Shown here: positions 1 through 64,000 of the stretch, piece after piece
Numbering within the stretch: the stretch's first letter is position 1
How the letters are laid out: each line of letters begins with the position of its first letter
DNA from: Escherichia coli
Lineage (GTDB): Bacteria; Pseudomonadota; Gammaproteobacteria; Enterobacterales; Enterobacteriaceae
Reading direction: 5' to 3' (one strand)
Length of the DNA stretch: 64,000 nucleotides
NCBI RefSeq assembly: GCF_003334815.1
Contig: NZ_QOWO01000015.1
Made by a program: the position numbers and the translations under genes
Notes under the pieces: model-generated
Seen by the model: only the letters and a program-made list of their open reading frames with translations
What the model was told of the DNA's origin: nothing
Database searches by the model: none

Positions 1-305
1 TGCAGATCACCACCTGTATGCATCGCCGTGCCGGAAGTCAGCGTGAAACCGTGCAGGCCGTGACTGACGGTGCGCTCATCGACATTACGGATATGCGCGA
101 ATGGCGTGAGGAGCGCGGGCAGGGCGTAGTGCATAAACCGATTCCTGGTTGGCAGAGTACGCTTGAGCAACGTGGGTTTGTCGGCTGTGCGCGGCACTTC
201 ATTGAATGTGTGCAAAACCAGACAGTTCCGCAAACCGCCGGCGAACAGGCCGTGCTGGCGCAACGTATCGTTGACAAGATCTGGCGCGATGCGATGAGTG
301 AATAA
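1..305 (+). CDS. yceM: 3' fragment of putative oxidoreductase YceM/MviM (gene begins upstream of window)
   Basis: Open frame running in from the window edge to TAA at 303-305; position immediately upstream of murJ matches E. coli gene order. Confidence 0.65.
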   Translation, partial: QITTCMHRRAGSQRETVQAVTDGALIDITDMREWREERGQGVVHKPIPGWQSTLEQRGFVGCARHFIECVQNQTVPQTAGEQAVLAQRIVDKIWRDAMSE

Positions 306-327
306 ACCCTGTAACATCTGGCGGTAG

Positions 328-1950
<1,623 letters not shown>

Positions 1951-1989
1951 CAATGCATTCCGGCCTGCAGTGCAGGCCGGAGATAATCT

Positions 1990-2406
1990 TCAGATCGAAA
2001 TCTTTTTACCGCCGCGATGGGTTGTTGAGGTCTGACCGTTCGCCCCATATAGCGTCGGTTCCTGATGCGGTTTCAACATTTCCAGCGCCTGTTGATTGCG
2101 CTCAATCTGTCCTTCCAGTAACCAGCCGTTATGTTGATTCATTTGGCGTAGTTGCTGCGTTTTCACAGTAATTTCCTGCCAGCGTTGACTAATATCAACG
2201 CTATTTGCTGTATTGGGTTCTTTCCTGCGTAACTGTTCGAGGTAATCCAGCGTCGCCAGCAGTGAGCTTTTTTGTTCTGTAATCCATTGCAACTGGCTGC
2301 CGTTGATCTGCCCCATAGAGAGATGTTGCTGCTCTTGATCCATTACCGTTTTGAGATCGTTAAGCACAGCGGACATCTGGTCGAGGATCTCTGCAAGACG
2401 TGTCAT
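1990..2406 (-). CDS. flgN: Flagellar export chaperone FlgN, 138 aa
   Basis: 138-aa ORF ending ...TSTTHRGGKKISI, directly downstream of flgM on the same strand. Confidence 0.9.
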   Translation of the reverse strand: MTRLAEILDQMSAVLNDLKTVMDQEQQHLSMGQINGSQLQWITEQKSSLLATLDYLEQLRRKEPNTANSVDISQRWQEITVKTQQLRQMNQHNGWLLEGQIERNQQALEMLKPHQEPTLYGANGQTSTTHRGGKKISI

Positions 2407-2410
2407 ACGA

Positions 2411-2704
2411 TCAGTTACTCTGCAAGTCTTGCTGCGCTTCGTTGATCAGCGCATCGGCAATTTTGCCGGTGTCCATTTTTAGTTCACCGTTACGAATCGC
2501 CAGTTTTAACGCTTCGACACGTTCAAGATTGATATCACTGCTGCCGGGTTGCATCAGTTTTGCTTGCGCGTCGCTTAACGTCACACTGGTGCTGGTGGAG
2601 GCGGTTGTTTTTGCCGCCCGGCTGTTCGTTACCGGCGCGTCAGTGGTTTCGCGCGGTTGAACGGTGCTTACAGGCTTCAGAGGCGAAGTGCGATCAATAC
2701 TCAT
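2411..2704 (-). CDS. flgM: Anti-sigma-28 factor FlgM, 97 aa
   Basis: 97-aa [19 protein letters not shown]...; size, sequence and position between flgN and flgA. Confidence 0.92.
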
Positions 2705-2747
2705 GGTTTATTCCTCATTGAGGGCGCTTTTATCATGTGTTGCTTAT

Positions 2748-2774
2748 TTATCGGCAAGGGACGGGTAATCTTTA
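2748..2774 (-). promoter_or_regulatory. Sigma-28 (FliA) class 3 promoter for flgMN: TAAAGATT-N11-GCCGATAA
   Basis: Minus-strand reading of 2767-2774 gives TAAAGATT and of 2748-2755 gives GCCGATAA with an 11-nt spacer, about 45 nt upstream of the flgM start codon. Confidence 0.7.
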
Positions 2775-2779
2775 ACAGC

Positions 2780-3439
2780 TTACAGGTTTATAAGAATATT
2801 CCCATCTGCATCAACAACGCCGCTGACTACCTGTCCCGATACCATGCGCACCCGCGCATTCTGTGCGACGGCTGCATTGTTCAGCGCCTGACCTTCTGCG
2901 TTGGCGCTAAACCCATCACCGCTGGCGATCACATTGACGCGTTGTCCCGCTTTTACCCGCCATGCCTGGCGAAACTGGGTTAACTGGATAGGTTGATCGG
3001 GTGATAGATCGCGCAGGCTAATGGCATCAACAAGTTGATTGATATCCAGCACCGTACGCGGTGGCAGGGTATCCAGCCGTCCGCGTTTCAGTTTGACATT
3101 GCCAGCTTCCAGCTTTCCTCCCCGCGCAATGGGCATCGCGGCAACCACATAATTTCCTGTGGCCTGTACATTAACCTGTAAATATCGTTTGTCGTTACCG
3201 CAGCGTGCCAACACATTCACATTGCCCCACAGGCGGGAATTATTGCTCATCGAAAGCAATGGCTGCTCGCATGGCGGTAGTAGATTGGGCGCTGTACGAA
3301 TAGAAACACGAACCTCATCACTTACCCCCGCGAGTTGGGCGCTAAAAAAGTTGTGCAATTGCGATGTGAGATTGCTCGCCGTACTTAACGGACTGAACAG
3401 TATCGCGATGATCGCCACGCTACGTTTTATTATCAGCAT
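2780..3439 (-). CDS. flgA: Flagellar P-ring assembly chaperone FlgA, 219 aa
   Basis: 219-aa ORF with N-terminal signal peptide MLIIKRSVAIIAILFSPLSTA; divergent from flgB. Confidence 0.9.
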   Translation of the reverse strand: MLIIKRSVAIIAILFSPLSTASNLTSQLHNFFSAQLAGVSDEVRVSIRTAPNLLPPCEQPLLSMSNNSRLWGNVNVLARCGNDKRYLQVNVQATGNYVVAAMPIARGGKLEAGNVKLKRGRLDTLPPRTVLDINQLVDAISLRDLSPDQPIQLTQFRQAWRVKAGQRVNVIASGDGFSANAEGQALNNAAVAQNARVRMVSGQVVSGVVDADGNILINL

Positions 3440-3593
3440 TTTCGCCCCCAGCCATTTCTACAACGTGAATTGTACCTGTCCGCAATGACCATCAACGGCA
3501 TAAATAGCGACCCATTTTGCGTTTATTCCGCCGATAACGCGCGCGTAAAGGCATTTAAGCTGATGGCAGAATTTTGATACCTGCGGAGGAGAT
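3440..3593. promoter_or_regulatory. Divergent flgA / flgB promoter region (FlhDC-dependent class 2); contains GCCGATAA at 3530-3537 on the plus strand
   Basis: 154-bp intergenic region between divergent flagellar operons; FliA-type -10 octamer about 57 nt upstream of flgB ATG but no good TAAA -35 at the canonical spacing. Confidence 0.5.
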
Positions 3594-4010
3594 ATGCTCG
3601 ATAAGCTCGACGCCGCCTTACGTTTTCAACAAGAGGCGCTCAATCTGCGCGCCCAGCGTCAGGAAGTGCTGGCAGCAAACATCGCCAATGCCGATACCCC
3701 TGGTTATCAGGCGCGCGATATCGATTTTGCCAGTGAACTTAAAAAAGTCATGCAACGTGGACGGGATGCAACCAGTGTGGTTGCACTGACGATGACCTCA
3801 ACGCAACACATTCCGGCGCAGGCGCTGACGCCTCCTACCGCAGAACTGCAATACCGTATTCCGGACCAGCCTTCGCTTGACGGTAATACCGTCGATATGG
3901 ATCGCGAACGCACCCAGTTTGCCGATAACAGCCTGCAATACCAGATGAGCCTTAGCGCGTTGAGCGGGCAAATCAAAGGCATGATGAACGTTTTACAGAG
4001 TGGAAATTAA
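3594..4010 (+). CDS. flgB: Flagellar basal-body rod protein FlgB, 138 aa
   Basis: 138-aa [45 protein letters not shown]; rod-protein N-terminal motif. Confidence 0.95.
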
Positions 4011-4013
4011 CGG

Positions 4014-4418
4014 ATGGCACTGCTGAATATTTTTGATATCGCCGGGTCGGCGTTAACTGCCCAGTCCCAGCGCCTGAACGTGGCGGCCAGTAATCTGGCG
4101 AATGCTGATAGCGTGACCGGTCCCGATGGACAGCCATATCGGGCAAAACAGGTGGTATTCCAGGTTAACGCTGCACCAGGTGCTGCGACAGGCGGCGTAA
4201 AGGTTGCCGATGTTATAGAAAGTCAGGCCCCGGACAAACTGGTTTATGAACCGGGTAATCCGCTGGCAGATGCAAAGGGCTACGTAAAAATGCCGAACGT
4301 TGATGTTGTCGGAGAGATGGTTAACACCATGTCGGCGTCACGCAGCTATCAGGCCAATGTTGAAGTGCTCAACACGGTGAAAAGCATGATGCTGAAAACC
4401 CTTACGCTCGGTCAATAA
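4014..4418 (+). CDS. flgC: Flagellar basal-body rod protein FlgC, 134 aa
   Basis: 134-aa [36 protein letters not shown]; operon position. Confidence 0.95.
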
Positions 4419-4429
4419 AGGAGAAAGCT

Positions 4430-5125
4430 ATGTCCATTGCGGTAACCACCACCGATCCGACAAATACCGGCGTCAGTACCACCAGCAGTAGTTCGCTCAC
4501 GGGCAGCAACGCCGCAGATTTACAAAGCAGTTTTCTGACTTTGCTGGTGGCGCAGCTGAAAAACCAGGACCCGACCAATCCAATGGAAAACAACGAGCTG
4601 ACGTCGCAATTGGCACAAATCAGCACGGTCAGCGGGATTGAAAAACTCAATACCACGCTCGGATCTATTTCCGGACAGATTGATAACAGCCAGTCGTTAC
4701 AGGCCAGTAACCTGATCGGTCACGGCGTGATGATCCCCGGCACCACTGTTCTTGCGGGAACCGGCAGTGAAGAAGGGGCTGTGACCACGACCACGCCGTT
4801 TGGTGTTGAGCTGCAACAGGCGGCAGACAAAGTTACGGCCACCATCACCGATAAAAATGGCGCGGTTGTGCGCACCATTGATATTGGTGAACTGACCGCC
4901 GGAGTTCACAGTTTCACCTGGGACGGTACGTTGACTGATGGCAGCACTGCGCCGAACGGTTCTTACAATGTAGCGATTAGCGCCAGTAACGGTGGTACAC
5001 AACTGGTTGCCCAGCCGCTGCAGTTTGCTCTGGTGCAGGGTGTGATCCGCGGCAACAGCGGTAATACGCTGGATCTCGGCACTTACGGCACCACCACCCT
5101 CGACGAAGTACGGCAGATAATTTAA
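4430..5125 (+). CDS. flgD: Flagellar hook capping/assembly protein FlgD, 231 aa
   Basis: 231-aa Thr/Ser-rich ORF with NQDPTNPMENNELTSQLAQISTVSGIEKL motif. Confidence 0.95.
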   Translation: MSIAVTTTDPTNTGVSTTSSSSLTGSNAADLQSSFLTLLVAQLKNQDPTNPMENNELTSQLAQISTVSGIEKLNTTLGSISGQIDNSQSLQASNLIGHGVMIPGTTVLAGTGSEEGAVTTTTPFGVELQQAADKVTATITDKNGAVVRTIDIGELTAGVHSFTWDGTLTDGSTAPNGSYNVAISASNGGTQLVAQPLQFALVQGVIRGNSGNTLDLGTYGTTTLDEVRQII

Positions 5126-5149
5126 GCCTTCACATTTCAGGAGTCAGTC

Positions 5150-6358
5150 ATGGCCTTTTCTCAAGCGGTTAGCGGATTAAACGCTGCCGCCACCAACCTC
5201 GATGTTATTGGCAACAATATCGCCAACTCCGCCACCTACGGCTTTAAATCAGGCACGGCCTCTTTTGCCGATATGTTTGCCGGTTCGAAAGTGGGACTGG
5301 GGGTAAAAGTTGCCGGTATCACTCAGGACTTTACCGATGGCACGACCACCAACACCGGGCGAGGTCTGGACGTTGCTATCAGCCAGAACGGTTTTTTCCG
5401 TCTGGTAGACAGCAACGGTTCGGTGTTCTACAGCCGTAACGGACAATTTAAGCTGGATGAAAACCGTAACCTGGTGAATATGCAAGGTTTACAGCTGACG
5501 GGTTACCCGGCAACCGGTACGCCGCCGACTATTCAGCAAGGGGCGAATCCGACCAATATTTCGATCCCGAATACCCTGATGGCAGCGAAAACTACCACCA
5601 CGGCATCGATGCAGATCAACCTGAATTCCAGTGATCCGCTTCCTACTGTTACGCCATTCAGCGCCAGCAATGCGGATAGCTATAACAAAAAAGGTTCGGT
5701 GACTGTTTTCGACAGTCAGGGTAATGCTCATGACATGAGCGTCTACTTTGTGAAGACCGGGGATAATAACTGGCAGGTCTACACCCAGGATAGCAGTGAT
5801 CCAAACAGCATTGCGAAGACAGCGACAACACTGGAATTTAATGCTAATGGCACATTAGTGGATGGTGCGATGGCGAATAATATCGCAACCGGCGCAATTA
5901 ACGGTGCAGAACCCGCCACGTTTAGTCTGAGCTTCCTCAACTCCATGCAGCAAAATACCGGCGCTAACAATATTGTGGCAACCACCCAGAACGGCTACAA
6001 ACCGGGCGATCTGGTGAGTTATCAAATCAATGATGACGGTACGGTTGTCGGCAACTATTCCAACGAACAAACCCAACTGCTGGGGCAGATTGTACTGGCG
6101 AACTTTGCCAACAACGAAGGTCTGGCATCCGAAGGCGACAACGTCTGGTCTGCGACGCAATCTTCTGGCGTGGCGCTGTTGGGGACAGCCGGGACGGGAA
6201 ACTTTGGCACCCTGACCAACGGTGCGCTGGAAGCGTCCAACGTCGATCTCAGTAAAGAACTGGTCAATATGATCGTTGCCCAGCGTAACTATCAGTCTAA
6301 CGCCCAGACCATCAAAACCCAGGACCAGATCCTCAACACGCTGGTTAACTTACGCTAA
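5150..6358 (+). CDS. flgE: Flagellar hook protein FlgE, 402 aa
   Basis: 402-aa ORF with conserved rod/hook N-terminus (ANNIANSATYGFK) and C-terminus (VNMIVAQRNYQSNAQTIKTQDQILNTLVNLR). Confidence 0.95.
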   Translation: MAFSQAVSGLNAAATNLDVIGNNIANSATYGFKSGTASFADMFAGSKVGLGVKVAGITQDFTDGTTTNTGRGLDVAISQNGFFRLVDSNGSVFYSRNGQFKLDENRNLVNMQGLQLTGYPATGTPPTIQQGANPTNISIPNTLMAAKTTTTASMQINLNSSDPLPTVTPFSASNADSYNKKGSVTVFDSQGNAHDMSVYFVKTGDNNWQVYTQDSSDPNSIAKTATTLEFNANGTLVDGAMANNIATGAINGAEPATFSLSFLNSMQQNTGANNIVATTQNGYKPGDLVSYQINDDGTVVGNYSNEQTQLLGQIVLANFANNEGLASEGDNVWSATQSSGVALLGTAGTGNFGTLTNGALEASNVDLSKELVNMIVAQRNYQSNAQTIKTQDQILNTLVNLR

Positions 6359-6377
6359 TCGCTGACGGGATAGCTCA

Positions 6378-7133
6378 ATGGATCACGCAATTTATACCGC
6401 GATGGGAGCAGCCAGCCAGACACTGAATCAACAGGCGGTAACCGCCAGTAATCTGGCCAATGCCTCAACGCCCGGTTTTCGCGCGCAGTTGAATGCTTTA
6501 CGCGCGGTGCCAGTGGAAGGGCTTTCTCTGCCCACGCGCACGTTGGTCACGGCGTCAACGCCGGGCGCAGATATGACGCCCGGCAAAATGGATTACACCT
6601 CGCGCCCGCTGGACGTCGCGTTGCAGCAGGATGGCTGGCTGGCCGTGCAGACCGCTGACGGCAGCGAAGGGTATACGCGTAATGGCAGCATTCAGGTTGA
6701 TCCCACCGGGCAACTGACAATTCAGGGGCATCCGGTGATAGGCGAGGCTGGGCCAATTGCTGTGCCGGAAGGGGCGGAAATCACTATTGCTGCCGATGGC
6801 ACAATCTCGGCGCTCAATCCGGGCGATCCGGCAAATACGGTTGCGCCAGTAGGGCGTCTTAAACTGGTGAAAGCCACGGGCAGCGAAGTGCAGCGCGGTG
6901 ACGACGGCATTTTTCGTTTAAGCGCAGAAACCCAGGCCACGCGTGGGCCGGTACTGCAGGCAGATCCAACCTTGCGTGTGATGTCGGGGGTTCTGGAAGG
7001 CAGTAACGTCAATGCCGTTGCGGCAATGAGCGACATGATTGCCAGCGCGCGGCGTTTTGAAATGCAGATGAAGGTGATCAGCAGCGTCGATGATAACGCA
7101 GGCCGTGCCAACCAACTGCTGTCGATGAGTTAA
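6378..7133 (+). CDS. flgF: Flagellar proximal rod protein FlgF, 251 aa
   Basis: 251-aa ORF MDHAIYTAMGAASQTLNQQAVTASNLANASTPGFRAQ. Confidence 0.95.
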   Translation: MDHAIYTAMGAASQTLNQQAVTASNLANASTPGFRAQLNALRAVPVEGLSLPTRTLVTASTPGADMTPGKMDYTSRPLDVALQQDGWLAVQTADGSEGYTRNGSIQVDPTGQLTIQGHPVIGEAGPIAVPEGAEITIAADGTISALNPGDPANTVAPVGRLKLVKATGSEVQRGDDGIFRLSAETQATRGPVLQADPTLRVMSGVLEGSNVNAVAAMSDMIASARRFEMQMKVISSVDDNAGRANQLLSMS

Positions 7134-7159
7134 TTGAAAGGATACATGACAAGTATAAG

Positions 7160-7262
<103 letters not shown>

Positions 7263-7286
7263 AAGACATATGCACTTTGTCACTAA

Positions 7287-8087
<801 letters not shown>

Positions 8088-8139
8088 GGCTTAACCGGTG
8101 GCAGGTTCACCGGTTTACTGATTTTTGAAGATGATAGCC

Positions 8140-8838
8140 ATGCAAAAAAACGCTGCGCATACTTATGCCATTTCCAGCTTGTTGGTGCTTTCACTAACCG
8201 GCTGCGCCTGGATACCCTCCACGCCGCTGGTGCAGGGGGCGACCAGTGCACAACCGGTTCCCGGTCCGACGCCCGTCGCCAACGGTTCTATTTTCCAGTC
8301 TGCTCAGCCGATTAACTATGGCTATCAACCGCTGTTTGAAGATCGTCGACCACGCAATATTGGCGATACGCTGACCATCGTGTTGCAGGAGAACGTCAGC
8401 GCCAGCAAAAGCTCCTCTGCGAATGCCAGCCGTGACGGTAAAACTAATTTTGGCTTTGATACTGTGCCGCGCTATTTGCAGGGGCTGTTTGGTAACGCTC
8501 GTGCCGATGTCGAAGCCTCCGGTGGTAACACGTTCAACGGAAAGGGCGGGGCCAATGCCAGCAATACCTTTAGCGGCACGTTGACGGTGACGGTTGACCA
8601 GGTACTGGTCAACGGCAACCTGCATGTGGTGGGTGAAAAACAGATTGCCATTAATCAGGGTACCGAATTTATTCGCTTCTCTGGCGTGGTTAATCCACGC
8701 ACTATCAGCGGCAGCAATACCGTACCGTCTACTCAGGTGGCGGATGCGCGCATTGAATACGTAGGCAATGGCTACATTAACGAAGCGCAAAATATGGGCT
8801 GGTTGCAGCGTTTCTTCCTTAACCTGTCGCCAATGTAA
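8140..8838 (+). CDS. flgH: Flagellar L-ring lipoprotein FlgH, 232 aa
   Basis: ORF-track frame 8125..8838; ATG at 8140 gives [22 protein letters not shown] with a lipobox; length 232 aa. Confidence 0.92.
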
Positions 8839-8849
8839 GTGAGGCTGTG

Positions 8850-9947
8850 GTGATTAAATTTCTCTCTGCATTAATTCTTCTACTGGTCACGACGGCGGCT
8901 CAGGCTGAGCGTATTCGCGATCTCACCAGTGTTCAGGGGGTAAGGCAAAACTCACTGATTGGCTATGGTCTGGTGGTGGGGCTGGATGGCACCGGTGACC
9001 AGACAACCCAGACGCCGTTTACCACACAAACGCTTAATAACATGCTCTCACAGCTGGGAATTACCGTTCCGACGGGCACCAATATGCAGCTAAAAAACGT
9101 CGCTGCGGTAATGGTGACAGCGTCACTTCCTCCGTTTGGACGTCAGGGGAAAACCATCGATGTGGTGGTTTCTTCCATGGGAAATGCCAAAAGCTTGCGT
9201 GGAGGTACGTTGTTGATGACACCGCTTAAGGGCGTTGACAGTCAGGTGTATGCGCTGGCGCAGGGCAATATTCTGGTTGGCGGCGCAGGAGCCTCCGCTG
9301 GCGGTAGCAGTGTTCAGGTTAACCAACTGAACGGTGGACGGATCACCAATGGTGCGGTTATTGAACGTGAATTGCCCAGCCAGTTTGGCGTCGGGAATAC
9401 CCTTAATTTGCAACTTAACGACGAAGATTTCAGCATGGCGCAGCAAATCGCTGACACCATCAACCGCGTGCGTGGATATGGCAGCGCCACCGCGTTAGAT
9501 GCGCGGACTATTCAGGTGCGCGTACCGAGTGGCAACAGTTCCCAGGTCCGCTTCCTTGCCGATATTCAGAATATGCAGGTTAATGTCACCCCGCAGGACG
9601 CTAAAGTAGTGATTAACTCGCGCACCGGTTCGGTGGTGATGAATCGCGAAGTGACCCTCGACAGCTGCGCGGTAGCGCAGGGGAATCTCTCAGTAACAGT
9701 TAATCGTCAGGCCAATGTCAGCCAGCCAGATACACCGTTTGGTGGTGGACAGACTGTGGTTACTCCACAAACGCAGATCGATTTACGCCAGAGCGGCGGT
9801 TCGCTGCAAAGCGTACGTTCCAGCGCCAGCCTCAATAACGTGGTGCGCGCGCTCAATGCGCTGGGCGCTACGCCGATGGATCTGATGTCCATACTGCAAT
9901 CAATGCAAAGTGCGGGATGTCTGCGGGCAAAACTGGAAATCATCTGA
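8850..9947 (+). CDS. flgI: Flagellar P-ring protein FlgI, 365 aa (GTG start)
   Basis: ORF-track frame 8847..9947; GTG at 8850 yields [25 protein letters not shown] with a signal peptide. Confidence 0.92.
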
Positions 9948-10888
9948 TGATCAGCGACAGCAAACTACTGGCAAGTGCGGCCTGGGATGCGCAATCACTC
10001 AACGAACTAAAGGCGAAAGCGGGCGAAGATCCGGCGGCAAATATCCGTCCGGTGGCCCGTCAGGTGGAAGGGATGTTCGTGCAGATGATGTTGAAAAGCA
10101 TGCGCGACGCTTTACCAAAAGATGGCCTGTTCAGCAGCGAGCACACTCGCCTGTATACCAGTATGTATGACCAGCAGATTGCCCAACAGATGACGGCGGG
10201 CAAAGGTCTGGGGCTTGCAGAGATGATGGTTAAACAGATGACGCCAGAACAACCATTGCCAGAGGAGTCCACGCCAGCAGCACCGATGAAATTCCCGCTC
10301 GAAACTGTGGTGCGTTATCAAAATCAGGCGCTTTCGCAGCTGGTGCAAAAGGCCGTGCCACGTAACTACGATGATTCGCTGCCGGGTGACAGTAAAGCAT
10401 TCCTCGCGCAACTCTCGCTGCCCGCCCAACTGGCAAGCCAGCAAAGCGGTGTGCCACATCATTTGATCCTCGCTCAGGCGGCACTGGAATCTGGTTGGGG
10501 GCAACGGCAAATCCGCCGCGAAAACGGCGAGCCGAGCTATAACCTGTTTGGTGTCAAAGCCTCTGGCAACTGGAAAGGGCCAGTTACTGAAATCACCACG
10601 ACTGAATATGAAAACGGCGAAGCGAAGAAAGTAAAAGCGAAGTTTCGCGTCTACAGCTCGTATCTGGAAGCCTTGTCGGATTACGTTGGGCTGTTAACGC
10701 GTAACCCGCGCTACGCCGCCGTGACGACCGCCGCGAGTGCGGAACAGGGGGCGCAGGCCCTACAGGACGCGGGCTATGCCACCGATCCTCACTATGCCCG
10801 CAAACTCACCAACATGATTCAGCAGATGAAATCGATAAGCGACAAGGTGAGCAAAACCTACAGTATGAACATTGATAATCTGTTCTGA
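9947..10888 (+). CDS. flgJ: Flagellar rod-cap / peptidoglycan hydrolase FlgJ, 313 aa
   Basis: ATG at 9947 ([14 protein letters not shown]) overlaps the flgI TGA by 1 nt; C-terminal glucosaminidase-like half. Confidence 0.92.
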   Translation: MISDSKLLASAAWDAQSLNELKAKAGEDPAANIRPVARQVEGMFVQMMLKSMRDALPKDGLFSSEHTRLYTSMYDQQIAQQMTAGKGLGLAEMMVKQMTPEQPLPEESTPAAPMKFPLETVVRYQNQALSQLVQKAVPRNYDDSLPGDSKAFLAQLSLPAQLASQQSGVPHHLILAQAALESGWGQRQIRRENGEPSYNLFGVKASGNWKGPVTEITTTEYENGEAKKVKAKFRVYSSYLEALSDYVGLLTRNPRYAAVTTAASAEQGAQALQDAGYATDPHYARKLTNMIQQMKSISDKVSKTYSMNIDNLF

Positions 10889-10893
10889 ATAAC

Positions 10894-10920
10894 TCAAGTC
10901 CGGCGGGTCGCTGCCGATAA
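10894..10920 (+). promoter_or_regulatory. Sigma-28 class 3 promoter for flgKL: TCAAGTCC-N11-GCCGATAA
   Basis: Perfect GCCGATAA -10 at 10913-10920 with a 5/8 match to TAAAGTTT at 10894-10901, 34 nt upstream of the flgK ATG. Confidence 0.65.
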
Positions 10921-10953
10921 TACTCTGTAATTGAAGGCTTATAAGGAACCTCC

Positions 10954-12597
10954 ATGTCCAGCTTGATTAATAACGCCATGAGCGGACTGAACGCGGCCCA
11001 GGCGGCGTTAAATACGGCAAGTAATAATATCTCCAGCTATAACGTTGCCGGATATACCCGCCAAACCACTATTATGGCGCAGGCCAATAGCACGTTGGGC
11101 GCTGGCGGCTGGGTTGGCAATGGTGTCTACGTTTCTGGTGTGCAGCGTGAGTATGATGCGTTTATTACCAACCAGTTACGTGCGGCGCAGACGCAAAGTA
11201 GCGGTCTGACTGCCCGCTATGAGCAGATGTCGAAAATCGACAATATGCTCTCCACCAGTACCTCTTCGCTGGCAACACAGATGCAGGATTTCTTCACCAG
11301 CCTGCAAACGCTGGTGAGTAACGCGGAAGACCCGGCAGCGCGCCAGGCGCTGATTGGGAAATCAGAAGGATTGGTGAATCAGTTTAAAACCACCGATCAA
11401 TATCTGCGCGACCAGGACAAACAGGTCAATATCGCGATAGGTGCCAGCGTTGATCAGATCAACAACTACGCTAAACAAATTGCCAGCCTGAACGATCAAA
11501 TCTCGCGCCTGACAGGCGTGGGGGCAGGGGCGTCACCTAACAATCTGCTGGATCAACGCGATCAACTGGTGAGCGAATTAAACCAGATTGTTGGTGTAGA
11601 AGTCAGCGTTCAGGATGGCGGCACTTATAACATCACGATGGCCAATGGTTACTCACTGGTTCAGGGAAGTACGGCGCGGCAACTGGCGGCAGTTCCTTCC
11701 AGCGCTGACCCTTCTCGTACGACTGTCGCTTATGTTGATGGGACGGCAGGCAATATTGAGATCCCGGAGAAATTACTGAATACCGGGTCGCTGGGCGGCA
11801 TTCTGACATTCCGTTCTCAGGATCTGGACCAGACGCGTAATACGCTTGGACAACTGGCGCTGGCATTTGCCGAGGCTTTCAACACCCAACACAAAGCCGG
11901 ATTTGATGCTAACGGCGATGCCGGTGAAGATTTCTTTGCTATCGGTAAGCCCGCGGTTCTGCAAAACACGAAAAACAAAGGTGACGTTGCGATCGGTGCC
12001 ACGGTAACTGATGCCTCCGCGGTACTGGCGACAGATTACAAAATCTCGTTCGATAATAATCAGTGGCAGGTCACCCGCCTTGCCAGCAATACCACTTTTA
12101 CGGTGACGCCGGATGCCAACGGTAAAGTGGCATTTGATGGTCTGGAGTTGACGTTTACAGGAACGCCTGCCGTTAACGACAGCTTCACGCTGAAACCAGT
12201 AAGTGACGCCATCGTCAACATGGATGTATTAATCACCGACGAAGCGAAAATAGCGATGGCGAGCGAAGAAGATGCGGGTGATAGCGATAACCGCAACGGT
12301 CAGGCCCTGCTGGATCTGCAAAGCAACAGTAAAACGGTGGGCGGTGCGAAATCCTTTAACGACGCTTATGCCTCGTTAGTGAGTGATATCGGTAATAAAA
12401 CCGCGACGTTGAAAACCAGTAGCGCCACGCAAGGTAATGTGGTGACGCAGCTTTCCAATCAGCAGCAGTCGATTTCCGGTGTCAATCTCGATGAGGAGTA
12501 CGGAAATCTGCAACGTTTTCAGCAGTATTACCTGGCGAATGCGCAGGTTCTGCAGACGGCAAACGCGATTTTTGATGCGCTGATTAACATTCGCTAA
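10954..12597 (+). CDS. flgK: Flagellar hook-associated protein 1 FlgK, 547 aa
   Basis: 547-aa ORF MSSLINNAMSGLNAAQAALNTASNNISSYNVAGYTRQ; terminal heptad regions. Confidence 0.95.
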   Translation: MSSLINNAMSGLNAAQAALNTASNNISSYNVAGYTRQTTIMAQANSTLGAGGWVGNGVYVSGVQREYDAFITNQLRAAQTQSSGLTARYEQMSKIDNMLSTSTSSLATQMQDFFTSLQTLVSNAEDPAARQALIGKSEGLVNQFKTTDQYLRDQDKQVNIAIGASVDQINNYAKQIASLNDQISRLTGVGAGASPNNLLDQRDQLVSELNQIVGVEVSVQDGGTYNITMANGYSLVQGSTARQLAAVPSSADPSRTTVAYVDGTAGNIEIPEKLLNTGSLGGILTFRSQDLDQTRNTLGQLALAFAEAFNTQHKAGFDANGDAGEDFFAIGKPAVLQNTKNKGDVAIGATVTDASAVLATDYKISFDNNQWQVTRLASNTTFTVTPDANGKVAFDGLELTFTGTPAVNDSFTLKPVSDAIVNMDVLITDEAKIAMASEEDAGDSDNRNGQALLDLQSNSKTVGGAKSFNDAYASLVSDIGNKTATLKTSSATQGNVVTQLSNQQQSISGVNLDEEYGNLQRFQQYYLANAQVLQTANAIFDALINIR

Positions 12598-12608
12598 GGG
12601 GAGATAAG

Positions 12609-24118: not shown

Positions 24119-24147
24119 TTGCAAATTTTTCAACATTTTATACACTA
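24119..24147 (+). promoter_or_regulatory. Candidate sigma-70 promoter for acpP (TTGCAA -35, TACACT -10)
   Basis: TTGCAA at 24119-24124 and TACACT about 16-17 nt downstream, 45 nt upstream of acpP; motif match only. Confidence 0.35.
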
Positions 24148-24191
24148 CGAAAACCATCGCGAAAGCGAGTTTTGATAGGAAATTTAAGAGT

Positions 24192-24428
24192 ATGAGCACT
24201 ATCGAAGAACGCGTTAAGAAAATTATCGGCGAACAGCTGGGCGTTAAGCAGGAAGAAGTTACCAACAATGCTTCTTTCGTTGAAGACCTGGGCGCGGATT
24301 CTCTTGACACCGTTGAGCTGGTAATGGCTCTGGAAGAAGAGTTTGATACTGAGATTCCGGACGAAGAAGCTGAGAAAATCACCACCGTTCAGGCTGCCAT
24401 TGATTACATCAACGGCCACCAGGCGTAA
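24192..24428 (+). CDS. acpP: Acyl carrier protein, 78 aa
   Basis: [51 protein letters not shown] with the phosphopantetheine-attachment DSLD motif. Confidence 0.98.
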
Positions 24429-24440
24429 GTGAACATCTCC

Positions 24441-24475
24441 AGGCGGTCGTTCGACCGCCTGAGTTTTATCTTTTT
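24441..24475 (+). terminator. acpP terminator / attenuator hairpin
   Basis: AGGCGGTCG-TT-CGACCGCCT stem followed by GAGTTTTATCTTTTT. Confidence 0.65.
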
Positions 24476-24485
24476 GTCCCACTAG

Positions 24486-25757
<1,272 letters not shown>

Positions 25758-25778
25758 GTTGTCATTTTCCACCCTTAT

Positions 25779-25806
25779 AAAAGGTCCGCTTGCGGGCCTT
25801 TTTTCT
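25779..25806 (+). terminator. fabF Rho-independent terminator
   Basis: AAAAGGTCCGCTTGCGGGCCTTTTTT, a near-palindromic GC stem flanked by A and T runs. Confidence 0.6.
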
Positions 25807-25876
25807 TAGCTTTTATTCCGACTTGTTCCGTAGTGAACATGCTGCCACACTAACAATTCTCTGATAAGGAGCCGGT

Positions 25877-26686
25877 ATGTTCTTAATTAACGGTCATAAG
25901 CAGGAATCGCTGGCAGTAAGCGATCGGGCAACGCAGTTTGGTGATGGTTGTTTTACCACCGCCAGAGTTATCGACGGTAAAGTCAGTTTGTTATCGGCGC
26001 ATATCCAGCGACTACAGGATGCTTGTCAGCGGTTGATGATTTCCTGTGACTTCTGGCCTCAGCTTGAACAAGAGATGAAAACGCTGGCAGCAGAACAGCA
26101 AAATGGTGTGCTGAAAGTCGTGATCAGTCGCGGTAGTGGCGGGCGAGGGTACAGCACATTGAACAGCGGACCGGCAACGCGGATTCTCTCCGTTACGGCT
26201 TATCCTGCACATTACGACCGTTTGCGTAACGAGGGGATTACGTTGGCGCTAAGCCCGGTGCGGCTGGGGCGCAATCCTCATCTTGCAGGTATTAAACATC
26301 TCAATCGTCTTGAGCAAGTATTGATTCGCTCTCATCTTGAGCAGACAAACGCTGATGAGGCGCTGGTCCTTGACAGCGAAGGGTGGGTTACGGAATGCTG
26401 TGCGGCTAATTTGTTCTGGCGGAAGGGCAACGTAGTTTATACGCCGCGACTGGATCAGGCAGGTGTTAACGGCATTATGCGACAATTCTGTATCCGTTTG
26501 CTGGCACAATCCTCTTATCAGCTTGTCGAAGTGCAAGCCTCTCTGGAAGAGTCGTTGCAGGCAGATGAGATGGTTATTTGTAATGCGTTAATGCCAGTGA
26601 TGCCCGTATGTGCCTGTGGCGATGTCTCCTTTTCGTCAGCAACGTTATATGAATATTTAGCCCCACTTTGTGAGCGCCCGAATTAG
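25877..26686 (+). CDS. pabC: Aminodeoxychorismate lyase PabC, 269 aa
   Basis: 269-aa class-IV aminotransferase-fold [34 protein letters not shown]. Confidence 0.92.
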
Positions 26687-26688
26687 TC

Positions 26689-27711
26689 ATGAAAAAAGTG
26701 TTATTGATAATCTTGTTATTGCTGGTGGTACTGGGTATCGCCGCTGGTGTGGGCGTCTGGAAGGTTCGCCATCTTGCCGACAGCAAATTGCTTATCAAAG
26801 AAGAGACGATATTTACCCTGAAGCCAGGGACCGGACGTCTGGCGCTCGGTGAACAGCTTTATGCCGATAAGATCATCAATCGTCCACGGGTTTTTCAATG
26901 GCTGCTGCGTATCGAACCGGATCTTTCTCACTTTAAAGCCGGGACTTACCGCTTTACACCGCAGATGACCGTGCGCGAGATGCTGAAATTGCTGGAAAGC
27001 GGTAAAGAAGCACAGTTCCCTCTGCGACTGGTAGAAGGGATGCGTCTGAGCGATTACCTCAAGCAATTGCGTGAGGCCCCGTATATCAAGCATACGCTGA
27101 GCGATGATAAGTACGCCACCGTAGCGCAGGCACTTGAACTGGAAAACCCGGAGTGGATTGAAGGTTGGTTCTGGCCAGACACCTGGATGTATACCGCCAA
27201 TACCACCGATGTCGCGTTACTCAAGCGAGCGCACAAGAAAATGGTGAAAGCGGTCGATAGCGCCTGGGAAGGGCGTGCGGACGGTCTGCCTTATAAAGAT
27301 AAAAACCAGTTGGTGACGATGGCATCAATTATCGAAAAAGAAACCGCCGTTGCCAGTGAACGCGATAAGGTTGCCTCAGTATTTATCAACCGTTTACGCA
27401 TTGGTATGCGCCTGCAGACCGACCCGACCGTGATTTACGGGATGGGAGAGCGTTATAATGGCAAACTTTCTCGTGCAGACCTGGAAACGCCGACAGCGTA
27501 TAACACCTATACCATTACCGGTCTGCCGCCAGGTGCGATAGCGACGCCGGGGGCGGATTCGCTGAAGGCTGCTGCGCATCCGGCAAAAACGCCGTATCTC
27601 TATTTTGTGGCCGATGGTAAAGGTGGTCACACGTTTAATACCAATCTTGCCAGTCATAACAAGTCTGTGCAGGATTATCTGAAAGTGCTTAAGGAAAAAA
27701 ATGCGCAGTAA
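26689..27711 (+). CDS. mltG: Endolytic murein transglycosylase MltG (YceG), 340 aa
   Basis: 340-aa ORF with N-terminal TM helix [24 protein letters not shown] and YceG-like domain; starts 2 nt after the pabC stop. Confidence 0.92.
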
Positions 27712-28342
27712 GTATATCGTCATTGAGGGGCTGGAAGGCGCAGGCAAAACTACCGCGCGTAATGTGGTGGTTGAGACGCTCGAGCAACTGGGTATCCGCG
27801 ACATGGTTTTCACTCGGGAACCTGGCGGTACGCAACTTGCCGAAAAGTTAAGAAGCCTGGTGCTGGATATCAAATCGGTAGGCGATGAAGTCATTACCGA
27901 TAAAGCCGAAGTTCTGATGTTTTATGCCGCGCGCGTTCAACTGGTAGAAACGGTCATCAAACCAGCTCTGGCTAACGGCACCTGGGTGATTGGCGATCGC
28001 CACGATCTCTCCACTCAGGCGTATCAGGGCGGCGGACGTGGTATTGACCAACATATGCTGGCAACACTGCGTGATGCTGTTCTCGGGGATTTTCGCCCCG
28101 ACTTAACGCTCTATCTCGATGTTACCCCGGAAGTTGGCTTAAAACGCGCGCGTGCGCGCGGCGAGCTGGATCGTATTGAGCAAGAATCTTTCGATTTCTT
28201 TAATCGCACCCGCGCCCGCTATCTGGAACTGGCAGCACAAGATAAAAGCATTCATACCATTGATGCCACCCAGCCGCTGGAGGCCGTGATGGATGCAATC
28301 CGCACTACCGTGACCCACTGGGTGAAGGAGTTGGACGCATGA
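27701..28342 (+). CDS. tmk: Thymidylate kinase, 213 aa
   Basis: 213-aa [21 protein letters not shown] with P-loop; overlaps mltG 3' end by 11 nt. Confidence 0.95.
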
Positions 28343-29343
28343 GATGGTATCCATGGTTACGACCTGATTTCGAAAAACTGGTAGCCAGCTATCAGGCCGG
28401 AAGAGGTCACCATGCGCTACTCATTCAGGCGTTACCGGGCATGGGCGATGATGCTTTAATCTACGCCCTGAGCCGTTATTTACTCTGCCAACAACCGCAG
28501 GGCCACAAAAGTTGCGGTCACTGTCGTGGATGTCAGTTGATGCAGGCTGGCACGCATCCCGATTACTACACCCTGGCTCCCGAAAAAGGAAAAAATACGC
28601 TGGGCGTTGATGCGGTACGTGAGGTCACCGAAAAGCTGAATGAGCACGCACGCTTAGGTGGTGCGAAAGTCGTTTGGGTAACCGATGCTGCCTTACTAAC
28701 CGACGCCGCGGCTAACGCATTGCTGAAAACGCTTGAAGAGCCACCAGCAGAAACCTGGTTTTTCCTGGCTACCCGCGAGCCTGAACGTTTACTGGCAACA
28801 TTACGTAGTCGTTGTCGGTTACATTACCTTGCGCCGCCGCCGGAACAGTACGCCGTGACCTGGCTTTCACGCGAAGTGACAATGTCACAGGATGCATTAC
28901 TTGCCGCATTGCGCTTAAGCGCCGGTTCGCCTGGCGCGGCACTGGCGTTGTTTCAGGGAGATAACTGGCAGGCTCGTGAAACATTGTGTCAGGCGTTGGC
29001 ATATAGCGTGCCATCGGGCGACTGGTATTCGCTGCTAGCGGCCCTTAATCATGAACAAGCTCCGGCGCGTTTACACTGGCTGGCAACGTTGCTGATGGAT
29101 GCGCTAAAACGCCATCATGGTGCTGCGCAGGTGACCAATGTTGATGTGCCGGGCCTGGTCGCCGAACTGGCAAACCATCTTTCTCCCTCGCGCCTGCAGG
29201 CTATACTGGGGGATGTTTGCCACATTCGTGAACAGTTAATGTCTGTTACAGGCATCAACCGCGAGCTTCTCATCACCGATCTTTTACTGCGTATTGAGCA
29301 TTACCTGCAACCGGGCGTTGTGCTACCGGTTCCTCATCTTTAA
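28339..29343 (+). CDS. holB: DNA polymerase III delta-prime subunit HolB, 334 aa
   Basis: 334-aa [69 protein letters not shown]; ATGA overlap with tmk. Confidence 0.95.
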
Positions 29344-29353
29344 GAGAGACATC

Positions 29354-30151
29354 ATGTTTTTAGTCGACTCACACTGCCATCTCGATGGTCTGGATTATGA
29401 ATCTTTGCATAAGGACGTGGATGACGTTCTGGCGAAAGCCGCCGCACGCGATGTGAAATTTTGTCTGGCAGTCGCCACAACATTACCGGGTTATTTACAT
29501 ATGCGGGATCTGGTAGGCGAACGTGACAACGTCGTATTTTCTTGTGGCGTGCATCCACTCAACCAGAATGATCCCTACGATGTAGAAGATTTACGCCGTC
29601 TGGCGGCAGAAGAGGGTGTTGTAGCGCTGGGTGAAACCGGGCTGGATTATTATTACACGCCGGAAACTAAAGTACGTCAGCAAGAGTCCTTCATCCATCA
29701 TATCCAGATTGGTCGTGAACTGAACAAGCCGGTTATCGTCCATACCCGTGACGCCCGTGCCGATACGCTGGCAATTCTGCGCGAAGAAAAAGTGACGGAT
29801 TGCGGTGGCGTACTACACTGTTTTACAGAGGACAGAGAAACGGCGGGTAAATTACTGGATCTCGGATTTTACATCTCCTTTTCCGGCATTGTGACCTTCC
29901 GTAATGCGGAGCAACTGCGCGATGCTGCGCGTTATGTCCCCCTGGATCGGTTACTGGTGGAAACTGACTCACCTTACCTTGCGCCGGTACCGCATCGAGG
30001 AAAAGAGAATCAACCTGCGATGGTTCGTGACGTTGCAGAATACATGGCTGTGTTGAAAGGTGTTGCCGTTGAAGAACTGGCGCAGGTAACCACCGATAAC
30101 TTCGCCCGTCTGTTTCACATCGACGCTTCCCGCCTTCAATCCATCCGTTGA
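29354..30151 (+). CDS. ycfH: TatD-family metal-dependent DNase YcfH, 265 aa
   Basis: ORF-track frame 29294..30151; ATG 29354 gives [18 protein letters not shown], the TatD HxH motif; 265 aa. Confidence 0.9.
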
Positions 30152-30319
30152 ATGAGTTTTTTTAAAGCTCGTAATTAATGGCTAAAACGAGTAAAGTTCA
30201 CCGCCGAAAATTGGGCGGTGAATAACCACGTTTGAAATATTGTGACATATGTTTTGTCAAAATGTGCAACTTCTCCAATGATCTGAAGTTGAAACGTGAT
30301 AGCCGTCAAACAAATTGGC

Positions 30320-30355
30320 ACTGAATTATTTTACTCTGTGTAATAAATAAAGGGC
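30320..30355. promoter_or_regulatory. ptsG promoter-proximal AT-rich palindrome (candidate Mlc/CRP operator)
   Basis: TTATTT-N13-AAATAA inverted arms at 30326-30331 and 30345-30350 enclosing a TGTGTAAT CRP-like half-site, about 100 nt upstream of ptsG. Confidence 0.4.
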
Positions 30356-30445
30356 GCTTAGATGCCCTGTACACGGCGAGGCTCTCCCCCCTTGCCACGC
30401 GTGAGAACGTAAAAAAAGCACCCATACTCAGGAGCACTCTCAATT

Positions 30446-31879
30446 ATGTTTAAGAATGCATTTGCTAACCTGCAAAAGGTCGGTAAATCGCTGATGCTGC
30501 CGGTATCCGTACTGCCTATCGCAGGTATTCTGCTGGGCGTCGGTTCCGCGAATTTCAGCTGGCTGCCCGCCGTTGTATCGCATGTTATGGCAGAAGCAGG
30601 CGGTTCCGTCTTTGCAAACATGCCACTGATTTTTGCGATCGGTGTCGCCCTCGGCTTTACCAATAACGATGGCGTATCCGCGCTGGCCGCAGTTGTTGCC
30701 TATGGCATCATGGTTAAAACCATGGCCGTGGTTGCGCCACTGGTACTGCATTTACCTGCTGAAGAAATCGCCTCTAAACACCTGGCGGATACTGGCGTAC
30801 TCGGAGGGATTATCTCCGGTGCGATCGCAGCGTACATGTTTAACCGTTTCTACCGTATTAAGCTGCCTGAGTATCTTGGCTTCTTTGCCGGTAAACGCTT
30901 TGTGCCGATCATTTCTGGCCTGGCTGCCATCTTTACTGGCGTTGTGCTGTCCTTCATTTGGCCGCCGATTGGTTCTGCAATCCAGACCTTCTCTCAGTGG
31001 GCTGCTTACCAGAACCCGGTAGTTGCGTTTGGCATTTACGGTTTCATCGAACGTTGCCTGGTACCGTTTGGTCTGCACCACATCTGGAACGTACCTTTCC
31101 AGATGCAGATTGGTGAATACACCAACGCAGCAGGTCAGGTTTTCCACGGCGACATTCCGCGTTATATGGCGGGTGACCCGACTGCGGGTAAACTGTCTGG
31201 TGGCTTCCTGTTCAAAATGTACGGTCTGCCAGCTGCCGCAATTGCTATCTGGCACTCTGCTAAACCAGAAAACCGCGCGAAAGTGGGCGGTATTATGATC
31301 TCCGCGGCGCTGACCTCGTTCCTGACCGGTATCACCGAGCCGATCGAGTTCTCCTTCATGTTCGTTGCGCCGATCCTGTACATCATCCACGCGATTCTGG
31401 CAGGCCTGGCATTCCCAATCTGTATTCTTCTGGGGATGCGTGACGGTACGTCGTTCTCGCACGGTCTGATCGACTTCATCGTTCTGTCTGGTAACAGCAG
31501 CAAACTGTGGCTGTTCCCGATCGTCGGTATCGGTTATGCGATTGTTTACTACACCATCTTCCGCGTGCTGATTAAAGCACTGGATCTGAAAACGCCGGGT
31601 CGTGAAGACGCGACTGAAGATGCAAAAGCGACAGGTACCAGCGAAATGGCACCGGCTCTGGTTGCTGCATTTGGTGGTAAAGAAAACATTACTAACCTCG
31701 ACGCATGTATTACCCGTCTGCGCGTCAGCGTTGCTGATGTGTCTAAAGTGGATCAGGCCGGCCTGAAGAAACTGGGCGCAGCGGGCGTAGTGGTTGCTGG
31801 TTCTGGTGTTCAGGCGATTTTCGGTACTAAATCCGATAACCTGAAAACCGAGATGGATGAGTACATCCGTAACCACTAA
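30446..31879 (+). CDS. ptsG: PTS glucose-specific EIICB component PtsG, 477 aa
   Basis: 477-aa [36 protein letters not shown]; EIIC membrane domain plus C-terminal EIIB with [12 protein letters not shown]. Confidence 0.97.
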
Positions 31880-31901
31880 TCCGTAAGACGTTGGGGAGAC
31901 T

Positions 31902-31928
31902 AAGGCAGCCAGATGGCTGCCTTTTTTA
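31902..31928 (+). terminator. ptsG Rho-independent terminator
   Basis: GGCAGCC-AGAT-GGCTGCC stem followed by TTTTTT, 25 nt after the ptsG stop. Confidence 0.8.
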
Positions 31929-31938
31929 CAGGTGTTAT

Positions 31939-34128
31939 TCAGAATTGATACGTGCCGGTAATGCTGAAATTACGCGGTGTGCCGTAGACGATAGAACCTT
32001 CCACGTTGGTATCGTAGGTTTTGTCGAACAGGTTATTGACGTTCCCCTGTAACGAGAAGTTTTTCGTCACCTGGTAGCGGGTGAAGAGATCCACCAGCGC
32101 GTAGCTACCTTGCTCGGCGCGGAAGGTGCCATACGGCGTCACGGTGTCGGTATACACGCGATTTTGCCAGTTAACACCACCGCCGACCGTCAACTCTGGC
32201 ATGACAGGCAACCGATAGCTGGTGAACATTTTAACCGTGGTGCGTGGCAGATTAGGATTAACGGCGTTTCCTTCGTTATCCTCTGCAATATAGCGCGTTG
32301 CGCCAAATGTCAGCTGCCAGTTGTCGGTAATTGCGCCGTTGAGTTCAAATTCCACCCCTTTACTGACTGTCCCATCCACCGCTTTATAGGCGGTTTCGCC
32401 GTTGCTGCCGGGGATAGGTGTACCGGTGGACTGAGCGACATTATCCTGCTCAATACGGAAGATGGCTAACGTGGTGGTCAGACGGCTATTCATCCAGTCC
32501 GATTTCAGACCCAGCTCGTAGTTGTTACCGGTGATTGGAGCCAGATATTTGCCTGAACTGTCACGATCATTTTGCGGCTGGAAAATAGAGGTATAGCTGG
32601 CGTAGGTCGACCAGTTGTCATTGATGTCAAACACCAGACCAGCGTAAGGCGTGGTGTGGTTTTTCTCCATGCTGTAAGTCAGCGTATCAACCCGCCAGTT
32701 GGTATAACGTGCGCCGAGGATCAGATGCAGCGGATCGGCAAGGGTGACACGAGTGGCAGCATATAACGATTTCATATGTGTGGTATCGTCCTGCGCCAGG
32801 CTCTGTGGTGACCAGTCGGTTTGTGGGAAATTGCCATTAAAGTTGTAGAAACTGCCAATTTCATCCGGGAAGATGTTGGCCCATGAACTGAAGTAACGAT
32901 TGTTTTGTTTGCTGTAACTGCCACCAAACATTAGATTGTGCTGACGACCAAACAATTCATAACTACCGTCAGCGAACAAATCCAGCGCATCAACTTTACG
33001 TTTGCCACTGTTCCAACCGGTGCCGCCGACATAATCAAAGCCAGGTCCATAATTACTGTATGGCCCAACCAGCATACCATCCGCTTTGTTTACATAGGCA
33101 TCGACATACATCATTTTGCTGTCAAATTCGACTTCAGAGTGGGTGGCATTCAGTGTCGCTTGCCAGGTATCAGCAAACTGCTGCTTCAGGGTCATAAAGA
33201 CCTTGTTGATCTCTTTATCGTTGTACGCCCAGTCAGGTGCGGTACTGCGTGCGCGATCGTAACTGTTGCTGCTGCCATCAGTATTCCAGCGCGGTAAACC
33301 GCCCCAGGTAGGGCTATTAACATCAATGCGCTGATATTCGTAACCGGCTGAAAGCGTCGTAAGATCGCCTAAATCAGCATCGACAATGCCCGAGAAGAAG
33401 GTCTTTTCACTGTTGTAGCGGTCCAGCCATGAGTCGTTATTCTGGTAGCCGCCGACAATTCGCGCGCGGATTTTACCGTCTTCGGTGAGTGGGCTTTGTA
33501 AATCCGCCACATACCGTTCTTTGTTCCAGCTACCGTATTCCGCCGAGACATCGCCTTTAAATTCACGACTGGTCGCGTGTTTTCGAACCATATTAATTGC
33601 CGCAGATGGATTACCCGTCCCGGTCATGAGTCCTGTCGCGCCACGCACTACTTCTACGCGTTCAAAGAGTGCCATATCAGAAAGTGCGTCGCCCAGATTC
33701 CAGCGCGATTCAAAATAGGTGGGGATACCATCAACCATATAGTTATCGATCTGGAATCCGCGGGAATAATAAAGAGCACGATCGGAATCCGCCTGACTTT
33801 TGCTGATCCCCAGCGTGTTTTCCATCACTTCGCCCAGCGTTTGTAACTGCTGATCTTCCATCCGCTGCTGGCTAACAATAGTGACCGACTGAGGAATATC
33901 ACGTTGAGTCATCTGCATTTTGGTACCCGCAGAGGTAGACGTTACGCTGTAATCATTTTCGCCATCATCTGGAGCTGTGGCTGAACCCTCAACAATCACC
34001 GTTTCTTCAGTGGCTGGTGCAGCAAAAGCGGCAGAAGGTAATAGTGCCAGTGCTATGCAACCGGCAAGTAGTGACGGTTTGGTGATGGCTTGATATTGAT
34101 TATCCCTGTTAAATTGTGTTGAAAGCAT
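31939..34128 (-). CDS. fhuE: TonB-dependent ferric coprogen / rhodotorulic acid receptor FhuE, 729 aa
   Basis: 729-aa ORF with signal peptide, TonB-box region and C-terminal terminal aromatic residue (…ITGTYQF). Confidence 0.95.
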   Translation of the reverse strand: MLSTQFNRDNQYQAITKPSLLAGCIALALLPSAAFAAPATEETVIVEGSATAPDDGENDYSVTSTSAGTKMQMTQRDIPQSVTIVSQQRMEDQQLQTLGEVMENTLGISKSQADSDRALYYSRGFQIDNYMVDGIPTYFESRWNLGDALSDMALFERVEVVRGATGLMTGTGNPSAAINMVRKHATSREFKGDVSAEYGSWNKERYVADLQSPLTEDGKIRARIVGGYQNNDSWLDRYNSEKTFFSGIVDADLGDLTTLSAGYEYQRIDVNSPTWGGLPRWNTDGSSNSYDRARSTAPDWAYNDKEINKVFMTLKQQFADTWQATLNATHSEVEFDSKMMYVDAYVNKADGMLVGPYSNYGPGFDYVGGTGWNSGKRKVDALDLFADGSYELFGRQHNLMFGGSYSKQNNRYFSSWANIFPDEIGSFYNFNGNFPQTDWSPQSLAQDDTTHMKSLYAATRVTLADPLHLILGARYTNWRVDTLTYSMEKNHTTPYAGLVFDINDNWSTYASYTSIFQPQNDRDSSGKYLAPITGNNYELGLKSDWMNSRLTTTLAIFRIEQDNVAQSTGTPIPGSNGETAYKAVDGTVSKGVEFELNGAITDNWQLTFGATRYIAEDNEGNAVNPNLPRTTVKMFTSYRLPVMPELTVGGGVNWQNRVYTDTVTPYGTFRAEQGSYALVDLFTRYQVTKNFSLQGNVNNLFDKTYDTNVEGSIVYGTPRNFSITGTYQF

Positions 34129-34205
34129 TTGAAATCTCTTGGTTTATGTTGTCGTCAGGCTCATGCCGGAGGAGGGTGATGAGCGATTATATTTAGTGTG
34201 CGAAT

Positions 34206-34250
34206 AATTTTGTTTGTAAATGCAAATGAGAAATATACGCATTCATATTT
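34206..34250 (-). promoter_or_regulatory. Candidate Fur box in the fhuE promoter
   Basis: Tandem GATAAT-like hexamers (GTAAAT GCAAAT GAGAAA) 80-120 nt upstream of the fhuE start; motif match only. Confidence 0.3.
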
Positions 34251-34461
34251 GTCATGTAAACCAAACAGAGAATGTCTTTTCAGCGCATTCGCAGGCAGAA
34301 ATGGGAATAATGGCGATATATACGGCAGCAAAACGATTTTTTGCTTAAGAAATCGTGAGTTAAGGTTGAAAGAGCAGGTTTAACTCGACCATACTCTATA
34401 CTCGCAGTGTGGCGCGGCGTAGCATGGCGCAACGCATGGCTATTTGAAAAAGGAAAATGTC

Positions 34462-34821
34462 GTGGCAGAAGAAACTATATTCAGCAAAATTATTCGTCGT
34501 GAGATCCCCTCCGATATCGTCTACCAGGATGATCTGGTAACGGCGTTTCGCGATATTTCGCCGCAAGCGCCAACGCATATTCTGATCATTCCGAATATCC
34601 TCATTCCGACTGTGAACGACGTCTCAGCTGAGCATGAGCAGGCGCTGGGACGCATGATCACCGTAGCGGCAAAAATTGCTGAGCAAGAAGGTATTGCCGA
34701 AGATGGCTATCGTCTGATCATGAATACCAACCGCCATGGCGGACAAGAGGTTTACCACATCCATATGCACTTGTTGGGTGGCCGTCCGCTGGGACCAATG
34801 CTGGCGCATAAAGGTCTGTAA
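34462..34821 (+). CDS. hinT: Purine nucleoside phosphoramidase HinT (HIT family), 119 aa (GTG start)
   Basis: ORF-track frame 34444..34821; GTG 34462 gives [16 protein letters not shown] and the HIT motif HIHMHLLGG. Confidence 0.92.
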
Positions 34822-34823
34822 CG

Positions 34824-35201
34824 ATGAGAAAAGGATGCTTTGGGCTGGTGTCTCTGGTGTTGTTACTGCTGGTGGGCTGTCGTTCACATCCGGAAATTCC
34901 GGTGAATGATGAGCAATCGCTGGTGATGGAGTCATCTTTATTGGCTGCGGGCATCAGTGCAGAAAAGCCCTTCCTTTCGACGTCTGATATTCAACCTTCA
35001 GCATCCTCAACGCTTTATAACGAAAGGCAAGAACCCGTTACCGTTCATTATCGTTTTTACTGGTATGACGCCAGAGGGCTGGAGATGCATCCTCTGGAAA
35101 GGCCACGCAGCGTTACCATTCCCGCACATTCGGCGGTAACGCTGTACGGCAGCGCCAATTTTCTGGGGGCGCACAAAGTCAGACTTTATCTATATTTGTA
35201 A
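34824..35201 (+). CDS. ycfL: Lipoprotein YcfL, 125 aa
   Basis: 125-aa ORF with lipobox MRKGCFGLVSLVLLLLVGC. Confidence 0.85.
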   Translation: MRKGCFGLVSLVLLLLVGCRSHPEIPVNDEQSLVMESSLLAAGISAEKPFLSTSDIQPSASSTLYNERQEPVTVHYRFYWYDARGLEMHPLERPRSVTIPAHSAVTLYGSANFLGAHKVRLYLYL

Positions 35202-35214
35202 GGGGTGAATCTTG

Positions 35215-35836
35215 ATGACAAAAATGAGTCGCTACGCCTTGATTACCGCGCTGGCGATGTTTCTCGCCGGGTGTGTGGGGCAACGTGAACCTGCACCGGT
35301 AGAAGAAGTGAAACCAGCGCCGGAACAACCAGCCGAGCCACAACAGCCTGTCCCCACAGTGCCCTCGGTGCCGACGATCCCGCAGCAGCCAGGCCCAATT
35401 GAGCACGAAGATCAAACTGCACCGCCTGCGCCGCATATTCGCCATTATGACTGGAATGGCGCAATGCAGCCGATGGTCAGTAAGATGCTTGGGGCTGACG
35501 GGGTGACTGCGGGTAGCGTCCTGCTGGTTGATAGCGTTAACAACCGTACTAACGGTTCGCTGAATGCCGCAGAAGCGACCGAAACGCTGCGAAATGCGCT
35601 GGCTAATAACGGGAAATTTACCCTGGTTTCCGCCCAGCAACTGTCGATGGCGAAGCAACAGTTAGGTTTGTCGCCGCAGGACAGTTTAGGCACCCGTAGT
35701 AAAGCCATAGGCATTGCCCGCAATGTCGGCGCTCATTACGTGCTGTACTCCAGCGCCTCTGGCAACGTTAACGCTCCGACCCTACAAATGCAGCTGATGC
35801 TGGTGCAGACGGGCGAAATTATCTGGTCAGGTAAAG

Positions 35837-35856
<20 letters not shown>
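35215..35856 (+). CDS. lpoB: Outer-membrane lipoprotein LpoB (PBP1B activator), 213 aa
   Basis: ATG 35215 gives [20 protein letters not shown] lipobox followed by a Pro-rich linker. Confidence 0.9.
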
Positions 35857-37697
<1,841 letters not shown>

Positions 37698-37719
37698 CCC
37701 TGGCTTATGTGAGGAAGCG

Positions 37720-38262
37720 ATGATTATCTATTTACACGGTTTTGACTCTAACAGTCCGGGTAACCACGAGAAAGTCTTACAATTGCAGTTTATTGACCCG
37801 GATGTACGCTTGATAAGCTACAGTACGCGGCATCCGAAACATGATATGCAGCATCTGCTTAAAGAAGTGGACAAAATGTTGCAACTGAACGTTGACGAGC
37901 GTCCGCTAATTTGCGGCGTTGGCTTGGGCGGATACTGGGCGGAACGGATTGGTTTTCTTTGCGACATCCGCCAGGTGATCTTCAACCCTAATTTGTTCCC
38001 TTATGAGAACATGGAAGGCAAGATTGATCGCCCGGAAGAGTATGCCGATATTGCCACTAAGTGTGTGACCAACTTCCGTGAAAAGAATCGCGATCGTTGC
38101 CTGGTGATTTTGTCGCGTAATGATGAAGCGCTTAACAGCCAGCGGACATCTGAAGAGTTGCATCATTATTACGAGATTGTCTGGGACGAAGAGCAGACGC
38201 ACAAATTCAAGAATATCTCCCCGCATTTACAGCGCATTAAAGCGTTCAAAACCCTCGGGTAA
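37720..38262 (+). CDS. ycfP: Esterase YcfP (UPF0227), 180 aa
   Basis: ORF-track frame 37663..38262; ATG 37720 gives [18 protein letters not shown], an alpha/beta-hydrolase start. Confidence 0.88.
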
Positions 38263-38271
38263 ATGCCCTCG

Positions 38272-38390
38272 TCGCATCAGGTAACCTTGCCGGTACCTGA
38301 TGCGCTCCGAATTCTGTGGGTCGGATAAGGCGTCCACGCCGCATCCGACAGTCGAGCATCAATGCCTGATGCGCTTCTTATCAGGCCTAC
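38272..38390. repeat. BIME with three REP palindromic units downstream of ycfP
   Basis: CGCATCAGGTAACCTTGCCGGTACCTGATGCG, TCGGATAAGGCGTCCACGCCGCATCCGA and GCCTGATGCGCTTCTTATCAGGC. Confidence 0.8.
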
Positions 38391-38511
38391 CGAACGCCCT
38401 GCATACACCCCTCACTCTATATCACTCTCACAAATTCGCTCAAATAATAAACAATAAACTCTGTTTTTTGATCTCACCCGGTAAAGTCGCCTATCTTTTC
38501 AGCAACAAAAC

Positions 38512-38525
38512 TTGATTAACATCAA
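38512..38525. promoter_or_regulatory. FNR consensus site TTGAT-TAAC-ATCAA in the ndh regulatory region
   Basis: Exact TTGAT-N4-ATCAA palindrome about 140 nt upstream of the ndh start. Confidence 0.65.
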
Positions 38526-38661
38526 TTTTGGTATGACCAATGCACCATTCATGTTATTCTCAATAGCGAAGAACATTTTCATTGCTGTAACCTGTTGTTA
38601 ATTAAGAGCTATGTTAATAACCATTAATTAACAATTGGTTAATAAATTTAAGGGGGTCACG

Positions 38662-39966
38662 TTGACTACGCCATTGAAAAAGATTGTGATTGTCGGCGGC
38701 GGTGCTGGTGGGCTGGAAATGGCAACACAGCTGGGGCATAAGCTGGGACGCAAGAAAAAAGCCAAAATTACGCTGGTCGATCGTAACCACAGCCACCTGT
38801 GGAAACCGCTGCTGCACGAAGTGGCGACTGGCTCGCTTGATGAAGGCGTCGATGCGTTGAGCTATCTGGCCCATGCGCGCAATCATGGTTTCCAGTTCCA
38901 GCTGGGTTCCGTCATTGATATTGATCGTGAAGCGAAAACAATCACTATTGCAGAACTGCGCGACGAGAAAGGTGAACTGCTGGTTCCGGAACGTAAAATC
39001 GCCTATGACACCCTGGTAATGGCGCTGGGTAGCACCTCTAACGATTTCAATACGCCAGGTGTCAAAGAGAACTGCATTTTCCTCGATAACCCGCACCAGG
39101 CGCGTCGCTTCCACCAGGAGATGCTGAATTTGTTCCTGAAATACTCCGCCAACCTGGGCGCGAATGGCAAAGTGAACATTGCGATTGTCGGCGGCGGCGC
39201 GACGGGTGTAGAACTCTCCGCTGAATTGCACAACGCGGTCAAGCAACTGCACAGCTACGGTTACAAAGGCCTGACCAACGAAGCCCTGAACGTAACGCTG
39301 GTAGAAGCGGGAGAACGTATTTTGCCTGCGTTACCGCCACGTATCTCTGCTGCGGCCCACAACGAGCTAACGAAACTTGGCGTTCGCGTGCTGACGCAAA
39401 CCATGGTCACCAGTGCTGATGAAGGCGGCCTGCACACTAAAGATGGCGAATATATTGAGGCTGATCTGATGGTATGGGCAGCCGGGATCAAAGCGCCAGA
39501 CTTCCTGAAAGATATCGGTGGTCTTGAAACTAACCGTATCAACCAGCTGGTGGTGGAACCGACGCTGCAAACCACCCGCGATCCAGACATTTACGCTATT
39601 GGCGACTGCGCGTCATGCCCGCGTCCGGAAGGGGGCTTTGTTCCGCCGCGTGCTCAGGCTGCACACCAGATGGCGACTTGCGCAATGAACAACATTCTGG
39701 CGCAGATGAACGGTAAGCCGCTGAAAAATTATCAGTATAAAGATCATGGTTCGCTGGTATCGCTGTCGAACTTCTCCACCGTCGGTAGCCTGATGGGTAA
39801 CCTGACGCGCGGCTCAATGATGATTGAAGGACGAATTGCGCGCTTTGTATATATCTCGCTATACCGAATGCATCAGATTGCGCTGCATGGTTACTTTAAA
39901 ACCGGATTAATGATGCTGGTGGGGAGTATTAACCGCGTTATCCGTCCGCGTTTGAAGTTGCATTAA
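38662..39966 (+). CDS. ndh: Type II NADH dehydrogenase NDH-2, 434 aa (TTG start)
   Basis: ORF-track frame 38635..39966; TTG 38662 gives [28 protein letters not shown] with Rossmann GxGxxG. Confidence 0.93.
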
Positions 39967-39980
39967 TCGACGTACACTGG

Positions 39981-40010
39981 CGGATGTGGCATAAACGCCT
40001 CATCCGCCCT
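39981..40010. repeat. REP-like hairpin downstream of ndh
   Basis: GGCGGATGTGGCATAAACGCCTCATCCGCC imperfect palindrome. Confidence 0.4.
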
Positions 40011-40175
40011 TGAGGAACAGCGCGATCGGCAGCCGCGTTGTATCAGGCATCCTTTCAGACTCCTCCGAATCCTTAAGTATTTCCAGCCATTCCCGCGCTT
40101 TTCATCTTCTGTCTGATAGCTGCTTTTCTCCTTCGCTTGCATGATTGGCATAACTGCAAAGAAGGAGGTGTTCCC

Positions 40176-40715
40176 GTGAATAAATCAATGTTGGCGGGTA
40201 TCGGGATTGGTGTCGCAGCTGCGCTGGGCGTAGCGGCAGTGGCCAGTCTGAACGTGTTTGAACGGGGCCCGCAATACGCTCAGGTTGTTTCTGCAACCCC
40301 AATCAAGGAAACGGTTAAAACACCGCGTCAGGAGTGTCGCAACGTCACAGTGACCCATCGTCGACCGGTGCAGGATGAAAATCGCATTACCGGGTCGGTG
40401 CTCGGCGCTGTTGCTGGCGGCGTGATAGGGCATCAGTTTGGTGGTGGTCGCGGTAAAGATGTCGCCACTGTTGTGGGGGCGCTGGGTGGTGGATATGCCG
40501 GTAACCAGATCCAGGGCTCTCTCCAGGAAAGCGATACTTACACGACTACGCAACAGCGTTGTAAAACGGTGTATGACAAGTCAGAAAAAATGCTCGGTTA
40601 TGATGTGACCTATAAGATTGGCGATCAGCAGGGCAAAATCCGCATGGACCGCGATCCGGGTACGCAGATCCCGCTAGATAGCAACGGGCAACTGATTTTG
40701 AATAACAAAGTATAA
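40176..40715 (+). CDS. ycfJ: Glycine-zipper membrane protein YcfJ, 179 aa (GTG start)
   Basis: ORF-track frame 40137..40715; GTG 40176 gives MNKSMLAGIGIGVAAALGVAAVASL; Gly-rich stretch GGVIGHQFGGGRGKDVATVVGALGGGYAG. Confidence 0.85.
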   Translation: MNKSMLAGIGIGVAAALGVAAVASLNVFERGPQYAQVVSATPIKETVKTPRQECRNVTVTHRRPVQDENRITGSVLGAVAGGVIGHQFGGGRGKDVATVVGALGGGYAGNQIQGSLQESDTYTTTQQRCKTVYDKSEKMLGYDVTYKIGDQQGKIRMDRDPGTQIPLDSNGQLILNNKV

Positions 40716-40746
40716 CAAGGCTGTACTCTGCAATTTGGCCCCTCAT

Positions 40747-40781
40747 TCGCTCAGGCTGAGGGGCTTTTTTTGCGACTTATT
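40747..40781 (+). terminator. ycfJ Rho-independent terminator
   Basis: GGCCCCTCA-TTCGCTCAGGC-TGAGGGGC stem followed by TTTTTTT. Confidence 0.8.
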
Positions 40782-41409
40782 TCACCAGTTCGGGCCATAA
40801 ACGCAAAGTCGTTCCGGCAATCTGCATCAGTTTTTCCAGCGATGCACCTTCGCGTGCGCTGATCGACATCCCCTGAATAATACAATTAAGGAATTCTGCC
40901 AGATGTGTCACGTCACAGTGGGGCGGGATTTCCCCGCGCGCTTGTCGTTGACATAAAAACTGCTGCAAAGTGCGCTCTTGCATCGCATGGCGTGATTTCA
41001 ACGTATTGGCGATATCTCCTGAATCTGGGGAGAGGGTGGTGCAGTTGTTGATCATGAAGCAGCCTGCCGGGGTGTCTTTGCTGGTAAAGCAGTTGGCGAT
41101 GGCAGCAAAATAGTCAGCCAGCGCAGACTCCACGCTTTTCTCTTCACAAAACAGCTGTGCTTCATGCTTAGCGGCAAAACGATCGATATAGCGGTCGAGA
41201 ACGGCACGAAATAACCCCTCTTTGTTGGTAAATTCCGCGTATAGCGTGGGCGCTTTGGCTCCGGTCGCTTCGACGAGGTCCGCAAGAGAAGTCGCTTCAT
41301 AACCGTGTTGCCAGAACAATTTCATGGCCTTATCAAGCGCGGCATCCCTGTCGAACACTTTTGGGCGGCCACGGCTTTTTTTTACACATTGTGTTGAGTC
41401 AGTTGCCAT
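40777..41409 (-). CDS. comR: TetR-family repressor ComR (YcfQ), 210 aa
   Basis: ORF-track frame 40777..41487; ATG at 41409 gives MATDSTQCVKKSRGRPKVFDRDAALDKAMKLFWQHGYEATSLADLVEATG, a TetR HTH. Confidence 0.9.
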   Translation of the reverse strand: MATDSTQCVKKSRGRPKVFDRDAALDKAMKLFWQHGYEATSLADLVEATGAKAPTLYAEFTNKEGLFRAVLDRYIDRFAAKHEAQLFCEEKSVESALADYFAAIANCFTSKDTPAGCFMINNCTTLSPDSGDIANTLKSRHAMQERTLQQFLCQRQARGEIPPHCDVTHLAEFLNCIIQGMSISAREGASLEKLMQIAGTTLRLWPELVK

Positions 41410-41564
41410 GATGCCGTTGTACCTGGTGACTGTGAATGAAAGGTTATTATAAAAATAATCACCTCCGTTCACCAGTCCAGATCCCATAAAAATAATTGCT
41501 TTCTATTTAACTGAAATTTAAAGATTTTTAAATTAATTAATGATTGTTATAAAAAATATCTTGT

Positions 41565-41582
41565 ATGTGATCCAGATCACAT
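41565..41582. promoter_or_regulatory. 18-bp inverted repeat ATGTGATC-CA-GATCACAT (core TGTGA-N6-TCACA) in the comR-bhsA divergent region
   Basis: Near-perfect palindrome with exact CRP half-sites, 68-85 nt upstream of bhsA and about 160 nt upstream of comR. Confidence 0.55.
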
Positions 41583-41649
41583 CTATCATTTAGTTATCGA
41601 TCGTTAAGTAATTGCTTGCGACGTCATTCATCTGCATAAGGCCACTATT

Positions 41650-41907
41650 ATGAAAAACGTAAAAACCCTCATCGCTGCGGCGATTTTAAGCTCCATGTCA
41701 TTTGCCAGCTTTGCGGCTGTCGAAGTTCAGTCAACGCCAGAAGGCCAACAAAAAGTCGGTACAATCAGTGCTAACGCGGGGACAAATCTGGGATCGCTGG
41801 AAGAGCAGCTGGCGCAAAAAGCGGATGAGATGGGCGCAAAATCTTTCCGTATTACTTCTGTAACCGGTCCGAATACCCTCCATGGAACAGCAGTAATTTA
41901 TAAATAA
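41650..41907 (+). CDS. bhsA: Multiple stress resistance protein BhsA (YcfR/ComC), 85 aa
   Basis: 85-aa secreted YhcN-family ORF MKNVKTLIAAAILSSMSFASFA. Confidence 0.92.
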   Translation: MKNVKTLIAAAILSSMSFASFAAVEVQSTPEGQQKVGTISANAGTNLGSLEEQLAQKADEMGAKSFRITSVTGPNTLHGTAVIYK

Positions 41908-41945
41908 GCATTAACCCTCATTAATGCCTGCTACTGCTGATTTTT

Positions 41946-41979
41946 TCCCCGCGACATGCCGTGTCGCGGGGATTTTTTT
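41946..41979 (+). terminator. bhsA Rho-independent terminator
   Basis: CCCCGCGACA-TGCCG-TGTCGCGGGG 10-bp stem followed by ATTTTTTTA. Confidence 0.85.
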
Positions 41980-41988
41980 ATCCGGGCT

Positions 41989-42951
41989 TTACAGCGTTTG
42001 TGGGCTCACTTGATGACGGCGGACATCCACCGGCATCCCGGAACGGACATCCATCACATGTTGCATCACTTCAGCGTCAGTTTGTGCTGCATCTTTAAAT
42101 GATTGCATTGCGCTATTCAGCGTAATTGGCAGCAGCTGCGGATCGTCATCAATCTTCTCTGACAGCGGCTGATGTACTTCAACCAGACGCGCACCGTTTG
42201 GTTCGGCAGAGACTTTTATCGGAGTGTTGATGATATTCACTTTGGTGCCTGGGGTGACCTGGCTAAAGAGTGTTTTGATATCGTCATCCCGCAGACGAAT
42301 ACAGCCAGAACTTACCCGCATGCCAATGCCGAAATCGGCGTTCGTACCATGAAGCAAATAAACGCCGCCATAGGCCGCCAGACGAATCGCATGATGGCCC
42401 ATTGGGTTATCCGGTCCAGCCGGCACTACCGCAGGCAACTCAATTCCCTGTGCTTTATAACGGGCGCGGATGTTTGCCGTTGGCGTCCAGGTTGGGTTTG
42501 CACGTTTGTCTGAAACGGTGGTCACCATTGTCGGTGTCAGCGTGTCACCACCTAACTGACCAATACCTATTGGATACACGGTTACCGAATTTTTACCCGG
42601 CGGGTAGTAATAGAGACGCAGCTCCGCAATGTTGATCACAATGCCTTCGCGCGGCGCATCTGGAAGTAGGGTTTGCAACGGGATCGTTAACACGCTGCCC
42701 GCGCGCGGTACGTAAGGATCAACGCCGGGGTTAGCCTGTAACAGAGCGAGAAAGCCGACGTTGTATTTTTTGGCGATGGCTTCCAGAGAACCACCGTCAT
42801 TTTCCACCACATGAAATTTGTTTTCGCCAACCAGACGACTGCCCGCTGGCGGCAGCGGCCAGGTGTTGGCTTTTGCCGGTAGCGCCAGCGCCACGGCAGC
42901 GGCGAACGTAAAAAACGTTAGCCAGCGAGAAAAACGCGTTTTGATCATCAC
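41989..42951 (-). CDS. ldtC: L,D-transpeptidase LdtC (YcfS), about 320 aa
   Basis: ORF-track frame 41989..42954 with signal peptide; YkuD domain; start taken as GTG 42951 (ATG 42948 also possible). Confidence 0.88.
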   Translation of the reverse strand: MMIKTRFSRWLTFFTFAAAVALALPAKANTWPLPPAGSRLVGENKFHVVENDGGSLEAIAKKYNVGFLALLQANPGVDPYVPRAGSVLTIPLQTLLPDAPREGIVINIAELRLYYYPPGKNSVTVYPIGIGQLGGDTLTPTMVTTVSDKRANPTWTPTANIRARYKAQGIELPAVVPAGPDNPMGHHAIRLAAYGGVYLLHGTNADFGIGMRVSSGCIRLRDDDIKTLFSQVTPGTKVNIINTPIKVSAEPNGARLVEVHQPLSEKIDDDPQLLPITLNSAMQSFKDAAQTDAEVMQHVMDVRSGMPVDVRRHQVSPQTL

Positions 42952-43094
42952 CAAAAATCCATAATAAATATAAGGTTATTGTAATAAACAGATAAGCCTG
43001 AATTATGGATGGTGACAGTGTCGGATAGTGCAGGGAAGTGCAAAGAATTTGTAAATGTTGCAGATGGGGGCGCAGAAACGCCCCCGATTTACCA

Positions 43095-46000
43095 TTAAGC
43101 GATCGCGTTCTCTTCCAGTTCACGCATAAACTGGCGTACCCATTCGATACGCGTTTTCCGCTCACTCAAATCCTGAATAAATTTCAGGCGCGTCGGACCA
43201 TCAAGGCGGTAATGCTGCGGCTGTTTTTGCAGCAAACCAATCAACCAGGCCGGATTAACGTGATTCTTCTCGGCAAATTCGATCACCCCGCCTTTCTCAT
43301 TACCTTCCAGCTTCCTGATCCCCAGTTTCTGCGCTTGCTGGCGCAGACGGGCAATATCCAGCAGGGTACGCGCCGGATCTGGCAGCAGGCCGAAGCGATC
43401 GATAAGCTCGACTTTGATCTCTTCCAGTTCGTTTTCCGTTTTGGCGCTGGCAATACGTTTGTAGAACGACAGACGCGTGTTCACGTCAGGGATGAAATCA
43501 TCTGGCAATAGCGACGGCATCCGCAGCTCGACTTCTGTTTGCTGGCTGGTGAGATCTTCCAGCGACGGCTCGCGTCCGGCTTTCAGTGCATCGACGGCGT
43601 TTTCCAGCAACTCCATATACAGCGAGAAACCGATGGTTTCCATTGAGCCGCTTTGTTCTTCGCCAAGCAGTTCACCCGCGCCGCGAATCTCCAGATCGTG
43701 CGTTGCCAGCGCAAAACCTGCCCCGAGATCTTCCAGCGAGGCAATTGCTTCAAGACGTTTTTGTGCATCGGTAGTCATCGCTTTTGGATGCGGTGTCAGC
43801 AACCATGCATATGCCTGATGATGCGAACGTCCGACGCGACCGCGTAACTGGTGCAGCTGCGCCAGACCGAAGTGATCCGCGCGTTCAATGATAATAGTGT
43901 TGGCTGTCGGGATGTCGATCCCGGTTTCGATAATGGTTGTACAAACCAGCACGTTGAAACGTTGATGATGGAAATCATTCATCACCCGTTCCAGTTCGCG
44001 CTCGCGCATCTGCCCGTGACCGATGGCGATCCGCGCTTCTGGCACCAGTTCTGCCAGCCGTTCGGCGGCTTTCTGAATGTTTTCCACATCATTGTAGAGA
44101 TAATAAACCTGTCCTCCGCGCAAAATTTCACGCAGGATCGCCTCCCGGACCACCATGCTGTCATACTCACGGACAAAGGTTTTAACTGCCAGACGACGGG
44201 CGGGCGGCGTGGCGATAATCGACAGGTCACGCATTCCGCTCATTGCCATATTCAGCGTACGTGGGATCGGCGTTGCAGTAAGCGTCAGAATATCCACGTT
44301 CGCGCGCATCGCTTTAATGCGCTCTTTATGACGCACCCCGAAGCGGTGTTCTTCATCGACAATCAGCAGGCCTAAATCTTTAAACTTGACGTCACTTTGC
44401 AGCAGTTTGTGCGTACCGATCAGAATATCGATTTTCCCTTCCGCCACTTCCGCAAGGATTTGCGTCTGCTCTTTGGCGCTGCGGAAACGGGAGATCATTT
44501 CGATACGTACCGGCCAGTTGGCGAAACGGTCGCGGAAGTTGTCGTAATGCTGCTGCGCGAGAAGGGTGGTAGGCACCAGCACCGCCACCTGCTTGTGGTT
44601 ATCTACTGCCAGGAAAGCTGCGCGCATCGCCACTTCTGTTTTACCAAAGCCAACATCGCCGCACACCAGACGATCCATTGCCAGCGGCTGACACATGTCG
44701 CTAAGTACCGCATTAATGGCCTGCGCCTGATCCGGCGTGGTTTCAAACGGGAAGCTGTCGCAGAACAACTGATACTGCTCACGATCGTGTTTAAACGCGA
44801 AGCCCTCTTTGGCGGCGCGTTGCGCGTAGATATCCAGCAATTCCGCCGCCACATCACGCACTTTTTCCGCCGCTTTCTGCCGCGCGCGTGACCACGCATC
44901 GCCGCCAAGTTTATGCAGCGGGGCGTTTTCTTCCGCGCCACCTGCGTAACGGCTAATCAGATGCAGTGACGACACCGGAACATACAGTTTGGCGTCGTTG
45001 GCATAGGTGAGCATCAGATACTCGCCAGTAATGCCACCCGCTTCCAGCGTGGTCATTCCGGCATAACGACCGACGCCGTGCTCCAGATGGACCACCGGCT
45101 GACCAATATGCAGTTCCGCAAGGTTACGGATCAGTGTATCGGGGTTGATGGTGCGGCGAGAATCCTGACGACGACGGGCAACGCGTTCACCGAGCAGATC
45201 GCTTTCGCAAATCAGCGCCAGATTACGCACCGTATCGACAAAACCATGTTCGGCAGCGCCAATCATCAGATAACGCCCACGGTCGCTGGCTTCATCAAGA
45301 CGCATAATGCGTTGCGGAGCAATTTTAATTCGTGCGAGCAGTTCACCCAGCGCTTCACGGCGACCTTCACTTTCTACCGAGAACACCACCGGACCGTCGA
45401 AAGTCTCGAGGAACTTACGCAGCGCATCCAGCGGCGCTTTTTGTTGTGCCTGAACGGCCAGGTCTGGCAGTTTCTGGAAACCTAAATTGGCATTCGCGGC
45501 TTTTGTCGGTAAATGTTCAGTTTTTAGCTGCACCCGGGGCCAGTTTTTCAGCTCTGAGAAGAGCTCGTCCACCCGCAGCCAGAGCGATTGTGGTGGCAAC
45601 AGCGGGCGCATCGGATCGACGCCGCGATTCTCAAAACGCGCCAGCGTGTCAGCCTGGAAACGTTCGGCACTGGTTTCCAGATCGCCAGTATTCACGAGCA
45701 AGGTATTGGCAGGGAAATAACTGAACAGCGGCGGCAGTGGTTCGCTGAAGAACAATGGCTGCCAGTACTCGATCCCGGCAGGTAATGTGCCTTTACTCAC
45801 TTGCTGGTAAATATGTTCTGGATCGCGCTTCACTTCGAAGGTATCGCGCCACTGGCTGCGGAACAGTTCAATTGCCGCTTTATCGGTCGGAAATTCGTGC
45901 GCGGGCAGCAGATTGATCGCTTCTACTTCCTCCAGCGTGCGCTGGCTGTCGACGTCAAACACCCGCAGGCTGTCGATTTCATCATCAAAGAAATCAAGAC

Positions 46001-46541
46001 GATAAGGCAGCTCACTCCCCATCGGGAAGAGATCCAGCAACGCGCCGCGCGTGGCGTATTCGCCGTGCTCCATCACCTGGTCAACATGGCGATAACCGGC
46101 GCTGTCCAGTTGGGTTCGTAATGCATCTCGTGACAGGCGCTGACCTTTTTTCATCACCAGCGCATGACCGTGGAGAAAACTGTGTGGGCAAACGCGCTGC
46201 ATAAGCGTATTCACCGGAACAATCAGTACGCCACGCTGCATCGTCGGTAGCTGGTAAAGGGTGGAAAGGCGCGAGGAGATAATGTCCTGATGAGGCGAAA
46301 AACTGTCGTAGGGAAGAGTTTCCCAGTCCGCCAGATTCATCACCATTTGATCGGTAAACTGGCTGATTTCATCATGCAAACGCAGAGCATTTTGCATATC
46401 TGGTGCAATGAGTACCACCGGACCGGCGTGACGTTCGGCAATTTCCGCTACCAGCGTTGCACAGGCTGCGCCGGTTAACTCGCCCAGCAGACGCTGCTCA
46501 CCCGCTTTGACGGGCAGCGTATAACGATATTGTTCAGGCAT
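43095..46541 (-). CDS. mfd: Transcription-repair coupling factor Mfd, 1148 aa
   Basis: ORF-track frame 43095..46604; ATG at 46541 gives MPEQYRYTLPVKAGEQRLLGEL; superfamily-2 helicase motifs (GDVGFGKTEVAMRAAF, DEEHRFG). Confidence 0.96.
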   Translation of the reverse strand: MPEQYRYTLPVKAGEQRLLGELTGAACATLVAEIAERHAGPVVLIAPDMQNALRLHDEISQFTDQMVMNLADWETLPYDSFSPHQDIISSRLSTLYQLPTMQRGVLIVPVNTLMQRVCPHSFLHGHALVMKKGQRLSRDALRTQLDSAGYRHVDQVMEHGEYATRGALLDLFPMGSELPYRLDFFDDEIDSLRVFDVDSQRTLEEVEAINLLPAHEFPTDKAAIELFRSQWRDTFEVKRDPEHIYQQVSKGTLPAGIEYWQPLFFSEPLPPLFSYFPANTLLVNTGDLETSAERFQADTLARFENRGVDPMRPLLPPQSLWLRVDELFSELKNWPRVQLKTEHLPTKAANANLGFQKLPDLAVQAQQKAPLDALRKFLETFDGPVVFSVESEGRREALGELLARIKIAPQRIMRLDEASDRGRYLMIGAAEHGFVDTVRNLALICESDLLGERVARRRQDSRRTINPDTLIRNLAELHIGQPVVHLEHGVGRYAGMTTLEAGGITGEYLMLTYANDAKLYVPVSSLHLISRYAGGAEENAPLHKLGGDAWSRARQKAAEKVRDVAAELLDIYAQRAAKEGFAFKHDREQYQLFCDSFPFETTPDQAQAINAVLSDMCQPLAMDRLVCGDVGFGKTEVAMRAAFLAVDNHKQVAVLVPTTLLAQQHYDNFRDRFANWPVRIEMISRFRSAKEQTQILAEVAEGKIDILIGTHKLLQSDVKFKDLGLLIVDEEHRFGVRHKERIKAMRANVDILTLTATPIPRTLNMAMSGMRDLSIIATPPARRLAVKTFVREYDSMVVREAILREILRGGQVYYLYNDVENIQKAAERLAELVPEARIAIGHGQMRERELERVMNDFHHQRFNVLVCTTIIETGIDIPTANTIIIERADHFGLAQLHQLRGRVGRSHHQAYAWLLTPHPKAMTTDAQKRLEAIASLEDLGAGFALATHDLEIRGAGELLGEEQSGSMETIGFSLYMELLENAVDALKAGREPSLEDLTSQQTEVELRMPSLLPDDFIPDVNTRLSFYKRIASAKTENELEEIKVELIDRFGLLPDPARTLLDIARLRQQAQKLGIRKLEGNEKGGVIEFAEKNHVNPAWLIGLLQKQPQHYRLDGPTRLKFIQDLSERKTRIEWVRQFMRELEENAIA

Positions 46542-46668
46542 AACGGTTGTCAGATTCTCGTTAGGATATGCCTCAACATATGGGGGCATATCTCTGATAA
46601 GCAATGCTGTTCATTATCCGTAATCGACATGGTTTAGCAAATTGAATCGCCCCGGCTGGGGCGATGGC

Positions 46669-47742
46669 TTAGCGGGAGTAACTGACGGCAGCGGGCAGTG
46701 AAGGCGGGGAGAACAACAGATCGCTGAATGCACGCTGTGAAAGTTTTCTTACCAGCAAGCCCGCAACAGTACAGATGAACAAACTGACAAAGGGATAAAC
46801 CAGCAGGAGTGTCAGTTCGACTTGCGGCGACCAGCGTGCTGCGTTCATTTGCGCAAGCAGAGTTAAGCTGAATATTTCAACCAGAATGCGATGGGTGGTG
46901 TAGATAGCAATGGTGTTGGAGCCAATCACATTCAGCAGGCTGGTGGAGCGCATACCGAATCGTTGCTCGTATTGATAAAACAGCTTCATGATCACCACAA
47001 TCGATACCAGCGACAACAGCAGCGAGATAGTAAACAACCAGGCACCGACCGCCAGAACGGTAAGCAAAGAAGCCATCAGCAGATGGCGGCGCAACGGCAC
47101 CTCTTTAACACAGGTCATTATTGTTGCGCCAAACCATGCGCCAAGGCTGTAATAAGGCAAATTGCGGATCACACTGTTCATTCCCCACCACGGCGTGGGA
47201 ACGAAATTAACCGCCACACTCAGCAGTACAAACAAGGCGAATAGTGGCAGCGCCAGACGGCTAAAAATTTTACATACCCCGAAATAGACAATTAACGCAT
47301 ACAGATACCACAAGCTGGTGCTGGCGGTGATCATCCCGTGCAGGAACTCACCGGTGGAATCGGCATAAGCGGCATTGGAGGCATTGCTTAAATCGCGCTC
47401 AGGTGCCAGCCACTGGTTCAGCGCACTTAACGCCAGCCACTGCACCACGCCCCAAAGCGCCAGCACCCAGAAGATGTTCCAGATCCGTTTATCGAGACAA
47501 TTTCCCCACGGTACGCTGTCGATATAGCGGCGAATCAAATAGCCGGATATAAAGAAAAAAACCGGCATACGAAAGGGGGCAAGGTAAAGATTGAAATAGA
47601 TCCAGCATTTGCTCAGGACTTCCGATAACGGATGCTGAAAAGTGGTCAGATGCGGATAAAAGGTAATGACCGAGTGATAAATCACCACCAGACAAATACA
47701 TAACCCTTTGATCTGGTTAATCCATAGCTCTTTTTGTTTCAT
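46669..47742 (-). CDS. ycfT: Inner-membrane acyltransferase-3 family protein YcfT, 357 aa
   Basis: 357-aa polytopic membrane ORF MKQKELWINQIKGLCICLVVIYHSV. Confidence 0.85.
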   Translation of the reverse strand: MKQKELWINQIKGLCICLVVIYHSVITFYPHLTTFQHPLSEVLSKCWIYFNLYLAPFRMPVFFFISGYLIRRYIDSVPWGNCLDKRIWNIFWVLALWGVVQWLALSALNQWLAPERDLSNASNAAYADSTGEFLHGMITASTSLWYLYALIVYFGVCKIFSRLALPLFALFVLLSVAVNFVPTPWWGMNSVIRNLPYYSLGAWFGATIMTCVKEVPLRRHLLMASLLTVLAVGAWLFTISLLLSLVSIVVIMKLFYQYEQRFGMRSTSLLNVIGSNTIAIYTTHRILVEIFSLTLLAQMNAARWSPQVELTLLLVYPFVSLFICTVAGLLVRKLSQRAFSDLLFSPPSLPAAVSYSR

Positions 47743-47892
47743 CAGGACAACACGCTCTTTTTTAATTTACATGCGGTTGATCCTGCGGGTTATGACCCGA
47801 GGTGTAATGGGTATCTGTCTGTATTGGATGATTTTTCAGATTAAGATCAGGCGGCAAGATTGATGATAAAACATGGCAATTTAGCCGATTGA

Positions 47893-51141
<3,249 letters not shown>

Positions 51142-51169
51142 AGGCAGTACATTAAAACAAGGAGCGGCA

Positions 51170-52081
51170 ATGTATTACGGGTTTGATATTGGTGGAACAA
51201 AAATTGCGCTTGGCGTGTTTGATAGCGGTTGGCAGTTGCAGTGGGAAAAGCGGGTGCCGACACCGCGTGACAGCTATGACGCATTTTTAGATGCAGTGTG
51301 TGAGCTGGTAGCTGAAGCTGACCAACGTTTTGGCTGTAAAGGTTCTGTCGGCATCGGTATTCCGGGAATGCCGGAAACAGAAGATGGTACGCTGTATGCC
51401 GCCAATGTCCCCGCTGCCAGCGGTAAACCGCTGCGTGCCGACCTGAGCGCACGTCTTGATCGCGATGTACGCCTTGATAACGATGCCAACTGTTTTGCCC
51501 TTTCAGAAGCCTGGGATGATGAATTTACTCAATATCCACTGGTGATGGGGTTGATTCTCGGCACCGGTGTTGGCGGCGGGCTGATTTTCAACGGCAAACC
51601 GATTACCGGTAAAAGCTACATTACCGGCGAGTTTGGCCATATGCGTCTGCCGGTTGATGCGTTAACCATGATGGGGTTGGATTTCCCGTTACGCCGCTGC
51701 GGCTGTGGTCAGCATGGCTGCATTGAAAATTATCTGTCTGGTCGCGGTTTTGCGTGGCTGTATCAACACTATTATCATCAACCGTTGCAGGCTCCCGAAA
51801 TTATTGCGCTTTATGATCAAGGCGATGAGCAGGCAAGGGCGCACGTTGAGCGTTATCTGGATTTATTAGCGGTTTGTCTGGGAAATATCCTGACCATCGT
51901 TGACCCTGACCTGGTCGTCATTGGTGGTGGCTTATCGAATTTCCCGGCAATCACAACGCAACTGGCGGACAGGCTGCCTCGTCATCTCTTACCTGTAGCT
52001 CGTGTTCCGCGCATTGAACGCGCGCGCCACGGTGATGCGGGAGGAATGCGTGGTGCGGCCTTCCTACATCTAACCGATTAA
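51170..52081 (+). CDS. nagK: N-acetyl-D-glucosamine kinase NagK, 303 aa
   Basis: ORF-track frame 51110..52081; ATG 51170 gives [18 protein letters not shown], a ROK-family start. Confidence 0.92.
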
Positions 52082-52096
52082 ACAACAGAGGTTGCT

Positions 52097-52936
52097 ATGC
52101 TGTCGCGTCGGGGTCATCGGTTAAGTCGTTTTCGTAAAAATAAACGCCGCCTGCGCGAGCGTTTGCGTCAGCGTATTTTTTTCAGAGATAAAGTGGTGCC
52201 GGAAGCAATGGAAAAACCAAGAGTACTCGTACTGACAGGGGCAGGAATTTCTGCGGAATCAGGTATTCGTACCTTTCGCGCCGCAGATGGCCTGTGGGAA
52301 GAACATCGGGTTGAAGATGTGGCAACGCCGGAAGGTTTCGATCGCGATCCTGAACTGGTGCAAGCGTTTTATAACGCCCGTCGTCGACAGCTGCAGCAGC
52401 CAGAAATTCAGCCTAACGCCGCGCATCTTGCGCTGGCTAAACTGCAAGACGCCCTCGGCGATCGCTTTTTGCTGGTGACGCAGAATATCGACAACCTGCA
52501 TGAACGCGCAGGTAATACCAATGTGATTCATATGCATGGGGAACTGCTGAAAGTGCGTTGTTCACAAAGTGGTCAGGTTCTCGACTGGACAGGAGACGTT
52601 ACCCCAGAAGATAAATGCCATTGTTGCCAGTTTCCGGCACCCTTGCGCCCGCACGTAGTGTGGTTTGGCGAAATGCCACTCGGCATGGATGAAATTTATA
52701 TGGCGTTGTCGATGGCCGATATTTTCATTGCCATTGGCACATCCGGGCATGTTTATCCGGCGGCTGGGTTTGTTCACGAAGCGAAACTGCATGGCGCGCA
52801 CACCGTGGAACTGAATCTTGAACCGAGTCAGGTTGGTAATGAATTTGCCGAGAAATATTACGGCCCGGCAAGCCAGGTGGTGCCTGAGTTTGTTGAAAAG
52901 TTGCTGAAGGGATTAAAAGCGGGAAGCATTGCCTGA
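52097..52936 (+). CDS. cobB: NAD-dependent protein deacylase CobB (sirtuin), long form 279 aa; internal ATG at 52208 gives the short form
   Basis: 279-aa ORF with Arg/Lys-rich N-terminal extension ([37 protein letters not shown]) preceding [24 protein letters not shown]. Confidence 0.9.
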
Positions 52937-53026
52937 TGCACTACGCTTATCAGGCCTGCAAGGGGACGCAATTAATTGAATTTGCGGGTTTTGTGGGCCG
53001 GATAAGGCGTTCGCGCCCCATCCGGC
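52931..53026. repeat. REP pair (BIME) between cobB and ycfZ
   Basis: GCCTGATGCACTACGCTTATCAGGC and GGGCCGGATAAGGCGTTCGCGCCCCATCCGGC. Confidence 0.8.
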
Positions 53027-53055
53027 ATAATACACGCGCACTTTTCCGGCCTCTT

Positions 53056-53844
53056 TTATCGTTTACTCGTCAATAACAATGCGGCAATAAACGTACAGAC
53101 ACCAATTAGCCCTGCCCAGAGTGGCGATATTCTGGTAATCGCAAAGCTATTATCGATATACAAACATAAAGCCTGATAACCCATATTGGCAATAGTCATC
53201 GCCACTGCAAATTTTAACGCATAAATAAAACGAGTCGTGTAGTAAAAGATCCTGGAAAATAAGATAAACGTCGCAGCCCAGGCGATAAAACCTAATGTGT
53301 TGGTGCTGCCGGGGGGAGCATTTTCATGCTGTTGTCCTGGATGCGGATAATACGTTAGTGGCGGCGTCGATTGTTTTAATATCTGTGCTTGTAGAACAGC
53401 CAATGCATTATTGATTCCCTGATACCAGAGATCTGCATTTAAATAAGCCAGCGTGTGATTTTCTATCAGAAGGCCGAGATGTTTATCGTCCAGACCACTT
53501 TCAACCTGGCCGTTGGTGATCATAATTAACCGTGGTTCGCGGGTAGTAAATAGTAACAGAACACTTCCTTTTACATCACTCAATGAAGATGACGCATGCG
53601 CCAGCATCGCTTTACCATTTTGTCTGAGACTGGCTTCATTATTAATGTCGGGTAAAACCACAATAAACGGTGCAATTCCCGTTTGTTGGCGAAAAAGCTC
53701 GGCTTTATGCGCGATCTCTTCAGCATCTGGTACAGTACCGGTAACGTCCGTAAAAAGTGTCTTCATTATTGGAATTAATGGCTTGCTGGCTGCTGTCAGA
53801 GGCAGGAGTATCAGTAAACTGAGCAGTATAATGAATTTTTTCAT
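53056..53844 (-). CDS. ycfZ: Inner-membrane protein YcfZ, 262 aa
   Basis: 262-aa ORF with signal/TM start [22 protein letters not shown] and C-terminal hydrophobic segments. Confidence 0.85.
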
Positions 53845-54302
53845 GGGCGGGACTTCCGTTTCCTGCGTGATTTTTTAGAGGAGGGCATACTTATTAATAA
53901 ACCGACGGCGATAAAAATAACGCCCATAATGCCGATAAACCCCCATTTAAAAAAATTAACCCACGGGTTATTTATCTCAGCCTTTTCAGGATGCCCGGGA
54001 GAATAATAAACATTAACTTTATCGCCTTCGCTGTCTTCATAAAAATCGCTGCCGATACTCGAATTGAAAATTAGCGTGTAATCTGGCGTCGGTCGAAAGG
54101 CAACGACGGGATACCACGAACCATCTTTACCCGTGCGATGAGAATGACTGGAGTGCCAGACGGTATCAACAATGACGCCTTCGGTATGAATCGCGTCTTT
54201 GCTATAGGTGAACTGGTTATAAAAGACAACAACAGAAATGAGGATCAGTACCAGACCGATACCGAGGAATATACGAAAGAAAACTTTACTGTCCTGACTC
54301 AT
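53841..54302 (-). CDS. ymfA: Inner-membrane protein YmfA, 153 aa
   Basis: ORF-track frame 53841..54311; ATG at 54302 gives [28 protein letters not shown]; ATGA overlap with ycfZ. Confidence 0.85.
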
Positions 54303-54320
54303 TAGCCACATCCTTGCTAA

Positions 54321-54350
54321 CTAAAAAACGGGCGGTAATACCACCGCCCG
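54321..54350 (-). terminator. potABCD Rho-independent terminator
   Basis: Minus strand reads CGGGCGGTGGTATTACCGCCCG followed by TTTTTT, directly after the potD stop. Confidence 0.8.
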
Positions 54351-54359
54351 CTTGCTGAA

Positions 54360-55406
54360 TTAACGTCCTGCTTTCAGCTTCTGATAATACTCTTCATAAA
54401 TGCTGCTGGCTGCGCCAACGTCATTCTGCCATTCGCCATTTTTAATGGTTTCAGCATCCGGGTAGAGTGTTTTATCGTTCGCCACTTCTGGACTTAACAG
54501 CTTACGCGCCGCAAGGTTTGGCGTTGGATAACCGATAGTTTCAGCAACCTGTTTTGCCACATCCGGGCGCAGCAGGAAGTTGATCAATTTCAGCGCGCCT
54601 TCTTTGTTTTTGGCATTTGCCGGGATCGCCAGGCTGTCCATCCAGAAAATGCCGCCTTCTTTCGGCCACACCACGTCAATTGGCGTACCCGCCTGGCGTG
54701 CAACGAAAGCAGAACCGTTCCAGATCATGCCGAGGTTAACTTCGCCTTCCATGTACGGGTTCGCCGGGTTATCGGAGTTAAAGGCTGCCACGTTTGGCAT
54801 CAGTTTTTTCAGCTCGTTATATGCAGCTTCAATCTCTTTCGGATCGGTGGTGTTACCGGAGTAGCCCAGCTTACGCAGCGCCATCTGGAACACTTCACGG
54901 GCATCGTCGGTCAACAGCAGGCTGCCTTTGTACTCTGGCTTCCACAGATCGGCCCAGCTGGTGACAGATTTCGGATCCACCGCATCACCGTTAACACCAA
55001 TCGCCGTCGCACCCCAGATATACGGAATGGAGTAGTCGTTATTCGGGTCAAAAGGCTTGTTGAGCATGTCTGGATCGAGATTGCTGAAGTTTGTTAACTT
55101 CGACTTGTCGATCTTCTGGATCATCCCTTCTTTACGCATTTTATCAACGTAATAGGTTGAAGGAACCACCAGATCATAGGCACCGTCTTTGTATGTTTTC
55201 AGCTTGGCGTACATGGTTTCGTTCGACTCGTAAGTCGAATAGATAACCTTAATACCGGTTTCTTTGGTGAACTGTTCAAGCAGTCCTGGCGGCACGTACT
55301 CGGTCCAGTTGTAGAAATACAGCGTGTTGTTGTCATCGGCGTGAGCGGCGCTCATGCCCAGTGCCAGAGCACCCGCCGCGAGCAGGTGGCGTGACCATTT
55401 TTTCAT
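54360..55406 (-). CDS. potD: Spermidine/putrescine periplasmic binding protein PotD, 348 aa
   Basis: 348-aa ORF with signal peptide MKKWSRHLLAAGALALGMSAAHA. Confidence 0.95.
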   Translation of the reverse strand: MKKWSRHLLAAGALALGMSAAHADDNNTLYFYNWTEYVPPGLLEQFTKETGIKVIYSTYESNETMYAKLKTYKDGAYDLVVPSTYYVDKMRKEGMIQKIDKSKLTNFSNLDPDMLNKPFDPNNDYSIPYIWGATAIGVNGDAVDPKSVTSWADLWKPEYKGSLLLTDDAREVFQMALRKLGYSGNTTDPKEIEAAYNELKKLMPNVAAFNSDNPANPYMEGEVNLGMIWNGSAFVARQAGTPIDVVWPKEGGIFWMDSLAIPANAKNKEGALKLINFLLRPDVAKQVAETIGYPTPNLAARKLLSPEVANDKTLYPDAETIKNGEWQNDVGAASSIYEEYYQKLKAGR

Positions 55407-56197
55407 TTAACGTCCCCTGTGTTACCTTTCGTTTTATCACGAGCAATAAGCTGGCTGGCAATAACCATCACCAGCGACAGCACCAGTAATATGGTTGCCA
55501 GCGCGTTAACTTCCGGCGATACGCCGACTTTGACCATCGAATAAATTTTTAACGGCAGAATTTCATAACTTGGTCCGGTGACGAACGAAGAAACTACCAC
55601 ATCGTCCATCGACAGGGTAAAGCTTAACACCCAGCCCGCCGCCACCGCTGGCATTGCCAGTGGCAGAATGATTTTTCGCAGAATGGTAAATTCGCTGGCA
55701 CCGAGATCTTTCGCCGCTTCCAGCATTCGCACGTCAAAACCTTTCAGGCGCGAATACACCGTCACCACCACAAATGGCAGGCAGAAGGTGATATGCGAGA
55801 ACAGCAGCGACCAGAAGCCAAGCTGAATACCCAGCAGCATAAACAGCACCAGCAGCGAAATCGCCATCACGATATCTGGTGACATCATCACCACAAACAG
55901 CATTCCGCTAACGAACGGCTTACCACGAAAGCGATAACGGTACAGCGCAACTGCCGTCAGTGAACCGATAAGCGTAGCAAACGTCGCCGAAAACACCGCC
56001 ATTGTTAGTGAATGCTGCGCTGCCTGTAACAGGCTGTCGTTGTTCATCAGCAGGCTATACCATTTGGTGGTAAAACCCTGCCAGTTGATGCCAAAGCGCG
56101 AGCTGTTAAAGGAGTTCACAATCAAAATAATGATTGGGATATACAGGTACGCGTAGATAGCGGTCATAAAACCGCCGCGAAGCAGTCGACCGATCAT
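55403..56197 (-). CDS. potC: Spermidine/putrescine ABC permease PotC, 264 aa
   Basis: 264-aa membrane ORF with ABC permease EAA-like loop (MLEAAKDLGASEFTILRKIILPLAMP). Confidence 0.95.
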   Translation of the reverse strand: MIGRLLRGGFMTAIYAYLYIPIIILIVNSFNSSRFGINWQGFTTKWYSLLMNNDSLLQAAQHSLTMAVFSATFATLIGSLTAVALYRYRFRGKPFVSGMLFVVMMSPDIVMAISLLVLFMLLGIQLGFWSLLFSHITFCLPFVVVTVYSRLKGFDVRMLEAAKDLGASEFTILRKIILPLAMPAVAAGWVLSFTLSMDDVVVSSFVTGPSYEILPLKIYSMVKVGVSPEVNALATILLVLSLVMVIASQLIARDKTKGNTGDVK

Positions 56198-57021
56198 TCG
56201 AGTTCCACCTTCTTATTCAGCAAACGAGAAGCGCGCCAGTAAACCAGCAACATCAGGCCCATTACGATAGTCAGCGTAATGCTGGTAGCTGCACCAAACG
56301 GCCAGTCACGAATATTAAGGAACTGGACCTTGATGACGTTACCGATCAGCAGGTTTTTCGCACCGCCCATCAGGTCGGATACATAGAACAGGCCCATCGC
56401 TGGCAGCATCACCAGCAGACATCCGGCAATAATTCCCGGCATCGTCAGTGGAATAATGATACGGATAAAAGTCTGTAACTTGCTGGCACCGAGATCGCGC
56501 GCCGCCTCAAGCAACGGCTTATCCAGTTTTTCGATACTGGAGTACAGCGGCATCACCATAAACGGCAGCAGAATGTAAACCAGACCGATAATCACCGCAC
56601 TGGGCGTGAACATGATACGGATTGGTGTGTCGATAACGCCCAGCCAGAGCAAAAACTCGTTGAGATAGCCTTTGGTGCTGAGGAAAATTTTCAGCCCGTA
56701 GATACGAATTAATGAGTTGGTCCAGAACGGAACAATCAGCAGAAACAGCAGCAGCGGACGCACCTTGTGTGGCAACTTCGCCAGAAACCAGGCAAACGGG
56801 TAGCCCAGCACCAGGCAGGCGAGGGTGGCGATCAGCGCCATATTCAGCGAGTGCAATAGCACTTCAAAATAGAGCGGATCGAGCAGACGCGTGTAGTTAT
56901 CCAGCGTAAAGACCATTTTGACAAAACTGGCGTCGTCGCGGGTCAAAAAGCTGGTGCCAATGATCATCAGGTTGGGCAGAAAGACAAACAACACAAGCCA
57001 ACCGACAATAGTGACAATCAC
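56194..57021 (-). CDS. potB: Spermidine/putrescine ABC permease PotB, 275 aa from GTG 57021 (285 aa if ATG 57051 is used)
   Basis: ORF-track frame 56194..57051; ABC permease motif LEAARDLGASKLQTFIRIIIPLTMP; start choice follows the 275-aa length I recall. Confidence 0.88.
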   Translation of the reverse strand: MIVTIVGWLVLFVFLPNLMIIGTSFLTRDDASFVKMVFTLDNYTRLLDPLYFEVLLHSLNMALIATLACLVLGYPFAWFLAKLPHKVRPLLLFLLIVPFWTNSLIRIYGLKIFLSTKGYLNEFLLWLGVIDTPIRIMFTPSAVIIGLVYILLPFMVMPLYSSIEKLDKPLLEAARDLGASKLQTFIRIIIPLTMPGIIAGCLLVMLPAMGLFYVSDLMGGAKNLLIGNVIKVQFLNIRDWPFGAATSITLTIVMGLMLLVYWRASRLLNKKVELE

Positions 57022-57034
57022 TACATTCTGGAAC

Positions 57035-58171
57035 TTACTTGTGTTCTTCATCAGCCAGTACGACCTCCCAGCTTTCTACCCAATTAATGGCCATTTTTTG
57101 GTCGAGAGAGTGGTCAAAGTCAGGATCGTCTTCATTGAAGAATTCGCTGACCATCACCATCTTGCCATTTTCCAGTTCAACAACCGACTCCAGCGTCATG
57201 CCTTTGTAGTTACGCTCGCGAACGTAACCAATCAGCCCTTCAGCGTGGTTGTCGTCGTTAATCTCTTCAACACGTAAGTCTTCCGGGCGCAGCAGAACAT
57301 GCAGTTTTTGCCCCGGTTCAACGGCGAAGTTAACGTAGATATTACATTCGCGGCCTTCAACGTTGGCGCGTACGCGCTGCTCGTCTAGACGTTCGATGAC
57401 AGTGGCGTTAAACATATTGATTTCGCCAATGAAGCCGGCAACAAACAGGTTTTTCGGCTCTTCGTAGATTTCACGCGGCGTGCCGTCTTGCTCAATGCGA
57501 CCATCGCGCATCACCACAATCCTGTCTGACATGGTGAGTGCTTCTTCCTGGTCGTGAGTCACAAAGACGAATGTAATGCCAAGCTTACGCTGTAACGCTT
57601 TCAGCTCGTTCTGCATTTGCTTACGCAGTTTGTAATCCAGCGCTGAGAGCGACTCATCCAGCAACAACAGACGAGGCTTGTTAACCACCGCGCGAGCAAT
57701 GGCGACGCGTTGCTGTTGACCACCAGAGAGCTGATGCGGTTTGCGTTGAGCGAAGGTTTCCAACTGCACCATCCGCAGGGCTTCCATCACGCGGGGCGTA
57801 ATTTCAGCAGCGGGGGTTTTTTGCATGCGCAACCCAAAGGCCACATTTTCGAACACGGTCATGTGGGGGAAAAGTGCGTAGCTTTGGAAAACAGTGTTCA
57901 CATAGCGGTTTTCCGCCGGAACGTGGGTGATGTCCTCGTTATCCAGCATGATGCGTCCGGAATCAACAGTTTCCAGACCTGCAATCAGGCGAAGAACGGT
58001 TGTTTTACCGCAGCCAGAAGGGCCAAGCAGCGTGAGGAACTCGCCATTGTTGATAGTCAGATCCAGCTGGGGAATGACCTCTTTACCATCAAAGCATTTG
58101 CGAATTCCCGCCAATTGCACCAGCGGTGAAAGCGAACTCGGTTGTTTATTCAATTTTTTACTCTGTCCCAT
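57035..58171 (-). CDS. potA: Spermidine/putrescine ABC ATPase PotA, 378 aa
   Basis: 378-aa ORF with Walker [10 protein letters not shown], signature [14 protein letters not shown] and Walker B LLLLDE. Confidence 0.96.
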
Positions 58172-58420
58172 GTAAACGCAACGGATGGCTTACCGATGCG
58201 GGGTTTGTGGTTAACCACCTTGGTGACTCTTAATGAGGGCGGTAATTCTACGGCAAACCGCTTGAATCGCCAATCTTTGTTGTGAATTACTGGCTTAGCT
58301 TTATATTCATTAAGGTAATGCTGATAAATATTCCCGCTTGCAGGGGTAAAAGTGACCTGACGCAATATTTGTCTTTTCTTGCTTCTTAATAATGTTGTCA
58401 CAAAAAGTGAGGGTGACTAC

Positions 58421-59647
58421 ATGGATAAACTACTTGAGCGATTTTTGAACTACGTGTCTCTGGATACCCAATCAAAAGCAGGGGTGAGACAGGTTCCCAG
58501 CACGGAAGGCCAATGGAAGTTATTGCATCTGCTGAAAGAGCAGCTCGAAGAGATGGGGCTTATCAATGTGACCTTAAGTGAGAAGGGCACTTTGATGGCG
58601 ACGTTACCGGCTAACGTCCCTGGCGATATCCCGGCGATTGGCTTTATTTCTCATGTGGATACCTCACCGGATTGCAGCGGCAAAAATGTGAATCCGCAAA
58701 TTGTTGAAAACTATCGCGGTGGCGATATTGCGCTGGGTATCGGCGATGAAGTTTTATCACCGGTTATGTTCCCGGTGCTGCATCAGCTACTGGGTCAGAC
58801 GCTGATTACCACCGATGGTAAAACCTTGTTAGGTGCCGATGACAAAGCAGGTATTGCAGAAATCATGACCGCGCTGGCGGTATTGCAACAGAAAAAAATT
58901 CCGCATGGTGATATTCGCGTCGCCTTTACCCCGGATGAAGAAGTGGGCAAAGGGGCGAAACATTTTGATGTTGACGCCTTCGATGCCCGCTGGGCTTACA
59001 CTGTTGATGGTGGTGGCGTAGGCGAACTGGAGTTTGAAAACTTCAACGCCGCGTCGGTCAATATCAAAATTGTCGGTAACAATGTTCATCCGGGCACGGC
59101 GAAAGGAGTGATGGTAAATGCGCTGTCGCTGGCGGCACGTATTCATGCGGAAGTTCCGGCGGATGAAAGCCCGGAAATGACAGAAGGCTATGAAGGTTTC
59201 TATCATCTGGCGAGCATGAAAGGCACCGTTGAACGGGCCGATATGCACTACATCATCCGTGATTTCGACCGTAAACAGTTTGAAGCGCGTAAACGTAAAA
59301 TGATGGAGATCGCCAAAAAAGTGGGCAAAGGGTTACATCCTGATTGCTACATTGAACTGGTGATTGAAGACAGTTACTACAATATGCGCGAGAAAGTGGT
59401 TGAGCATCCGCATATTCTCGATATCGCCCAGCAGGCGATGCGCGATTGCGATATTGAACCGGAACTGAAACCGATCCGCGGTGGTACCGACGGCGCGCAG
59501 TTGTCGTTTATGGGATTACCGTGCCCGAACCTGTTCACTGGCGGTTACAACTATCATGGTAAGCATGAGTTTGTGACTCTGGAAGGTATGGAAAAAGCGG
59601 TGCAGGTGATCGTCCGTATTGCCGAGTTAACGGCGCAACGGAAGTAA
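58421..59647 (+). CDS. pepT: Tripeptide aminopeptidase PepT, 408 aa
   Basis: ORF-track frame 58379..59647; ATG 58421 gives [21 protein letters not shown]; M20 metallopeptidase fold. Confidence 0.93.
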
Positions 59648-59655
59648 GCGAAAAG

Positions 59656-59680
59656 GGATGCGGCATGTGATGCCGCATCC
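59656..59680. terminator. Shared hairpin between convergent pepT and roxA
   Basis: GGATGCGGCA-TGTGA-TGCCGCATCC 10-bp stem, REP-like, 9 nt after the pepT stop. Confidence 0.5.
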
Positions 59681-59695
59681 GGCTTAAATCCAAAC

Positions 59696-60817
59696 TTACC
59701 CTTCGAAGAACCAATACCCGCTATTGACCAGCGCCGCGAGCATCGCGAGGAATGACGGATCTTCCAGCGCATCGCCAAAATTCTCCGCAGTCAGCGCAAT
59801 GTTGCTGGCGAGTGCATCCAGTGCCGGACGGTGCGGGGAATCGATCTTCTCACCATTGGCATACACGTCGTCGCCAATGCGCAATACGCGCAGACCACCC
59901 AGGCGCACCAGCACTTCACCTTGTTTCAGCGCATCGTAGATTTCATCCGGCTGATAAGGCGGCTCTGGCGGCGCGATATCCAGTTCATGACGTGACTGGG
60001 ATATAAACTCGCCAAACCATTGCTTAAAGTGTTCCGGCTGGTTGATCAATTCGAGCATCATCTCACGCAGTTTATCCATCTCTTGCGGCAGAACATCCGC
60101 AGGATGAGCGCGAGGTGGAACATCCGGATCGCTGTAGTAGTTGCCGCCCAGTTCACGTTGCAGCACATAATCGGCAAATCCACTAATCAGTTCCCGCGTA
60201 TTTGGCGCGCGAAAGCCCACGGAATAGTTCATCGCATTTTCCAGCGCGTAGCCTTCATGCGGGAATCCTGGCGGAATATAAAGAATATCACCAGGCTCCA
60301 GCTCTTCATCGATGATGGCTTCGAACGGATCGACCTGTAACAGATCCGGATGTGGGCAGTGCTGTTTCATTTGCAGCTTTTCGCCCACTCGCCAGCGACG
60401 ACGTCCGGTACCCTGAATGATAAACACGTCGTACTGATCGAGATGCGGACCGACGCCGCCGCCGGGTACAGAAAAAGAAATCATCAGATCATCAATACGC
60501 CAGTCCGGTAGTTCACGGAACGGTCGCATCAGCGCGGCGGTCGGCTCATGCCAGTGGTTCACTGCCTGTACCAGTAATGACCAGTTGGTTTCACCGAGAT
60601 GATCGTAGCTTTCGAACGGGCCGTGGCTGACCTGCCATTTGCCATCCTGGTGACTGACCAGTCGACTGTCAACTTCGCTTTCCATCGCCAGACCCGCCAA
60701 CTCGTCTGGAGAGATCGGGTCAATAAAATTATTAAAGCCGCGTTTTAACACCACCGGGCGTTTCTGCCAGTGACGTTCAAGAAAATCGGGCCAGTTAAGA
60801 GTGAGTTGGTATTCCAT
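59696..60817 (-). CDS. roxA: Ribosomal protein uL16 arginine hydroxylase RoxA (YcfD), 373 aa
   Basis: ORF-track frame 59696..60826; ATG at 60817 gives MEYQLTLNWPDFLERHWQKRPVVLKRG; JmjC/cupin oxygenase. Confidence 0.9.
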   Translation of the reverse strand: MEYQLTLNWPDFLERHWQKRPVVLKRGFNNFIDPISPDELAGLAMESEVDSRLVSHQDGKWQVSHGPFESYDHLGETNWSLLVQAVNHWHEPTAALMRPFRELPDWRIDDLMISFSVPGGGVGPHLDQYDVFIIQGTGRRRWRVGEKLQMKQHCPHPDLLQVDPFEAIIDEELEPGDILYIPPGFPHEGYALENAMNYSVGFRAPNTRELISGFADYVLQRELGGNYYSDPDVPPRAHPADVLPQEMDKLREMMLELINQPEHFKQWFGEFISQSRHELDIAPPEPPYQPDEIYDALKQGEVLVRLGGLRVLRIGDDVYANGEKIDSPHRPALDALASNIALTAENFGDALEDPSFLAMLAALVNSGYWFFEG

Positions 60818-60892
60818 GTTAAGCATCCACAGGCTGGTATCTGCAACCGATTATAACGGATGCTTAACGTAATGCGTGAAGTATGGGCATAT

Positions 60893-62353
60893 TTATTCAT
60901 CTTTCGGCGCAGAATGCTGGCGACCAAAAATCACCTCCATCCGCGCACCGCCCAGCATGCTCTCTCCGGCGACGATTTTACCCTCATATTGCTCGGTGAT
61001 TTCGCGGGCTACCGCCAGCCCTACACCTTGCCCAGGGCGTAAAGTATCAACCCGTTGACCACGGTCGAAAATGACCTCTCGCTTGCTTAATGGAATACCG
61101 GGGCCATCATCCTCGACCACAATATAGAGATGCTCGTCGGTTTGCCTTGCAGAAATTTCGACAAACTCGAGGCAATATTTACAGGCATTATCCAGCACGT
61201 TGCCCATCACCTCGACAAAATCGTTCTGCTCACCGACAAAGCTGATCTCTGGCGAAATATCGAGAGAGATATTGACCCCTTTGCGTTGATACACTTTGTT
61301 CAGCGCTGAGGTGAGATTGTCCAGCAGTGGGGCGACCGGATGCAGCTCGCGGCTGAGCAATGTCCCGCCGCGCATACTGGCACGATGCAGGTAGTAGCCA
61401 ATTTGCTGTGAAATGCGGCTGATTTGCTCCAGCATTACCGGCTCAGCATCACTGACGCTCATCTTTTCACTACGCAGAGAACGCAGCGTACTTTGCAGCA
61501 CCGCCAGTGGCGTTTTCAGACTATGGGTCAGGTCGGTGAGCGTCGTACGGTATTTGTCGTAACGTTCGCGTTCACTTTTTAACAATCGGTTCAGGTTTCG
61601 TACCAGACTGGTCAGTTCTCGCGTTGTGGCTGGATTGAGCAATTCGCGGTTATGTTCTTCCAGTTCGCGGACTTCTTTTGCCAGGGCTTCGATGGGGCGT
61701 AAACTCCACCAGGCGGCGACCCACAGCAGCGGGATCACTAACAGCAGATTGGCTGAGAGCACATAGATAAACCAGCTCCAGACCATATAGGAACTTTTTA
61801 GCTCCACCGGAATGGTATCCACCACCACAATGGTTAATTTTGGCATCCGCGATGTTGCCGGGTAGACGTTTACTGCCACCGAGTGGGTCATCTCCGCGTC
61901 GTCATCATCTTCCCGCACTTCCTGCAACTGTTGCTGTATCGAATGATCTCCACTCAGCAAGAGGCTGGTATCGTTAACATCCGCTTCAATTTCATGAAAA
62001 CCATTCGATTTCAGCCAGTCAGGCTGGATCATCTTCATCAGCCAGGGCACGTCACGTTGCGCCCATAAAAGCTGCCCGTTCTCATCATAAATTAGCGTCA
62101 TGGTGGGGCTTTGCTTGTCGATATTTTCGGGTAACTCGACATGCAACTTATTGTTTTCCCACTTCGCAAGGGTATAGAACAGATTGCTCTCGCCACGTAA
62201 CAGCCGAAACGTAGTTTTATCGAAACTGACGCTATAACCGATCAGCGCGACCATTCCGTAGGCAAGCGAAAGCACCAGTACTACCGCTGCCGTTGCCAAC
62301 AGAAAACGTACCCGCAGCGAGAGCGGGAAAAAAAGACGCAGTAATTTTTTCAT
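60893..62353 (-). CDS. phoQ: Sensor histidine kinase PhoQ, 486 aa
   Basis: 486-aa ORF with two TM segments, periplasmic sensor, HAMP, H-box ([15 protein letters not shown]) and ATPase domain. Confidence 0.96.
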
Positions 62354-63024
62354 CAGCGCAATTCGAACAGATAGCCCTGGCCGCGAACGGTGGTAATCAC
62401 TTCTTGGGGATATTGTGCCTGAATTTTTTTGCGCAGACGTCCCATCAGTACATCAATGGTATGGCTTTCCCGCAGCTCCGCATCCGGATAGAGTTGGAGC
62501 ATTAACGAATCTTTGCTGACCACTTTGCCATTATTGCGTATCAACGTTTCCATAATGGTGTATTCGAACGCGGTCAGTTTGATCACTTCGTCATTAATAG
62601 ATAATTCACGGCGAGAGAGATCAACCTGAAACGGGGGGAGCGAAATGACCTGTGAAGCCAGACCGCTATTACGCCGCATTAATGCCTGCATTCGCGCCAT
62701 CACCTCTTCAATATGAAACGGTTTAGTCACATAATCATCAGCACCGGCACTTAATACTTCGACTTTGTCCTGCCAGCTTTCACGGGCGGTTAATACCAGA
62801 ATCGGCAGTGAAACATCGTTGCTACGCCAGCGGCGAATCAGTGACAGACCGTCCTCGTCTGGCAATCCGAGATCGACAATCGCAATATCCGGTATATGTT
62901 CATTGAGATAATAATCGGCTTCTTTGGCATCTTCTGCGTCATCGACCTGATGACCAGCATCCTGAATCTGAACTTTAAGGTGGTGACGTAACAACGCATT
63001 GTCTTCAACAACCAGTACGCGCAT
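62353..63024 (-). CDS. phoP: Response regulator PhoP, 223 aa
   Basis: 223-aa OmpR-family [43 protein letters not shown]; stop overlaps phoQ start by 1 nt. Confidence 0.96.
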
Positions 63025-63083
63025 TTTTATTTCTCCCTGTCTTAATTATTAAAATAGTGTAACGCGATTATGTGGTTATGGGG

Positions 63084-63101
63084 GTAAACATTAAATAAAC
63101 C
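63084..63101 (-). promoter_or_regulatory. PhoP box (GGTTTA-N5-TGTTTA direct repeat) in the phoP promoter
   Basis: Minus-strand reading of 63085-63101 gives GGTTTATTTAATGTTTA, 60-77 nt upstream of the phoP ATG. Confidence 0.7.
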
Positions 63102-63124
63102 AGCGGGGAGGGGAGGTAAAGTGA

Positions 63125-64000: not shown

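Follow-up and report, generated by a model that had tools for sequence, protein, structure and literature searches.

Rho-dependent transcripts end just past stable, U-poor stem-loops, and these stem-loops protect them against PNPase and RNase II. Between convergent genes, collision-driven overlapping bidirectional terminators were reportedly described by Ju et al. in 2019. This class of terminators, in which converging transcription itself is the driving force, is also the subject of Wang et al. (bioRxiv 10.1101/2022.10.23.513370). Repetitive extragenic elements form a further group, REP sequences and BIMEs acting as stabilizers of mRNA as well as partial and partly Rho-dependent terminators (Harris et al., bioRxiv 10.64898/2026.03.23.713779). 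The position of a hairpin relative to the preceding gene also matters, as a ribosome that terminates at a stop codon 8-9 bp away suppresses the tR2 terminator almost completely.

The boundary between the convergent genes murJ and flgN of Escherichia coli resembles each of these systems in part. As in the protective stem-loops of Rho-dependent transcripts, the murJ/flgN stem-loop is followed directly by a precise 3' end at steady state, and it has neither a U-tract nor an upstream A-tract; the flgN terminus thus combines a stable stem-loop directly before a precise end with a lack of U enrichment. Perhaps also in line with that group are a bicyclomycin-sensitive region downstream on the murJ strand and an excess of C over G downstream on the flgN strand. 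The resemblance is incomplete, however, in that the flgN strand has a mapped end but no reported Rho dependence, whereas the murJ strand has a Rho signal but no mapped end at the hairpin in the tables searched. With the overlapping bidirectional terminators the locus shares the convergent arrangement, one palindromic hairpin that is common to both strands and is not intrinsic-like, a precise 3' end just beyond that hairpin and the overlap of the transcripts; it differs from them in that only one of the two 3' ends is documented, while a Rho-sensitive region lies on the other strand.

The likeness to REP sequences lies in the extragenic position of the element, in the 3' UTR between convergent genes, and in its 11-nt arms, which equal the REP tail and are arranged tail-to-tail, in keeping with the alternating orientation of REPs. 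In contrast to a REP, which is an imperfect palindrome of about 35 nt with GTAG/CTAC, the element measures 23 bp, lacks the REP stem proper (GCCGGATGCGGCG...CGCCTTATCCGGC), reads GCAG in place of GTAG, and occurs as a single copy in E. coli genomes, where REPs are present in many. Canonical bidirectional terminators occupy the same murJ/flgN position in Pantoea, Mixta, Siccibacter and Silvania and likewise form a G+C-rich hairpin on both strands; unlike these, the Escherichia element has no A-tract or T-tract on either side. The gene pair is also listed in the core set of convergent excludons of E. coli MG1655, found in at least 50% of 58 transcriptomes (ExcludonFinder, Table 1, PMC12288877), where the overlap of the murJ and flgN transcripts was deduced from coverage; the overlap that defines an excludon is thus taken from the literature. 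The convergent excludon class is marked by mutual repression and RNase III processing, whereas murJ-flgN is known here from its overlap. A hairpin of 10 bp is too short to serve as a substrate of RNase III.

Sequence and geometry of the palindrome

The DNA analyzed here, a stretch of 64,000 nucleotides of E. coli (hereafter, the window), is K-12-like; its first 4 kb equal MG1655, and a position in the window is the MG1655 position minus 1127424. The murJ-flgN region is identical in the two. Elsewhere, single differences from MG1655 were seen at 4001 and 9150, together with an indel-type shift at about 18864 in the REP region between rluC and yceF.

The plus-strand gene murJ, which encodes the lipid II flippase, ends with a TAA stop codon at 1948-1950, and flgN, on the minus strand, with TGA at 1990-1992. 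The 39 nt between them read CAATGCAT-TCCGGCCTGCA-G-TGCAGGCCGGA-GATAATCT. An earlier note on this DNA had pointed to a perfect 21-bp palindrome at 1960-1980, CCGGCCTGCA-G-TGCAGGCCGG, placed 10 nt from each stop codon. Inspection of the sequence bears out both statements, with 9 spacer nucleotides on each side and the palindrome starting at the tenth, and extends the repeat by one pair: TCCGGCCTGCA / TGCAGGCCGGA form a perfect inverted repeat of 11+1+11 bp (1959-1981), with arms at 1959-1969 and 1971-1981 that are 100% complementary and separated by 1 nt. Each stop codon lies 8 nt ahead of this 23-bp repeat in the direction of its own gene, and the repeat is centred on 1970, exactly halfway along the spacer.

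As RNA, the repeat folds on both strands into the G+C-rich stem-loop that is typical of intrinsic terminators, with a 10-bp stem and a 3-nt loop (1969-1971). The predicted energy is -20.8 kcal/mol on either strand (z of -5.1 on the plus and -6.9 on the minus strand, relative to dinucleotide shuffles), and a U1958-G1982 wobble may add one more pair; the hairpin of the single-stranded DNA reaches -13.2 kcal/mol. The second hallmark of intrinsic terminators, a U-rich tract of about 7-9 nt directly past the stem, is missing. Both flanks, CAATGCAT at 1951-1958 and GATAATCT at 1982-1989, are A+T-rich and variable, and neither is a U-tract, the former being AAUGCAUUG in the minus-strand reading; on either strand, 2-3 T occur among the first 8 nt beyond the stem. 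Since the U-tract is missing on both strands, the earlier claims that there is no flanking T-run and that the element is not a canonical intrinsic terminator hold. A consensus terminator scan of the window made no call at the palindrome, and an Rfam search of the element returned a single, meaningless miRNA match (E=8.4; 12.9 bits, where the gathering score is 50).

The window contains four perfect palindromes whose arms measure 11 bp or more and whose loops do not exceed 8 nt, compared to 0.26 expected from dinucleotide shuffles, and three of the four sit in the spacers of convergent genes. One of these, GGATGCGGCAT-GTG-ATGCCGCATCC at 59656-59680, occupies the 48-nt spacer of the convergent genes pepT and roxA; it offers roxA a modest U-run (CUUUUCGC) but pepT none, and is in general terms another shared hairpin of the murJ/flgN kind. 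Another, TCCCCGCGAC...GTCGCGGGGA at 41946-41972, lies between bhsA (with the sRNA BhsB) and the convergent ldtC, and the T-runs that border it on both sides, as read on the plus strand, provide a U-tail for BhsB and an A-tail for ldtC. The only one of the four outside convergent spacers, CAGTGCCTGCA-GCAT-TGCAGGCACTG at 20256-20281, is found within plsX, some 60 nt into the coding sequence; a Rho region within plsX is recorded at 1147828 (Adams et al., PMC7815308).

An alternative, anti-terminator-like pairing was also considered, in which the end of the murJ coding sequence at 1932-1942 (TGCCCGCCGGA) pairs with the left arm at 1959-1969. The two are 82% complementary, and the predicted structure, at -17.2 kcal/mol, would be available before the right arm is transcribed. 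This pairing is probably due to chance, since other Escherichia do not keep it.

Conservation and origin of the hairpin

The element was found as a single copy in all complete E. coli genomes searched (5426 of 5426). A 35-nt query matched no more than 2 places in any genome (median 2, minimum 1) and a 51-nt query matched 1; the paired matches of the shorter query appear to be one palindromic locus recognized on both strands, as the longer query gives one. A dispersed repeat is thereby ruled out, the element being single-copy in every E. coli genome.

Thirteen Escherichia sequences were aligned, comprising nine E. coli variants, a divergent strain labelled E. coli, two representatives of further Escherichia species also labelled E. 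coli, and E. albertii. Of the 39 columns of the spacer 13 are variable: the 5' flank accounts for six, the 3' flank for five and the loop for two. The 22 stem positions are all invariant, compared to 13 of the 17 non-stem positions that change (hypergeometric P = 2.9e-7), and this comparison of sequences shows the hairpin to be under strong purifying selection. The loop, the sole variable part of the element, reads AGT in E. coli, with ATT or ATC in its place elsewhere in the genus. It is therefore the stem that is conserved, and the perfect palindrome in the DNA and its CTGCAG core are E. coli-specific accidents of the loop. The PstI site to which attention had been drawn is indeed present at 1965-1970, but it is incidental and confined to E. 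coli sensu stricto: CTGCAG requires a loop base, and other Escherichia read CTGCAT while the stem is kept, so that a role in restriction can be dismissed. Folding on both strands forbids G-U wobbles, each of which is a C-A mismatch on the other strand. This accounts for the total absence of single changes in the stem, and no covariation is therefore expected within the genus. An invariant stem offers, as far as the alignment goes, no compensatory change by which constraint on the RNA might be told from constraint on the DNA.

The comparison was widened by a scan of the MurJ C-terminus against one genome per species, which yielded 80 loci in the Enterobacterales. In 57 of them murJ and flgN face each other with under 200 nt between them, and an RNAfold-based scan detected a hairpin at or below -10 kcal/mol in 56 of these 57 short spacers. 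By sequence, the hairpins fall into families that are unrelated to one another. In Escherichia it is the 23-bp palindrome that forms the hairpin, while Salmonella and some Citrobacter carry REP elements in the same spacer, as tail-to-tail pairs. In Enterobacter, Leclercia and Lelliottia the spacer contains AAAAGGGGAG...CTCCCC, a canonical U-tract terminator that serves flgN alone, and textbook bidirectional terminators of A-tract, hairpin and T-tract occur in Pantoea, Mixta, Siccibacter and Silvania, taking the form A6-hairpin-T6 in Pantoea and Mixta. In most genera the U-tract is missing in the murJ direction. The inner stems of the Enterobacter type differ in sequence with their pairing preserved (CACC/GGTG, TGGCC/GGCCG, CTCCC/GGGGG and TCGAC/GTCGA); RNAalifold gave only 4 pairs in this family, on a MAFFT alignment in which the sequences are out of register. 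What is conserved is thus a hairpin at the murJ/flgN boundary, the sequence of which is replaceable, and this argues for a role at the level of the transcript and not for a sequence-specific site in the DNA. The refilling of the same spot with unrelated hairpins in different enterobacterial genera is a mildly new point.

Two other types of spacer are of a distinct make-up. That of Mixta theicola (L061:2257-2399) is made up of a unit of about 44 nt, AACCCGCCGGAAGCTAAACCGGTGGGTTAATCGCGGTGAAATTC, which contains a hairpin and is present three times in tandem. In Kosakonia and its relatives (L047, L048 and L065) the spacer, after position 2253, carries the hairpin TTTTGCCAGGGG...CCCCTGGCAAAAAAA with T upstream and A downstream on both strands, an order that gives a U-tail to neither transcript, though the A-U pairs extend the stem.

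The arms of the Escherichia element (TCCGGCCTGCA) both match the 11-nt tail motif of REP sequences, TC(C/A)GGCCT(A/G)CA, which is again a mildly new point. Matches to TCMGGCCTRCA number four in the window, compared to 0.08 expected; the arms account for two of them and the tails of genuine REPs, at 7225 and 52950, for the other two. The orthologous spacer of Citrobacter reads ...TTATCCGGCCTACA-CTGTACC-GTAGGCCGGATAAGG..., that of Salmonella is similar, and the E. coli palindrome aligns to the inner, tail-to-tail part of these REPs (Citrobacter L007, Salmonella L008/L009). The element is perhaps, on a slight balance of probability, derived from a REP, although it is not one itself. Genuine REPs of the window lie at 7225-7259 in the flgF-flgG spacer, at 18504-18564 in the convergent rluC/yceF spacer, at 38316-38390 downstream of ycfP and, at one more site, at 52930-53026 (full REP at 52930-52960). 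The RefSeq record of MG1655 carries no REP feature even at the obvious REP between flgF and flgG, and the missing REP annotation at murJ/flgN is therefore uninformative.

Published transcript ends, Rho regions and overlap

A Primary 3' terminus of flgN has been mapped on the minus strand of MG1655 (TRS study, PMC10687069, Supplementary Data 2-4), with a peak at 1129367-1129382 (window 1943-1958) and a dominant position at 1129375 (window 1951). With the base of the hairpin at 1129383, this end falls 8 nt past the stem and abuts the murJ stop codon. The earlier note had taken the mapping of 3' ends as its check, the idea being refuted if none accumulated at the hairpin in either orientation; on the minus strand, an end is in place. 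Exactly this hairpin is drawn in the same study, with an energy of -21.3 kcal/mol and U runs of no more than 2 nt, and the terminus appears in two of its supplementary tables, with adjusted P values of 1e-42 to 1e-78 in three replicates. The value of R (1 minus local read-through) is 0.63-0.75 at this terminus, compared to 0.95-0.98 at strong terminators nearby, and the site is hence leaky. Exonuclease trimming leaves overhangs similar to the 8 nt that separate the RNA 3' end from the stem on the minus strand. A secondary, weaker terminus of the same strand has its peak at 1129126-1129147 and its dominant position at 1129140 (window 1702-1723), about 243 nt past the hairpin and antisense to murJ (PMC10687069). 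Upstream of it lies a C-rich, G-poor stretch with a C/G ratio of 2.6-3.0, and no convincing hairpin is predicted there (z +1.1).

On the plus strand, the tables searched, which give dominant ends only and in two cases come from incomplete files, show no end of the murJ transcript at the hairpin, and the TERMITe and SMRT-Cappable-seq supplements contain no entry for the locus. A Rho termination region is recorded for this strand at 1129747 (window 2323), about 350 nt downstream of the hairpin and antisense to flgN, with a Rho score of 4.9 and P of 5.9e-9 (Adams et al., PMC7815308, Supplementary file 2). The counts there are 72 upstream and 16 downstream in untreated cells and 142 and 156 with bicyclomycin. 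Read-through of murJ transcription past the hairpin is not proven by these figures, since the regions are called in 800-nt windows, which limits their resolution, and bicyclomycin also unleashes spurious antisense transcription. No Rho-dependent region is listed downstream of the hairpin on the minus strand in PMC7815308. The same source places another Rho termination region inside murJ, at 1128462 on the plus strand (window 1038; Rho score 4.0, P 2.9e-12). The composition downstream of the hairpin is not Rho-like on the plus strand (C/G of 1.0-1.1); on the minus strand C/G is 1.4-1.6 over 200 nt and rises to 3.0 in 50-nt windows, against a background in 100-nt windows with a median of 1.0 and a 95th percentile of 1.62.

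The proposal of the earlier note, that the palindrome is either a bidirectional transcription barrier or an RNA-stabilizing hairpin, fares unevenly against these data. That it is a hairpin at an RNA 3' end, or one that stabilizes it, is borne out by the flgN terminus 8 nt beyond it. The bidirectional barrier is unproven, given that the tables searched place no murJ 3' terminus there, that the Rho region lies some 350 nt further on, that the transcripts overlap, and that the minus-strand terminus is leaky, with an R of 0.63-0.75.

A probable common 3'-end hairpin and its alternatives

The hairpin exists, with equal stability on both strands, and the steady-state flgN mRNA ends 8 nt beyond it. 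The explanation that we regard as probable is that this stem-loop is shared by murJ and flgMN/flgAMN as a strand-symmetric element that defines and stabilizes their 3' ends, the release of the transcripts being brought about by other means. The hairpin itself would be at best a weak co-transcriptional terminator, because it has no U-tract and because its stem begins 8-9 nt past the stop codons, where the terminating ribosome interferes. Polymerases of the murJ strand that pass the hairpin would be released by Rho, some 350 nt into antisense flgN, while some transcripts of the flgN strand would end about 240 nt into antisense murJ. The 3'-to-5' exonucleases PNPase and RNase II would then trim back to the hairpin, which would fix and stabilize the 3' end, and the hairpin may also pause polymerase in such a way that converging polymerases meet there. 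As to its origin, it was probably the tail-to-tail core of a REP pair (BIME), kept in Escherichia as a minimal hairpin.

We infer the murJ half of this model, no end of that strand having been found at the hairpin in tables that list dominant ends only and are in part incomplete. The flgN end, for its part, may come from factor-independent or collision-driven termination and not from trimming, as no Rho-dependent region has been reported on the flgN strand. The pattern of Rho release followed by trimming would fit the murJ strand, with its Rho signal, and that of collision would fit the flgN strand, with its precise end and no Rho signal; the two models are not mutually exclusive.

Taken as the main mechanism, a collision-type overlapping bidirectional terminator appears rather unlikely. 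Here the hairpin would pause polymerase from both sides, and head-on murJ and flgN polymerases would be dislodged by trailing ones, which yields precise, overlapping 3' ends with neither a U-tract nor Rho. A hairpin between convergent genes that is not intrinsic-like is the class described for hundreds of E. coli genes, and the precision of the flgN end just past the hairpin, the overlap of the transcripts and the lack of a reported Rho region on the flgN strand all suit it. The class is described as Rho-independent, however, and the murJ strand has a Rho-sensitive region; the searched tables show no end of murJ at the hairpin; and frequent collisions are uncertain where murJ is weakly expressed and flgMN is sigma-28-dependent. 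A related and tentative idea, to which we likewise attach a low probability, holds that the element is the domesticated core of a REP pair, in which the tails fused tail-to-tail, the stems were lost and strict selection has kept a minimal hairpin that has no U-tract, and which would now set the 3' ends of murJ, as an essential cell-wall gene, and of the flagellar operon through pausing and collision and not by termination of the classical kind. If true, it would provide a traceable conversion of a mobile repeat into a bidirectional gene-boundary element.

Factor-free release is an improbable account. A weak, non-canonical intrinsic terminator would combine the very stable hairpin with a hybrid that is A+U-rich, though no run of U, to release part of the polymerases, at least in the flgN direction. 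The end 8 nt after the stem falls at the classical distance of 7-9 nt, the tail AAUGCAUUGUU has a distal UUGUU, and an R of 0.63-0.75 suits a leaky site; a discriminant of the d'Aubenton-Carafa type is slightly positive (minus strand +6.1, plus strand +1.6, compared to +31.6 for the Pantoea terminator of the same locus). Against this, the 8 nt past the stem hold just 2-3 U, with a longest run of 2, the stem lies at the distance from the stop codons at which the ribosome almost fully represses tR2, and a simple terminator scan makes no call.

Very improbable is an element that acts in the DNA and has no role as RNA, be it a neutral remnant of paired REPs, a cruciform, or the target of a dimeric protein or of REP-binding factors such as gyrase, IHF or the RAYT transposase. 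The identity of the arms with REP tails, the REPs at the same site in sister genera and the energy of the DNA hairpin (-13.2 kcal/mol) are compatible with it, and conserved arms around a variable centre would also suit a dimeric operator. A neutral relic, however, would not give 0 of 22 changes in the stem against 13 of 17 outside it, nor does such an element fit the unrelated hairpins, many of them plain terminators, at the same spot in other genera, the RNA 3' end that maps directly after it, the 39-nt convergent spacer that holds no promoter to regulate, or a single copy that has no REP stem. A chance palindrome without function, for which only its short size speaks, is of negligible probability in view of the 0.26 such palindromes expected in the window, the exact centring, the genus-wide invariant stem and the mapped 3' end.

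The shared 3'-end hairpin at murJ/flgN is not new as an instance, as it is already contained in published 3'-end and excludon tables, and its class is well described. It offers a clean and well-conserved example of a 3'-end hairpin without a U-tract, of little importance beyond housekeeping. Across the Enterobacterales, the locus provides a convenient natural series in which canonical and U-less bidirectional 3'-end elements may be compared. In E. coli, the hairpin would insulate the essential murJ from the strongly regulated flagellar flgMN, which faces it across only 39 nt.

Follow-up and report, generated by a model that had tools for sequence, protein, structure and literature searches.

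The sigma-28 motif between flgA and flgM of Escherichia coli almost certainly corresponds to the known class 3 promoter flgMp

Main finding

The 27-nt motif at positions 2748-2774 (minus strand) of the window, by which we mean the whole stretch of 64,000 nucleotides of E. coli DNA that was analysed, is almost certainly the FliA (sigma-28)-dependent class 3 promoter that serves the flgMN unit in E. coli K-12. This conclusion is backed by data, obtained here or published, on the motif itself, its statistical significance and its conservation, on FliA occupancy, on the start site, on binding of the holoenzyme and on the sufficiency of FliA. The finding is correct but ordinary, as it recovers the already documented E. 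coli flgMp and adds nothing biologically. Its by-products are small and include a profile of promoter conservation across genera and the observation that one public dataset calls a conflicting start site. The promoter is not itself new; the leader that it creates may be.

Sigma-28 RNA polymerase binds TAAAGATT and GCCGATAA, 11 bp apart, and initiates at 2741-2743, producing a flgM-flgN mRNA with a leader of about 37-39 nt, and both genes are reached as well by transcripts that start at the FlhDC/sigma-70 class 2 promoter ahead of flgA and read through. Since FlgM is the anti-sigma factor of FliA, the promoter closes a negative feedback loop in which free FliA leads to more FlgM, its own inhibitor; once the hook-basal body is complete, FlgM is exported through it and FliA is released. 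The promoter is in this way part of the textbook flagellar checkpoint, where sigma-28 drives its own anti-sigma factor and FlgM export frees sigma-28. We infer the quantitative role of this loop from what is established for the flagella of Salmonella and E. coli.

The motif in its genomic setting

Positions 876-4176 of the window correspond to positions 1128300-1131600 of the E. coli K-12 MG1655 chromosome (NC_000913.3), with one mismatch in 3.3 kb, a T at window 4001 (plus strand) against a C in the reference, near the 3' end of flgB. Coordinates were converted by subtracting 1127424 from NC_000913.3 positions, or 1126647 from those of the older version U00096.2, where flgM lies at 1129058-1129351. 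The latter conversion is confirmed by the starts that Romero 2014 lists for three other flagellar genes, which fall at window 3462 for flgA (U00096.2 1130109), at 3568-3569 for flgB and at 10929 for the class 3 start of flgK. Open reading frames and annotation place murJ at 376-1950 (plus strand), flgN at 1990-2406 (minus strand), flgA, the first gene of the FlhDC-dependent class 2 flgAMN operon, at 2780-3439 (minus strand) and flgB at 3594-4010 (plus strand). The open reading frame of flgM (b1071 in NC_000913.3), which encodes the 97-aa anti-sigma-28 factor, occupies 2411-2704 on the minus strand, and flgN, downstream of it, is co-transcribed with it in the flgMN unit.

A gap of 75 nt separates the flgA stop codon (TAA, 2782-2780) from the flgM ATG at 2704, and the minus strand reads across it as CTGTAA GCTGT TAAAGATT ACCCGTCCCTT GCCGATAA ATAAGCAACACATG. 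The sequence-only reading had placed a sigma-28 motif in this spacer, with canonical spacing and a perfect -10 octamer, and our search recovered it at exactly the same coordinates and with these very properties. Its -35 octamer TAAAGATT (2774-2767, minus strand) agrees at seven of eight positions with the -35 half of the published sigma-28 consensus, TAAAGTTT-n11-GCCGATAA (PMC2859248), and is part of the FliA ChIP-seq motif (Fitzgerald 2014). It is followed on the same strand by the spacer ACCCGTCCCTT (2766-2756), of the canonical 11 nt, and by the -10 octamer GCCGATAA (2755-2748), which includes the critical CGA and matches the consensus at all eight positions. The motif is wholly intergenic: it begins 5 nt past the stop codon of flgA, and 43 nt separate it from the ATG of the co-oriented flagellar gene flgM; its -35, its spacer, its -10 and its position are thus all those of a sigma-28 class 3 promoter.

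Statistical significance of the match

The simplest objection is that the motif matches the consensus by chance and has no promoter function, and such matches do arise by chance, an example being a 22-bit match in ymfA at 53912 that is not a reported FliA site. We nevertheless give this explanation next to no credence. In a pattern search of the window the flgM motif was the sole match with zero mismatches, 0.48 matches with three or fewer mismatches being expected by chance. We also scored the window with a FliA weight matrix of 28 positions built from 23 ChIP-seq sites with a FAT score above 4 (Fitzgerald 2014), the two FliA ChIP-seq sites that lie inside the window having been left out of the training set. 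The flgM site reaches 27.6 bits, which is the top score of the window and is beaten by a single training site, whereas 200 sequences of 64 kb, simulated with a first-order Markov model and searched on both strands, gave a maximum that averaged 14.6 bits and never rose above 19.9. Against chance also stand the conservation of the motif at 78 of 78 loci around a spacer of variable sequence and the functional support from ChIP-seq, start-site and EMSA data, both of which are described below.

The ymfA match itself, TAAAAATAACGCCCATAATGCCGATAAA at 53912-53939 (plus strand), scores 22.0 bits on the same matrix and so exceeds the simulated maximum of 19.9. It lies antisense within ymfA and is not one of the 52 sites at which Fitzgerald 2014 found FliA by ChIP-seq; the GCCGATAA that it contains comes from the Phe-Ile-Gly codons of a membrane segment encoded on the opposite strand.

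Conservation across genera and within E. coli

For the comparison across genera we took one genome per species with FlgM, which gave 80 Enterobacteriaceae loci from genera including Citrobacter, Salmonella, Enterobacter, Buttiauxella, Lelliottia, Cedecea, Kosakonia and Atlantibacter and from other Escherichia species. The best match to the consensus was sought in the 130 nt upstream of flgM, with spacers of 10-12 nt allowed, and 78 of the 80 loci were usable, the upstream flank being too short in the other two. Every one of the 78 carries a -35 starting with TAAAG and a -10 starting with GCCGAT, 11 nt apart, and a motif-blind MAFFT alignment of the flgM loci returned the same invariant blocks. 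Each octamer carries 1.81 bits of information per position, whereas the spacer has 0.93 and the flanks have 0.85-0.89. The 64 distinct promoter stretches contain 47 distinct spacer sequences, in which the last T is the only invariant base; at position 6 of the -35 an A is found in 91% of these 64 sequences, and the consensus T in none. Octamers that stay constant at a fixed distance while the spacer varies freely are the signature of selection on two protein-contacted elements.

Within the species, 5198 of 5426 complete E. coli genomes share exactly the same 45 nt at 2738-2782, whereas the surrounding 1.3 kb show at least 99% identity in only 2658 of the same 5426. The substitutions seen in strain AST85 (the most divergent variant examined), in E. 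albertii, in E. whittamii and in a divergent E. coli fall outside both octamers, and all the substitutions that occur inside the 27-nt motif within Escherichia are in the spacer.

FliA binding and the transcription start

FliA occupies this site in the cell. The 28-mer TAAAGATTACCCGTCCCTTGCCGATAAA (window 2774-2747) is the FliA ChIP-seq site called flgMN in Table 2 of Fitzgerald 2014, with a FAT score of 48 that places it among the stronger of the 52 FliA sites (PMC4183435). In vitro, an EMSA showed binding of the sigma-28 holoenzyme to a pflgM fragment (PMC11310293), and pflgM reporters have been treated as class 3 promoters or behave like them (PMC4295839; PMC2859248).

The sequence-only reading had predicted a transcription start near 2740, within about 10 nt downstream of 2748, and such a start is on record. 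Table S2 of Romero 2014 contains a TAP-enriched 5' end for strain BW25113, RVS_(II)-1129390 (Left 1129388, Right 1129390, U00096.2; PMC4681348), which converts to window 2741-2743, that is 5-7 nt downstream of the end of the -10 octamer at 2748. This start cluster (G, C, A; minus strand) agrees with the flgM mRNA constructs of Romilly 2020, whose 5' end AACACATG corresponds to window 2741 (PMC7549644). It defines a class 3 flgMN 5' UTR of 37-39 nt at 2705-2743 (minus strand), in which the Shine-Dalgarno sequence GAGGA (2716-2712) is preceded by CCTC (2723-2720). A true sigma-28 promoter had therefore been spotted from the sequence alone, and its start predicted to within 1-3 nt. According to a methods paper of 2024, neither a dedicated single-gene experiment nor in vitro transcription had ever been used to map the E. 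coli flgM promoter, whose elements Park et al. 2001 had deduced from the sequence (PMC11310293).

A different flgM start, at U00096.2 1129417, is given by Kim 2012 with 14 reads and by Cho 2014 with 21, and Cho 2014 assigns this end to sigma-70 ('D'). It converts to window 2770 (minus strand), which is the G of TAAAG in the -35 octamer, some 27-29 nt upstream of the sigma-28 start. One may imagine an additional or alternative flgM start that depends on a sigma-70 promoter lying at the 3' end of flgA and to whose transcript the sigma-28 motif would be incidental; besides the two listings, TTGATG-N16-TATAAA at 2814-2787 (minus strand) could be invoked in its favour. We regard this as very unlikely. 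Both tables present the data of one laboratory, with low read counts, and the position does not appear in the list of Romero 2014. The end of the TATAAA is 17 nt upstream of 2770, too great a distance for that start, a consensus scan gave no sigma-70-like site on the minus strand, and the candidate stretch is flgA coding sequence, the conservation of which is uninformative. Such a start would moreover leave the FliA ChIP occupancy and the conservation of the motif unexplained. As no suitably spaced -10 precedes the end at 2770, we reject a sigma-70 origin for it and regard it as probably a minor or processed end, the start of the class 3 transcript being the cluster at 2741-2743.

Another regulator had been linked to this unit, Brown et al. 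2014 having assigned to flgMN an NtrC ChIP-seq peak obtained under nitrogen starvation (U00096.2 1129181-1129261, window 2534-2614). We do not retain NtrC as a regulator of the flgM promoter, since the EMSA of Brown et al. with phosphorylated NtrC was negative for the probe.

FliA dependence and read-through from flgA

The sequence-only reading had also proposed that flgM is transcribed in a FliA-dependent manner in addition to being read through from flgA. The second proposal is borne out by the data of Fitzgerald 2014, which support overlapping flgAMN and flgMN operons (PMC4183435), and by our search of the flgA-flgM spacer, which found no terminator-like site on the minus strand and thereby makes read-through from flgA plausible. 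On the first proposal the data point two ways. Overexpression of FliA in an flhD mutant brings flgM expression back to the wild-type level or higher (PMC4183435) and FliA is bound at the site, so that FliA can drive the gene; in RNA-seq, however, deletion of fliA lowered flgM only from 451 to 318, a change that is not significant, whereas deletion of flhD took flgAMN from 319 to 3 (PMC4183435). A dependence in the sense that flgM falls markedly when fliA is lost was thus not seen under those conditions. The sequence-only reading had named two outcomes as evidence against itself, a missing start just downstream of 2748 and fliA-independent expression; both were looked into, and neither overturns its claim. 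We attribute the modest effect of the fliA deletion to class 2 read-through, from which most of the transcript comes under those conditions, and the contribution of the class 3 promoter is therefore condition-dependent.

These values also feed a more serious alternative, according to which the site is a genuine FliA-bound promoter that is minor for E. coli flgM in ordinary growth, most transcription coming from FlhDC-dependent read-through of flgA, and the class 3 start would matter only at high FliA activity, for example after FlgM export, in swarming or during filament repair. The authors of Fitzgerald 2014 themselves conclude that FliA adds little to dual-regulated transcripts under their conditions (PMC4183435). 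The start in Romero 2014 is moreover of class II, that is TAP-enriched with no step increase in coverage over upstream transcription, a class which its authors expect when a stronger promoter lies upstream of an alternative, nested one (PMC4681348). Yet with its FAT score of 48 the peak ranks among the stronger ones for FliA, and the fact that both octamers are strictly conserved from genus to genus speaks for functional selection; Stefan et al. 2015, for their part, found a class 2 reporter near background and took the class 3 promoter as dominant (PMC4295839). We consider a minor role a real possibility, albeit clearly not the favoured one.

Comparison with known promoters

The element is identical in sequence and position to the E. 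coli K-12 flgMp of Fitzgerald 2014 that Park et al. 2001 had inferred, and we see no difference between the two. Its counterpart in Salmonella enterica, PflgM, likewise lies between flgA and flgM, at the orthologous place, has an identical -35 TAAAGATT and the same 11-nt spacer length (loci L014 and L032 of our set), and shares the dual class 2 / class 3 architecture. This Salmonella class 3 promoter is said to have been genetically dissected by Gillen and Hughes in 1993 and by Wozniak and Hughes in 2008. It differs in its -10, which is GCCGATGA (7/8) where E. coli has GCCGATAA (8/8), in its spacer, TTGTCGCG(A/G)CT, which is unlike the E. coli ACCCGTCCCTT, and in a leader about 16 nt longer, the distance from -10 to ATG being 59 nt against 43 in Escherichia.

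In E. coli itself the closest comparisons are flgKp and fliDp, which are likewise sigma-28 promoters nested downstream of an FlhDC-dependent operon, bound by FliA and little affected by fliA deletion. The flgKp sequence, TCAAGTCC-N11-GCCGATAA at window 10894-10921 (plus strand), has a FliA FAT score of 47 (site flgKL, Fitzgerald 2014) and the Romero 2014 start at 10929. Its -35 TCAAGTCC is much weaker, so that flgKp scores 16.0 bits against 27.6 for flgM despite its strong ChIP occupancy, and it lies within the end of flgJ whereas the flgM promoter lies in an intergenic spacer. A perfect GCCGATAA, here without a sigma-28-like -35, is also found upstream of flgB (3530-3537, plus strand), at about -38 to -31 relative to the class 2 start of flgB (3568-3569); overexpression of FliA in an flhD mutant does not rescue flgB expression (Fitzgerald 2014, Figure S6; PMC4183435).

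The leader of the class 3 transcript

The leader of the flgM transcript contains an ATG at 2736-2734 (minus strand), 5-7 nt past the class 3 start, which opens an upstream open reading frame of 11 codons (2701-2736) that ends in a TGA overlapping the start codon of flgM. In 48 of 75 non-redundant Enterobacteriaceae loci an ATG stands equally far from the -10, and the frame that it opens mostly ends in or beside the Shine-Dalgarno sequence or the ATG of flgM. The frames of the upstream ATGs and the positions of their stops vary, six of the 75 sharing the frame of flgM, and this speaks against a conserved coding role for this open reading frame; our literature search found no paper tying flgM to one. 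The leader also carries CCTC-N3-GAGGA (2712-2723, minus strand), a mini-hairpin of 4 bp that takes in the Shine-Dalgarno sequence of flgM and is invariant in all 28 representative genera. For that reason covariation cannot be tested, and RNAalifold, applied to the 28 representative leaders, returned only this invariant CCUC/GAGG stem of 4 bp with no covariation, a result uninformative for or against structure. Folding of the E. coli flgM leader gave no significant structure (z = 0.09).

It is conceivable, and in our opinion quite improbable, that these features of the class 3-specific leader, the upstream ATG and the mini-hairpin, which the context of the class 2 read-through transcript may mask, could underlie a FlgN-dependent, transcript-specific translation of class 3 flgM mRNA. 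Such FlgN-dependent translation, specific to the class 3 transcript, was reportedly described from Salmonella genetics by Karlinsey et al. in 2000.

Two further observations concern RNA features. In other genera a GC-rich segment of about 17 nt lies in the leader just upstream of CCTC-N3-GAGGA, and Escherichia lacks it. A scan of the whole window against Rfam gave no RNA family at the flgM leader and two matches elsewhere, both above the gathering score and both known K-12 features: rne5, the RNase E 5' UTR element, at 16968-17304 (minus strand), and the SraB sRNA at 19166-19334 (plus strand).

Follow-up and report, generated by a model that had tools for sequence, protein, structure and literature searches.

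Can one octamer do two different jobs within a single regulatory locus? We analysed a stretch of Escherichia coli DNA of 64,000 nucleotides, called the window below, in which the sequence GCCGATAA is found upstream of two flagellar operons, at 10913-10920 before flgK and at 3530-3537 before flgB. Both copies read like the -10 element of a promoter for FliA, the sigma-28 factor. An earlier note on this DNA proposed that the flgK copy belongs to a class 3 promoter for flgKL, and that the flgB copy is more likely part of an FlhDC-dependent class 2 promoter than a FliA promoter.

The gene order of the window is that of a K-12-type E. coli chromosome, with murJ, flgNMA on the minus strand, flgBCDEFGHIJKL on the plus strand and then rne (RefSeq annotation of the identical region). 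Adding 1,127,423 to a window coordinate gives the position in NC_000913.3, and a 500-nt test stretch was identical to MG1655. The offset to NC_000913.2, in which the FliA ChIP-seq paper gives its coordinates, is approximately +1,126,649, as derived from two motif centres. For scoring, a 28-column FliA matrix was built from the ChIP-seq motifs of Fitzgerald et al. (2014), with the window's own flgM and flgK entries excluded, and applied to all 127,946 positions of the window. A 601-nt query across flgJ/flgK was matched in all 5,426 complete E. coli genomes (5,426/5,426); five of these matches are on plasmid-labelled records, which are probably mislabelled chromosomal sequence. An Rfam scan of the whole window returned only the RNase E 5' UTR element rne5 (16968-17304, minus strand, 260 bits) and the sRNA SraB (19166-19334, plus strand, 211 bits), both of which are expected at this locus, and gave no match at the flgK or flgB octamer sites.

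The flgK copy is the simpler of the two. It matches the sigma-28 -10 element at 8/8 positions on the plus strand, GC being the extended -10 and CGATAA the core. An 11-nt spacer (10902-10912) separates it from the -35 at 10894-10901, TCAAGTCC, which agrees with the consensus TAAAGTTT at 5/8 positions. The earlier note had reported an octamer with a partial -35 at 11-nt spacing, and this is what the sequence contains. The promoter serves flgK (10954-12597) and flgL (12609-13562), which together cover 10954-13562 on the plus strand according to the ORF list and the RefSeq annotation of the identical region. On the FliA matrix the site scores 16-18 bits, ranks 4th-6th of 127,946 positions and draws the larger share of its score from the -10 half; a score at this level is expected about 0.002 times per 65-nt intergenic region. 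A simple scan of the flgJ-flgK gap, itself 65 nt long, found neither a sigma-70-like promoter nor a terminator, which is consistent with read-through from upstream plus a promoter used by sigma-28 only. With the octamer numbered -15 to -8 and A-11 at 10917, we infer that the exact start of the class 3 transcript falls within 10927-10929 (plus strand), probably near 10928, which would give a leader of about 26 nt to the ATG at 10954. Among the entries that Kim et al. (2012) and Ettwiller et al. (2016) list as supplementary data, none is near the predicted flgK or flgB starts.

Published occupancy and expression data bear directly on this site. The 28-mer at 10894-10921 (TCAAGTCC-N11-GCCGATAA-T) is found letter for letter under flgKL in the FliA ChIP-seq table. 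Fitzgerald et al. (2014, Table 2) list TCAAGTCCGGCGGGTCGCTGCCGATAAT for flgKL with a fold-above-threshold (FAT) value of 47, a strong occupancy that compares with 48 for flgMN and 43 for fliDST. When FliA was overexpressed in an flhD deletion, flgK was expressed at the wild-type level or above (Fitzgerald et al. 2014), and Zhao et al. (2007) measured a 5.5-fold decrease of flgK when fliA was deleted and a 2.2-fold increase when it was overexpressed. In RNA-seq, flgK RNA fell from 318 to 138 in a fliA deletion (Fitzgerald et al. 2014). The drop is limited to this extent because of read-through: RT-PCR across flgJ-flgK showed that transcripts of the FlhDC-dependent flgB operon run on into flgKL (Fitzgerald et al. 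2014), and flgKL therefore has a dual input. The flgK octamer is thus the -10 of the established, textbook class 3 (FliA) promoter of flgKL, already characterised, and the ChIP-seq identity, the fliA deletion and FliA overexpression in the flhD deletion all support the class 3 assignment that the earlier note had made. The site in the window is the same object as the flgKL class 3 promoter known from E. coli and Salmonella, including the dual input, and we found no differences. What can be added to that knowledge is that the -35 is conserved across the order in its TCAAG form, and that the spacer is free in sequence.

This conservation was measured in loci gathered by a genome scan with FlgG and 10-kb flanks, which returned 80 Enterobacterales loci ranging from Citrobacter to Xenorhabdus; Salmonella is not among them. 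Of these, 78 include flgJ-flgK, the window counted, and every one (78/78) has a matrix match of more than 10 bits upstream of flgK. When the 78 loci are anchored on the motif, the -35 carries 1.63 bits of information per column, the spacer 0.17 and the -10 1.83, with 0.24-0.42 in the flanks. The spacer is therefore fixed in its length of 11 nt and free in its sequence. The octamer GCCGATAA serves as the flgK -10 in 59/78 loci. In the -35, TCAAG is found in 76/78 loci, so that the 'partial' -35 of flgK is a conserved variant and not a product of decay. The commonest form is TCAAGTTT (36 loci), and the E. coli form TCAAGTCC accounts for 14. TCAA-type -35s are also found at further FliA-bound sites in the ChIP-seq table, for example at modA and fliL. 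Within the species, 4,947 of 5,426 E. coli genomes share an identical 45-mer across the flgK promoter, and the promoter elements are unaltered in a divergent E. coli lineage and in E. albertii.

The promoter usually begins 4-10 nt past the flgJ stop codon, at distances of 30 to 227 nt from the ATG. The flgJ-flgK gap is 62-79 nt in Enterobacteriaceae as against 190-636 nt in Serratia, Yersinia and Hafnia (L041-L060). In these three genera the sigma-28 promoter lies 66-227 nt from the flgK ATG, and long 5' leaders follow from that distance. As a separate observation, the annotation of the laboratory strain E. coli ER1709 marks flgG (L001, 8707-9488) as a pseudogene with a frameshift, although over flgJ-flgK the strain does not differ from the window.

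The flgB copy is a different matter. It lies at 3530-3537 on the plus strand, in the flgA/flgB intergenic region and 56 nt upstream of the flgB ATG (3594). The canonical -35 position, 3511-3518, reads CCCATTTT and is without a TAAA core; going upstream, one first meets a TAAA at 3501-3504, 25 nt from the octamer. The earlier note had described the octamer, the -35 position and the distance of the TAAA correctly. Moving the -35 to a 10- or 12-nt spacing gives 3/8 matches, poorer than the 11-nt register, and these alternatives were discarded. The whole site scores 10-11 bits on the FliA matrix and ranks 25th-41st of 127,946 positions, with 13.3-13.7 bits from the -10 half and a negative contribution from the -35 half. 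By sequence such a score exceeds chance only marginally for a region of 154 nt. Judged from the sequence alone, flgK is a clear sigma-28 promoter and flgB a strong -10 without a -35.

What else is at this place? The octamer overlaps the operator of the master regulator FlhD4C2. A gSELEX study gives the FlhDC consensus as AAYGSSNNAAATAGCG-N10-12-CGCTATTTNNSSCRTT and, in its list of boxes, has the flgA/flgB box as AACGGCATAAATAGCGACCCATTTTGCGTTTATTCCGCCGAT. This published box is 42 bp long, occupies 3494-3535 and is common to the divergent class 2 promoters flgAP1 and flgBP1. With a 10-nt spacer it agrees with the consensus, in the form listed, at 24/28 specified positions and is the best match in the flgA-flgB intergenic region; if N positions are counted as matches, the left arm scores 16/16 and the right arm 12/16. 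The known box and the octamer are partly the same nucleotides. The first six bases of the octamer, GCCGAT (3530-3535), are the outer SSCRTT of the flgB-proximal arm, which they match at 5/6 positions of the listed consensus, and the last two, AA (3536-3537), are outside the box. The TAAA at 3501-3504 sits within the distal arm (AAATAGCG). In vivo, an FlhDC ChIP-seq peak assigned to flgAMN/flgBCDEFGHIJ is centred at 1,130,152, which is about 3503 in the window, and deletion of flhD or flhC lowers flgA and flgB more than 100-fold. Of the 78 loci, 75 have a recognisable box. A 32-genus alignment shows one long conserved block, TCAAyGcaAyAAATAGCGAcGCATTTTGCGyTTATTCCgnCGATAa, flanked by two shorter ones, gATTtTAC (TACAAT or TAAAAT on the flgA strand) and TTA-AGCTG (3554-3562).

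We infer that these two shorter blocks are the -10 regions of the sigma-70 class 2 promoters flgAP1 and flgBP1. For flgAP1 the hexamer would be TACAAT at 3469-3474 on the minus strand, within the conserved gATTtTAC, with a start near 3461. For flgBP1 the core would cover 3557-3570 on the plus strand, with a -10-like TAAGCT at 3557-3562 and a start near 3570. Transcript lengths published by Klimova et al. agree with the latter: the flgBP1 transcript measures 116 nt and that of a second promoter, flgBP2, measures 141 nt. Since flgBP1 gives a transcript 25 nt shorter than flgBP2, which starts at 3545 (see below), it should start near 3570. On the other side, flgAP2 gives a transcript that exceeds the one from flgAP1 by 23 nt (Klimova et al.). 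With +1 at about 3570, as these lengths imply, the box would span -76 to -35 of flgBP1, nearly symmetric to its placement at flgAP1.

The second promoter is the one to which the octamer belongs. Klimova et al. (NAR 2026) name two divergent sigma-28 promoters in the flgA-flgB region, flgAP2 and flgBP2, which have a single -35 in common. The flgB -10 mutant primer of their supplement, beginning TTGCGTTTATTCCGCGGCATAACGCG, maps onto 3530-3537. So does their '-11 mismatch' oligonucleotide, which alters the template T opposite the A of GCCG-A-TAA, and A-11 of flgBP2 is therefore 3534 and its start 3545 on the plus strand. The flgBP2 of that study and the site at 3530-3537 are thus the same object, without differences in sequence, and the octamer is at once the edge of the FlhD4C2 box and the -10 of flgBP2. 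The common -35 is at 3511-3518 and reads CCCATTTT for flgBP2 and, on the minus strand, AAAATGGG for flgAP2. Klimova et al. call the flgBP2 -35 'particularly poor' and ascribe the weakness of the promoter to it, in line with the negative -35 score on our matrix. A marbox lies in the flgBP2 spacer at 3515-3529 in reverse orientation (minus strand), as converted from the published -16 to -30 with +1 at 3545. The flgAP2 -10 is GCCGTTGA at 3492-3499 on the minus strand; it is overlain by the flgA -10 mutagenic primer GGTCGCTATTTATGCGGCTTGATGG and scores 8.1 bits on the flgA strand.

Klimova et al. report that sigma-28 holoenzyme in vitro gives the expected flgBP2 transcript only with an intact -10, and that FlhD4C2 overlaps and represses both flgAP2 and flgBP2. 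MarA activates flgBP2 in vitro and in vivo. When it is bound at -16 to -30, base pair -11 becomes distorted and permanganate-reactive and full opening follows, and a pre-formed mismatch at -11 makes MarA dispensable. Salicylate-induced MarA increases flgB::lacZ expression, and this effect is lost when flgBP2 is deleted (all Klimova et al.). FliA ChIP-seq, with 52 sites, has no peak at flgB, and overexpression of FliA in an flhD deletion did not rescue flgA, flgB or fliF (Fitzgerald et al. 2014). It follows that flgBP2 gives little or nothing under standard growth, and Klimova et al. suggest that occlusion by FlhD4C2 and the absence of MarA are behind the ChIP-seq miss. The physiological weight of flgBP2 rests on this one study, with ectopic sigma-28 and induced MarA.

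The overlap of operator and -10 might be thought a general design of promoters that respond to both FlhDC and FliA. The fliAZY and fliLMNOPQR operons are known examples and, like flgB, are class 2 regions with GCCGATAA as a sigma-28 -10. The MEME-derived boxes that the gSELEX table gives for fliA and fliL did not look trustworthy, and we rescanned both regions with the consensus as listed. The octamers of fliA and fliL in MG1655 are 26-27 nt downstream of the end of the FlhDC box and overlap the sigma-70 core promoter. The flgB octamer, by contrast, has 6 nt in common with the box, and the class 2 start is 25 nt downstream of it. A rule that the proximal arm of the FlhDC box is the sigma-28 -10 at dual promoters was accordingly rejected, the fliA and fliL octamers being 26-27 nt past the box, and the flgB geometry is an exception. 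FliA occupancy differs in parallel, with FAT values of 91 at fliA and 18 at fliL and no peak at flgB. The flgB geometry fits the repression of flgBP2 by FlhD4C2 as well as the ChIP-seq data, in which fliA and fliL have FliA peaks and flgB has none.

Another informative comparison is with the flgMN class 3 FliA promoter of the window (2747-2774, minus strand). Its sequence, TAAAGATT-N11-GCCGATAA-A, is exactly the flgMN entry of the ChIP-seq table, and it shares with flgK the octamer, the 11-nt spacing and a similar occupancy (FAT 48, compared with 47). Like flgK, this promoter sits immediately behind the stop codon of a class 2 gene upstream. With 7/8 matches its -35, TAAAGATT, comes close to the consensus, compared with 5/8 for the TCAAGTCC of flgK, and with 25-28 bits the promoter tops the FliA matrix ranking in the window. 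The octamer copy at flgM (2755-2748, minus strand) explains why the earlier note spoke of a 'second' sigma-28 motif at flgK: it is the first.

Octamer matches are more numerous than these promoters. The window holds 10 copies of GCCGATAA where 2.2 are expected, a number that 0/100 shuffles reach. Seven copies are outside the three flagellar promoter regions (3921, 24223(-), 25991(-), 26863, 49035, 50903(-) and 53931), and these seven alone are more than the expected number for the entire window, 2.2. They seem to be within ORFs or genes, the copy at 3921 in flgB itself, and the usage of the codons GCC-GAT-AAx may be a source of the excess. High-scoring matrix matches also occur in other places. 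The second in the ranking, above flgK, is TAAAAATAACGCCCATAATGCCGATAAA at 53912-53939 (plus strand, 22-23 bits), which is antisense within ymfA, identical in MG1655 and not among the 52 published FliA ChIP-seq sites. Its -35 carries a G5-to-A change; in published mutants, G5-to-A in the -35 lowered the activity of the aer promoter approximately 4.5-fold. Three further matches are on a par with flgK at 17-18 bits: 4828-4855 (plus strand; within flgD, in the sense direction), 26492-26465 (minus strand) and 36604-36631 (plus strand). None of these three is in the FliA ChIP-seq list, which illustrates that the prediction of sigma-28 sites by matrix is limited.

With this evidence in hand, we are confident that the two GCCGATAA octamers have distinct and documented jobs, the flgK copy as part of the class 3 promoter, and the flgB copy as the edge of the FlhD4C2 operator and as the -10 of the cryptic flgBP2. 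Published experiments on exactly this sequence have demonstrated FliA occupancy of flgK and FlhDC occupancy of flgA/flgB, the MarA effect, and octamer-dependent transcription of flgBP2 by sigma-28. A narrower view, close to that of the earlier note, is that the flgB octamer is functionally just the outer arm of the FlhD4C2 box, its sigma-28 likeness incidental and flgBP2 a phenomenon of in vitro work or overexpression that plays no part in cells. We think this unlikely. It draws on the missing FliA peak at flgB, on the failure of FliA to rescue flgB without FlhDC, on the negative -35 half and low total of the site, on the 72 loci outside Escherichia that have no extended -10 GC, and on the fact that SSCRTT, in the listed consensus, already fits GCCGAT at 5/6 positions. 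On the other hand, the sigma-28 transcript requires an intact octamer, the MarA effect on flgB::lacZ is gone without flgBP2, a -11 mismatch replaces MarA, and the octamer is invariant in the sampled E. coli lineages and E. albertii; Klimova et al. account for the ChIP-seq negative through FlhD4C2 occlusion and a lack of MarA. The preference of the earlier note for class 2 over FliA at flgB thus holds as far as the octamer being within the FlhDC box and the absence of a FliA peak or rescue are concerned, the site being no ordinary FliA promoter, and fails in that the same octamer is the sigma-28 -10 of flgBP2.

Two further explanations fare worse. Sigma-28-like sequences at class 2 operons were noted in the early literature, and the flgB octamer could be read in that light as the -10 of an FlhDC- and sigma-70-dependent class 2 promoter, for example through GATAAC (3533-3538), which matches TATAAT at 4/6 positions and would place a start about 7 nt downstream. 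We consider this very improbable, because the sigma-70 promoter flgBP1 starts near 3570, some 25 nt beyond 3545. The octamer is moreover within the FlhDC box, the boxes of fliA and fliL end 26-27 nt upstream of the core -10, and the conserved TTA-AGCTG (3554-3562) is in the right place for the flgBP1 -10. That one or both octamers are chance matches without promoter function is scarcely credible. The seven additional octamers without a FliA peak, and the 22-bit match in ymfA that is also unbound, would speak for it, but for flgK the exact ChIP-seq site, the regulation data and the 78/78 loci stand against it, published occupancy and expression having already refuted it, and for flgB there is direct mutagenesis; 10 copies where 2.2 are expected likewise do not look like chance. 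Nor do the two promoters depend equally on FliA, the outcome that the earlier note had named as telling against its proposal: their use of FliA differs greatly. Both octamers are real and are already explained in the literature.

The reading with two distinct jobs can be put as a sequence of events. At flgK, FliA RNA polymerase reads the TCAAGTCC -35 and the GCCGATAA -10, 11 nt apart, flips out the A at 10917 (-11) and probably begins transcription at about 10928, and it does so after the anti-sigma factor FlgM has been secreted by way of the completed hook-basal body. At flgB, a single 42-bp FlhD4C2 operator (3494-3535) activates the divergent sigma-70 promoters flgAP1 and flgBP1. The flgBP2 promoter, with almost no -35, opens poorly and is occluded by FlhD4C2, and it fires when MarA binds in the spacer (3515-3529) and distorts base pair -11.

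A point that Klimova et al. do not discuss is the conservation of flgBP2, and here the two octamers part ways. In the 75 loci with a recognisable box, the homologous 8-mer keeps CGAT at positions 3-6 in 67, and the flgB-proximal arm across Enterobacterales keeps CGAT(A/G)(A/G). Positions 1-2 are GC in only 3/75 loci, all of them Escherichia (the window, another E. coli and E. albertii; Salmonella was not sampled). Elsewhere these positions are GG (Citrobacter), GT (Enterobacter and others), GA, AA and so on. The full flgB -10 octamer is accordingly not conserved in relatives and is absent from the 72 non-Escherichia loci with a box. The FlhD4C2 consensus, in the form listed, does not demand GC at 3530-3531; the flgB arm of the window has GC where other genera have GG, GT or GA. 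The GC is the extended -10 of sigma-28 promoters, in which the octamer is numbered -15 to -8 and A-11 is flipped out. A promoter without a -35 should depend on this extended -10 GC.

This distribution suggests, short of proof, that flgBP2 arose in the Escherichia lineage; the suggestion is tempered by the sample, in which Salmonella is missing, and by GTCGATAA and GACGATAA, which act as -10s elsewhere in the ChIP-seq table, at FliA-bound sites with a good -35. We offer tentatively, at somewhat less than even chance, the idea that the MarA/sigma-28 input to the flgB operon is an Escherichia innovation made by one or two substitutions, the GC at 3530-3531 completing an extended -10 and thereby a cryptic promoter occluded by FlhD4C2. 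The restriction of the octamer to Escherichia among the sampled loci is equally compatible with a selected promoter and with a mere side effect of the FlhDC box. In Escherichia both outer ends of the box finish in CGGC (TCAACGGC ... GCCGATAA, at 3492-3499 and 3530-3537), and each arm bears an outward-facing octamer that resembles a sigma-28 -10, that of flgAP2 on one side and that of flgBP2 on the other. Most other genera have TCAACGCA at the left end of the box, and so neither outward -10 is complete in them.

The discovery value of these results is small, as the elements concerned are documented parts of one of the best-studied regulatory cascades in bacteria. They do carry some lessons for the annotation of promoters. 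A '-35' with 5/8 matches need not be degenerate and can be a variant with deep conservation, and an 8/8 sigma-factor -10 inside an activator operator may be invisible to ChIP-seq and yet belong to a conditional promoter. If the MarA/sigma-28 input is indeed an Escherichia innovation, flgBP2 would be a datable co-option of a regulatory site as a promoter element, and Citrobacter, Enterobacter and their relatives would be without MarA/sigma-28 control of flgB. The contrast between a flgB octamer that is complete, among the sampled loci, only in Escherichia and a flgK promoter that is universal in the order bears on how new promoter inputs arise.

Follow-up and report, generated by a model that had tools for sequence, protein, structure and literature searches.

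The spacer upstream of ptsG, the gene of the glucose PTS permease, holds an AT-rich palindrome that has been read as an operator for an Mlc/NagC-type repressor with a CRP half-site enclosed, and a leader in which the sRNA SgrS is expected to pair. The locus thus raises the question of which regulators act at the palindrome, where CRP acts, and what else the spacer and leader contain. We addressed it in a window of 64 kb (the whole stretch of DNA analysed, numbered from its first letter), whose source is the E. coli chromosome.

Identity of the locus and species comparison

According to the RefSeq annotation, the ycfH stop codon ends at 30151 and the ptsG ATG lies at 30446, which leaves a ycfH-ptsG spacer of 294 bp (30152-30445), the length that the sequence-only reading had given.

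30446-31879, plus strand: ptsG coding sequence, EIICB-Glc, 477 aa (RefSeq annotation)

The annotation of E. coli records that are 100% identical names ptsG as PTS glucose transporter subunit IIBC, and fhuE is annotated as convergent, near ycfH and ptsG. Positions 30140-30460 (321 bp) are 100% identical to the annotated ycfH-ptsG spacers of many complete E. coli genomes, and the ptsG control stretch was found in 5425 of 5426 complete E. coli genomes, with at least 99% identity in 5376. The element is almost certainly the well-studied E. coli ptsG P1 promoter-operator and its 5' leader, and as such is already known.

For comparison across species, one genome per species was scanned, yielding 80 ptsG loci that range from Escherichia to Dickeya, Pectobacterium, Yersinia, Serratia, Hafnia, Erwinia and Pantoea. 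The promoters of 77 species were aligned as an ungapped stack anchored on the palindromic box overlapping P1 (Mlc box 1 below), a procedure whose anchoring pattern fixes positions -11 to -4 and +5 to +11 of the box, leaving only the unfixed positions as independent evidence. The resulting stack contains only two conserved islands, Mlc box 1 and GAAACGTGAnnnnnnTCAAACA (30291-30313), and the sequence between and around them varies freely. Two loci carry neither Mlc box and no CRP box: that of Serratia symbiotica (L072, 1170-1503), an endosymbiont that retains just a degenerate Shine-Dalgarno (SD) region (UUGCUCAGGAG), and a second ptsG copy in Rouxiella aceris (L074, 1170-1503).

Transcription start and -10 element of P1

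A ptsG::gfp fusion begins at -103 from the ATG (PMC1807950), in agreement with the base numbering used for SgrS pairing, in which the published A82-G89, C85, C87 and G76-A78 match the bases here only if +1 is 30343 (PMC3089445). We therefore placed the start of P1 at this position.

30343, plus strand: transcription start of ptsG P1, with a 103-nt leader (literature numbering)
30332-30337, plus strand: probable -10 hexamer of P1, TACTCT, within Mlc operator 1 (placed by geometry)

The hexamer TACTCT lies 32 bp downstream of the centre of the CRP-like box described below, and its last T falls 6 nt before +1. Both A30333 and T30337 are invariant in the 77 species, the former being fixed by the search pattern and the latter not. 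Geometry and conservation indicate that TACTCT is probably the -10 hexamer of P1. A scan with the sigma-70 consensus missed P1, returning a single match at 30254-30282; this is what one expects of a CRP-dependent class II promoter without a -35 element.

The AT-rich palindrome conforms to the Mlc operator rule

The palindrome TTATTT-N13-AAATAA is present exactly (TTATTTTACTCTGTGTAATAAATAA), as the sole match on both strands of the window and with no match in 100 dinucleotide-preserving shuffles, so that the element first noted from the sequence is real at its reported coordinates and above chance. It spans 96 to 120 nt 5' of the ATG, in keeping with the earlier estimate of about 100 nt, and TGTGTAAT, described as flanked by its arms, is located at 30337-30344, within the spacer and the right arm.

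30326-30350, no strand: perfect palindrome TTATTT-N13-AAATAA, dyad 30338 (perfect in 40 of 77 species)
30326-30348, no strand: Mlc operator 1, TTATTTTACTC-T-GTGTAATAAAT, 23-bp quasi-palindrome, dyad 30337 (published rule and conservation)

The published rule for Mlc/NagC operators describes a 23-bp quasi-palindrome with invariant TT at -6,-5 and AA at +5,+6, AT-rich positions from ±7 to ±11, and at ±11 an A/T for Mlc or a C/G for NagC (Bréchemier-Baey 2015, PMC4288165; PMC1874608). Only one TT-N9-AA register exists in the noted segment, with TT at 30331-32 and AA at 30342-43, and all 10 flank positions of the resulting operator are A/T. This register places the dyad at 30337 rather than at 30338, where the N13 arms had put it; the element itself stands, while its centre of symmetry moves by one base. 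The palindrome and Mlc operator 1 are a single element with a common left arm, the right arm of the palindrome lying 2 nt further out, and operator 1 spans -17 to +6 of P1. Scanning the window for the architecture W5-TT-N9-AA-W5 returned 3 matches against 0.42 expected, 2 of them within the ycfH-ptsG spacer.

Using a loose pattern (TT-N9-AA with A/T at no fewer than 9 of the 10 flank positions), box 1 was found in 77 of the 79 Enterobacterales ptsG loci examined, and it is nearly letter-identical across species (TTATTTTAC.C..[CT]GTAA.AA.T). T occupies both -11 (30326) and +11 (30348) in 77 of 77 species, where the anchoring fixed -11 and limited +11 to A/T. Because of the T at both ±11 positions, we assigned operator 1 to the Mlc type. 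The sequence-only proposal of an Mlc/NagC-type operator thus fits the published 23-bp rule and is backed by conservation across the Enterobacterales, and on this sequence evidence we regard the AT-rich palindrome as an Mlc-type operator of ptsG.

Since the two paralogs recognise such similar sites, the box could instead belong to NagC, the ROK-family repressor of the GlcNAc regulon. NagC operators (nagE-nagBACD, galP, chbB) are likewise 23-bp AT-rich quasi-palindromes with TT/AA at ±5,6, the core logo of NagC is practically the same as that of Mlc, and the overexpressed proteins cross-repress (PMC4288165). The two systems differ in their regulons and in their inducing signal, which is GlcNAc-6-P for NagC and sequestration by EIICB-Glc for Mlc. 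High-affinity NagC sites, however, have C/G at ±11, whereas the ptsG box has T at both positions in 77 species (+11 being restricted to A/T by the pattern). Moreover, at physiological levels NagC leaves Mlc targets unregulated, with linker changes needed for it to repress ptsG (PMC4288165), and the published result is the opposite of ptsG-lacZ derepression in a nagC but not an mlc mutant. We thus consider a NagC operator highly improbable here.

The symmetry might also be incidental, the conservation reflecting promoter elements (the -10, the start and an AT-rich discriminator) or sites for Fis, ArcA, SoxS or Cra. The inferred -10 hexamer does coincide with the left half and the middle of the box, and conservation of the left half is partly confounded with that element. 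Fis, ArcA and Cra have been reported to act at ptsG (PMC8846999; PMC10100716), and ChIP-qPCR in glucose-grown MG1655 found no enrichment of Mlc or Fis there (PMC8846999). Unphosphorylated EIICB-Glc sequesters Mlc (PMC1874608; PMC10100716), and the absence of an Mlc signal on glucose is expected if Mlc is sequestered, yet it lends no positive support to an Mlc operator. What argues against incidental symmetry is the right half, GTAAnAAnT (+3 to +11 of the box), which lies at +1 and beyond, where a promoter has no sequence requirements, and is conserved all the same, together with a second box of the same architecture, devoid of P1 promoter function, that is kept 169 bp upstream. In genetic assays ptsG is the reference Mlc target, ptsG-lacZ being the standard, Mlc-repressed reporter (PMC4288165), and overlapping sites for other factors would be compatible with an Mlc operator without replacing it. 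An explanation by promoter elements or other factors is accordingly very unlikely, and the reading as Mlc operator 1 is retained below.

The probable CRP site of P1 lies upstream of the palindrome

The second conserved promoter island, GAAACGTGAtagccgTCAAACA at 30291-30313, starts upstream of the segment that had been noted and contains a CRP-like box.

30292-30313, no strand: CRP-cAMP site of P1, core cGTGA-tagccg-TCAaA at 30295-30310 (conservation and geometry)

The centre of this box, 30302.5, corresponds to -40.5, within the class II range (-41.5 ± 1), and its distance from the Mlc dyad is fixed at 34.5 bp in 76 of 77 species. The core cGTGA-N6-TCAaA has 2 mismatches to TGTGA-N6-TCACA; a consensus scan allowing up to 2 mismatches gave 20 matches in the window against 27.6 expected, so that the match alone is not above chance and the assignment rests on conservation and geometry. 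Kimata in 1997 and Plumbridge in 1998 reportedly located the ptsG CRP site at -40.5, in a class II arrangement. CRP activates ptsG (PMC3105977; PMC11588850), and ptsG promoter mutations arise convergently when Δcrp strains evolve (PMC8846999; PMC11588850). Conservation, the distances to +1 and to the Mlc dyad, the CRP dependence of ptsG and the reported position all point to 30292-30313 as the CRP site of P1.

The sequence-only reading had placed a CRP half-site elsewhere, in TGTGTAAT, which would make the palindrome an Mlc operator embedding a CRP half-site, with CRP and Mlc competing on the same 25 bp. TGTGT does match the half-site TGTGA at 4 of 5 positions, and ptsG is indeed CRP-activated (PMC3105977). 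The N6-spaced partner pentamer, TAAAG, nevertheless agrees with TCACA at only 2 of 5 positions, and the consensus scan of the window found no CRP match with up to 2 mismatches at the position of TGTGTAAT. Of the 77 species in the stack, 28 have TGTGT, 28 have TGCGT and 19 have TTCGT; the pentamer thus takes one of the latter two forms in 47 species, with the remainder of the Mlc box unchanged. A CRP site at TGTGTAAT was further rejected on its location, as its centre would lie near -1, a repressing and not an activating position, and the box at 30292-30313 resembles a CRP site more closely, is invariant and stands at the right place. Competition of CRP and Mlc on the palindrome is therefore extremely improbable, and the half-site claim falls: judged from the alignment, TGTGTAAT forms the inner portion of the Mlc half-site on the right.

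A weak second CRP-like sequence, TGTGA-catatg-TTTTG, is present in E. coli at 30241-30256 (centre near -94.5 from P1) and is unconserved in the cross-species stack.

A second Mlc box is conserved at a fixed distance

The other match to the operator architecture within the spacer lies just past the ycfH stop codon, 169 bp upstream of box 1, and was missed by the sequence-only reading.

30157-30179, no strand: Mlc operator 2, TTTTTTTAAAGCTCGTAATTAAT, dyad 30168, -175 from P1 (second architecture match; conserved)

Box 2 is kept in most ptsG loci; it could be located in 64 species, and in 54 of these its dyad lies 168-169 bp from that of box 1. An upstream Mlc site near -175 was reportedly described by Kimata in 1998, and it is on geometry, conservation and this reported site that we place box 2 at -175. 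The conserved spacing of 168-169 bp points to phasing of the two Mlc boxes or to a loop between them, and they may thus cooperate. Because of this second Mlc-type box, Mlc protection elsewhere in the spacer, which had been put forward as a refutation, would not refute operator 1.

In locus and sequence, the element is identical to E. coli K-12 ptsG P1 and the Mlc operators and class II CRP site described there; both have TT-N9-AA, A/T at ±11 and a pair of boxes whose dyads lie at -6 and -175 relative to +1. That picture is said to go back to Plumbridge (1998) and Kimata (1997 and 1998), with the consensus reportedly set out by Plumbridge in 2001. The sequence-only reading departs from it only in its CRP assignment and in its register, which has N13 arms and a dyad shifted rightwards by 1 bp.

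Two further features were observed in passing. The third W5-TT-N9-AA-W5 match in the 64 kb, at 34187-34209 (TTATATTTAGTGTGCGAATAATT), falls in an AT-rich stretch between genes, some 60 bp upstream of where fhuE translation starts, and may be due to chance. Between the Mlc boxes, a perfect 6-bp hairpin (ACCGCC-GAAAATTG-GGCGGT) occupies 30200-30219, with no T-run after it; we take it to lie near the start of the minor promoter P2, about 141 bp upstream of P1.

Conservation in the leader peaks at the SgrS pairing region

The leader string ...CTCAGGAGCACTCTCAATTATG ends at 30448, the ATG itself occupying 30446-30448, and it had been singled out as the place where SgrS pairs.

30411-30417, plus strand: A7 tract, immediately 5' of the SgrS site (an A-rich run ahead of GCAC is conserved across the alignment)
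30418-30437, plus strand: SgrS pairing region, mRNA +76 to +95 (best duplex and published footprint)

Scanning all 26-nt window pairs of the ptsG leader against MG1655 SgrS, the best duplex joins +76 to +95 with SgrS 168-187, at -27.8 kcal/mol and with 5-8-4 pairs. The energy statistic is modest, since a scan against all 227 nt of SgrS gave -27.8 kcal/mol or better for 3 of 60 shuffled leaders, and full-length RNAduplex of the leader with SgrS gave a meaningless duplex with long loops that was no better than shuffles. The core of the site, AUACUCAG at 30424-30431, overlaps the SD sequence AGGAG at 30430-30434 and is predicted to be 96-99% unpaired. Among 45 species no other part of the leader is as well conserved as the SgrS site, UACUCAGGAG being at least 90% invariant.

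These coordinates agree with published data. The SgrS footprint shows strong protection of A82-G89, flanking protection at G76-A78 and at about 92-95, and protection of SgrS G168-U181, and compensatory mutations pair SgrS G176/G178 with ptsG C87/C85 (PMC3089445). With +1 at 30343, A82-G89 corresponds to 30424-30431, C85 to 30427 and C87 to 30429. The 5-8-4 pattern is itself published (PMC2760817), and with respect to the pairing of Rice & Vanderpool 2011 (PMC3089445) the target bases, the SgrS bases and the 5-8-4 pattern are the same, with no difference. The scan thus recovers the published duplex, and the claim that SgrS pairs at the ptsG leader and ribosome-binding region holds. A second sRNA, AdiZ of Salmonella, uses the same ptsG cytosine, C-19 from the ATG (30427), and has the SgrS seed motif in common; its action on ptsG was demonstrated in Salmonella and Citrobacter (bioRxiv 10.1101/2025.06.06.658255).

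The conserved A7 tract upstream of the site may be an Hfq distal-face site, judging by its sequence and position. The pairing of SgrS with ptsG is also said to have been treated by Vanderpool and Gottesman in 2004 and by Kawamoto in 2006. Leader insertions of 70-123 bp occur between a third small hairpin and the A-tract in L003 (1275-1503), L004, L015, L018, L027 and L045, and the SgrS target is intact downstream of every one of them; the insertion in Citrobacter holds sequence that we take to resemble an ERIC/IRU repeat.

Two covarying hairpins precede the SgrS site

Upstream of the A-tract, the leader is predicted to fold into two hairpins.

30351-30368, plus strand: HP1, +9 to +26, AGGGCG-CUUAGA-UGCCCU (MFE fold and covariation)
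30375-30396, plus strand: HP2, +33 to +54, GGCGAGG-CUCUCCCC-CCUUGCC, with a pyrimidine-rich loop (MFE fold and covariation)

In the RNAalifold consensus, HP1 presents compensatory changes in all 5 of its pairs, with 87.9% of cells paired across 45 species. Taken together, HP1 and HP2 show double changes in all 13 tested pairs in these 45 species, and their covariation score of 0.462 compares with 0.13-0.22 when the partners are slid by 1-3 columns and is reached in 0 of 500 column shuffles.

The same hairpin can be read on the other strand, where AGGGCATCTAAGCGCCCT followed by TTATTTATTA (minus strand, 30368-30341) would be the intrinsic terminator of an antisense transcript and the palindrome its T-tract. 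The hairpin is conserved, and a scan for terminator-like sequences flags the site, with 2 matches against 0.3 expected in shuffles. Set against this, no gene or notable ORF converges from within ptsG, the T-run is broken by A's, and the AT-rich stretch has the Mlc TT-N9-AA architecture. The reverse complement of the supposed terminator is simply HP1 plus the AT-rich operator, with the hairpin at +9 to +26 of the mapped plus-strand transcript, and the G-U versus A-C counts for the hairpin strand (24 vs 17) give the minus strand no advantage. We give an antisense terminator next to no credence, and HP1 is treated here as a hairpin of the ptsG leader.

A search of Rfam gave no match at E <= 1 in 29800-30800, and in the accessible SgrS/ptsG literature we found no description of HP1 or HP2. 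That the two hairpins form an uncharacterised cis-regulatory RNA element is a tentative and rather doubtful proposal, for which the case is mainly on HP2. In 36 of 45 species the HP2 loop contains CUCC, which is complementary to GGAG, the core of the SD; the corresponding loop-SD duplex is weak (-7.5 kcal/mol), and loop-SD pairing is absent from the predicted ensemble. An anti-Shine-Dalgarno function of the HP2 loop is accordingly speculation, and the CUCC(CC) loop could also be a dock for a G-rich sRNA seed or a protein.

A role of the hairpins in 5'-end stability would be a plain guess. The ompA leader carries a 5'-proximal stabilising stem-loop, and HP1 is also a conserved hairpin near an mRNA 5' end, a likeness that amounts to resemblance only; unlike the ompA type, HP1 starts at +9, with 8 unpaired 5' nucleotides before it.

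A model for ptsG control

Combining these elements, CRP-cAMP bound at 30292-30313 (-40.5, the class II position) would activate RNA polymerase at P1, with transcription starting at 30343. Mlc, a dimer-of-dimers repressor, would bind the 23-bp quasi-palindrome at 30326-30348, and may also bind the second box at 30157-30179. Because the probable -10 hexamer lies within box 1, Mlc bound there should exclude RNA polymerase, its site covering both the hexamer and the start point in what would be steric occlusion. During glucose transport, dephosphorylated EIICB-Glc, the product of ptsG, would hold Mlc at the membrane and so free the operator. The 103-nt leader would present two conserved stem-loops, the A-tract and the unstructured stretch GCACCCAUACUCAGGAGCAC, with which nt 168-187 of the Hfq-dependent sRNA SgrS would pair under sugar-phosphate stress; this pairing would occlude the Shine-Dalgarno sequence and lead to RNase E-dependent decay. 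Repression by Mlc and its sequestration, activation by CRP, and the SgrS footprint and compensatory mutations are taken from the literature.

The ptsG control region has been dissected since 1997-2006, and what the present analysis contributes is a corrected CRP assignment, a fixed operator register and the addition of the second Mlc box to the reading of this spacer. The covarying leader hairpin pair is the only possibly new item and, if the proposed role of HP2 is true, it would add a third level of control to those of Mlc/CRP and SgrS. From Escherichia to Dickeya, Yersinia and Erwinia, the Mlc and CRP boxes and the 34.5 bp that separate them show practically no variation. Control of ptsG sets the rate of glucose uptake, and underlies both catabolite repression and the sugar-phosphate stress response.

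Follow-up and report, generated by a model that had tools for sequence, protein, structure and literature searches.

The fhuE gene is a textbook Fur-repressed siderophore receptor gene. Several models of the Fur box are in use, among them a 7-1-7 model that is reportedly due to Baichoo and Helmann. Another is the 9-1-9 'M9' model of Chen et al. (2007; PMC2189734), a study in which overlap of the site with the promoter, an occlusion arrangement, is described as the norm for Fur. The classical E. coli Fur box, GATAATGATAATCATTATC, shares with the fhuE site an inverted-repeat architecture, the register of the hexamers and overlapping walkers spaced 6 bp apart. Like the classical box, the fhuE site overlaps an iron-uptake promoter (a predicted one in this case), shows iron-dependent occupancy, and is associated with repression. 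It differs in being degenerate, with 11/19 matches to the classical sequence, 13/18 matches to the 9-1-9 consensus and a score of 15.0 bits against a median of 20.9 bits, and the deviation of its right half from the consensus, GCGTAT on the fhuE strand, is conserved from genus to genus.

In strength, the fhuE site resembles the weak but validated operators of tonB (TATGATTGCTATTTGCATT) and fur (TGAGATAATGCGTATCATT), which score 13.5 bits each with the full model and 10.4-11.8 bits when left out of it, and it has sequence features in common with both, namely ATTTGCATT in tonB and AATGCGTAT in fur. All three sites overlap core promoter elements, those of fhuE being predicted. However, tonB and fur have published DNase I footprints (Chen et al., 2007, Table 3; PMC2189734), whereas the evidence for fhuE comes from ChIP-exo and expression. 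The fhuA, fepA, cirA, fiu, and fecA genes belong to the same regulon and follow the same logic as fhuE, which is found in the Fur-1 iModulon together with these other TonB-dependent receptor genes. Their sites reach 19-23 bits, compared with 15.0 bits for fhuE, and several of their promoters carry two separate ChIP-exo peaks, whereas that of fhuE has one. The fhuE site is already known, having been predicted at its exact coordinate since 2007 and covered by ChIP-exo; the present analysis, which fixes the core at 34225-34243, has little significance beyond annotation.

The window, by which we mean the whole 64-kb stretch of E. coli DNA that was analysed, is numbered such that a window coordinate equals the NC_000913.3 coordinate minus 1127423. 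The spacer between fhuE and its divergent neighbour hinT (34129-34461, 333 bp) is 100% identical to that of K-12 MG1655, and a 601-bp stretch around the site is matched in all 5426 complete E. coli genomes, between annotated fhuE and hinT. The two flanking genes are as follows:

31939-34128, minus strand: fhuE coding sequence, a 729-aa open reading frame for the ferric coprogen/rhodotorulic acid outer-membrane receptor; the regulated gene
34462-34821, plus strand: hinT coding sequence, with a GTG start at 34462; the divergent neighbour, not Fur-regulated

According to the original prediction, the interval 34206-34250 in the fhuE promoter holds a Fur site, with a run of three GATAAT-like hexamers as the best candidate. 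The three hexamers, each matching GATAAT at 4/6 positions, and the 333-bp spacer are all present as described:

34216-34221, plus strand: hexamer 1, GTAAAT
34222-34227, plus strand: hexamer 2, GCAAAT
34228-34233, plus strand: hexamer 3, GAGAAA

By itself, such a run is at chance level: 16 runs of three tandem hexamers with at least 4/6 matches are found on the two strands of the 64-kb window, and at least one turns up in 10.8% of 1000 spacer shuffles that preserve dinucleotides. Matching to the classical 19-mer consensus was also rejected as a means of locating the site, given that three positions tie at 11/19, and the caution with which the match had been called degenerate was justified.

We instead scored the DNA with a symmetric 19-bp position weight matrix (PWM) built from 22 sites, with the consensus AATGATAATcATTATCATT, from which fhuE was left out. 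For training we took sites that are footprinted, gel-shifted or regulon-confirmed according to Chen et al. (2007; PMC2189734; Tables 3 and 4), the paper in which the fhuE site was also predicted. Coordinates of NC_000913.2 were converted to NC_000913.3 with an offset of +777 around fhuE, calibrated on gpmA, and of +1978 for the cir, exbB, bfd, and mntH training sites. The matches of interest in the spacer, none of which is assigned to a strand, are:

34225-34243, centre 34234: core Fur site, AATGAGAAATATACGCATT, 15.0 bits; as a 19-bp 9-1-9 inverted repeat it reads AATGAGAAA-T-ATACGCATT, with 13/18 matches to AATGATAATnATTATCATT
34219-34237, centre 34228: left Fur walker, AATGCAAATGAGAAATATA, 6.9 bits, overlapping the core and 6 bp to its left
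34231-34249, centre 34240: weak right Fur walker, AAATATACGCATTCATATT, 1.3 bits, overlapping the core and 6 bp to its right
34197-34215, centre 34206: weak secondary Fur-like match, TGTGCGAATAATTTTGTTT, 7.2 bits

The core site ranks first among 63,981 positions in the window and is also the best in the spacer, where the runners-up reach 7.2 and 6.9 bits; the PWM scan of the spacer that had been proposed along with the candidate thus finds no better Fur site elsewhere. Unlike the hexamer run alone, the full 19-bp inverted repeat is exceptional: 15.0 bits is attained in 1.1% of 5000 spacer shuffles. The 22 validated sites range from 10.4 to 28.3 bits when each is left out of the matrix, so that the fhuE site falls among them, although below their median of 20.9 bits and hence weaker than the classical operators. 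Three positions of its right half, ATACGC, differ from ATTATC. With centres at 34228, 34234, and 34240, the three walkers are spaced 6 bp apart and make up a 31-bp cluster at 34219-34249. Hexamers 2 and 3 form the forward-forward part of a classical 19-bp box, GCAAAT-GAGAAA-T-ATACGC, at 34222-34240, and the register of the predicted hexamers is the true forward-forward-x-reverse register of the Fur box. The original candidate was accordingly right in its register and in its second and third hexamers, but the core lies ~9 bp to the right of the run, past whose end it extends 10 bp through the predicted -10 hexamer, and the inverted right half, which overlaps that -10, had been missed; hexamer 1, with only its last three bases inside the conserved block described below, is marginal. 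As a calibration of such first readings, hexamers picked out by eye despite their degeneracy fell on the true operator and in the right register.

Outside the spacer, the second-best match of the window is AATAATAAACATTAACTTT at 54002-54020 (centre 54011; 12.3 bits), and a 10.3-bit Fur-like match, CTTGATATTGATTATCCCT, lies at 34089-34107 (centre 34098), inside codons 8-13 of fhuE. Several Citrobacter and Kluyvera orthologues have Fur matches of 11-13 bits located 19-26 nt before the ATG, which are candidate homologues of the match at 34098.

Chen et al. (2007; PMC2189734) listed a Fur site of 12.4 bits for fhuE at 1160880 of NC_000913.2, a coordinate that converts to 34234 in the window, the exact centre of the PWM core. 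Occupancy in vivo has been reported by Gao et al. (2023; PMC10164565), whose Dataset 2 holds an MG1655 Fur ChIP-exo peak, P31, at 1160863-1160895, which was assigned to fhuE and seen only under iron-replete conditions; according to these authors, the same peak was also reported by Seo et al. Their data set is in NC_000913.2 coordinates, as shown by the peaks at fiu, cirA, mntH, and yqjH, which enclose the coordinates given by Chen et al. The ChIP-exo peaks, neither of them stranded, map to the window as follows:

34217-34249: MG1655 ChIP-exo footprint P31, mapped with the +777 and 1127423 offsets
34221-34233: W3110 ChIP-exo peak P41, TGCAAATGAGAAA, at 1163221-1163233 of NC_007779.1, mapped by exact sequence match

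The interval named in the original prediction, 34206-34250, therefore contains the PWM cluster, the site of Chen et al. and both ChIP-exo peaks. No footprinting or gel-shift experiment in vitro on the fhuE site was found in the literature searched, and Chen et al. (2007; PMC2189734) do not have fhuE among the sites that they list as footprinted or gel-shifted.

Expression of fhuE depends strongly on Fur. In MG1655 Δfur, fhuE shows a log2 fold change of 5.02 (~32-fold up), and the values range from 3.0 to 8.4 across the seven other strains for which one is given (Gao et al., 2023; PMC10164565). Likewise, a fhuE promoter-lacZ fusion is repressed by Fur (Beauchene et al., 2015). In the same MG1655 comparison, hinT is unchanged (log2 fold change -0.17, p = 0.13; Gao et al., 2023; PMC10164565). 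A further peak of this data set, P32 (1161165-1161198, NC_000913.2), was present under both iron-replete and iron-starved conditions (Gao et al., 2023; PMC10164565). Its annotation there is 'intergenic', with hinT as the assigned gene, yet it maps to 34519-34552, within the hinT coding sequence. The PWM finds no good match beneath P32, and hinT expression does not change in Δfur.

Based on a sigma-70 consensus scan, we predict the following promoter elements:

34232-34237, minus strand: predicted fhuE -10 hexamer, TATATT, in the middle of the Fur core
34255-34260, minus strand: predicted fhuE -35 hexamer, TTTACA
34223-34227 (~34225), minus strand: presumptive fhuE transcription start, placed by promoter geometry ~7 nt after the predicted -10
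34366-34395, hinT side: promoter-like site, more than 120 bp from the Fur site

On the fhuE strand, 34000-34600 holds a single sigma-70-like promoter, TTTACA-17-TATATT, with 10/12 matches. A start at ~34225 would coincide with the edge of the Fur core and give a 5' UTR of ~97 nt, and together with the mid-core -10 it would make up the classical layout for repression by occlusion; a text search of the literature found no experimental transcription start for fhuE. Since it rests on a consensus scan, the overlap of the Fur site with the -10 and +1 is a predicted one. The distance of more than 120 bp between the Fur site and the promoter-like site on the hinT side is consistent with hinT being unregulated.

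We also asked how the site has been retained among relatives. An FhuE scan with one genome per species gave 54 loci, from Escherichia, Citrobacter, Klebsiella, Kluyvera, Raoultella, Enterobacter, Leclercia, Lelliottia, Buttiauxella, Mangrovibacter, Pantoea, Rahnella, and others, and the upstream regions of 51 were analysed. All 51 keep the 19-mer AATGCGTATATTTCTCATT (fhuE strand) or a variant with one to five differences, at 11.3-19.5 bits; it is the top Fur match in 46, another match scoring higher in the remaining five. The 19-mer lies 95-123 nt upstream of the ATG in 50/51 and 166 nt upstream in Rahnella, where the start codon is less securely chosen. When the promoter-proximal 230 bp were aligned, 34219-34243 was at least 80% identical to E. 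coli in the 47 non-Escherichia sequences, with the exception of a T/G polymorphism at 34229 and of position 34222. Within these 230 bp, this block and the -35 region (34255-34261) are the only long blocks conserved outside Escherichia, the -10 hexamer being at least 90% conserved and the -35 hexamer at least 95% identical in the 47 orthologous promoters. The left edge of the block falls exactly at 34219, which is the left edge of the 6.9-bit walker. Among the complete E. coli genomes, the 33-bp footprint is present in 5423/5426 (4374 identical, 927 at 95-99% identity and 122 at 90-95%), and three variants that were sampled retain 14.1-15.1 bits. The fhuE operator is therefore among the most conserved non-coding blocks of the locus across the Enterobacteriaceae.

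We conclude that 34219-34249 is, with little doubt, the Fur operator of the fhuE promoter, with its core at 34225-34243, where Fe2+-Fur would occlude the promoter; sequence match, iron-dependent occupancy in vivo, Fur-dependent repression, and conservation are the data that back it. Part of the conservation must stem from the -10 hexamer itself, and the block might then be core promoter only (-10, discriminator, and start), with Fur acting elsewhere or indirectly. This is highly improbable. It is true that the -10 lies mid-block, that the -35 is equally conserved, and that promoter elements alone give some conservation. However, the conserved positions extend past the -10 by 13 bp in the downstream direction (34219-34231) and by 6 bp in the upstream direction (34238-34243), over DNA for which RNA polymerase has little sequence preference, and a promoter function by itself leaves the downstream extension unaccounted for. 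Furthermore, the block is the best Fur PWM match in 64 kb, and two ChIP-exo data sets put Fur exactly there, the MG1655 peak being confined to iron-replete cells.

A literal reading of the original candidate would make the operator out of the three direct hexamers at 34216-34233 and give the sequence further right no role, which is very unlikely. On synthetic DNA, at least three GATAAT repeats are enough for a Fur footprint (summarised in Chen et al., 2007; PMC2189734), and the 13-bp W3110 peak coincides with hexamers 2 and 3. In contrast, the run by itself does not exceed chance, only half of hexamer 1 is conserved compared with at least 80% conservation of 34234-34243, the MG1655 footprint extends to 34249, and the 19-mer that includes the right half scores 15.0 bits versus 6.9 bits for the walker centred in the run. 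Barely credible is a roadblock by Fur at the downstream cluster in the 5' UTR (~34197-34221; centres 34206 and 34212), despite its walkers of 7.2 and 1.3 bits 6 bp apart and a minus-strand sequence at 34200 that agrees with the classical consensus at 11/19 positions. That cluster scores far below 34234, has no conservation outside Escherichia, varies within E. coli at 34213/34214 and lies outside the MG1655 ChIP-exo footprint of 34217-34249. We have accordingly rejected the secondary site centred at 34206 as the operator; weak, not conserved across genera and outside the footprint, it is probably no part of it.

For the operator at 34219-34249, the mechanism that we infer is occlusion of the promoter. 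When iron is sufficient, Fe2+-loaded Fur binds 34219-34249, probably as two overlapping dimers, a number suggested by the three walkers 6 bp apart. The -10 (34232-34237) and the presumptive start (~34225) would lie inside the bound stretch; covered by Fur, they would be closed to RNA polymerase, which would account for the repression of fhuE. When iron is scarce, Fur would depart and the TTTACA-17-TATATT promoter would fire. The divergent hinT gene, with a promoter-like site of its own, stays outside Fur control.

An extra layer of control on top of Fur, either a second DNA-binding factor that shares the operator or an RNA switch or sRNA target in the 5' UTR, is unlikely, though it is brought to mind by the near-invariant non-consensus bases (~20 genera), an upstream element, and a position-fixed hairpin. 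The departures from consensus, GCGTAT instead of GATAAT/ATTATC, are nearly invariant across about 20 genera. The upstream TGAAA-N-TTTCA-like element and the hairpin, which varies in sequence and ends ~27-31 nt before the ATG, are further conserved features of the promoter that seem not to have been described before.

The hairpin, GCUCAU-N14-AUGAGC, lies in the 5' UTR at 34157-34182 on the minus strand. In the 51 orthologous UTRs, a hairpin of differing sequence ends at a near-fixed distance from the ATG, mostly 26-33 nt before it; examples are GGGUUCAUCAC..GUGAU.GAAC in Citrobacter, CCGCGGCC..GGCCGCGG in Klebsiella/Kluyvera, and CCUCAG..CUGGGG in Leclercia. To judge from these sequences, the variation looks like covariation. 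The single-sequence z-scores of the orthologous hairpins are modest (median -1.2), and no T-run follows the stem. The E. coli 5' UTR folds no better than its shuffles as a single sequence (z = -0.41), and an Rfam scan of 33900-34600 gave no match up to E = 1.

The upstream element, CTGAAAAGACATTCTCTG, is located at 34271-34282 on the minus strand, ~50 bp upstream of the presumptive start, and is partly conserved as TGAAA..TT. In Citrobacter, Kluyvera, Enterobacter, and Buttiauxella, it resembles the inverted repeat ACTGAAACAATATTTCATT and reaches 5-12 bits with the Fur PWM; the E. coli copy scores -5.7 bits. The element may be an auxiliary Fur site that has decayed in Escherichia, or the site of another factor.

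A last observation concerns 34208-34226 (TTTGCATTTACAAACAAAA on the minus strand), at the very 5' end of the presumptive transcript. In other E. coli lineages and in many genera, this stretch is a palindrome, TTTGCAT-N4-ATGCAAA, which is broken in K-12 by two changes at 34213/34214.

Follow-up and report, generated by a model that had tools for sequence, protein, structure and literature searches.

Seven REP/BIME repeats in a 64-kb segment of the Escherichia coli chromosome, including a strain-variable and dispensable copy between flgF and flgG

REPs are the most abundant repeat of E. coli, and their mRNA-stabilising role has been textbook knowledge since malE-malF. These short, non-autonomous palindromes spread and rearrange within intergenic DNA, and they persist mainly just downstream of stop codons. 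In the literature the mobilising agent is the RAYT/TnpA-REP transposase, for whose binding non-complementary stem bases are a requirement; its gene lies outside the region studied here, where we infer mobilisation of the same kind. REP units can be combined into BIMEs, and the BIME-1 type is defined as a z1 unit, a long L linker, often with an IHF site, and a y unit, present in single copy (PMC3333891). At the RNA level, Rho-dependent transcripts are trimmed by PNPase and RNase II back to stable hairpins, many of which are REPs (PMC6061677). REP325, in yjdM-REP325-yjdN, was described as both a partial Rho-dependent terminator and an upstream stabiliser, and REP-containing tandem gene pairs show a genome-wide bias to the upstream gene (bioRxiv 10.64898/2026.03.23.713779).

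We analysed a stretch of 64 kb from E. coli (the window), which is 99.98% identical to positions 1,127,425-1,191,423 of K-12 MG1655, the differences being 13 substitutions and one inserted base. Its gene order is yceM, murJ, flg operons, rne, fab cluster, ptsG, hinT-ycfP, ndh, mfd, lolCDE, cobB, potABCD, pepT, phoPQ and purB. REP names and coordinates were taken from Table S16 of bioRxiv 10.64898/2026.03.23.713779; the copy of NC_000913.3 that we used carries no repeat_region features. The initial annotation, made from the letters of the window, had reported five REP clusters. All five are present in the sequence and coincide with REP100, REP101, REP102, REP104 and REP105, but the window holds seven annotated loci, and REP103 and REP106 had been overlooked (Table 1). 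By our estimate, the numbering of the preprint table points to about 355 REP loci in the 4.64-Mb genome; 64 kb should then hold about 4.9 of them, so that seven loci represent an ordinary density, close to the genome average. A search of the whole window with Rfam at gathering thresholds gave only the rne 5' UTR element (rne5) and SraB, with no REP family there. The elements of the window are seven ordinary and already catalogued members of the REP/BIME family, REP100 to REP106, and as such they have little significance beyond correct annotation.

Table 1. REP loci annotated in the window and the units, linkers and palindrome found in and beside them (window positions unless marked MG1655)
Feature	Position	Strand	Genes or description
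REP100 (annotated)	7163-7260; MG1655 1134587-1134684		flgF>flgG
REP100 unit 1	7162-7189	+	degenerate z1-type, GCCCGATGCG...TTATCGGGTCTAT; CTAT for CTAC; -10.7 kcal/mol
REP100 L linker	7190-7225		BIME-1 long linker; IHF-like AATCGATAAATTG, minus strand 7201-7213, 1 mismatch to WATCAANNNNTTR
REP100 unit 2	7226-7259	+	canonical y-type, 5' GTAG; scan score 64 of 68; -20.9 kcal/mol, z -4.1
REP101 (annotated)	18505-18579		rluC / yceF
REP101 unit 1	18504-18537	+	GTTG + GCCTGATAAGGCG...CATCAGGC; -22.8 / -23.8 kcal/mol on the two strands
REP101 unit 2	18552-18578	+	short y-like hairpin GCCGGATG...CATCCGGC; no GTAG/CTAC
38273-38304 palindrome (REP-derived)	38273-38304	+	two facing REP head halves CGCATCAGG / CCTGATGCG; perfect 11-bp stem; -20.6 kcal/mol, z -6.3
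REP102 (annotated)	38317-38391		ycfP>ndh
REP102 y-type unit	38316-38349	+	GTGG + GTCGGATAAGGCG...CATCCGAC; -17.4 kcal/mol
REP102 z1-type unit	38364-38390	+	CTAC end; -10.4 kcal/mol
REP103 (annotated)	39980-40009		ndh>ycfJ
REP103 y-like unit	39979-40008	+	GGCGGATG...CATCCGCC; -21.7 kcal/mol, z -6.5
REP103 second (z2) unit remnant	40031-40048	+	17-nt deletion in K-12 and window
REP104 (annotated)	52932-53027		cobB / ycfZ
REP104 unit 1	52931-52959	+	z1-type, CTGC foot
REP104 L linker	52960-52992		BIME-1 L linker; IHF-like ATTCAATTAATTG, minus strand 52969-52981
REP104 unit 2	52993-53026	+	y-type, GTGG foot; -20.0 / -24.9 kcal/mol
REP105 (annotated)	59661-59684		pepT / roxA
REP105 hairpin	59656-59684		perfect 11-bp hairpin; half-REP GCCGGATGCGGC on minus strand; between pepT and roxA
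REP106 (annotated)	63158-63180		purB>phoP
REP106 hairpin	63157-63179	-	short REP-like hairpin GCCGGATGGCGATGCTGTCCGGC; -16.8 kcal/mol; upstream of phoP

Assignment to the family was examined with a local-alignment scan using the published y, z1 and z2 consensus sequences. The scan gave 10 positive bins in the window and none in any of 60 dinucleotide-preserving shuffles. Unit 2 of REP100, unit 1 of REP101, both units of REP102 and both units of REP104 were recovered as canonical units, with REP103 in addition, while the degenerate units at 7162-7189, 18552-18578, 59656-59680 and 63157-63179 fell under the scan threshold and yet have GCCGGATG / CATCCGGC arms. On whichever strand or strands are transcribed, every unit forms a hairpin, with energies from -10 to -25 kcal/mol and z mostly below -3. 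The 132-nt cluster at 38264-38395 finds at least 40 matching places per genome in all 5,426 complete E. coli genomes, which identifies a dispersed repeat family rather than local palindromes. Consensus matches, hairpins, high copy number and coincidence with annotated loci thus bear out the REP/BIME identity proposed in the initial annotation.

The units also resemble known E. coli REP/PU sequences (y, z1, z2) and BIMEs in finer features: they are imperfect palindromes with an internal mismatch and, in some of the units, a GTAG/CTAC foot; they lie in intergenic DNA at the 3' ends of genes, and their number varies between strains. The foot tetranucleotide is exact at 7226-7229 (GTAG) and 38387-38390 (CTAC), deviates by a single base in five units (CTAT, GTTG, GTGG twice and CTGC), and absent from the second unit of REP101, REP103, REP105 and the 38273-38304 palindrome. 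Every y and z unit folds with an internal loop of 2+2 or 1+1 bases, which is missing from the perfect hairpins formed by REP105 and by the palindrome at 38273-38304. All units are intergenic, save that the start of REP104 covers the final two codons of cobB. From the described family they differ in nothing essential; several units are degenerate, and the palindrome at 38273-38304 lies outside annotated REP102.

This palindrome belongs to the cluster between ycfP and ndh, for which three REP units had been claimed at 38272-38390. Two of them are canonical REPs, but the third is a non-canonical palindrome made from facing head halves. Within the window REP102 consists of a y and a z1 unit with a 14-nt linker, and the fold of the complete 3' region of ycfP has an energy of -60.3 kcal/mol (z -4.9). 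Judged by sequence, REP102 and REP103 fit best as atypical BIMEs, since neither shows the tandem amplification of BIME-2. The cluster at 38273-38390 would cap the hinT-ycfP operon and shield the promoter region of ndh. The REP102 cluster is full in 5,182 of the 5,426 genomes and missing in about 244. In the one REP102-lacking genome that was examined, a 69-nt deletion between direct CCTGATGCGC repeats has turned three hairpins into one, with the z1 head of REP102 as one of its end points. Such a deletion could stem from RAYT action or, just as well, from slippage between the 10-nt direct repeats. Other genomes carry an 8-nt insertion in the z1 unit of REP102, which makes it z2-like. The end points of the 69-nt deletion (window 38296-38374) lie at CC|TGATG, and this is the published type-I TnpA-REP cleavage motif in z-type inverted REPs (PMC3333891).

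By their sequence REP100 and REP104 are BIME-1 elements whose linker holds a putative IHF site. The two align end to end, including a homologous linker of 33-36 nt (CGCAATTnATnGAnTTTGCG), and like described BIME-1/RIP/RIB elements each has z1 and y units in inverse orientation and a single copy per locus. REP100 differs from the described elements in that it lies inside an operon, not at the end of a transcription unit, and in that its z1 unit is degenerate (GCCCGATG, CTAT). At REP104, about 590 genomes (11%) match only up to the z1 unit. In one of these, 20R2R (L091:651-860), z1 is the sole REP unit, and the L linker and the y unit have been lost; a 1-nt insertion moves the cobB stop six codons earlier, ycfZ-ymfA is absent, and potD lies directly next. 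Base 53026, an A in MG1655, is a C in the window, which re-forms the G-C pair that closes the y unit of REP104.

Of the remaining loci, REP101 lies between the convergent genes rluC and yceF. REP103 is y-like in the window, and 3,784 genomes fall into a class of 80-90% identity; two members of this class were aligned, and both keep an intact GTAG-z2 unit, GTAGGCCTGATAAGACGCGTTAAGCGTCGCATCAGGC, so that the y-like unit with an intact z2 is probably the majority allele. A single REP unit had been claimed at 59656-59680. The hairpin is there and is annotated as REP105, but it covers just one half of a REP consensus; CTTTTCGCTT follows it on the minus strand, giving a terminator-like arrangement for roxA. 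Near REP101, we observed one extra A relative to MG1655 at window position 18864, in yceF (minus strand, 18587-19172), which splits this gene for an m7GTP pyrophosphatase into ORFs of 122 and 108 aa and is either a real strain frameshift or a sequencing error.

In order to place these elements on the transcription map, we compared their positions with gene orientation. Three REPs are located between convergent genes, three after the last gene of a unit, and one, REP100, inside the flgB-J operon; none of the seven loci in the window lies between divergent genes. The idea that the clusters mark operon boundaries thus agrees with six of the seven loci, each placed at the 3' end of a transcription unit. 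Of the eight convergent junctions, however, five are without a REP, and REPs are therefore not general boundary markers. No U-tract or intrinsic-terminator pattern was detected at REP100, REP102 or REP103, and the only loci to match a simple pattern of this kind were REP105 and REP106, weakly and on the minus strand. All seven REP loci overlap or adjoin in vitro Rho-binding regions in the preprint table. The region at the ycfP 3' UTR, which encloses the cluster at 38272-38390, is on the sense strand (1165684-1166064), and the entry 'YES 1165699-1166036' there is taken to be the in vivo Rho-dependent set, the meaning of the column being assumed. For REP100, the portion of the preprint table at hand records the Rho-binding region on the antisense strand.

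Read densities agree with the published trimming to hairpins and upstream bias. They were calculated from the published DESeq2 means of the same preprint, which mix wild-type and mutant samples and were normalised by gene length only; on this scale ycfP has 9.5 reads per nt and its upstream neighbour nagZ 3.7 (2.5-fold), and ndh has 6.0 and its downstream neighbour ycfJ 1.0 (6.2-fold). These steps are consistent with termination or stabilisation, with internal promoters or processing as alternative sources. We consider it highly probable, at roughly 85%, that the window holds ordinary REP/BIME members together with hairpin-protected, Rho-dependent transcript 3' ends. On this reading, a transcribed REP unit would form a G+C-rich hairpin without a U-tract, and transcription of the upstream unit would end by Rho-dependent termination in or just past the element. 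The 3'-to-5' exonucleases would then trim the RNA to the hairpin and leave a protected 3' end, exonuclease blocking being what we infer for these loci, and read-through into the next gene would be lowered by the REP element. In the Term-seq data of Adams et al. 2021, a 3' end is listed at MG1655 1166025 on the + strand (window ~38602), 60 nt before the ndh ORF begins. This end falls within the Rho-binding region, about 210 nt past REP102, and could come either from transcription stopping early in the ndh leader or from ycfP read-through that ends there. A search for the seven loci by gene name and coordinate prefix among the rows listed of that supplement returned unrelated rows apart from 1166025.

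The distance between REPs and stop codons suggests a different effect, on translation. A REP that starts at most 15 nt from a stop codon may reduce translation of the gene before it by making the ribosome stall as it terminates; the passage of PMC12306157 that cites Liang et al. 2015 gives an effect on upstream translation only for REPs <16 nt from the stop. In the window, the gap from stop to hairpin is 8 nt for yceF and pepT, 10 nt for ycfP, 12 nt for ndh, 13 nt for purB, 15 nt for roxA and 28 nt for flgF and rluC, and the cobB stop codon (TGA, 52934-52936) falls within the stem of REP104 unit 1. The gaps would therefore suit ycfP, ndh, cobB, pepT, roxA, yceF and purB, but not flgF or rluC. 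Against this effect, the hairpin next to ycfP is not a canonical REP, and the read density of ycfP is above, not below, that of its upstream neighbour, although this is a measure of RNA and not of protein. Ribosome stalling is a tentative explanation, on the doubtful side, for these sequence distances.

The copy between flgF and flgG varies between strains. As the initial annotation had proposed for 7160-7262, it sits in the spacer between two genes of one operon, REP100 lying within flgB-J with unit 2 ending 45 nt before the flgG start codon. Among the 5,426 complete E. coli genomes, 3,477 (~64%) carry the BIME-1 allele. In 1,944 (36%), among them O157:H7 EDL933 (L003:395-531, compared with window 7134-7304), a BoxC/TMECO repeat stands in place of REP100. 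The core of this allele, CCCTCGCCCCTTTGGGGAGAGGGTTAGGGTGAGGGG, equals TMECO no. 7 and no. 11, type A mm, in Table 1 of PMC4666352; it is built of a C-rich block, a loop and two G-rich blocks (CCCTCNCCC...GGGNGAGGG...GGGNGAGGG). The BoxC/PIT/TMECO repeat, an intrastrand-triplex type, thus matches the O157-type spacer; it does not occur in the window and is unrelated to REP in sequence. It is found dispersed over the genome, at a median of 15 places. Outside E. coli, about 70 of 77 other Enterobacterales species (one genome per species) have a spacer of 8-31 nt, and that of Citrobacter consists of the same 13 nt (TACAGGACATTTT) as the end of the E. coli spacer. E. albertii has the BIME-1 with a collapsed y unit, which dates the insertion before the split of E. 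coli and E. albertii. A BIME-1 would then have entered a flgF-flgG spacer of normally about 13 nt in an Escherichia ancestor. In Enterobacter sp. ENT03 the spacer (L026:1361-1500) carries a 140-nt insert with the core CACCCCAGTCACTTACTTATGTAAGCTCCTGGGGATTC, which we take to resemble the ERIC/IRU consensus and which would then be a third repeat family at this site.

Variation of this kind would be expected if REPs were nothing more than selfish or neutral DNA, tolerated where harmless and leaving the genes beside them without measurable change. Four of the seven loci, which vary extensively in whether the element is present or in how many units it has, point in this direction, as does a flgF-flgG spacer that accepts BIME-1, BoxC, the ERIC-like insert of an Enterobacter species and even an expression cassette. 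Against this stand REP101, REP105 and REP106, which are essentially fixed (5,419-5,425 of 5,426 genomes), the published genome-wide expression bias to genes upstream of REPs, and the expectation that stable hairpins in 3' UTRs affect exonucleolytic decay (PMC6061677). We regard a complete lack of effect as unlikely.

We further considered REP100 as a selected device, whose hairpins would stabilise flgBCDEF over flgGHIJ mRNA and so set the ratios of rod and hook proteins. REP100 is transcribed within flgB-J, and the spacer forms a stable fold on the mRNA strand (-59.2 kcal/mol, z -3.9); no promoter-like or terminator-like site was found in the flgF-flgG spacer. In public RNA-seq, read density per nt, by the gene-length-normalised means of mixed samples described above, rises from 31 at flgB to 60 at flgF and then falls to 39 at flgG, 14 at flgH and 8 at flgJ. 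The 1.55-fold step down at flgG goes in the direction predicted for an excess of flgBCDEF over flgGHIJ transcripts, but a bigger step of 2.8-fold follows at flgG-flgH, which is free of REPs. In the rod, moreover, FlgG is needed in larger amounts than FlgF; an upstream bias would run the other way, which counts against a selected device. The mechanism itself is established in malE-malF (cited in PMC6061677) and in yjdM-REP325-yjdN. REP100 resembles these systems in being transcribed between two genes of one operon, with a density biased upstream and the same proposed mechanism, and the BIME-1 is old enough to be common to E. albertii. It differs from them in the small size of its step and in that many strains lack the element or carry a replacement. 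The spacer where the largest drop occurs, flgG-flgH (8088-8139), is 52 nt long with no REP, and it is natively longer across Enterobacterales (median 61 nt).

Genetic tolerance of the site weighs against such a device as well. An expression cassette has been integrated between flgF and flgG, and W3110(T7) was still motile (PMC11515702). We also entertained, and dropped, the view of flgF-flgG as a special hotspot selected to hold a hairpin: the flgE-flgF spacer is expanded equally often (6 of 77 species), so that the flgF-flgG junction is permissive and not special, with no sign of special selection. From comparative and published data, REP100 is dispensable at flgF-flgG. Since it is replaced in more than a third of the genomes, since spacers are short in other species, since the site tolerates a cassette and since the larger drop is free of REPs, a required stoichiometric role is not supported, and a selected device seems improbable. 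Differential stabilisation by REP100 is possible but modest, by a mechanism already known; the element would give at most a modest excess of flgBCDEF over flgGHIJ mRNA.

A role at the DNA level, in which REP100 and REP104 would serve as IHF sites and the others as gyrase or Pol I sites organising supercoiling domains between transcription units, appears similarly improbable: both BIME-1 linkers hold, in the same register, an IHF-like site one mismatch off WATCAANNNNTTR, and L linkers frequently have an IHF site while REPs bind IHF, Pol I and gyrase (PMC3333891), but a model REP gave neither chromosome compaction nor REP-REP contacts (bioRxiv 10.64898/2026.03.23.713779), the L linker appears to be lost at REP104 in about 11% of genomes, and the whole BIME is lost at REP100 in 36%.

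The preferred reading, ordinary REPs at Rho-dependent, hairpin-protected 3' ends, leaves REP100 as the copy inside an operon. For this copy we also considered that the flgF-flgG spacer acts as a strain-variable regulatory dial, the BIME-1 and BoxC RNAs giving lineage-specific ratios of hook/proximal-rod to distal-rod/ring transcripts. We hold this to be very unlikely; if true, it could contribute to differences in flagellation, for instance between K-12 and O157:H7. The spacer, dimorphic in E. coli (BIME-1 or BoxC) and short in other genera, offers natural allele pairs for gauging the effects of intra-operon repeats. In E. albertii NBRC 107761 (L017), an ORF scan of the same region gave flgF and flgH frames of 166 and 138 aa, compared with 251 and 232 aa, which suggests that the two genes are flagellar pseudogenes in this strain.

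What the first reader, a model, noticed from the sequence alone, without database searches (positions are those of the whole stretch)
38512..38661. ndh upstream region: perfect FNR site followed by a TTAAT-rich palindromic tract
TTGAT-TAAC-ATCAA at 38512-38525 is an exact FNR consensus, consistent with anaerobic repression of ndh. Downstream, 38590-38650 is dominated by TTAAT/ATTAA repeats (GTTAATTAAG, GTTAATAACCATTAATTAACAATTGGTTAATAAA) with an internal CAATTG palindrome. These could host nucleoid-protein or second-regulator sites that overlap the core promoter.
Basis: partly seen in the sequence, partly recalled or inferred. Interest (0 to 1): 0.3.

Follow-up and report, generated by a model that had tools for sequence, protein, structure and literature searches.

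The report
Known FNR and ArcA operators of ndh
This is the well-studied control region of the E. coli ndh gene: the perfect FNR box is the published repressor site at -50.5, and the TTAAT-rich tract is the published ArcA-P operator inside the transcribed leader, so the finding is real but ordinary.

Summary
The window is E. coli K-12, and 38512-38661 is the ycfP-ndh intergenic region. Both observations hold. TTGATTAACATCAA (38512-38525) is the only exact FNR consensus in the 64 kb. The tract 38590-38650 has the densest TTAAT/ATTAA cluster in the window.

Both features are already explained in print. The ndh transcription start is window 38569, which puts the FNR box at -50.5, the published FNR repression site. 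The TTAAT tract is not in the core promoter. It spans +22 to +82 of a 93-nt leader.

Its core, 38614-38645 on the minus strand, is the three-direct-repeat ArcA-P site at +46/+77 reported from ChIP-seq by Park et al. 2013. ArcA~P represses ndh transcription in vitro (Rolfe et al. 2012). A PWM I built without the ndh site ranks this position first in the window, at 18.9 bits.

Across 80 Enterobacteriaceae species the FNR half-sites, the adjacent PdhR box and the ArcA repeats are about 97-100% conserved. Synonymous sites are 57% conserved. The tract is also a 54-nt palindrome that could form an RNA hairpin, but more distant taxa show no compensatory changes while the ArcA repeats persist.

Verdict: already known, low interest.

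The parts
38468..38481 (+). Upstream FNR half-site TTGATctcaCCCGG. Its centre is at -94.5, 44 bp upstream of the main FNR box.
   Evidence: Sequence. The -94.5 position matches my memory of Meng, Green and Guest 1997, which I could not retrieve. It is not conserved outside Escherichia: 30% column identity, and a TTGAT at this spacing in only 3 of 79 loci.
38512..38525 (.). FNR box I, TTGATTAACATCAA, an exact consensus centred at -50.5 of the ndh promoter.
   Evidence: Unique in the window. FNR ChIP-seq and the -50.5 position are given in Myers et al. 2013. The half-sites are 99.7% and 99.2% conserved while the 4-nt spacer is 44.6% conserved, across 80 species. It is retained in Erwiniaceae.
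38526..38542 (.). PdhR box ttTTGGTatgACCAATg at -43 to -27, overlapping the -35 hexamer.
   Evidence: Listed with this sequence, and confirmed by gel shift, in Anzai et al. 2020. It is 99.1% conserved in 80 Enterobacteriaceae.
38528..38560 (+). Core sigma-70 promoter Pndh: TTGGTA (38528-38533), a 21-nt spacer, then TATTCT (38555-38560).
   Evidence: The ROSE in vitro transcription-start mapping paper gives these hexamers. The consensus scan finds no canonical promoter here, which fits the long spacer.
38569..38661 (+). Transcribed ndh leader of 93 nt. The transcription start is 38569, which is NC_000913.3 position 1,165,992.
   Evidence: Start coordinate. The ndh CDS starts at 1,166,085, which is window 38662.
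38588..38600 (-). IHF-consensus-like site TAACAACAGGTTA, 12 of 13 matches to WATCAANNNNTTR, centred at +26.
   Evidence: The centre coincides with the IHF site at +26 that I recall from Green, Anjum and Guest 1997, which I could not retrieve. IHF occupancy at this promoter is mentioned.
38595..38604 (+). Plus-strand ArcA direct-repeat element TTGTTAATTA. This is the left arm of the palindrome.
   Evidence: The PWM box 38595-38612 scores 11.7 bits. Rolfe et al. list a predicted ArcA site at +36. The left arm 38587-38606 is 91% conserved.
38614..38645 (-). ArcA-P operator of three direct repeats spaced 11 bp centre to centre: TTATTAACCA / TTGTTAATTA / TGGTTATTAA, at +46 to +77.
   Evidence: Park et al. 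2013 Tables S1, S3, S4 and S7 give the ChIP-seq peak, an 18.7-bit ArcA box and the position 46/77. My PWM, built without ndh, scores 18.9 bits here, the top hit in the window. Positions 38624-38645 are 97.4% conserved, with a 16-nt invariant run at 38628-38643. The repeats and their 11-bp phasing are kept in Erwiniaceae.
38588..38641 (+). 54-nt imperfect palindrome, a potential leader RNA hairpin. It arises from ArcA repeats lying on opposite strands.
   Evidence: Inverted repeat I1. RNA folding gives -17.2 kcal/mol with z = -4.72. The structure is conserved but not covarying.
38650..38664 (+). Shine-Dalgarno sequence AAGGGGG (38650-38656) and the TTG start codon of ndh (38662-38664).
   Evidence: Sequence. 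The translation matches ndh.

Best explanation
The interval is the control region of the E. coli ndh gene, which encodes NADH dehydrogenase II. It is a compact stack of operators for oxygen- and metabolism-sensing repressors.

The perfect palindrome at 38512-38525 is FNR site I, centred at -50.5. Under anaerobiosis, [4Fe-4S]-FNR binds it and lowers RNA polymerase occupancy.

Immediately downstream, a PdhR box covers the -35 hexamer.

The TTAAT-rich tract lies downstream of the transcription start, at +22 to +82. It is made of ArcA direct-repeat elements with GTTAA cores. Three sit on the non-coding strand at 11-bp spacing (+46 to +77), and one identical 10-mer sits on the coding strand (+27 to +36). 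Phosphorylated ArcA, formed when the quinone pool is reduced, binds these repeats cooperatively. In vitro it blocks ndh transcription from a position downstream of the start site.

Because the repeats face each other, the DNA reads as a long A/T-rich palindrome. The same DNA is reported to bind IHF and Fis.

What is shown and what is inferred:
- Shown in published work: FNR and ArcA occupancy in vivo, ArcA~P repression in vitro, and PdhR binding.
- Shown here: the coordinates, the PWM rank and the phylogenetic footprints.
- Inferred: that ArcA acts as a roadblock or promoter-escape block, and that ArcA is the main cause of the tract's conservation.
For: Identity and coordinates:
- The region is 100% identical to E. 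coli K-12 and annotated as ycfP-ndh.
- The transcription start is 1,165,992, which is window 38569, with hexamers TTGGTA-21-TATTCT.

FNR:
- FNR ChIP-seq lists ndh as directly repressed, with the site at -50.5. This is exactly the centre of 38512-38525.

ArcA, published:
- There is an ArcA ChIP-seq peak at ndh.
- The ArcA box ttgttaattaatggttat scores 18.7 bits.
- The three-repeat site TTATTAACCAATTGTTAATTAATGGTTATTAA lies at +46/+77. Its reverse complement is window 38614-38645.
- ArcA~P represses ndh in vitro. Predicted ArcA sites are at -57, +36, +52, +57, +66 and +68.

ArcA, tested here:
- An ArcA-box PWM built from 114 published boxes, leaving out ndh, gives its best hit in the 64-kb window at 38617-38634 on the minus strand. 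The score is 18.9 bits, against a median of 16.0 for known sites.
- Overlapping boxes score 13.3 and 11.7 bits.

Phylogenetic footprint over 80 Enterobacteriaceae species:
- FNR half-sites are 99% conserved and the spacer 45%.
- The PdhR box is 99% conserved, and 38624-38645 is 97%.
- Third codon positions of ndh are 57% conserved.
- The longest invariant run is 16 nt in the leader against 6 nt in the CDS.

More distant taxa:
- In five of the six Erwiniaceae-type loci a minus-strand ArcA box scoring 12-19 bits persists 43-45 nt upstream of the start codon despite substitutions and a 2-nt loop deletion, and in four of these five a second overlapping box shows the 11-bp phasing. The sixth such locus (L089) repeats the Mixta leader sequence. 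In Shimwellia the best box is on the plus strand, and in Tenebrionibacter only a plus-strand box passes the threshold. An FNR-like box persists in all of them.
Against: - The direction of ArcA's net effect in vivo is not settled. Park et al. and Rolfe et al. note that expression profiling had suggested activation, whereas in vitro ArcA~P represses.
- ArcA repeat elements tolerate variation. ArcA alone therefore does not obviously explain a 16-nt invariant run (38628-38643) across 80 species. Overlapping constraints are likely, such as sites on both strands, Fis or IHF, or an RNA-level role.
- The published Fis and IHF coordinates rest on my memory. The original papers could not be retrieved.
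- I saw no ArcA footprint on this DNA itself. The published evidence I read is a ChIP-seq peak, motif prediction and in vitro transcription.
Confidence: 0.9

Rival explanations
1. The tract works mainly as RNA. The 54-nt palindrome forms a leader hairpin at +20 to +73 that controls ndh mRNA stability, or translation from the weak TTG start codon. That RNA function would be what keeps the sequence invariant.
For: - The hairpin folds at -17.2 kcal/mol with z = -4.72, and no shuffle out of 200 folds as well.
- RNAalifold keeps the structure in 73 distinct leaders, with 97.9% of cells paired.
- One pair (38602/38627) shows 5 C-G double changes, a count reached by only 1 of 500 shuffles.
- Shimwellia has an even longer, perfect hairpin at -25.5 kcal/mol.
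Against: - 13 of 22 pairs never vary, so they carry no information. At the one covarying pair, 12 sequences are unpaired.
- After adding Erwiniaceae and other distant taxa there are 0 compensatory changes. The covariation score is below the shuffle mean, with 468 of 500 shuffles at least as high.
- Pairs 38594-38596 with 38633-38635 are broken in 3 to 5 of 11 taxa.
- In the five Erwiniaceae-type taxa ArcA box scores stay high at the same position.
- Inverted ArcA repeats produce the palindrome automatically.
- There is no Rfam family hit in the leader, and no paper in the held library on ndh mRNA and small RNAs.
Confidence: 0.1
2. The tract is primarily a nucleoid-protein platform. Fis site III near +51 and IHF near +26 would shape leader DNA to repress transcription, and ArcA would be secondary.
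For: - An IHF-consensus match (12 of 13) is centred exactly at +26.
- In vivo protein-occupancy data assign IHF to this promoter, and HU binding to it is reported.
- From memory, Jackson et al. 2004 place a repressing Fis III site at +51, and Green et al. 1997 place IHF at +26, -17 and -58.
- High A+T content (78.7%) suits such proteins.
Against: - Fis and IHF recognise degenerate motifs and DNA shape. That does not predict base-by-base invariance or retention of GTTAA cores at 11-bp phasing across families.
- The part of the tract around +40 to +54 is the least conserved, at 70%.
- The ArcA peak at ndh has heights of 11.9 and 11.0, higher than the neighbouring rows of the table excerpt I read except dhaR/dhaK in the second replicate.
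- The two readings are not exclusive.
Confidence: 0.15
3. CAATTGGTTAAT is a second PdhR operator, because it contains the AATTGGT half of the PdhR box. It would loop with the box at -35.
For: AATTGGT at 38633-38639 equals the left half of the PdhR consensus AATTGGTnnnACCAATT given, and it is invariant in 80 species.
Against: - The right half is absent. The sequence is TAATAAATT where nnnACCAATT would be needed.
- Genomic SELEX reports a single PdhR box at ndh, the one at 38526-38542.
- In Erwinia persicina, Pantoea and Mixta the PdhR box at -35 is lost while the leader element is kept.
Confidence: 0.03
4. The tract is just A/T-rich intergenic filler, and the FNR match is chance.
For: 9 of 100 shuffles of the window contain at least one exact FNR consensus.
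Against: - Conservation is far above the synonymous-site baseline.
- Motif density is beyond what composition gives.
- Published ChIP-seq shows both FNR and ArcA at this locus.
Confidence: 0.01

Closest known systems
FNR site I of the E. coli ndh promoter (Green and Guest 1994; Myers et al. 2013)
   Same: It is the same locus and the same sequence, at the same position of -50.5. It shows the same behaviour: direct FNR repression with loss of sigma-70 occupancy under anaerobiosis.
   Different: Nothing differs. This is that site. The only addition here is the footprint across 80 species, with half-sites 99% and spacer 45% conserved, and the finding that the accessory upstream half-site at -94.5 is confined to Escherichia.
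ArcA-P multi-direct-repeat operators (Park et al. 2013), for example icdA, acs and astC
   Same: There are three 10-bp repeat elements with GTTAA-type cores at 11-bp centre-to-centre spacing. The box scores 18.7 bits. ndh is itself in their tables of ArcA boxes and three-repeat sites.
   Different: Most repressing ArcA sites overlap the sigma-70 recognition elements. This one lies wholly downstream of the start, at +46/+77. An additional identical repeat on the opposite strand makes the whole tract palindromic.
PdhR operator at ndh (Ogasawara et al. 2007; Anzai et al. 2020)
   Same: The box ttTTGGTatgACCAATg at 38526-38542 is the published one.
PhoP and other OmpR/PhoB-family direct-repeat boxes
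   Same: They share the 11-bp-phased direct repeats of a GTTTA/GTTAA hexamer. The ArcA PWM also hits TGGTTTATTTAATGTTTA upstream of phoP in this window.
   Different: A different regulator and regulon. At ndh the occupant identified by ChIP-seq is ArcA.

Membership tests
FNR operator (CRP/FNR-family binding site) | Inverted repeat TTGAT-N4-ATCAA | tested here: met
   Exact 10 of 10 match at 38512-38525, and the only one in 64 kb.
FNR operator (CRP/FNR-family binding site) | Selection on the two half-sites but not on the spacer | tested here: met
   Half-sites are 99.7% and 99.2% conserved, the spacer 44.6%, and synonymous sites 56.7%, across 80 species.
FNR operator (CRP/FNR-family binding site) | FNR occupancy in vivo and FNR-dependent regulation of the adjacent gene | not testable with these tools
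ArcA-P direct-repeat operator | At least two direct-repeat elements (TGTTAA-like) at 11-bp centre-to-centre spacing that score as an ArcA box | tested here: met
   A PWM built without ndh gives 18.9 bits at 38617-38634 on the minus strand, the top hit in the window. An overlapping box 11 bp away scores 13.3 bits, which makes three phased repeats. This matches Park Tables S3 and S4.
ArcA-P direct-repeat operator | Repeat cores and phasing retained in other taxa despite substitutions | tested here: met
   Boxes of 12.4-19.0 bits lie on the minus strand 43-45 nt upstream of the start codon in Erwinia, Pantoea, Mixta, Winslowiella and [Pantoea] beijingensis. Four of these five also have a second box 11 bp away. 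Shimwellia and Tenebrionibacter score best on the plus strand.
ArcA-P direct-repeat operator | ArcA-P binding and a regulatory effect | not testable with these tools
   Published: a ChIP-seq peak with heights 11.9 and 11.0, and repression of ndh in vitro by ArcA~P but not by unphosphorylated ArcA. The sign of the effect in vivo is disputed.
Structured cis-regulatory leader RNA | A structure more stable than composition predicts | tested here: met
   -17.2 kcal/mol, z = -4.72, and no shuffle of 200 folds as well.
Structured cis-regulatory leader RNA | Compensatory base-pair changes (covariation) | tested here: not met
   Within Enterobacteriaceae only one pair covaries, and 13 of 22 pairs are invariant. 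With more distant taxa there are 0 double changes, the covariation score is below the shuffles, and several pairs are broken.
Structured cis-regulatory leader RNA | Match to a described RNA family | tested here: not met
   Rfam 15 at E <= 1 finds nothing in the leader. The only hit is a REP-type naRNA4 match upstream at 38319-38387.
PdhR operator (second site in the leader) | Both halves of AATTGGTnnnACCAATT | tested here: not met
   Only the left half, AATTGGT, is present at 38633-38639 (with the consensus).
IHF site | Match to WATCAANNNNTTR | tested here: inconclusive
   12 of 13 matches at 38588-38600 on the minus strand, centred at +26. Two further one-mismatch matches lie at +67 and +70. 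The motif is weak and the region is A/T-rich. The binding data are in a paper I could not retrieve.

The most novel reading that the evidence does not exclude
The 16-nt invariant core (38628-38643, TTAACAATTGGTTAAT) and the 54-nt palindrome may be held fixed by more than ArcA. One possibility is that the leader hairpin tunes stability or TTG-initiated translation of ndh mRNA. Another is that an unidentified factor reads the palindrome. In either case the same bases would serve as an ArcA operator in DNA and as a regulatory element in RNA.
Probability: 0.1. Interest if true: 0.4.

Novelty: already known. Interest (0 to 1): 0.1.

Why it matters
ndh encodes the non-proton-pumping NADH dehydrogenase. 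Its expression sets how efficiently E. coli couples respiration to energy conservation. The promoter is a textbook case of many regulators packed into about 200 bp: FNR, ArcA, PdhR, NsrR, Fis and IHF.

The finding adds nothing new to that picture.

The cross-species footprint has modest value:
- FNR site I and the ArcA leader operator are shared by Enterobacteriaceae and Erwiniaceae.
- The PdhR box is absent from three of the Erwiniaceae-type taxa sampled (Erwinia persicina, Pantoea, Mixta) but kept in the other four distant taxa.
- The accessory FNR site at -94.5 is confined to Escherichia.

Tried and rejected
- **Sigma-70 consensus scan of 38200-38760.** It found no promoter. The real promoter has a 21-nt spacer, so the scan was uninformative.
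- **Rfam at E <= 1.** It found nothing in the leader, only a sub-threshold REP/naRNA4 hit upstream.
- **Original ndh promoter papers.** I tried to retrieve Jackson 2004, Green 1997, Meng 1997 and Ogasawara 2007. None is held. The Fis I/II/III and IHF coordinates are therefore cited from memory only.
- **Literature on small RNAs and the ndh leader.** Searches for RIL-seq or sRNA regulation gave no hits. A search for 'Fis III' also gave none.
- **NsrR site coordinates.** The paper I checked mentions ndh only as a mutant. The copper/AZY paper is irrelevant to regulation.
- **RNA hairpin hypothesis.** I took it seriously because of z = -4.7 and its conservation. I rejected it as the main explanation after distant taxa showed broken pairs and no compensation.
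- **Second PdhR operator.** Rejected because only a half-site is present.
- **Other ArcA PWM hits in the window.** The 15.8-bit hit at 57330 lies inside the potA coding sequence and is probably chance. The hit at 63085 lies in the phoP-purB spacer and looks like a PhoP box.

Full report
**Identity of the region**

The 551 nt around the finding are 100% identical to E. coli K-12 MG1655 and are present in all 5,426 complete E. coli genomes. They are annotated as the spacer between ycfP and ndh. In NC_000913.3 the ndh CDS begins at 1,166,085. This corresponds to the TTG at window 38662, so window coordinate + 1,127,423 gives the genome coordinate. The finding's interval ends one base before the ndh start codon.

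**Observation check**

All quoted strings are at the stated coordinates.
- TTGATNNNNATCAA occurs once in the 64-kb window, against 0.11 expected from shuffles.
- The tract 38590-38650 is 78.7% A+T and carries 7 TTAAT/ATTAA pentamers.
- That is the highest density in the window, and more than its composition gives: 4 of 5000 shuffles reach it.
- The tract is also a 25/25-nt inverted repeat with a 4-nt spacer.

**Where the promoter is**

A genome-wide in vitro transcription-start study places Pndh at 1,165,992, with hexamers TTGGTA-21-TATTCT. That is window 38569, with the -35 hexamer at 38528-38533 and the -10 hexamer at 38555-38560. The unusual spacer explains why the simple consensus scan found no promoter. 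The leader is therefore 93 nt (38569-38661). The TTAAT tract spans +22 to +82, which is downstream of the start site and not in the core promoter.

**The FNR box**

The centre of 38512-38525 is 38518.5, which is -50.5. [quoted passage not shown] A TTGAT half-site lies exactly 44 bp upstream (38468-38481, centre -94.5). This agrees with the second FNR site I recall from Meng et al. 1997, which I could not retrieve.

**The PdhR box**

The PdhR box ttTTGGTatgACCAATg abuts the FNR box at 38526-38542 and overlaps the -35 hexamer. It was found by genomic SELEX and confirmed by gel shift, and ndh is derepressed in a pdhR mutant and by pyruvate.

**The TTAAT tract**

Park et al. 2013 report the following for ndh:
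- a strong ArcA ChIP-seq peak, with heights 11.9 and 11.0;
- an ArcA box on the minus strand, ttgttaattaatggttat, at 18.7 bits;
- a three-direct-repeat site, TTATTAACCAATTGTTAATTAATGGTTATTAA, at +46/+77.

The reverse complement of that site is exactly window 38614-38645, and +46/+77 recomputes correctly from the start at 38569. Rolfe et al. 2012 showed that phosphorylated ArcA, but not unphosphorylated ArcA, represses ndh transcription in vitro. They list predicted ArcA sites at -57, +36, +52, +57, +66 and +68.

As an independent check I built an 18-nt PWM from 114 published ArcA boxes, leaving ndh out, and scanned both strands of the window:
- the best hit is 38617-38634 on the minus strand at 18.9 bits, against a median of 16.0 for known sites;
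- an overlapping box 11 bp away scores 13.3 bits;
- a plus-strand box at 38595-38612 scores 11.7 bits.

The plus-strand element TTGTTAATTA (38595-38604) is identical to the central minus-strand repeat (38634-38625). This is why the tract reads as a palindrome.

An IHF-consensus match (12 of 13) is centred at +26. That fits my recollection of Green et al. 1997. From memory, Fis site III lies near +51. In vivo occupancy work describes this promoter as carrying overlapping sites for six transcription factors, including IHF, PdhR, NsrR and ArcA.

**Phylogenetic footprint**

I fetched ndh loci from 80 species-representative Enterobacteriaceae genomes, with 92-100% protein identity, and aligned the upstream 300 nt. 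The baseline is ndh third codon positions: 56.7% identical to E. coli, 4.6% invariant, and a longest invariant run of 6 nt in the CDS. Identity of each region to the E. coli base:

| Region | Identity to E. coli |
|---|---|
| FNR half-sites | 99.7% and 99.2% |
| FNR spacer | 44.6% |
| PdhR box | 99.1% |
| -10 region | 83.5% |
| Early leader, 38563-38586 | 52% |
| Left arm, 38587-38606 | 91% |
| Apical part, 38607-38623 | 70% |
| 38624-38645 | 97.4% |

The last region contains a 16-nt invariant run at 38628-38643. The -94.5 half-site is not conserved outside Escherichia.

**DNA operator or RNA hairpin?**

The palindrome folds as RNA at -17.2 kcal/mol with z = -4.72. RNAalifold keeps the structure in 73 distinct leaders. 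However, 13 of 22 pairs never vary. The single variable pair (38602/38627) gives 5 C-G double changes but also 12 unpaired cases.

To gain divergence I fetched eight more distant loci through protein homologues at 84-91% identity: Shimwellia, the Tenebrionibacter group, Erwinia, Pantoea, Mixta, Winslowiella, [Pantoea] beijingensis and an endosymbiont. The results were:
- 0 compensatory changes;
- a covariation score below the shuffle mean, with 468 of 500 shuffles at least as high;
- pairs 38594-38596 with 38633-38635 broken in 3 to 5 of 11 taxa;
- a minus-strand ArcA box still at 12.4-19.0 bits, 43-45 nt from the start codon, in the five distinct Erwiniaceae-type taxa. In four of these five a second overlapping box 11 bp away preserves the phasing, and this holds despite a 2-nt deletion in the loop region. 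Shimwellia and Tenebrionibacter instead score best on the plus strand.

The substitutions fall in low-information repeat positions, for example TTGTTAATTA to TCGTTAATTA or TAGTTAATCA. The outer repeat becomes the common variant TTGTGAA. This pattern is what an ArcA operator predicts and is not what a constrained helix predicts. Rfam finds no family in the leader. The RNA reading remains possible as an added layer but is unsupported.

**Mechanism and uncertainty**

The best-supported model has three repressors converging on a weak promoter:
- FNR acts at -50.5, helped in E. coli by the -94.5 site.
- PdhR acts over the -35 hexamer.
- ArcA-P acts on the leader repeats downstream of the start, probably as a block to promoter escape or elongation.
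- IHF and Fis share the same A/T-rich DNA.

The sign of ArcA's net effect in vivo is disputed in the literature. ArcA alone also does not obviously account for base-by-base invariance over 16 nt, so overlapping constraints are likely.

**Comparison with what is known, and verdict**

Every element here is already described for this very locus. Nothing distinguishes it from the published ndh promoter. It misplaces the tract relative to the promoter and omits ArcA and PdhR.

Novelty: already known. Interest: low.

Noticed in passing
window 38319-38387 (also the hairpin at 38356-38372): A REP/BIME-type palindromic element lies between ycfP and ndh. It matches Rfam naRNA4 (RF02564) on both strands at 56.5 and 52.5 bits, just below the gathering score of 59.5. 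The terminator scan also picks a hairpin inside it.
   Followed up: partly
window 38526-38542; loci L082, L083 and L085 upstream of ndh: The PdhR box is invariant in 80 Enterobacteriaceae. It is absent in Erwinia persicina, Pantoea and Mixta. It is retained in Shimwellia, Tenebrionibacter, Winslowiella and [Pantoea] beijingensis. The FNR box and ArcA repeats are kept in all of these taxa.
   Followed up: partly
window 38468-38481: The accessory FNR half-site at -94.5 is found only in Escherichia. A TTGAT at the 44-bp spacing occurs in 3 of 79 loci. The requirement for two FNR sites described for E. coli may therefore be lineage-specific.
   Followed up: partly
window 38662-38664 and position 1501 in loci L002-L081: The ndh start codon differs between genera. 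It is TTG in most, ATG in the Kluyvera group, and GTG in Raoultella, Yokenella and Pseudocitrobacter. It always follows a strong AAGGGGG Shine-Dalgarno sequence.
   Followed up: no
window 63085-63102 (minus strand), in the phoP-purB spacer: The ArcA PWM scores 13.8 bits on TGGTTTATTTAATGTTTA just upstream of phoP. From memory, this looks like the PhoP direct-repeat box of the phoPQ promoter. It illustrates cross-hits between OmpR/PhoB-family motifs.
   Followed up: partly
window 57330-57347 (minus strand): The second-best ArcA PWM hit in the window (15.8 bits, ATGTAATATCTACGTTAA) lies inside the potA coding sequence. It is probably a chance match.
   Followed up: partly
L084 619-674 (Shimwellia blattae ndh leader): The equivalent leader palindrome is much longer and nearly perfect, at -25.5 kcal/mol with z = -6.8. 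The apical region is also self-complementary.
   Followed up: no
window 38635-39966: The mechanical ORF list extends ndh by 9 codons from an upstream in-frame TTG at 38635, which lies inside the ArcA operator. The annotated start, which follows the Shine-Dalgarno sequence, is 38662.
   Followed up: yes

Follow-up and report, generated by a model that had tools for sequence, protein, structure and literature searches.

In Escherichia coli, several small proteins of the cell envelope carry a glycine zipper, and one of them is SlyB, an outer-membrane lipoprotein with solved structures (PDB 7OJF, 7OJG). SlyB forms ring-shaped lipid nanodomains, and YfgH has been proposed to belong to the same class of stabilisers (bioRxiv 10.64898/2025.12.22.696046). 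OsmB, YmgG and YfgH are, like YcfJ, small exported glycine-zipper proteins, and the same data sets show joint induction of osmB, ymgG and ycfJ. Furthermore, the zipper is the one element shared with the Rickettsia 17-kDa surface antigens, which are lipoproteins and whose family-defining model, PF05433, is matched by YcfJ.

The literature also treats ycfJ as the counterpart of umoD, an upregulator of flhDC in Proteus mirabilis (NCBIfam NF041435), whose product has an N-terminal hydrophobic segment and a C-terminal beta head homologous to those of YcfJ. In secondary accounts, UmoD upregulates flhDC and swarming through UmoB/IgaA; it is reportedly placed upstream of UmoB/IgaA and of Rcs. The ycfJ gene itself is already known and has no assigned function so far. 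Here we describe the ycfJ locus in a window of 64,000 nucleotides of E. coli DNA, and the reasons for placing its product beside SlyB as a structural effector of the envelope-stress response governed by the Rcs phosphorelay. Neither the SlyB and UmoD relationships nor the Rcs control of the gene was part of the original prediction made on this DNA.

The elements of the locus are the following:

38662..39966, plus strand: ndh (NADH-quinone dehydrogenase II), upstream neighbour (ORF list, RefSeq)
39978..40010, plus strand: diverged REP (repetitive extragenic palindrome) hairpin (consensus match, RNA fold, Rfam)
40017..40041, plus strand: second hairpin, of 8 bp, after the REP and devoid of a T-run (RNA fold)
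40055..40068, plus strand: RcsB box TCAGACTCCTCCGA, 121 nt upstream of the ycfJ start codon (conserved pattern)
40112..40122, plus strand: conserved block TCTGATAGCTG (TCTGATTGGC in most genera), inferred -35 region (box-anchored comparison, 62 loci)
40140..40145, plus strand: inferred -10 hexamer CATGAT (CAnAAT in Enterobacteriaceae), within the conserved TTGCAAAATT block
40161..40168, plus strand: Shine-Dalgarno sequence GAAGGAGG (sequence, cross-genus conservation)
40176..40715, plus strand: ycfJ coding sequence, GTG start, 179 aa (ORF, RefSeq, NCBIfam PRK11280 equivalog)
40737..40771, plus strand: intrinsic terminator with a 9-bp stem, GGCCCCUCA/UGAGGGGCU, that leads into seven U (RNA fold)
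40777..41409, minus strand: comR (TetR-family copper-responsive repressor), convergent downstream neighbour (ORF list, RefSeq)

The open reading frame encodes the same 179-residue protein that had been quoted originally, and its coordinates are identical to those of ycfJ in the RefSeq annotation. Its GTG start codon lies 7 nt downstream of the Shine-Dalgarno sequence, whose AGGAGG core is conserved across genera, and the initial methionine is invariant in 47 same-length homologues. An 841-bp region containing the gene was found in all 5426 complete E. coli genomes searched, with at least 95% identity in all except two. The gene indeed sits between ndh, which ends at 39966 on the plus strand, and the convergent comR, which ends at 40777 on the minus strand. 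Conservation of this arrangement was followed in the best 80 related loci retrieved with a 16-sequence alignment as query (67 from Enterobacterales and 13 from Aeromonas or Pseudomonas, with Morganellaceae absent). Among these, the adjacency of ndh and ycfJ is kept in nearly all the Enterobacterales, and comR is found next to ycfJ in part of the Enterobacteriaceae only. In Pseudomonas, secDF lies upstream of the family member and a lipoprotein gene downstream; gene neighbourhoods in Pseudomonas and Aeromonas were not conserved and gave no lead to function.

The REP-like hairpin that had been noticed near ycfJ is an imperfect palindrome that starts 12 nt past the ndh stop codon, in the intergenic region. 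It matches 27 of the 33 positions of what we take to be the REP Y consensus, with the stem (39979-40008, z = -3.2 on folding) preserved by compensating changes. Four other REP copies in the window match this consensus with 1-5 mismatches. Against the Rfam naRNA4 model the element reaches 30.2 bits, below the gathering score of 59.5.

Downstream of the gene, the strong terminator originally described is borne out by RNA folding as a rho-independent element, i.e., a G+C-rich stem-loop followed by a run of seven T. Its stem (40737-40765) has 9 bp, six of them G-C pairs and the last one using the first U, and closes an 11-nt loop inside which two weak pairs form. The fold reaches -23.6 kcal/mol (z = -3.0), and none of 200 shuffled sequences was equally stable. 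On the minus strand the same hairpin is followed by CAAAUU only, so that for comR it would be a weak terminator at best. A scan with consensus models detected neither this terminator nor the ycfJ promoter; the scanner admits loops of 3-8 nt and presumably missed the terminator because its loop exceeds that limit. The terminator was thus recovered by folding, and the promoter by comparison across genera.

This comparison brought out the RcsB box. A single copy of the pattern TNRGANNNNTCYNA precedes ycfJ within 300 nt in 62 of the 67 Enterobacterales loci, whereas none of the 13 from Aeromonas or Pseudomonas has it upstream of the gene. The remaining 543 kb of these loci contain just three copies, which amounts to an upstream enrichment of approximately 560-fold. 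Anchored on the box, the 62 loci also share the block at 40112-40122, which lies at a fixed spacing of 57-59 nt after the box start and is followed after 17 bp by the hexamer at 40140-40145; the two would be the -35 and -10 regions. From these elements the E. coli transcription start is predicted at about 40152-40153. Regarding the equivalent Salmonella gene, a published table lists TCGGAGTTGTCCGA among the RcsB binding sites, with a start that we parse as 23 nt before the start codon and a box extending from -100 to -86 (PMC7913699). The predicted E. coli start agrees with the one parsed from that table.

Other assignments of the same elements were considered. A class II arrangement, in which the RcsB box abuts a -35 element, was rejected, as the sequence 17-25 nt past the box is neither -10-like nor conserved. 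A sigma-28 promoter at the conserved block was set aside (5/8 matches to GCCGATAA and no TAAAGTTT at the right spacing), also because Rcs represses the flagellar cascade. It could alternatively be proposed that the main ycfJ promoter depends on sigma-E, the conserved TCTGA at 40112-40116, which matches the sigma-E -10 consensus, being its -10 element, and that the effects of Rcs are indirect. In agreement with this, genomic SELEX with the RpoE holoenzyme gave a peak of intensity 4.0 in the ndh-ycfJ spacer, though it stands among the weaker entries of the excerpted list (PMC5493296). The proposal was set aside since the position 16 nt upstream carries no GGAACTT-like -35 element in E. coli, and none is conserved there across genera. 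Moreover, the Salmonella start implied by the published table suits the downstream sigma-70-like hexamers, and the same source reports direct binding of RcsB (PMC7913699). Sigma-E dependence thus appears highly improbable to us.

Several layers of published expression data also link ycfJ to Rcs. The gene is RcsB-modulated in E. coli (PMC2731931), and an inhibitor of LolCDE raises its expression 103- to 172-fold, together with osmB, bdm and wza, as polymyxin and beta-lactams likewise do (PMC5105897). On envelope damage, ycfJ is among the most strongly induced E. coli genes. At pH 4.4 both its mRNA and its ribosome footprints increase, with log2 values of about 5 (PMC10746267), and ycfJ increases with the dose of colistin in susceptible strains and not in mcr-1 strains (PMC9241874). 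The gene is already in use to indicate colistin susceptibility as well as activation of Rcs. The protein has been detected by mass spectrometry (PMC8144685). In that work YcfJ is more abundant in the RseP E23Q mutant; its being an RseP substrate was considered and found unsupported, given that osmB and wzc rise beside it in the same table, which points to Rcs activation as the cause.

The conserved promoter region and RcsB box that follow the ndh REP, the terminator that precedes comR, and the reported induction together with the Rcs regulon fit the monocistron that had been claimed. The locus is best read as a one-gene transcription unit that belongs to the Rcs envelope-stress regulon.

The protein can be divided into the following parts, given with their coding coordinates:

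40188..40250, plus strand: residues 5-25, N-terminal hydrophobic segment, signal peptide or signal anchor (sequence)
40275..40361, plus strand: residues 34-62, long N-terminal beta strand, with the Cys54 codon at 40335-40337 (AF2, conservation)
40392..40514, plus strand: residues 73-113, glycine-zipper 2TM helical hairpin (Pfam PF05433)
40536..40685, plus strand: residues 121-170, C-terminal beta strands, with the Cys129 codon at 40560-40562 (AF2, conservation)

The glycine-rich stretch, GSVLGAVAGGVIGHQFGGGRGKDVATVVGALGGGYAG, spans residues 73-109 and had been taken for a glycine zipper. The domain search confirmed it, with a match to Pfam PF05433 (glycine zipper 2TM, Rick_17kDa_Anti; E 2.5e-11) over residues 73-113 and model positions 2-43 of 43. 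The same model is matched by 86 of 88 representatives of the family, and the matches of YcfJ to PF13488 and PF13441, the families of the OsmB, YmgG and YfgH type, are weaker. Over residues 1-178 the protein scores 325.9 bits against the YcfJ equivalog model NF008437 (PRK11280), whose cutoff is 99. No family with a characterised and conflicting function was matched in these searches. The zipper is the most conserved region of the protein, at 3.27 bits per column, with G73, G77, G81, G82, G85, G89, G91, G93, G101, G105 and G109 invariant or nearly so and arranged in repeated GxxxG/A spacing.

A relationship to SlyB emerged at several levels. A phmmer comparison with SlyB (7ojf) gave an E value of 1e-7, and SlyB was the top Foldseek match in the PDB (probability 0.94). 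Alignment of the YcfJ family profile with SlyB (hhalign) gave a probability of 98.5% and an E value of 3.8e-15, with an 18-residue insertion of YcfJ at residues 45-62. When residues 45-62 and 121-138 are removed, the remainder is colinear with residues 40-151 of SlyB (99.1%, E 1.1e-18), that is, with nearly the whole mature protein. The C-terminal head alone gave no significant match to SlyB (E 0.03). At the level of profile comparison, the zipper 2TM hairpin of YcfJ and the beta strand that precedes it are hence shown to be homologous to those of SlyB.

The two proteins differ in several respects. SlyB is anchored through a lipobox, and OsmB and YfgH are also lipoproteins, whereas YcfJ has neither a lipobox nor a lipidated cysteine; a search for this motif found none, with no cysteine before residue 54. 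A lipobox-like motif does occur in 21 of the 88 family representatives. The N-terminal segment of YcfJ comprises 22 uncharged residues, none of them cysteine, with a G8xxxG12 motif (G8 conserved at 72%, G12 at 81% and A23 at 66%) and a possible cleavage site at A21-V-A23 / S24. It is ambiguous between a cleaved signal peptide and an inner-membrane signal anchor. Moreover, YcfJ carries an additional ribbon of about 2 x 18 residues with two cysteines, C54 and C129, that are invariant in the 88 representatives; a disulfide ribbon of this kind has been reported for none of OsmB, YmgG and YfgH. Regulation also separates the pair, SlyB being under PhoPQ and YcfJ under Rcs, yet each is a small protein of the envelope whose induction depends on an envelope-stress system.

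The alignment-based AF2 model gives pLDDT values of 94-98 for residues 31-60 and of 95-98 for the C-terminal strands (121-170), in which Y142, V144, Y146, P161 and G162 are conserved. The zipper helices (71-84 and 94-118) are modelled with low confidence, pLDDT being about 51. According to this model, the beta domain is discontinuous, the zipper being an insertion that splits it into residues 34-62 and 121-170. The soluble C-terminal part that had been proposed stands as far as the strands at 121-170 are concerned, and is to be amended in that these form only half of the domain. The modelled ribbon is polar and two-stranded, bears C54 and C129, and has the zipper at its tip. If strands 34-62 and 121-148 pair antiparallel from the register 62/121, residues 54 and 129 would be opposed and could form a C54-C129 disulfide. 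In natural variants devoid of the zipper, a five-residue loop connects the two cysteines and the head is retained.

In the model, a pair of 29-residue strands also separates the zipper from the N-terminal hydrophobic segment, the two lying at opposite ends, with an estimated distance of about 9 nm for an extended strand of this length. At such a separation, and unlike in SlyB, the N-terminal segment and the zipper would not easily lie in the same membrane.

Glycine zippers are a known packing motif, found in channel-forming helices. It could therefore be imagined that YcfJ is a channel or membrane-permeabilising protein whose zipper hairpins form a pore under stress. Secondary Foldseek matches to pore-forming toxins such as lysenin and aerolysin, which fall on their long beta hairpins, would go in this direction, yet they are weak, with probabilities of at most 0.08 and TM-scores of about 0.1. 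Furthermore, the beta ribbon of YcfJ, with its many Thr, Lys, Arg and Glu residues, is polar and non-amphipathic. The ymgD and ymgG genes, induced alongside ycfJ, have been described as a putative toxin-antitoxin pair, but a 100-fold induction under stress in surviving cells argues against a toxin (PMC5105897). In turn SlyB, the closest solved relative, is a stabiliser and not a pore (bioRxiv 10.64898/2025.12.22.696046). There is, in our opinion, very little chance that YcfJ forms a pore.

A more serious alternative comes from Proteus. YcfJ might be a signalling accessory like UmoD, with a periplasmic domain acting on IgaA (UmoB) or on another Rcs component and providing feedback on the phosphorelay and flhDC. 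The reported position of UmoD upstream of UmoB/IgaA and Rcs would suit such a role. The NCBIfam UmoD subfamily model matches YcfJ with an E value of 6e-23, best over residues 121-177, and the zipper-less variants, which retain the head and both cysteines, point to a possible separate function of the head. In Serratia, a ycfJ-like gene has been named umoD and its promoter serves as an Rcs reporter (PMC8470065; PMC9942566).

Against this, YcfJ scores 81.1 bits on NF041435, whose cutoff is 150, its relatives score 48-89 bits, and all ten full-length relatives tested were assigned to the YcfJ equivalog and not to UmoD. The UmoD model has 21 fewer positions, and it leaves the zipper, the most conserved part of YcfJ, unaligned. 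Expression also diverges, since umoD tracks flagellar and swarming genes in Proteus and ycfJ tracks Rcs-activated genes. In a Proteus rffG mutant, a background that the literature links to induction of the stress response, umoD expression drops to 0.12-fold, opposite to the behaviour of ycfJ. Moreover, the family is present in Pseudomonas and Aeromonas, which are not known to have Rcs or IgaA; Rcs control would then be a lineage-specific overlay rather than the core function of the family. The literature mentioning the E. coli gene describes no motility or Rcs-output phenotype for ycfJ. Altogether, we consider a UmoD-like signalling role unlikely.

The reading that we favour, to which we give about even chances, is that YcfJ is a structural, SlyB-like effector of envelope stress within the Rcs regulon. 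Damage to the outer membrane or to peptidoglycan activates the Rcs phosphorelay, known triggers being polymyxin, a block in lipoprotein trafficking, beta-lactams and acid. RcsB would then bind its box (40055-40068), which lies some 90 bp before the inferred start, and ycfJ transcription would rise strongly. The N-terminal hydrophobic segment would export the protein, which would fold outside the cytoplasm into a small beta head, a polar two-stranded ribbon held by the C54-C129 disulfide and a SlyB-type zipper hairpin at its tip. The zipper might then enter a membrane leaflet and self-associate laterally, and YcfJ would act structurally and not as an enzyme, reinforcing or organising the damaged envelope membrane as demonstrated for SlyB and proposed for YfgH.

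Oligomerisation and a membrane-stabilising role are proposed here by analogy with SlyB, which forms oligomeric rings and lipid nanodomains. None of the experiments covered here demonstrates that YcfJ oligomerises, enters a membrane or affects envelope integrity, and the phenotypes on record concern biofilm only. Placed beside SlyB and YfgH, YcfJ suggests that each envelope-stress system may have a glycine-zipper membrane protein of its own. This reading would fill in one effector of a well-studied regulon and would not overturn current understanding. What distinguishes YcfJ, namely its disulfide ribbon module, its different anchor and a precisely placed RcsB box, makes the idea cheaply testable.

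A more specific and rather doubtful extension would make YcfJ a distinct architectural class of SlyB-like stabilisers, with the N-terminal helix in the inner membrane and the zipper held about 9 nm away on the disulfide-stapled ribbon. On Rcs induction, such molecules might form zipper-lined assemblies at the level of the inner membrane or of peptidoglycan, or a tether between inner and outer membranes, and might also signal to IgaA as UmoD does in Proteus.

Some relatives carry Pro/Ala-rich linkers of 70-140 residues between the anchor and the head, an arrangement that suits a module reaching away from its anchoring membrane.

The best-supported reading of ycfJ is that of an effector of the Rcs regulon, the phosphorelay that responds to envelope damage. 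Its product would be exported and probably disulfide-bonded, presenting to a membrane a glycine zipper of the SlyB type, and most likely would act structurally through self-association of this zipper, by analogy with SlyB, for which such action has been shown, and YfgH, for which it has been proposed (bioRxiv 10.64898/2025.12.22.696046). The gene itself is not new: it has an annotation, and earlier literature covers its Rcs regulation and similarity to UmoD, the Proteus flhDC upregulator. What is added here is exactly where the RcsB box and core promoter lie, a position conserved across the phylogeny, an architecture resembling a SlyB core plus a ribbon with an invariant cysteine pair, and variants of zipper-less and of lipoprotein type. 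The locus comprises:

39978-40010: REP-like palindrome, 12 nt 3′ of the ndh stop, matching the REP Y consensus at 27/33 positions with stem-preserving changes
40055-40068: RcsB box, TCAGACTCCTCCGA, intergenic, matching the pattern TNRGANNNNTCYNA
40176-40715 (+): ycfJ coding sequence, coordinates identical to RefSeq ycfJ
40737-40765: ycfJ terminator from RNA folding, a G+C-rich 9-bp stem followed by seven T, 3′ of the ycfJ stop

ycfJ is a real gene. Its 841-bp region is found in 5426/5426 complete E. coli genomes, GAAGGAGG lies 7 nt 5′ of the GTG start, M1 does not vary in 47 homologues of equal length, and the product has been seen by ribosome profiling (PMC10746267) and proteomics (PMC8144685). 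From the ORF list and RefSeq, the gene order on this stretch of E. coli chromosome is nagZ, ycfP, ndh, ycfJ, comR (-), bhsA, ldtC (-), mfd (-). Among the fetched loci, ndh-ycfJ adjacency is kept in nearly all of those from Enterobacterales and comR adjoins ycfJ only in part of Enterobacteriaceae; the family reaches Aeromonas and Pseudomonas, with other neighbours there. The GTG start is kept in most Enterobacterales (loci L002-L067), Aeromonas using ATG. E. coli strain ER1709 (locus L001, 2204-3507) has its ndh annotated as a pseudogene with a frameshift; that of the window is intact. Three eukaryote-labelled AFDB50 matches, A0A7R9IUJ6 (Timema californicum), A0A914E4V7 (Acrobeloides nanus) and A0A0A2VV56 (Beauveria bassiana), share 73-99% identity with enterobacterial YcfJ and are most likely bacterial contamination of those assemblies; A0A914E4V7 (1121 aa, "beta-N-acetylhexosaminidase") appears to be a gene model fusing several genes of the nagZ-ycfJ region.

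Several reports place the gene within the envelope stress response. E. coli ycfJ is among the RcsB-modulated genes (PMC2731931); upon LolCDE inhibition it is second to osmB in induction, 103- to 172-fold, and it also responds to polymyxin and beta-lactams (PMC5105897). Colistin raises it in a dose-dependent manner in susceptible strains, though not in those with mcr-1 (PMC9241874), pH 4.4 by log2 ~5 (PMC10746267), and it increases in long-term stationary phase together with bdm, ymgG and yjbE. The Serratia counterpart is named umoD, and its promoter serves as an Rcs reporter (PMC8470065, PMC9942566). Reported ycfJ phenotypes concern biofilm only. Furthermore, osmB, ymgG and ycfJ, co-induced by Rcs, all encode glycine-zipper proteins, which fits a set of stress-specific zipper proteins.

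Across the 64-kb window the RcsB pattern TNRGANNNNTCYNA occurs no more often than chance predicts (2 matches, 1.9 expected), but its position at ycfJ is conserved, as judged from the best 80 loci from species-representative genomes (67 Enterobacterales, 13 Aeromonas, Pseudomonas and others). Within 300 nt 5′ of ycfJ the pattern occurs exactly once in 62/67 Enterobacterales loci, four of the five misses carrying a copy one position off at the same place, and three times across the other 543 kb of these loci; it occurs in 0/13 upstream regions of the other group. The variable positions differ among genera and the specified ones hold, which speaks for the motif being under selection, beyond mere recent common ancestry. 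At a fixed distance of 57-59 nt 3′ of the box lies a conserved block, CT(G/T)AT(T/A)G, followed 17-19 nt beyond by TTGCAAAATT or variants. We read these blocks as putative -35 (TTGnnn) and -10 (CAnAAT; CATGAT in the window) elements; transcription would then start at ~40152. This agrees with the Salmonella RcsB binding-site table, which, as parsed, gives a ycfJ box TCGGAGTTGTCCGA at -100 to -86 and a start 23 nt before the start codon (PMC7913699). Outside Enterobacteriaceae the box-promoter module stands 110-206 nt before the start codon, implying a longer leader. To our knowledge Rcs is confined to Enterobacterales; since the family also occurs in Aeromonas and Pseudomonas, its control by Rcs would be an order-specific overlay on an older protein.

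Directly 5′ of the Shine-Dalgarno, TTGCAAAATTGTTACCAATAGCAAC (40137-40160; loci L004-L035, Enterobacteriaceae) shows strong conservation and a partial palindrome (TTGC..ATTG...CAAT..GCAA). The inferred -10 element and transcription start overlap with this block, which could also be an operator or leader hairpin. The sole other exact pattern match in the window, TAAGAATATTCCCA at 2791-2804 (+), is 13/14 identical to the canonical RcsAB box. It falls within the flgA ORF (2780-3439, -), in its 3′-terminal part, ~90 nt before flgM starts (2704), and may feed Rcs directly into the flagellar cascade at a level below flhDC. Genomic SELEX with RpoE holoenzyme has given a weak peak (intensity 4.0, W3110 coordinate 1166772) in the ndh-ycfJ spacer (PMC5493296), near the conserved TCTGA at 40112-40116; the sequence there has no sigma-E -35 element.

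As regards the protein, the glycine-zipper membrane protein of the original prediction is borne out: PF05433 (glycine-zipper 2TM) matches residues 73-113 (E 2.5e-11), the glycine-rich stretch quoted there corresponds to residues 73-109, and the NCBIfam YcfJ equivalog scores 326 bits. A search of 1.84 billion cluster representatives gave 124 homologue clusters at E <1e-30 and 1486 at E <1e-10; in the alignment of 88 representatives, two glycines of the zipper and the cysteines C54 and C129 are invariant. The "soluble C-terminal part" requires revision: a beta domain is present, but alignment-based AlphaFold2 builds it from a long antiparallel pair of strands (34-62 with 121-148) plus two short ones up to residue 167 (pLDDT >94). 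The domain is thus discontinuous, and a ribbon of two strands carries the zipper, modelled at low confidence (pLDDT ~51), as an insertion at its tip. Both strands of the ribbon (45-62, 121-138) have a polar composition, with much Thr, Lys, Arg and Glu. If strand pairing starts at 62/121, residues 54 and 129 would face each other, as fits a periplasmic disulfide staple. Natural variants of 108 aa (P0208) and 123 aa (P0222, Shimwellia blattae) lack the zipper and distal ribbon, a 5-residue loop connecting the invariant cysteines in P0208, and support this modular picture. A further natural relative, P0186 (151 aa), also lacks both.

SlyB, an outer-membrane lipoprotein, is the only solved relative found by sequence (7ojf, E 1e-7; the sequence compared is identical to chain 7ojf_A). 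Profile comparison gives 98.5% probability, with residues 45-62 as an 18-residue YcfJ-specific insertion; once both ribbon strands are deleted, YcfJ becomes colinear with SlyB 40-151 (99.1%, E 1.1e-18), so that it has the look of a core shared with SlyB to which a disulfide ribbon has been added. The C-terminal head alone gives no significant match to SlyB (E 0.03). The model places the zipper and the N-terminal segment at opposite ribbon ends, an estimated ~9 nm apart (29 extended residues), a poor fit to a simple SlyB-like arrangement.

UmoD was considered as YcfJ's own family and rejected. YcfJ reaches 81 bits with the NCBIfam UmoD model, whose cutoff is 150, and matches it best over the head; 10/10 full-length relatives fall in the YcfJ equivalog and 0/10 in UmoD; and umoD of Proteus goes down in an rffG mutant, which the reporting paper ties to stress-response induction, so that it behaves in the opposite way to ycfJ. 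UmoD is thus related to YcfJ and gives a functional lead. Zipper-less P0186 can be aligned with the UmoD model from one end to the other (89 bits), which suggests that UmoD would lack a canonical zipper.

Residues 4-25 are 22 uncharged residues without cysteine, so YcfJ is not a lipoprotein. This segment may be kept as an anchor or cleaved as a signal peptide: the GxxxG pair G8 and G12 is conserved at 72% and 81% and the segment clearly more than the linker after it, as an anchor would be, while A21-V-A23 followed by S24, with G18 at -6, makes a good signal-peptidase I site, small residues recur there in homologues, and 21/88 relatives carry a lipobox-like motif at the equivalent place, swaps between the two cleavable signal-peptide kinds being common. 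Among these 21, whose motif replaces the TM-like N-terminus, three have Asp at +2; many members of both types carry Pro/Ala-rich linkers of 70-140 residues between anchor and beta head.

Both predicted flanking hairpins hold, and overall the original observation is confirmed and its interpretation supported. The terminator folds at -23.6 kcal/mol, with 0/200 shuffles equally stable; a consensus terminator scanner did not list it, presumably since the scanner accepts loops of 3-8 nt and this one is longer. No U-run follows the hairpin on the opposite strand; it is therefore the terminator of ycfJ, weak at most for comR. The REP-like segment folds more stably than 200/200 shuffles; Rfam naRNA4 matches it below threshold, and the REP Y consensus also fits four clearer copies at other sites in the window. 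Further REP elements lie at 7226-7260, 18504-18538, 38316-38350, 52930-52959 and 52993-53027, one of them between ycfP and ndh.

Follow-up and report, generated by a model that had tools for sequence, protein, structure and literature searches.

In the 64 kb stretch of Escherichia coli DNA that was analysed as a whole, referred to here as the window, the TetR-family gene comR (ycfQ), which encodes a copper-responsive repressor, and the stress gene bhsA (ycfR/comC) lie back to back across a shared intergenic spacer. The DNA is that of K-12: in a 20 kb comparison with W3110 there are 3 mismatches and the comR-bhsA spacer is identical. The original prediction described this spacer as 240 bp long and AT-rich, which it is (31% G+C vs. 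52% across the window), and it has been marked as H-NS-associated in a SELEX study, an association that we take as the reason for its composition. The features on which the following discussion depends are as follows:

40777-41409, minus strand: coding sequence of comR (ycfQ), a TetR-family protein of 210 aa
41446-41459, minus strand: conserved block ATTATAAAAATAAT, with TATAAT on the comR strand at 41451-41446
41537-41550, no strand assigned: box O1, TTAATGATTGTTAT, just upstream of the bhsA -35 hexamer, candidate upstream ComR operator
41561-41566, plus strand: predicted bhsA -35 hexamer, TTGTAT in Escherichia, from sequence and conservation
41565-41582, no strand assigned: palindrome ATGTGATC-CA-GATCACAT, dyad at 41573.5, lying in a 22-bp CRP site at 41563-41584
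41566-41581: CRP core, TGTGATCCAGATCACA
41584-41589, plus strand: predicted bhsA -10 hexamer, TATCAT, from sequence and conservation
41594-41607, no strand assigned: box O2, TTATCGATCGTTAA, over the predicted bhsA start, candidate main ComR operator
41650-41907, plus strand: coding sequence of bhsA (ycfR/comC), the gene under regulation (85 aa)
41947-41979, plus strand: intrinsic terminator of bhsA (G+C-rich hairpin, then a T run)

Several of the elements in and around the spacer deserve a brief mention in their own right. The ATTATAAAAATAAT block is the probable -10 element of comR. A mechanically derived comR reading frame extends to an ATG at 41487 (40777-41487, minus strand, 236 aa) and a large public cluster of gene calls uses that start; the 236-aa version is an over-extended call, and the 210-aa start at 41409 fits the conservation. 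On the bhsA side, the 5' untranslated region contains a TTCATCTGC block (41627-41635) that immediately precedes the ribosome-binding site and has been conserved among genera; it may serve in translational or small-RNA control. A direct repeat, TCCAGATCCCAT/TCCAGATCACAT, was also considered and was treated as a chance occurrence, its upstream copy not being conserved.

The palindrome itself, ATGTGATCCAGATCACAT, consists of two perfect 8-nt inverted arms, at 41565-41572 and 41575-41582, which are separated by a non-symmetric CA. It had been described as an 18-bp palindrome with exact CRP half-sites, and both the sequence and the coordinates proved exact. The TGTGA-N6-TCACA core occurs a single time in the window, at 41566-41581, against a mean of 0.05 in shuffled sequence (any match in 5 of 100 shuffles), and the 16 specified arm bases are likewise matched once when up to 2 mismatches are allowed, with 0.03 matches expected. 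When the surrounding 22-mer (41563-41584) is aligned with the textbook CRP consensus, AAATGTGATCTAGATCACATTT, 18 of the 22 positions are identical. The palindrome is found at 1168988-1169005 in MG1655 and at 1170565-1170582 in W3110, and of 5423 complete E. coli genomes, 5320 carry the 40-mer around it at no less than 99% identity.

A CRP site at bhsA is already known from ChIP-seq, curated databases and a cAMP dose-response. In the enterotoxigenic (ETEC) strain H10407, CRP ChIP-seq gave a high-confidence peak assigned to ycfQ/bhsA with the motif TGTGATCTGGATCACA (Haycocks et al., 2015; PMC4287617). This motif is the reverse complement of the window site, and the 16-mer occurs once in the comR-bhsA spacer of H10407 (NC_017633.1, 1275049-1275064); the ChIP-seq evidence for the site thus comes from ETEC rather than from K-12. 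In NC_017633.1 coordinates, the printed peak centre falls short of the motif by 170 bp, and that of the ptsG peak falls short of its own motif by 227 bp. We considered whether the printed centre denotes a different target and rejected this, reading the shift as an offset between coordinate systems, because motifs were searched for only within 50 bp of peak centres (PMC4287617) and because the ptsG peak is similarly displaced. The site also scores exceptionally well. With a symmetrised weight matrix built from the other 106 ChIP-seq motifs, the bhsA site being left out, it scores 21.3 bits, where 21.97 is the maximum, and comes first among the 107 bound motifs, the median of which is 13.1 bits. 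The next-best 16-mer in the window reaches 12.2 bits, and the third-best match, at 12.1 bits, is the known ptsG CRP site, recovered at 30295-30310 as a positive control; it reads CGTGATAGCCGTCAAA and is listed on the opposite strand, as TTTGACGGCTATCACG, in the ETEC ChIP-seq table.

The direction of the CRP effect is also on record. An incoherent type-2 feed-forward loop is by standard definition one in which CRP represses comR, ComR represses bhsA and CRP represses bhsA as well. In an analysis of CRP feed-forward loops based on EcoCyc/RegulonDB, bhsA together with comR was placed in this class, with CRP as repressor (Yang et al., 2018; PMC6121374). In the same work, microarray values for bhsA in a cyaA tolC strain given 0-10 mM cAMP were 0, -0.24, -0.42, -0.96, -1.09, -1.66, -1.74, and -1.94 (log2) (PMC6121374), that is, bhsA mRNA falls approximately 3.8-fold as cAMP rises, a response which could be partly indirect. 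The EcoCyc label “regulated by CRP-cAMP” for bhsA has also been quoted elsewhere (Westphal et al., 2016; PMC5155068).

Comparison across the family indicates which part of the palindrome is maintained. One genome per species was scanned, which gave 80 Enterobacteriaceae loci with a comR orthologue (72-97% identity), and loci of Salmonella, Buttiauxella, and Dryocola were added to this set. The two genes are divergent in 78 species with a spacer of mostly ~240 bp, and in the 76 loci measured, the bhsA ATG follows a CRP-like site at a distance of 72.5-84.5 bp. Over the 78 species the left GTGA and the right TCACA are nearly invariant (mean 1.95 bits) and the GA preceding TCACA is kept, whereas the first T of the core is variable (0.69 bits) and the four central bases are free (0.60 bits); the N6 centre takes 27 different forms. 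Only at distances 4-7 from the dyad are the paired positions complementary in 99-100% of species; the figure drops to 63% at 8, to 28% at 9 and to 17-45% at 1-3, and the pairs at 1-3 and 9-10 are complementary in just 4-45% of species. The full 18-bp palindrome is limited to E. coli, E. whittamii, and E. albertii (3 of 78 species). With the CRP matrix, the best site in each of the 76 genome-scan orthologues scored reaches 13.8 bits or more and so exceeds the median for the bound motifs (13.1 bits). Because the core is conserved and scores this well in every scored orthologue, we regard the CRP core, and not the longer palindrome, as the element under selection.

A few loci in this set are unusual. 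In two Pluralibacter loci (L058 and L063) the spacer measures 354 and 426 bp rather than ~240 bp, with the extra DNA between the comR promoter block and an intact O1-CRP-O2 module. The bhsA gene of Citrobacter amalonaticus (L014) apparently has a frameshift, caused by one additional A in an A-run, which points to a pseudogene or a long-read assembly error. An assembly titled Chryseobacterium sp. 18061 (L048) carries a typical Enterobacteriaceae comR-bhsA locus, with a ComR 77% identical, and is probably contaminated or mislabelled. Among the candidates checked, no species with bhsA but without comR was found; Buttiauxella and Dryocola have comR and the same architecture.

The best sigma-70-like pair of hexamers on the bhsA strand flanks the CRP core in 74 of 78 species. 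This pair typically consists of TTGACG (65 species), a gap of 17 or 18 bp and TATCAT or TATGAT (63 species), and TTGACG stands one base further to the left than the Escherichia hexamer, abutting the CRP core. The 16-bp core therefore occupies the -35/-10 spacer of the predicted bhsA promoter. The E. coli -35 hexamer, TTGTAT, is weak, and a simple scan puts another pair, at 41468-41496, one point higher. From these hexamers, the bhsA start would fall near 41596, with the CRP dyad at approximately -22.5. The change from TTGACG to TTGTAT in Escherichia weakens the -35 hexamer and extends the CRP match, and it is in this way that the near-perfect palindrome arose.

Taken together, it is very probable that the palindrome is a near-consensus cAMP-CRP site in the -35/-10 spacer of bhsA that acts in repression, and that ComR acts separately, most probably through O1 and O2. 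At high cAMP, a CRP dimer would bind the site between the two hexamers and would there exclude RNA polymerase, leaving bhsA repressed. Occlusion of this kind is the mechanism of repression that we infer from the promoter map, and it fits the published repression because the CRP core fills the promoter spacer. ComR, for its part, would act apart from CRP, most probably through two 14-bp boxes, related to TTAACGATCGTTAA, on either side of the core promoter.

The original prediction left open whether the palindrome is the ComR operator, a CRP site, or both. The CRP part of this statement is borne out by the ChIP-seq, curated-database and cAMP evidence, whereas the ComR-operator part is not upheld. 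On the latter reading, ComR binds the palindrome alone or shares it with CRP, and copper and cAMP compete for one element. A good palindrome in the promoter of a ComR-repressed gene that is divergent from comR is indeed the usual TetR-family arrangement. However, the 8-nt arms are confined to the three Escherichia species although ComR is 72-97% identical across the set, the inner bases of the palindrome vary freely, and symmetry is kept only at the CRP contacts. Other sequences in the spacer are better placed for this role. O2 is one mismatch from the perfect palindrome TTAACGATCGTTAA, and O1, for which the commonest bases over the 78 species are TTAACGATCGTTAT, is a second, related copy 57 bp away in E. 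coli. The most conserved stretch of the spacer, the nearly invariant TATCGATCGTTAAG just 3' of the -10 hexamer (41595-41608), contains most of O2. Measured from the CRP dyad, O2 lies at +26/+27 with at most 3 mismatches in 78 of 78 species (at most 2 in 75), and O1 at a fixed -30 in 65 of 78 (at most 3 mismatches), against approximately 0.03 chance matches per shuffled spacer at that threshold. A third box, a weak match overlapping the comR -10 block, was seen in 14 of 78 species; in some genera GAACGATC precedes the block and makes up this weak box.

More distant relatives of ComR allow the boxes and the CRP site to be told apart. Two loci with relatives of ~50% identity, L092 (52%) and L093 (49%), came from a search of cluster representatives. 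In the former (GCA_046449555.1, 1-2000) the ComR relative is divergent from a tandem array of four bhsA-like genes (85 aa each), every one of which has a separate promoter of the form O1/-35/-10/O2, and in the latter it is divergent from a small AraC-like gene. O1-like and O2-like boxes are found 52-57 bp apart in all five of these promoters. A CRP-like sequence between the boxes is absent in three of the five; of the others, one has a match that is weak (12 bits) and shifted by 5 bp, and one, in L092, has a strong CRP site (TGTGATGTTCGTCACA, 18.3 bits) that lies upstream of the promoter rather than inside it, 25 bp 5' of the centre of the O1 box. The boxes thus follow the regulator and a CRP site in the same register does not, and we therefore assign ComR to O1 and O2, which are probably its operators, although as a sequence-based assignment they remain putative. 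A review, a secondary source for this point, places the ComR site 60 bp upstream of the comC ATG. O2 spans 43-56 bp upstream of the ATG (36-63 bp with its flanks) and is compatible with that position, whereas the palindrome spans 68-85 bp. It is therefore unlikely that the palindrome is itself the ComR operator, and the view that its occupant could not be decided from sequence was too pessimistic, comparative analysis being able to separate CRP from ComR. Some additional ComR contact with the palindrome may nevertheless exist.

Published ChIP-exo of YcfQ gave three sites, at cspA, metR, and uxuA, and none in the comR-bhsA spacer (PMC8464067); this is uninformative with respect to O1 and O2, neither supporting nor excluding them. 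A further ChIP-exo site in the supplement of that study, belonging to a different candidate transcription factor, is assigned to “ycfQ” there but actually lies within the ndh-ycfJ spacer, at 40050-40096 of the window (MG1655 1167473-1167519).

Two Enterobacter-like species (L059 and L068) have comR without bhsA, and there comR faces a gene resembling the 3' part of the neighbouring ldtC (locus positions ~1040-1500). O1, the CRP site and O2 have been lost together in both, while the ATTATAAAAATAA block of comR is kept. Because all three elements disappear with bhsA, we conclude that they serve bhsA and not comR; this joint loss does not discriminate among the three.

CRP is an activator more often than a repressor, and the site could accordingly be read as an activating one, serving either comR from an upstream position or, as a class II site, a bhsA start near 41615. 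The dyad at 41573.5 would stand at -41.5 relative to a start at 41615, and curated networks also tie CRP to comR. However, bhsA declines monotonically with cAMP, no acceptable -10 element is found at 41602-41609 (TTAAGT lacks the key A2), and the conserved hexamers put the site within the promoter spacer. For comR, the probable -10 (41446-41451) is ~130 bp away and is still present in L059 and L068, where the CRP site has been lost. An activating role is thus very unlikely in either direction.

The palindrome contains two GATC sequences (41569-41572 and 41575-41578), raising the idea of a Dam-methylation-sensitive element at which CRP occupancy and methylation influence each other. Within the spacer, GATC starts at 41480, 41569, 41575, and 41599, with two of these in the CRP site and one in O2, and a GATC in the non-coding region at bhsA has been found to change in methylation over long-term stationary phase (Westphal et al., 2016; PMC5155068, Table S2). 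When we mapped this variably methylated GATC (ZK126 1072523/4) via W3110, no single offset fitted both the bhsA and the yccS positions, and downstream sites differed in offset. Against this idea, GATC is part of the CRP consensus, so that its presence needs no further explanation, the right-hand GATC alone is conserved, and heritable states are without evidence; we consider a Dam switch at this site extremely improbable. That the palindrome is a chance occurrence, or a cruciform or hairpin element without a protein partner, in a spacer where short inverted repeats are numerous, is refuted by the conservation of the half-sites at a fixed position in 78 species together with the ChIP-seq peak, and is further opposed by the 0.03-0.05 occurrences expected per window and by the weakness of the DNA hairpin (-4.6 kcal/mol, z -2.15). 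In Rfam, no family matched at the palindrome, and the only matches in the region, all sub-threshold, fell on the terminator hairpin of bhsA.

The preferred reading, a repressing CRP site inside the bhsA promoter with ComR at separate boxes, can be set beside several known systems. Like canonical E. coli CRP sites, the bhsA site has perfect pentamers, 6-bp spacing, in vivo binding and the expected pattern of conservation, but it is nearer to the consensus than most natural sites and its flanks match only in Escherichia. The galP2 and cyaA P2 promoters are repressed by CRP from sites that overlap the core promoter. They resemble bhsA in that CRP lies within the RNA polymerase region and transcription falls with rising cAMP, whereas bhsA has the whole 16-bp core between its hexamers and a second specific repressor in ComR. 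To our knowledge, the repressed bhsA promoter has no CRP-activated twin. In the TetR/tetO and AcrR type I arrangement, a TetR-family repressor is divergent from its target and binds palindromic operators (PMC6790063). The divergence of comR and bhsA, with two related 14-bp palindromic boxes flanking the target promoter, fits this pattern, but here the candidate operators are O1 and O2 and not the palindrome that was reported. Autoregulation of ComR is reported as absent, as relayed by a review. In Klebsiella pneumoniae, KP1_4563, a gene of the DUF1471/YhcN family, is described in outline as being under CRP control (PMC5521740); it offers a parallel as a small BhsA-like gene under CRP, but is a different gene at a different locus.

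A more elaborate arrangement, comparable to CytR-CRP or the Gal repressosome, may be envisaged, in which CRP is more than a roadblock and its sharp bend, midway between O1 (30 bp away) and O2 (27 bp away), draws the boxes towards each other and stabilises a ComR-DNA loop over the promoter. We regard this as unlikely, but if it were true, a single nucleoprotein complex would respond to both cAMP and copper, and Escherichia would have tightened that complex by trading a good -35 hexamer (TTGACG) for TTGTAT and a better CRP site.

With the repressing CRP site as the preferred reading, what has been gained is a comparative answer to the question of CRP vs. ComR, a candidate for the ComR operator at nucleotide level and a promoter map that predicts repression through occupancy of the -35/-10 spacer. 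The position of the CRP site in that spacer, its sharpening in Escherichia alone at a cost to the -35 hexamer, and the O1 and O2 candidates are modestly new. For the biology of E. coli, the CRP site makes a gene of outer-membrane stress and copper permeability answer to carbon status by way of cAMP, a link which is already part of the curated E. coli network.
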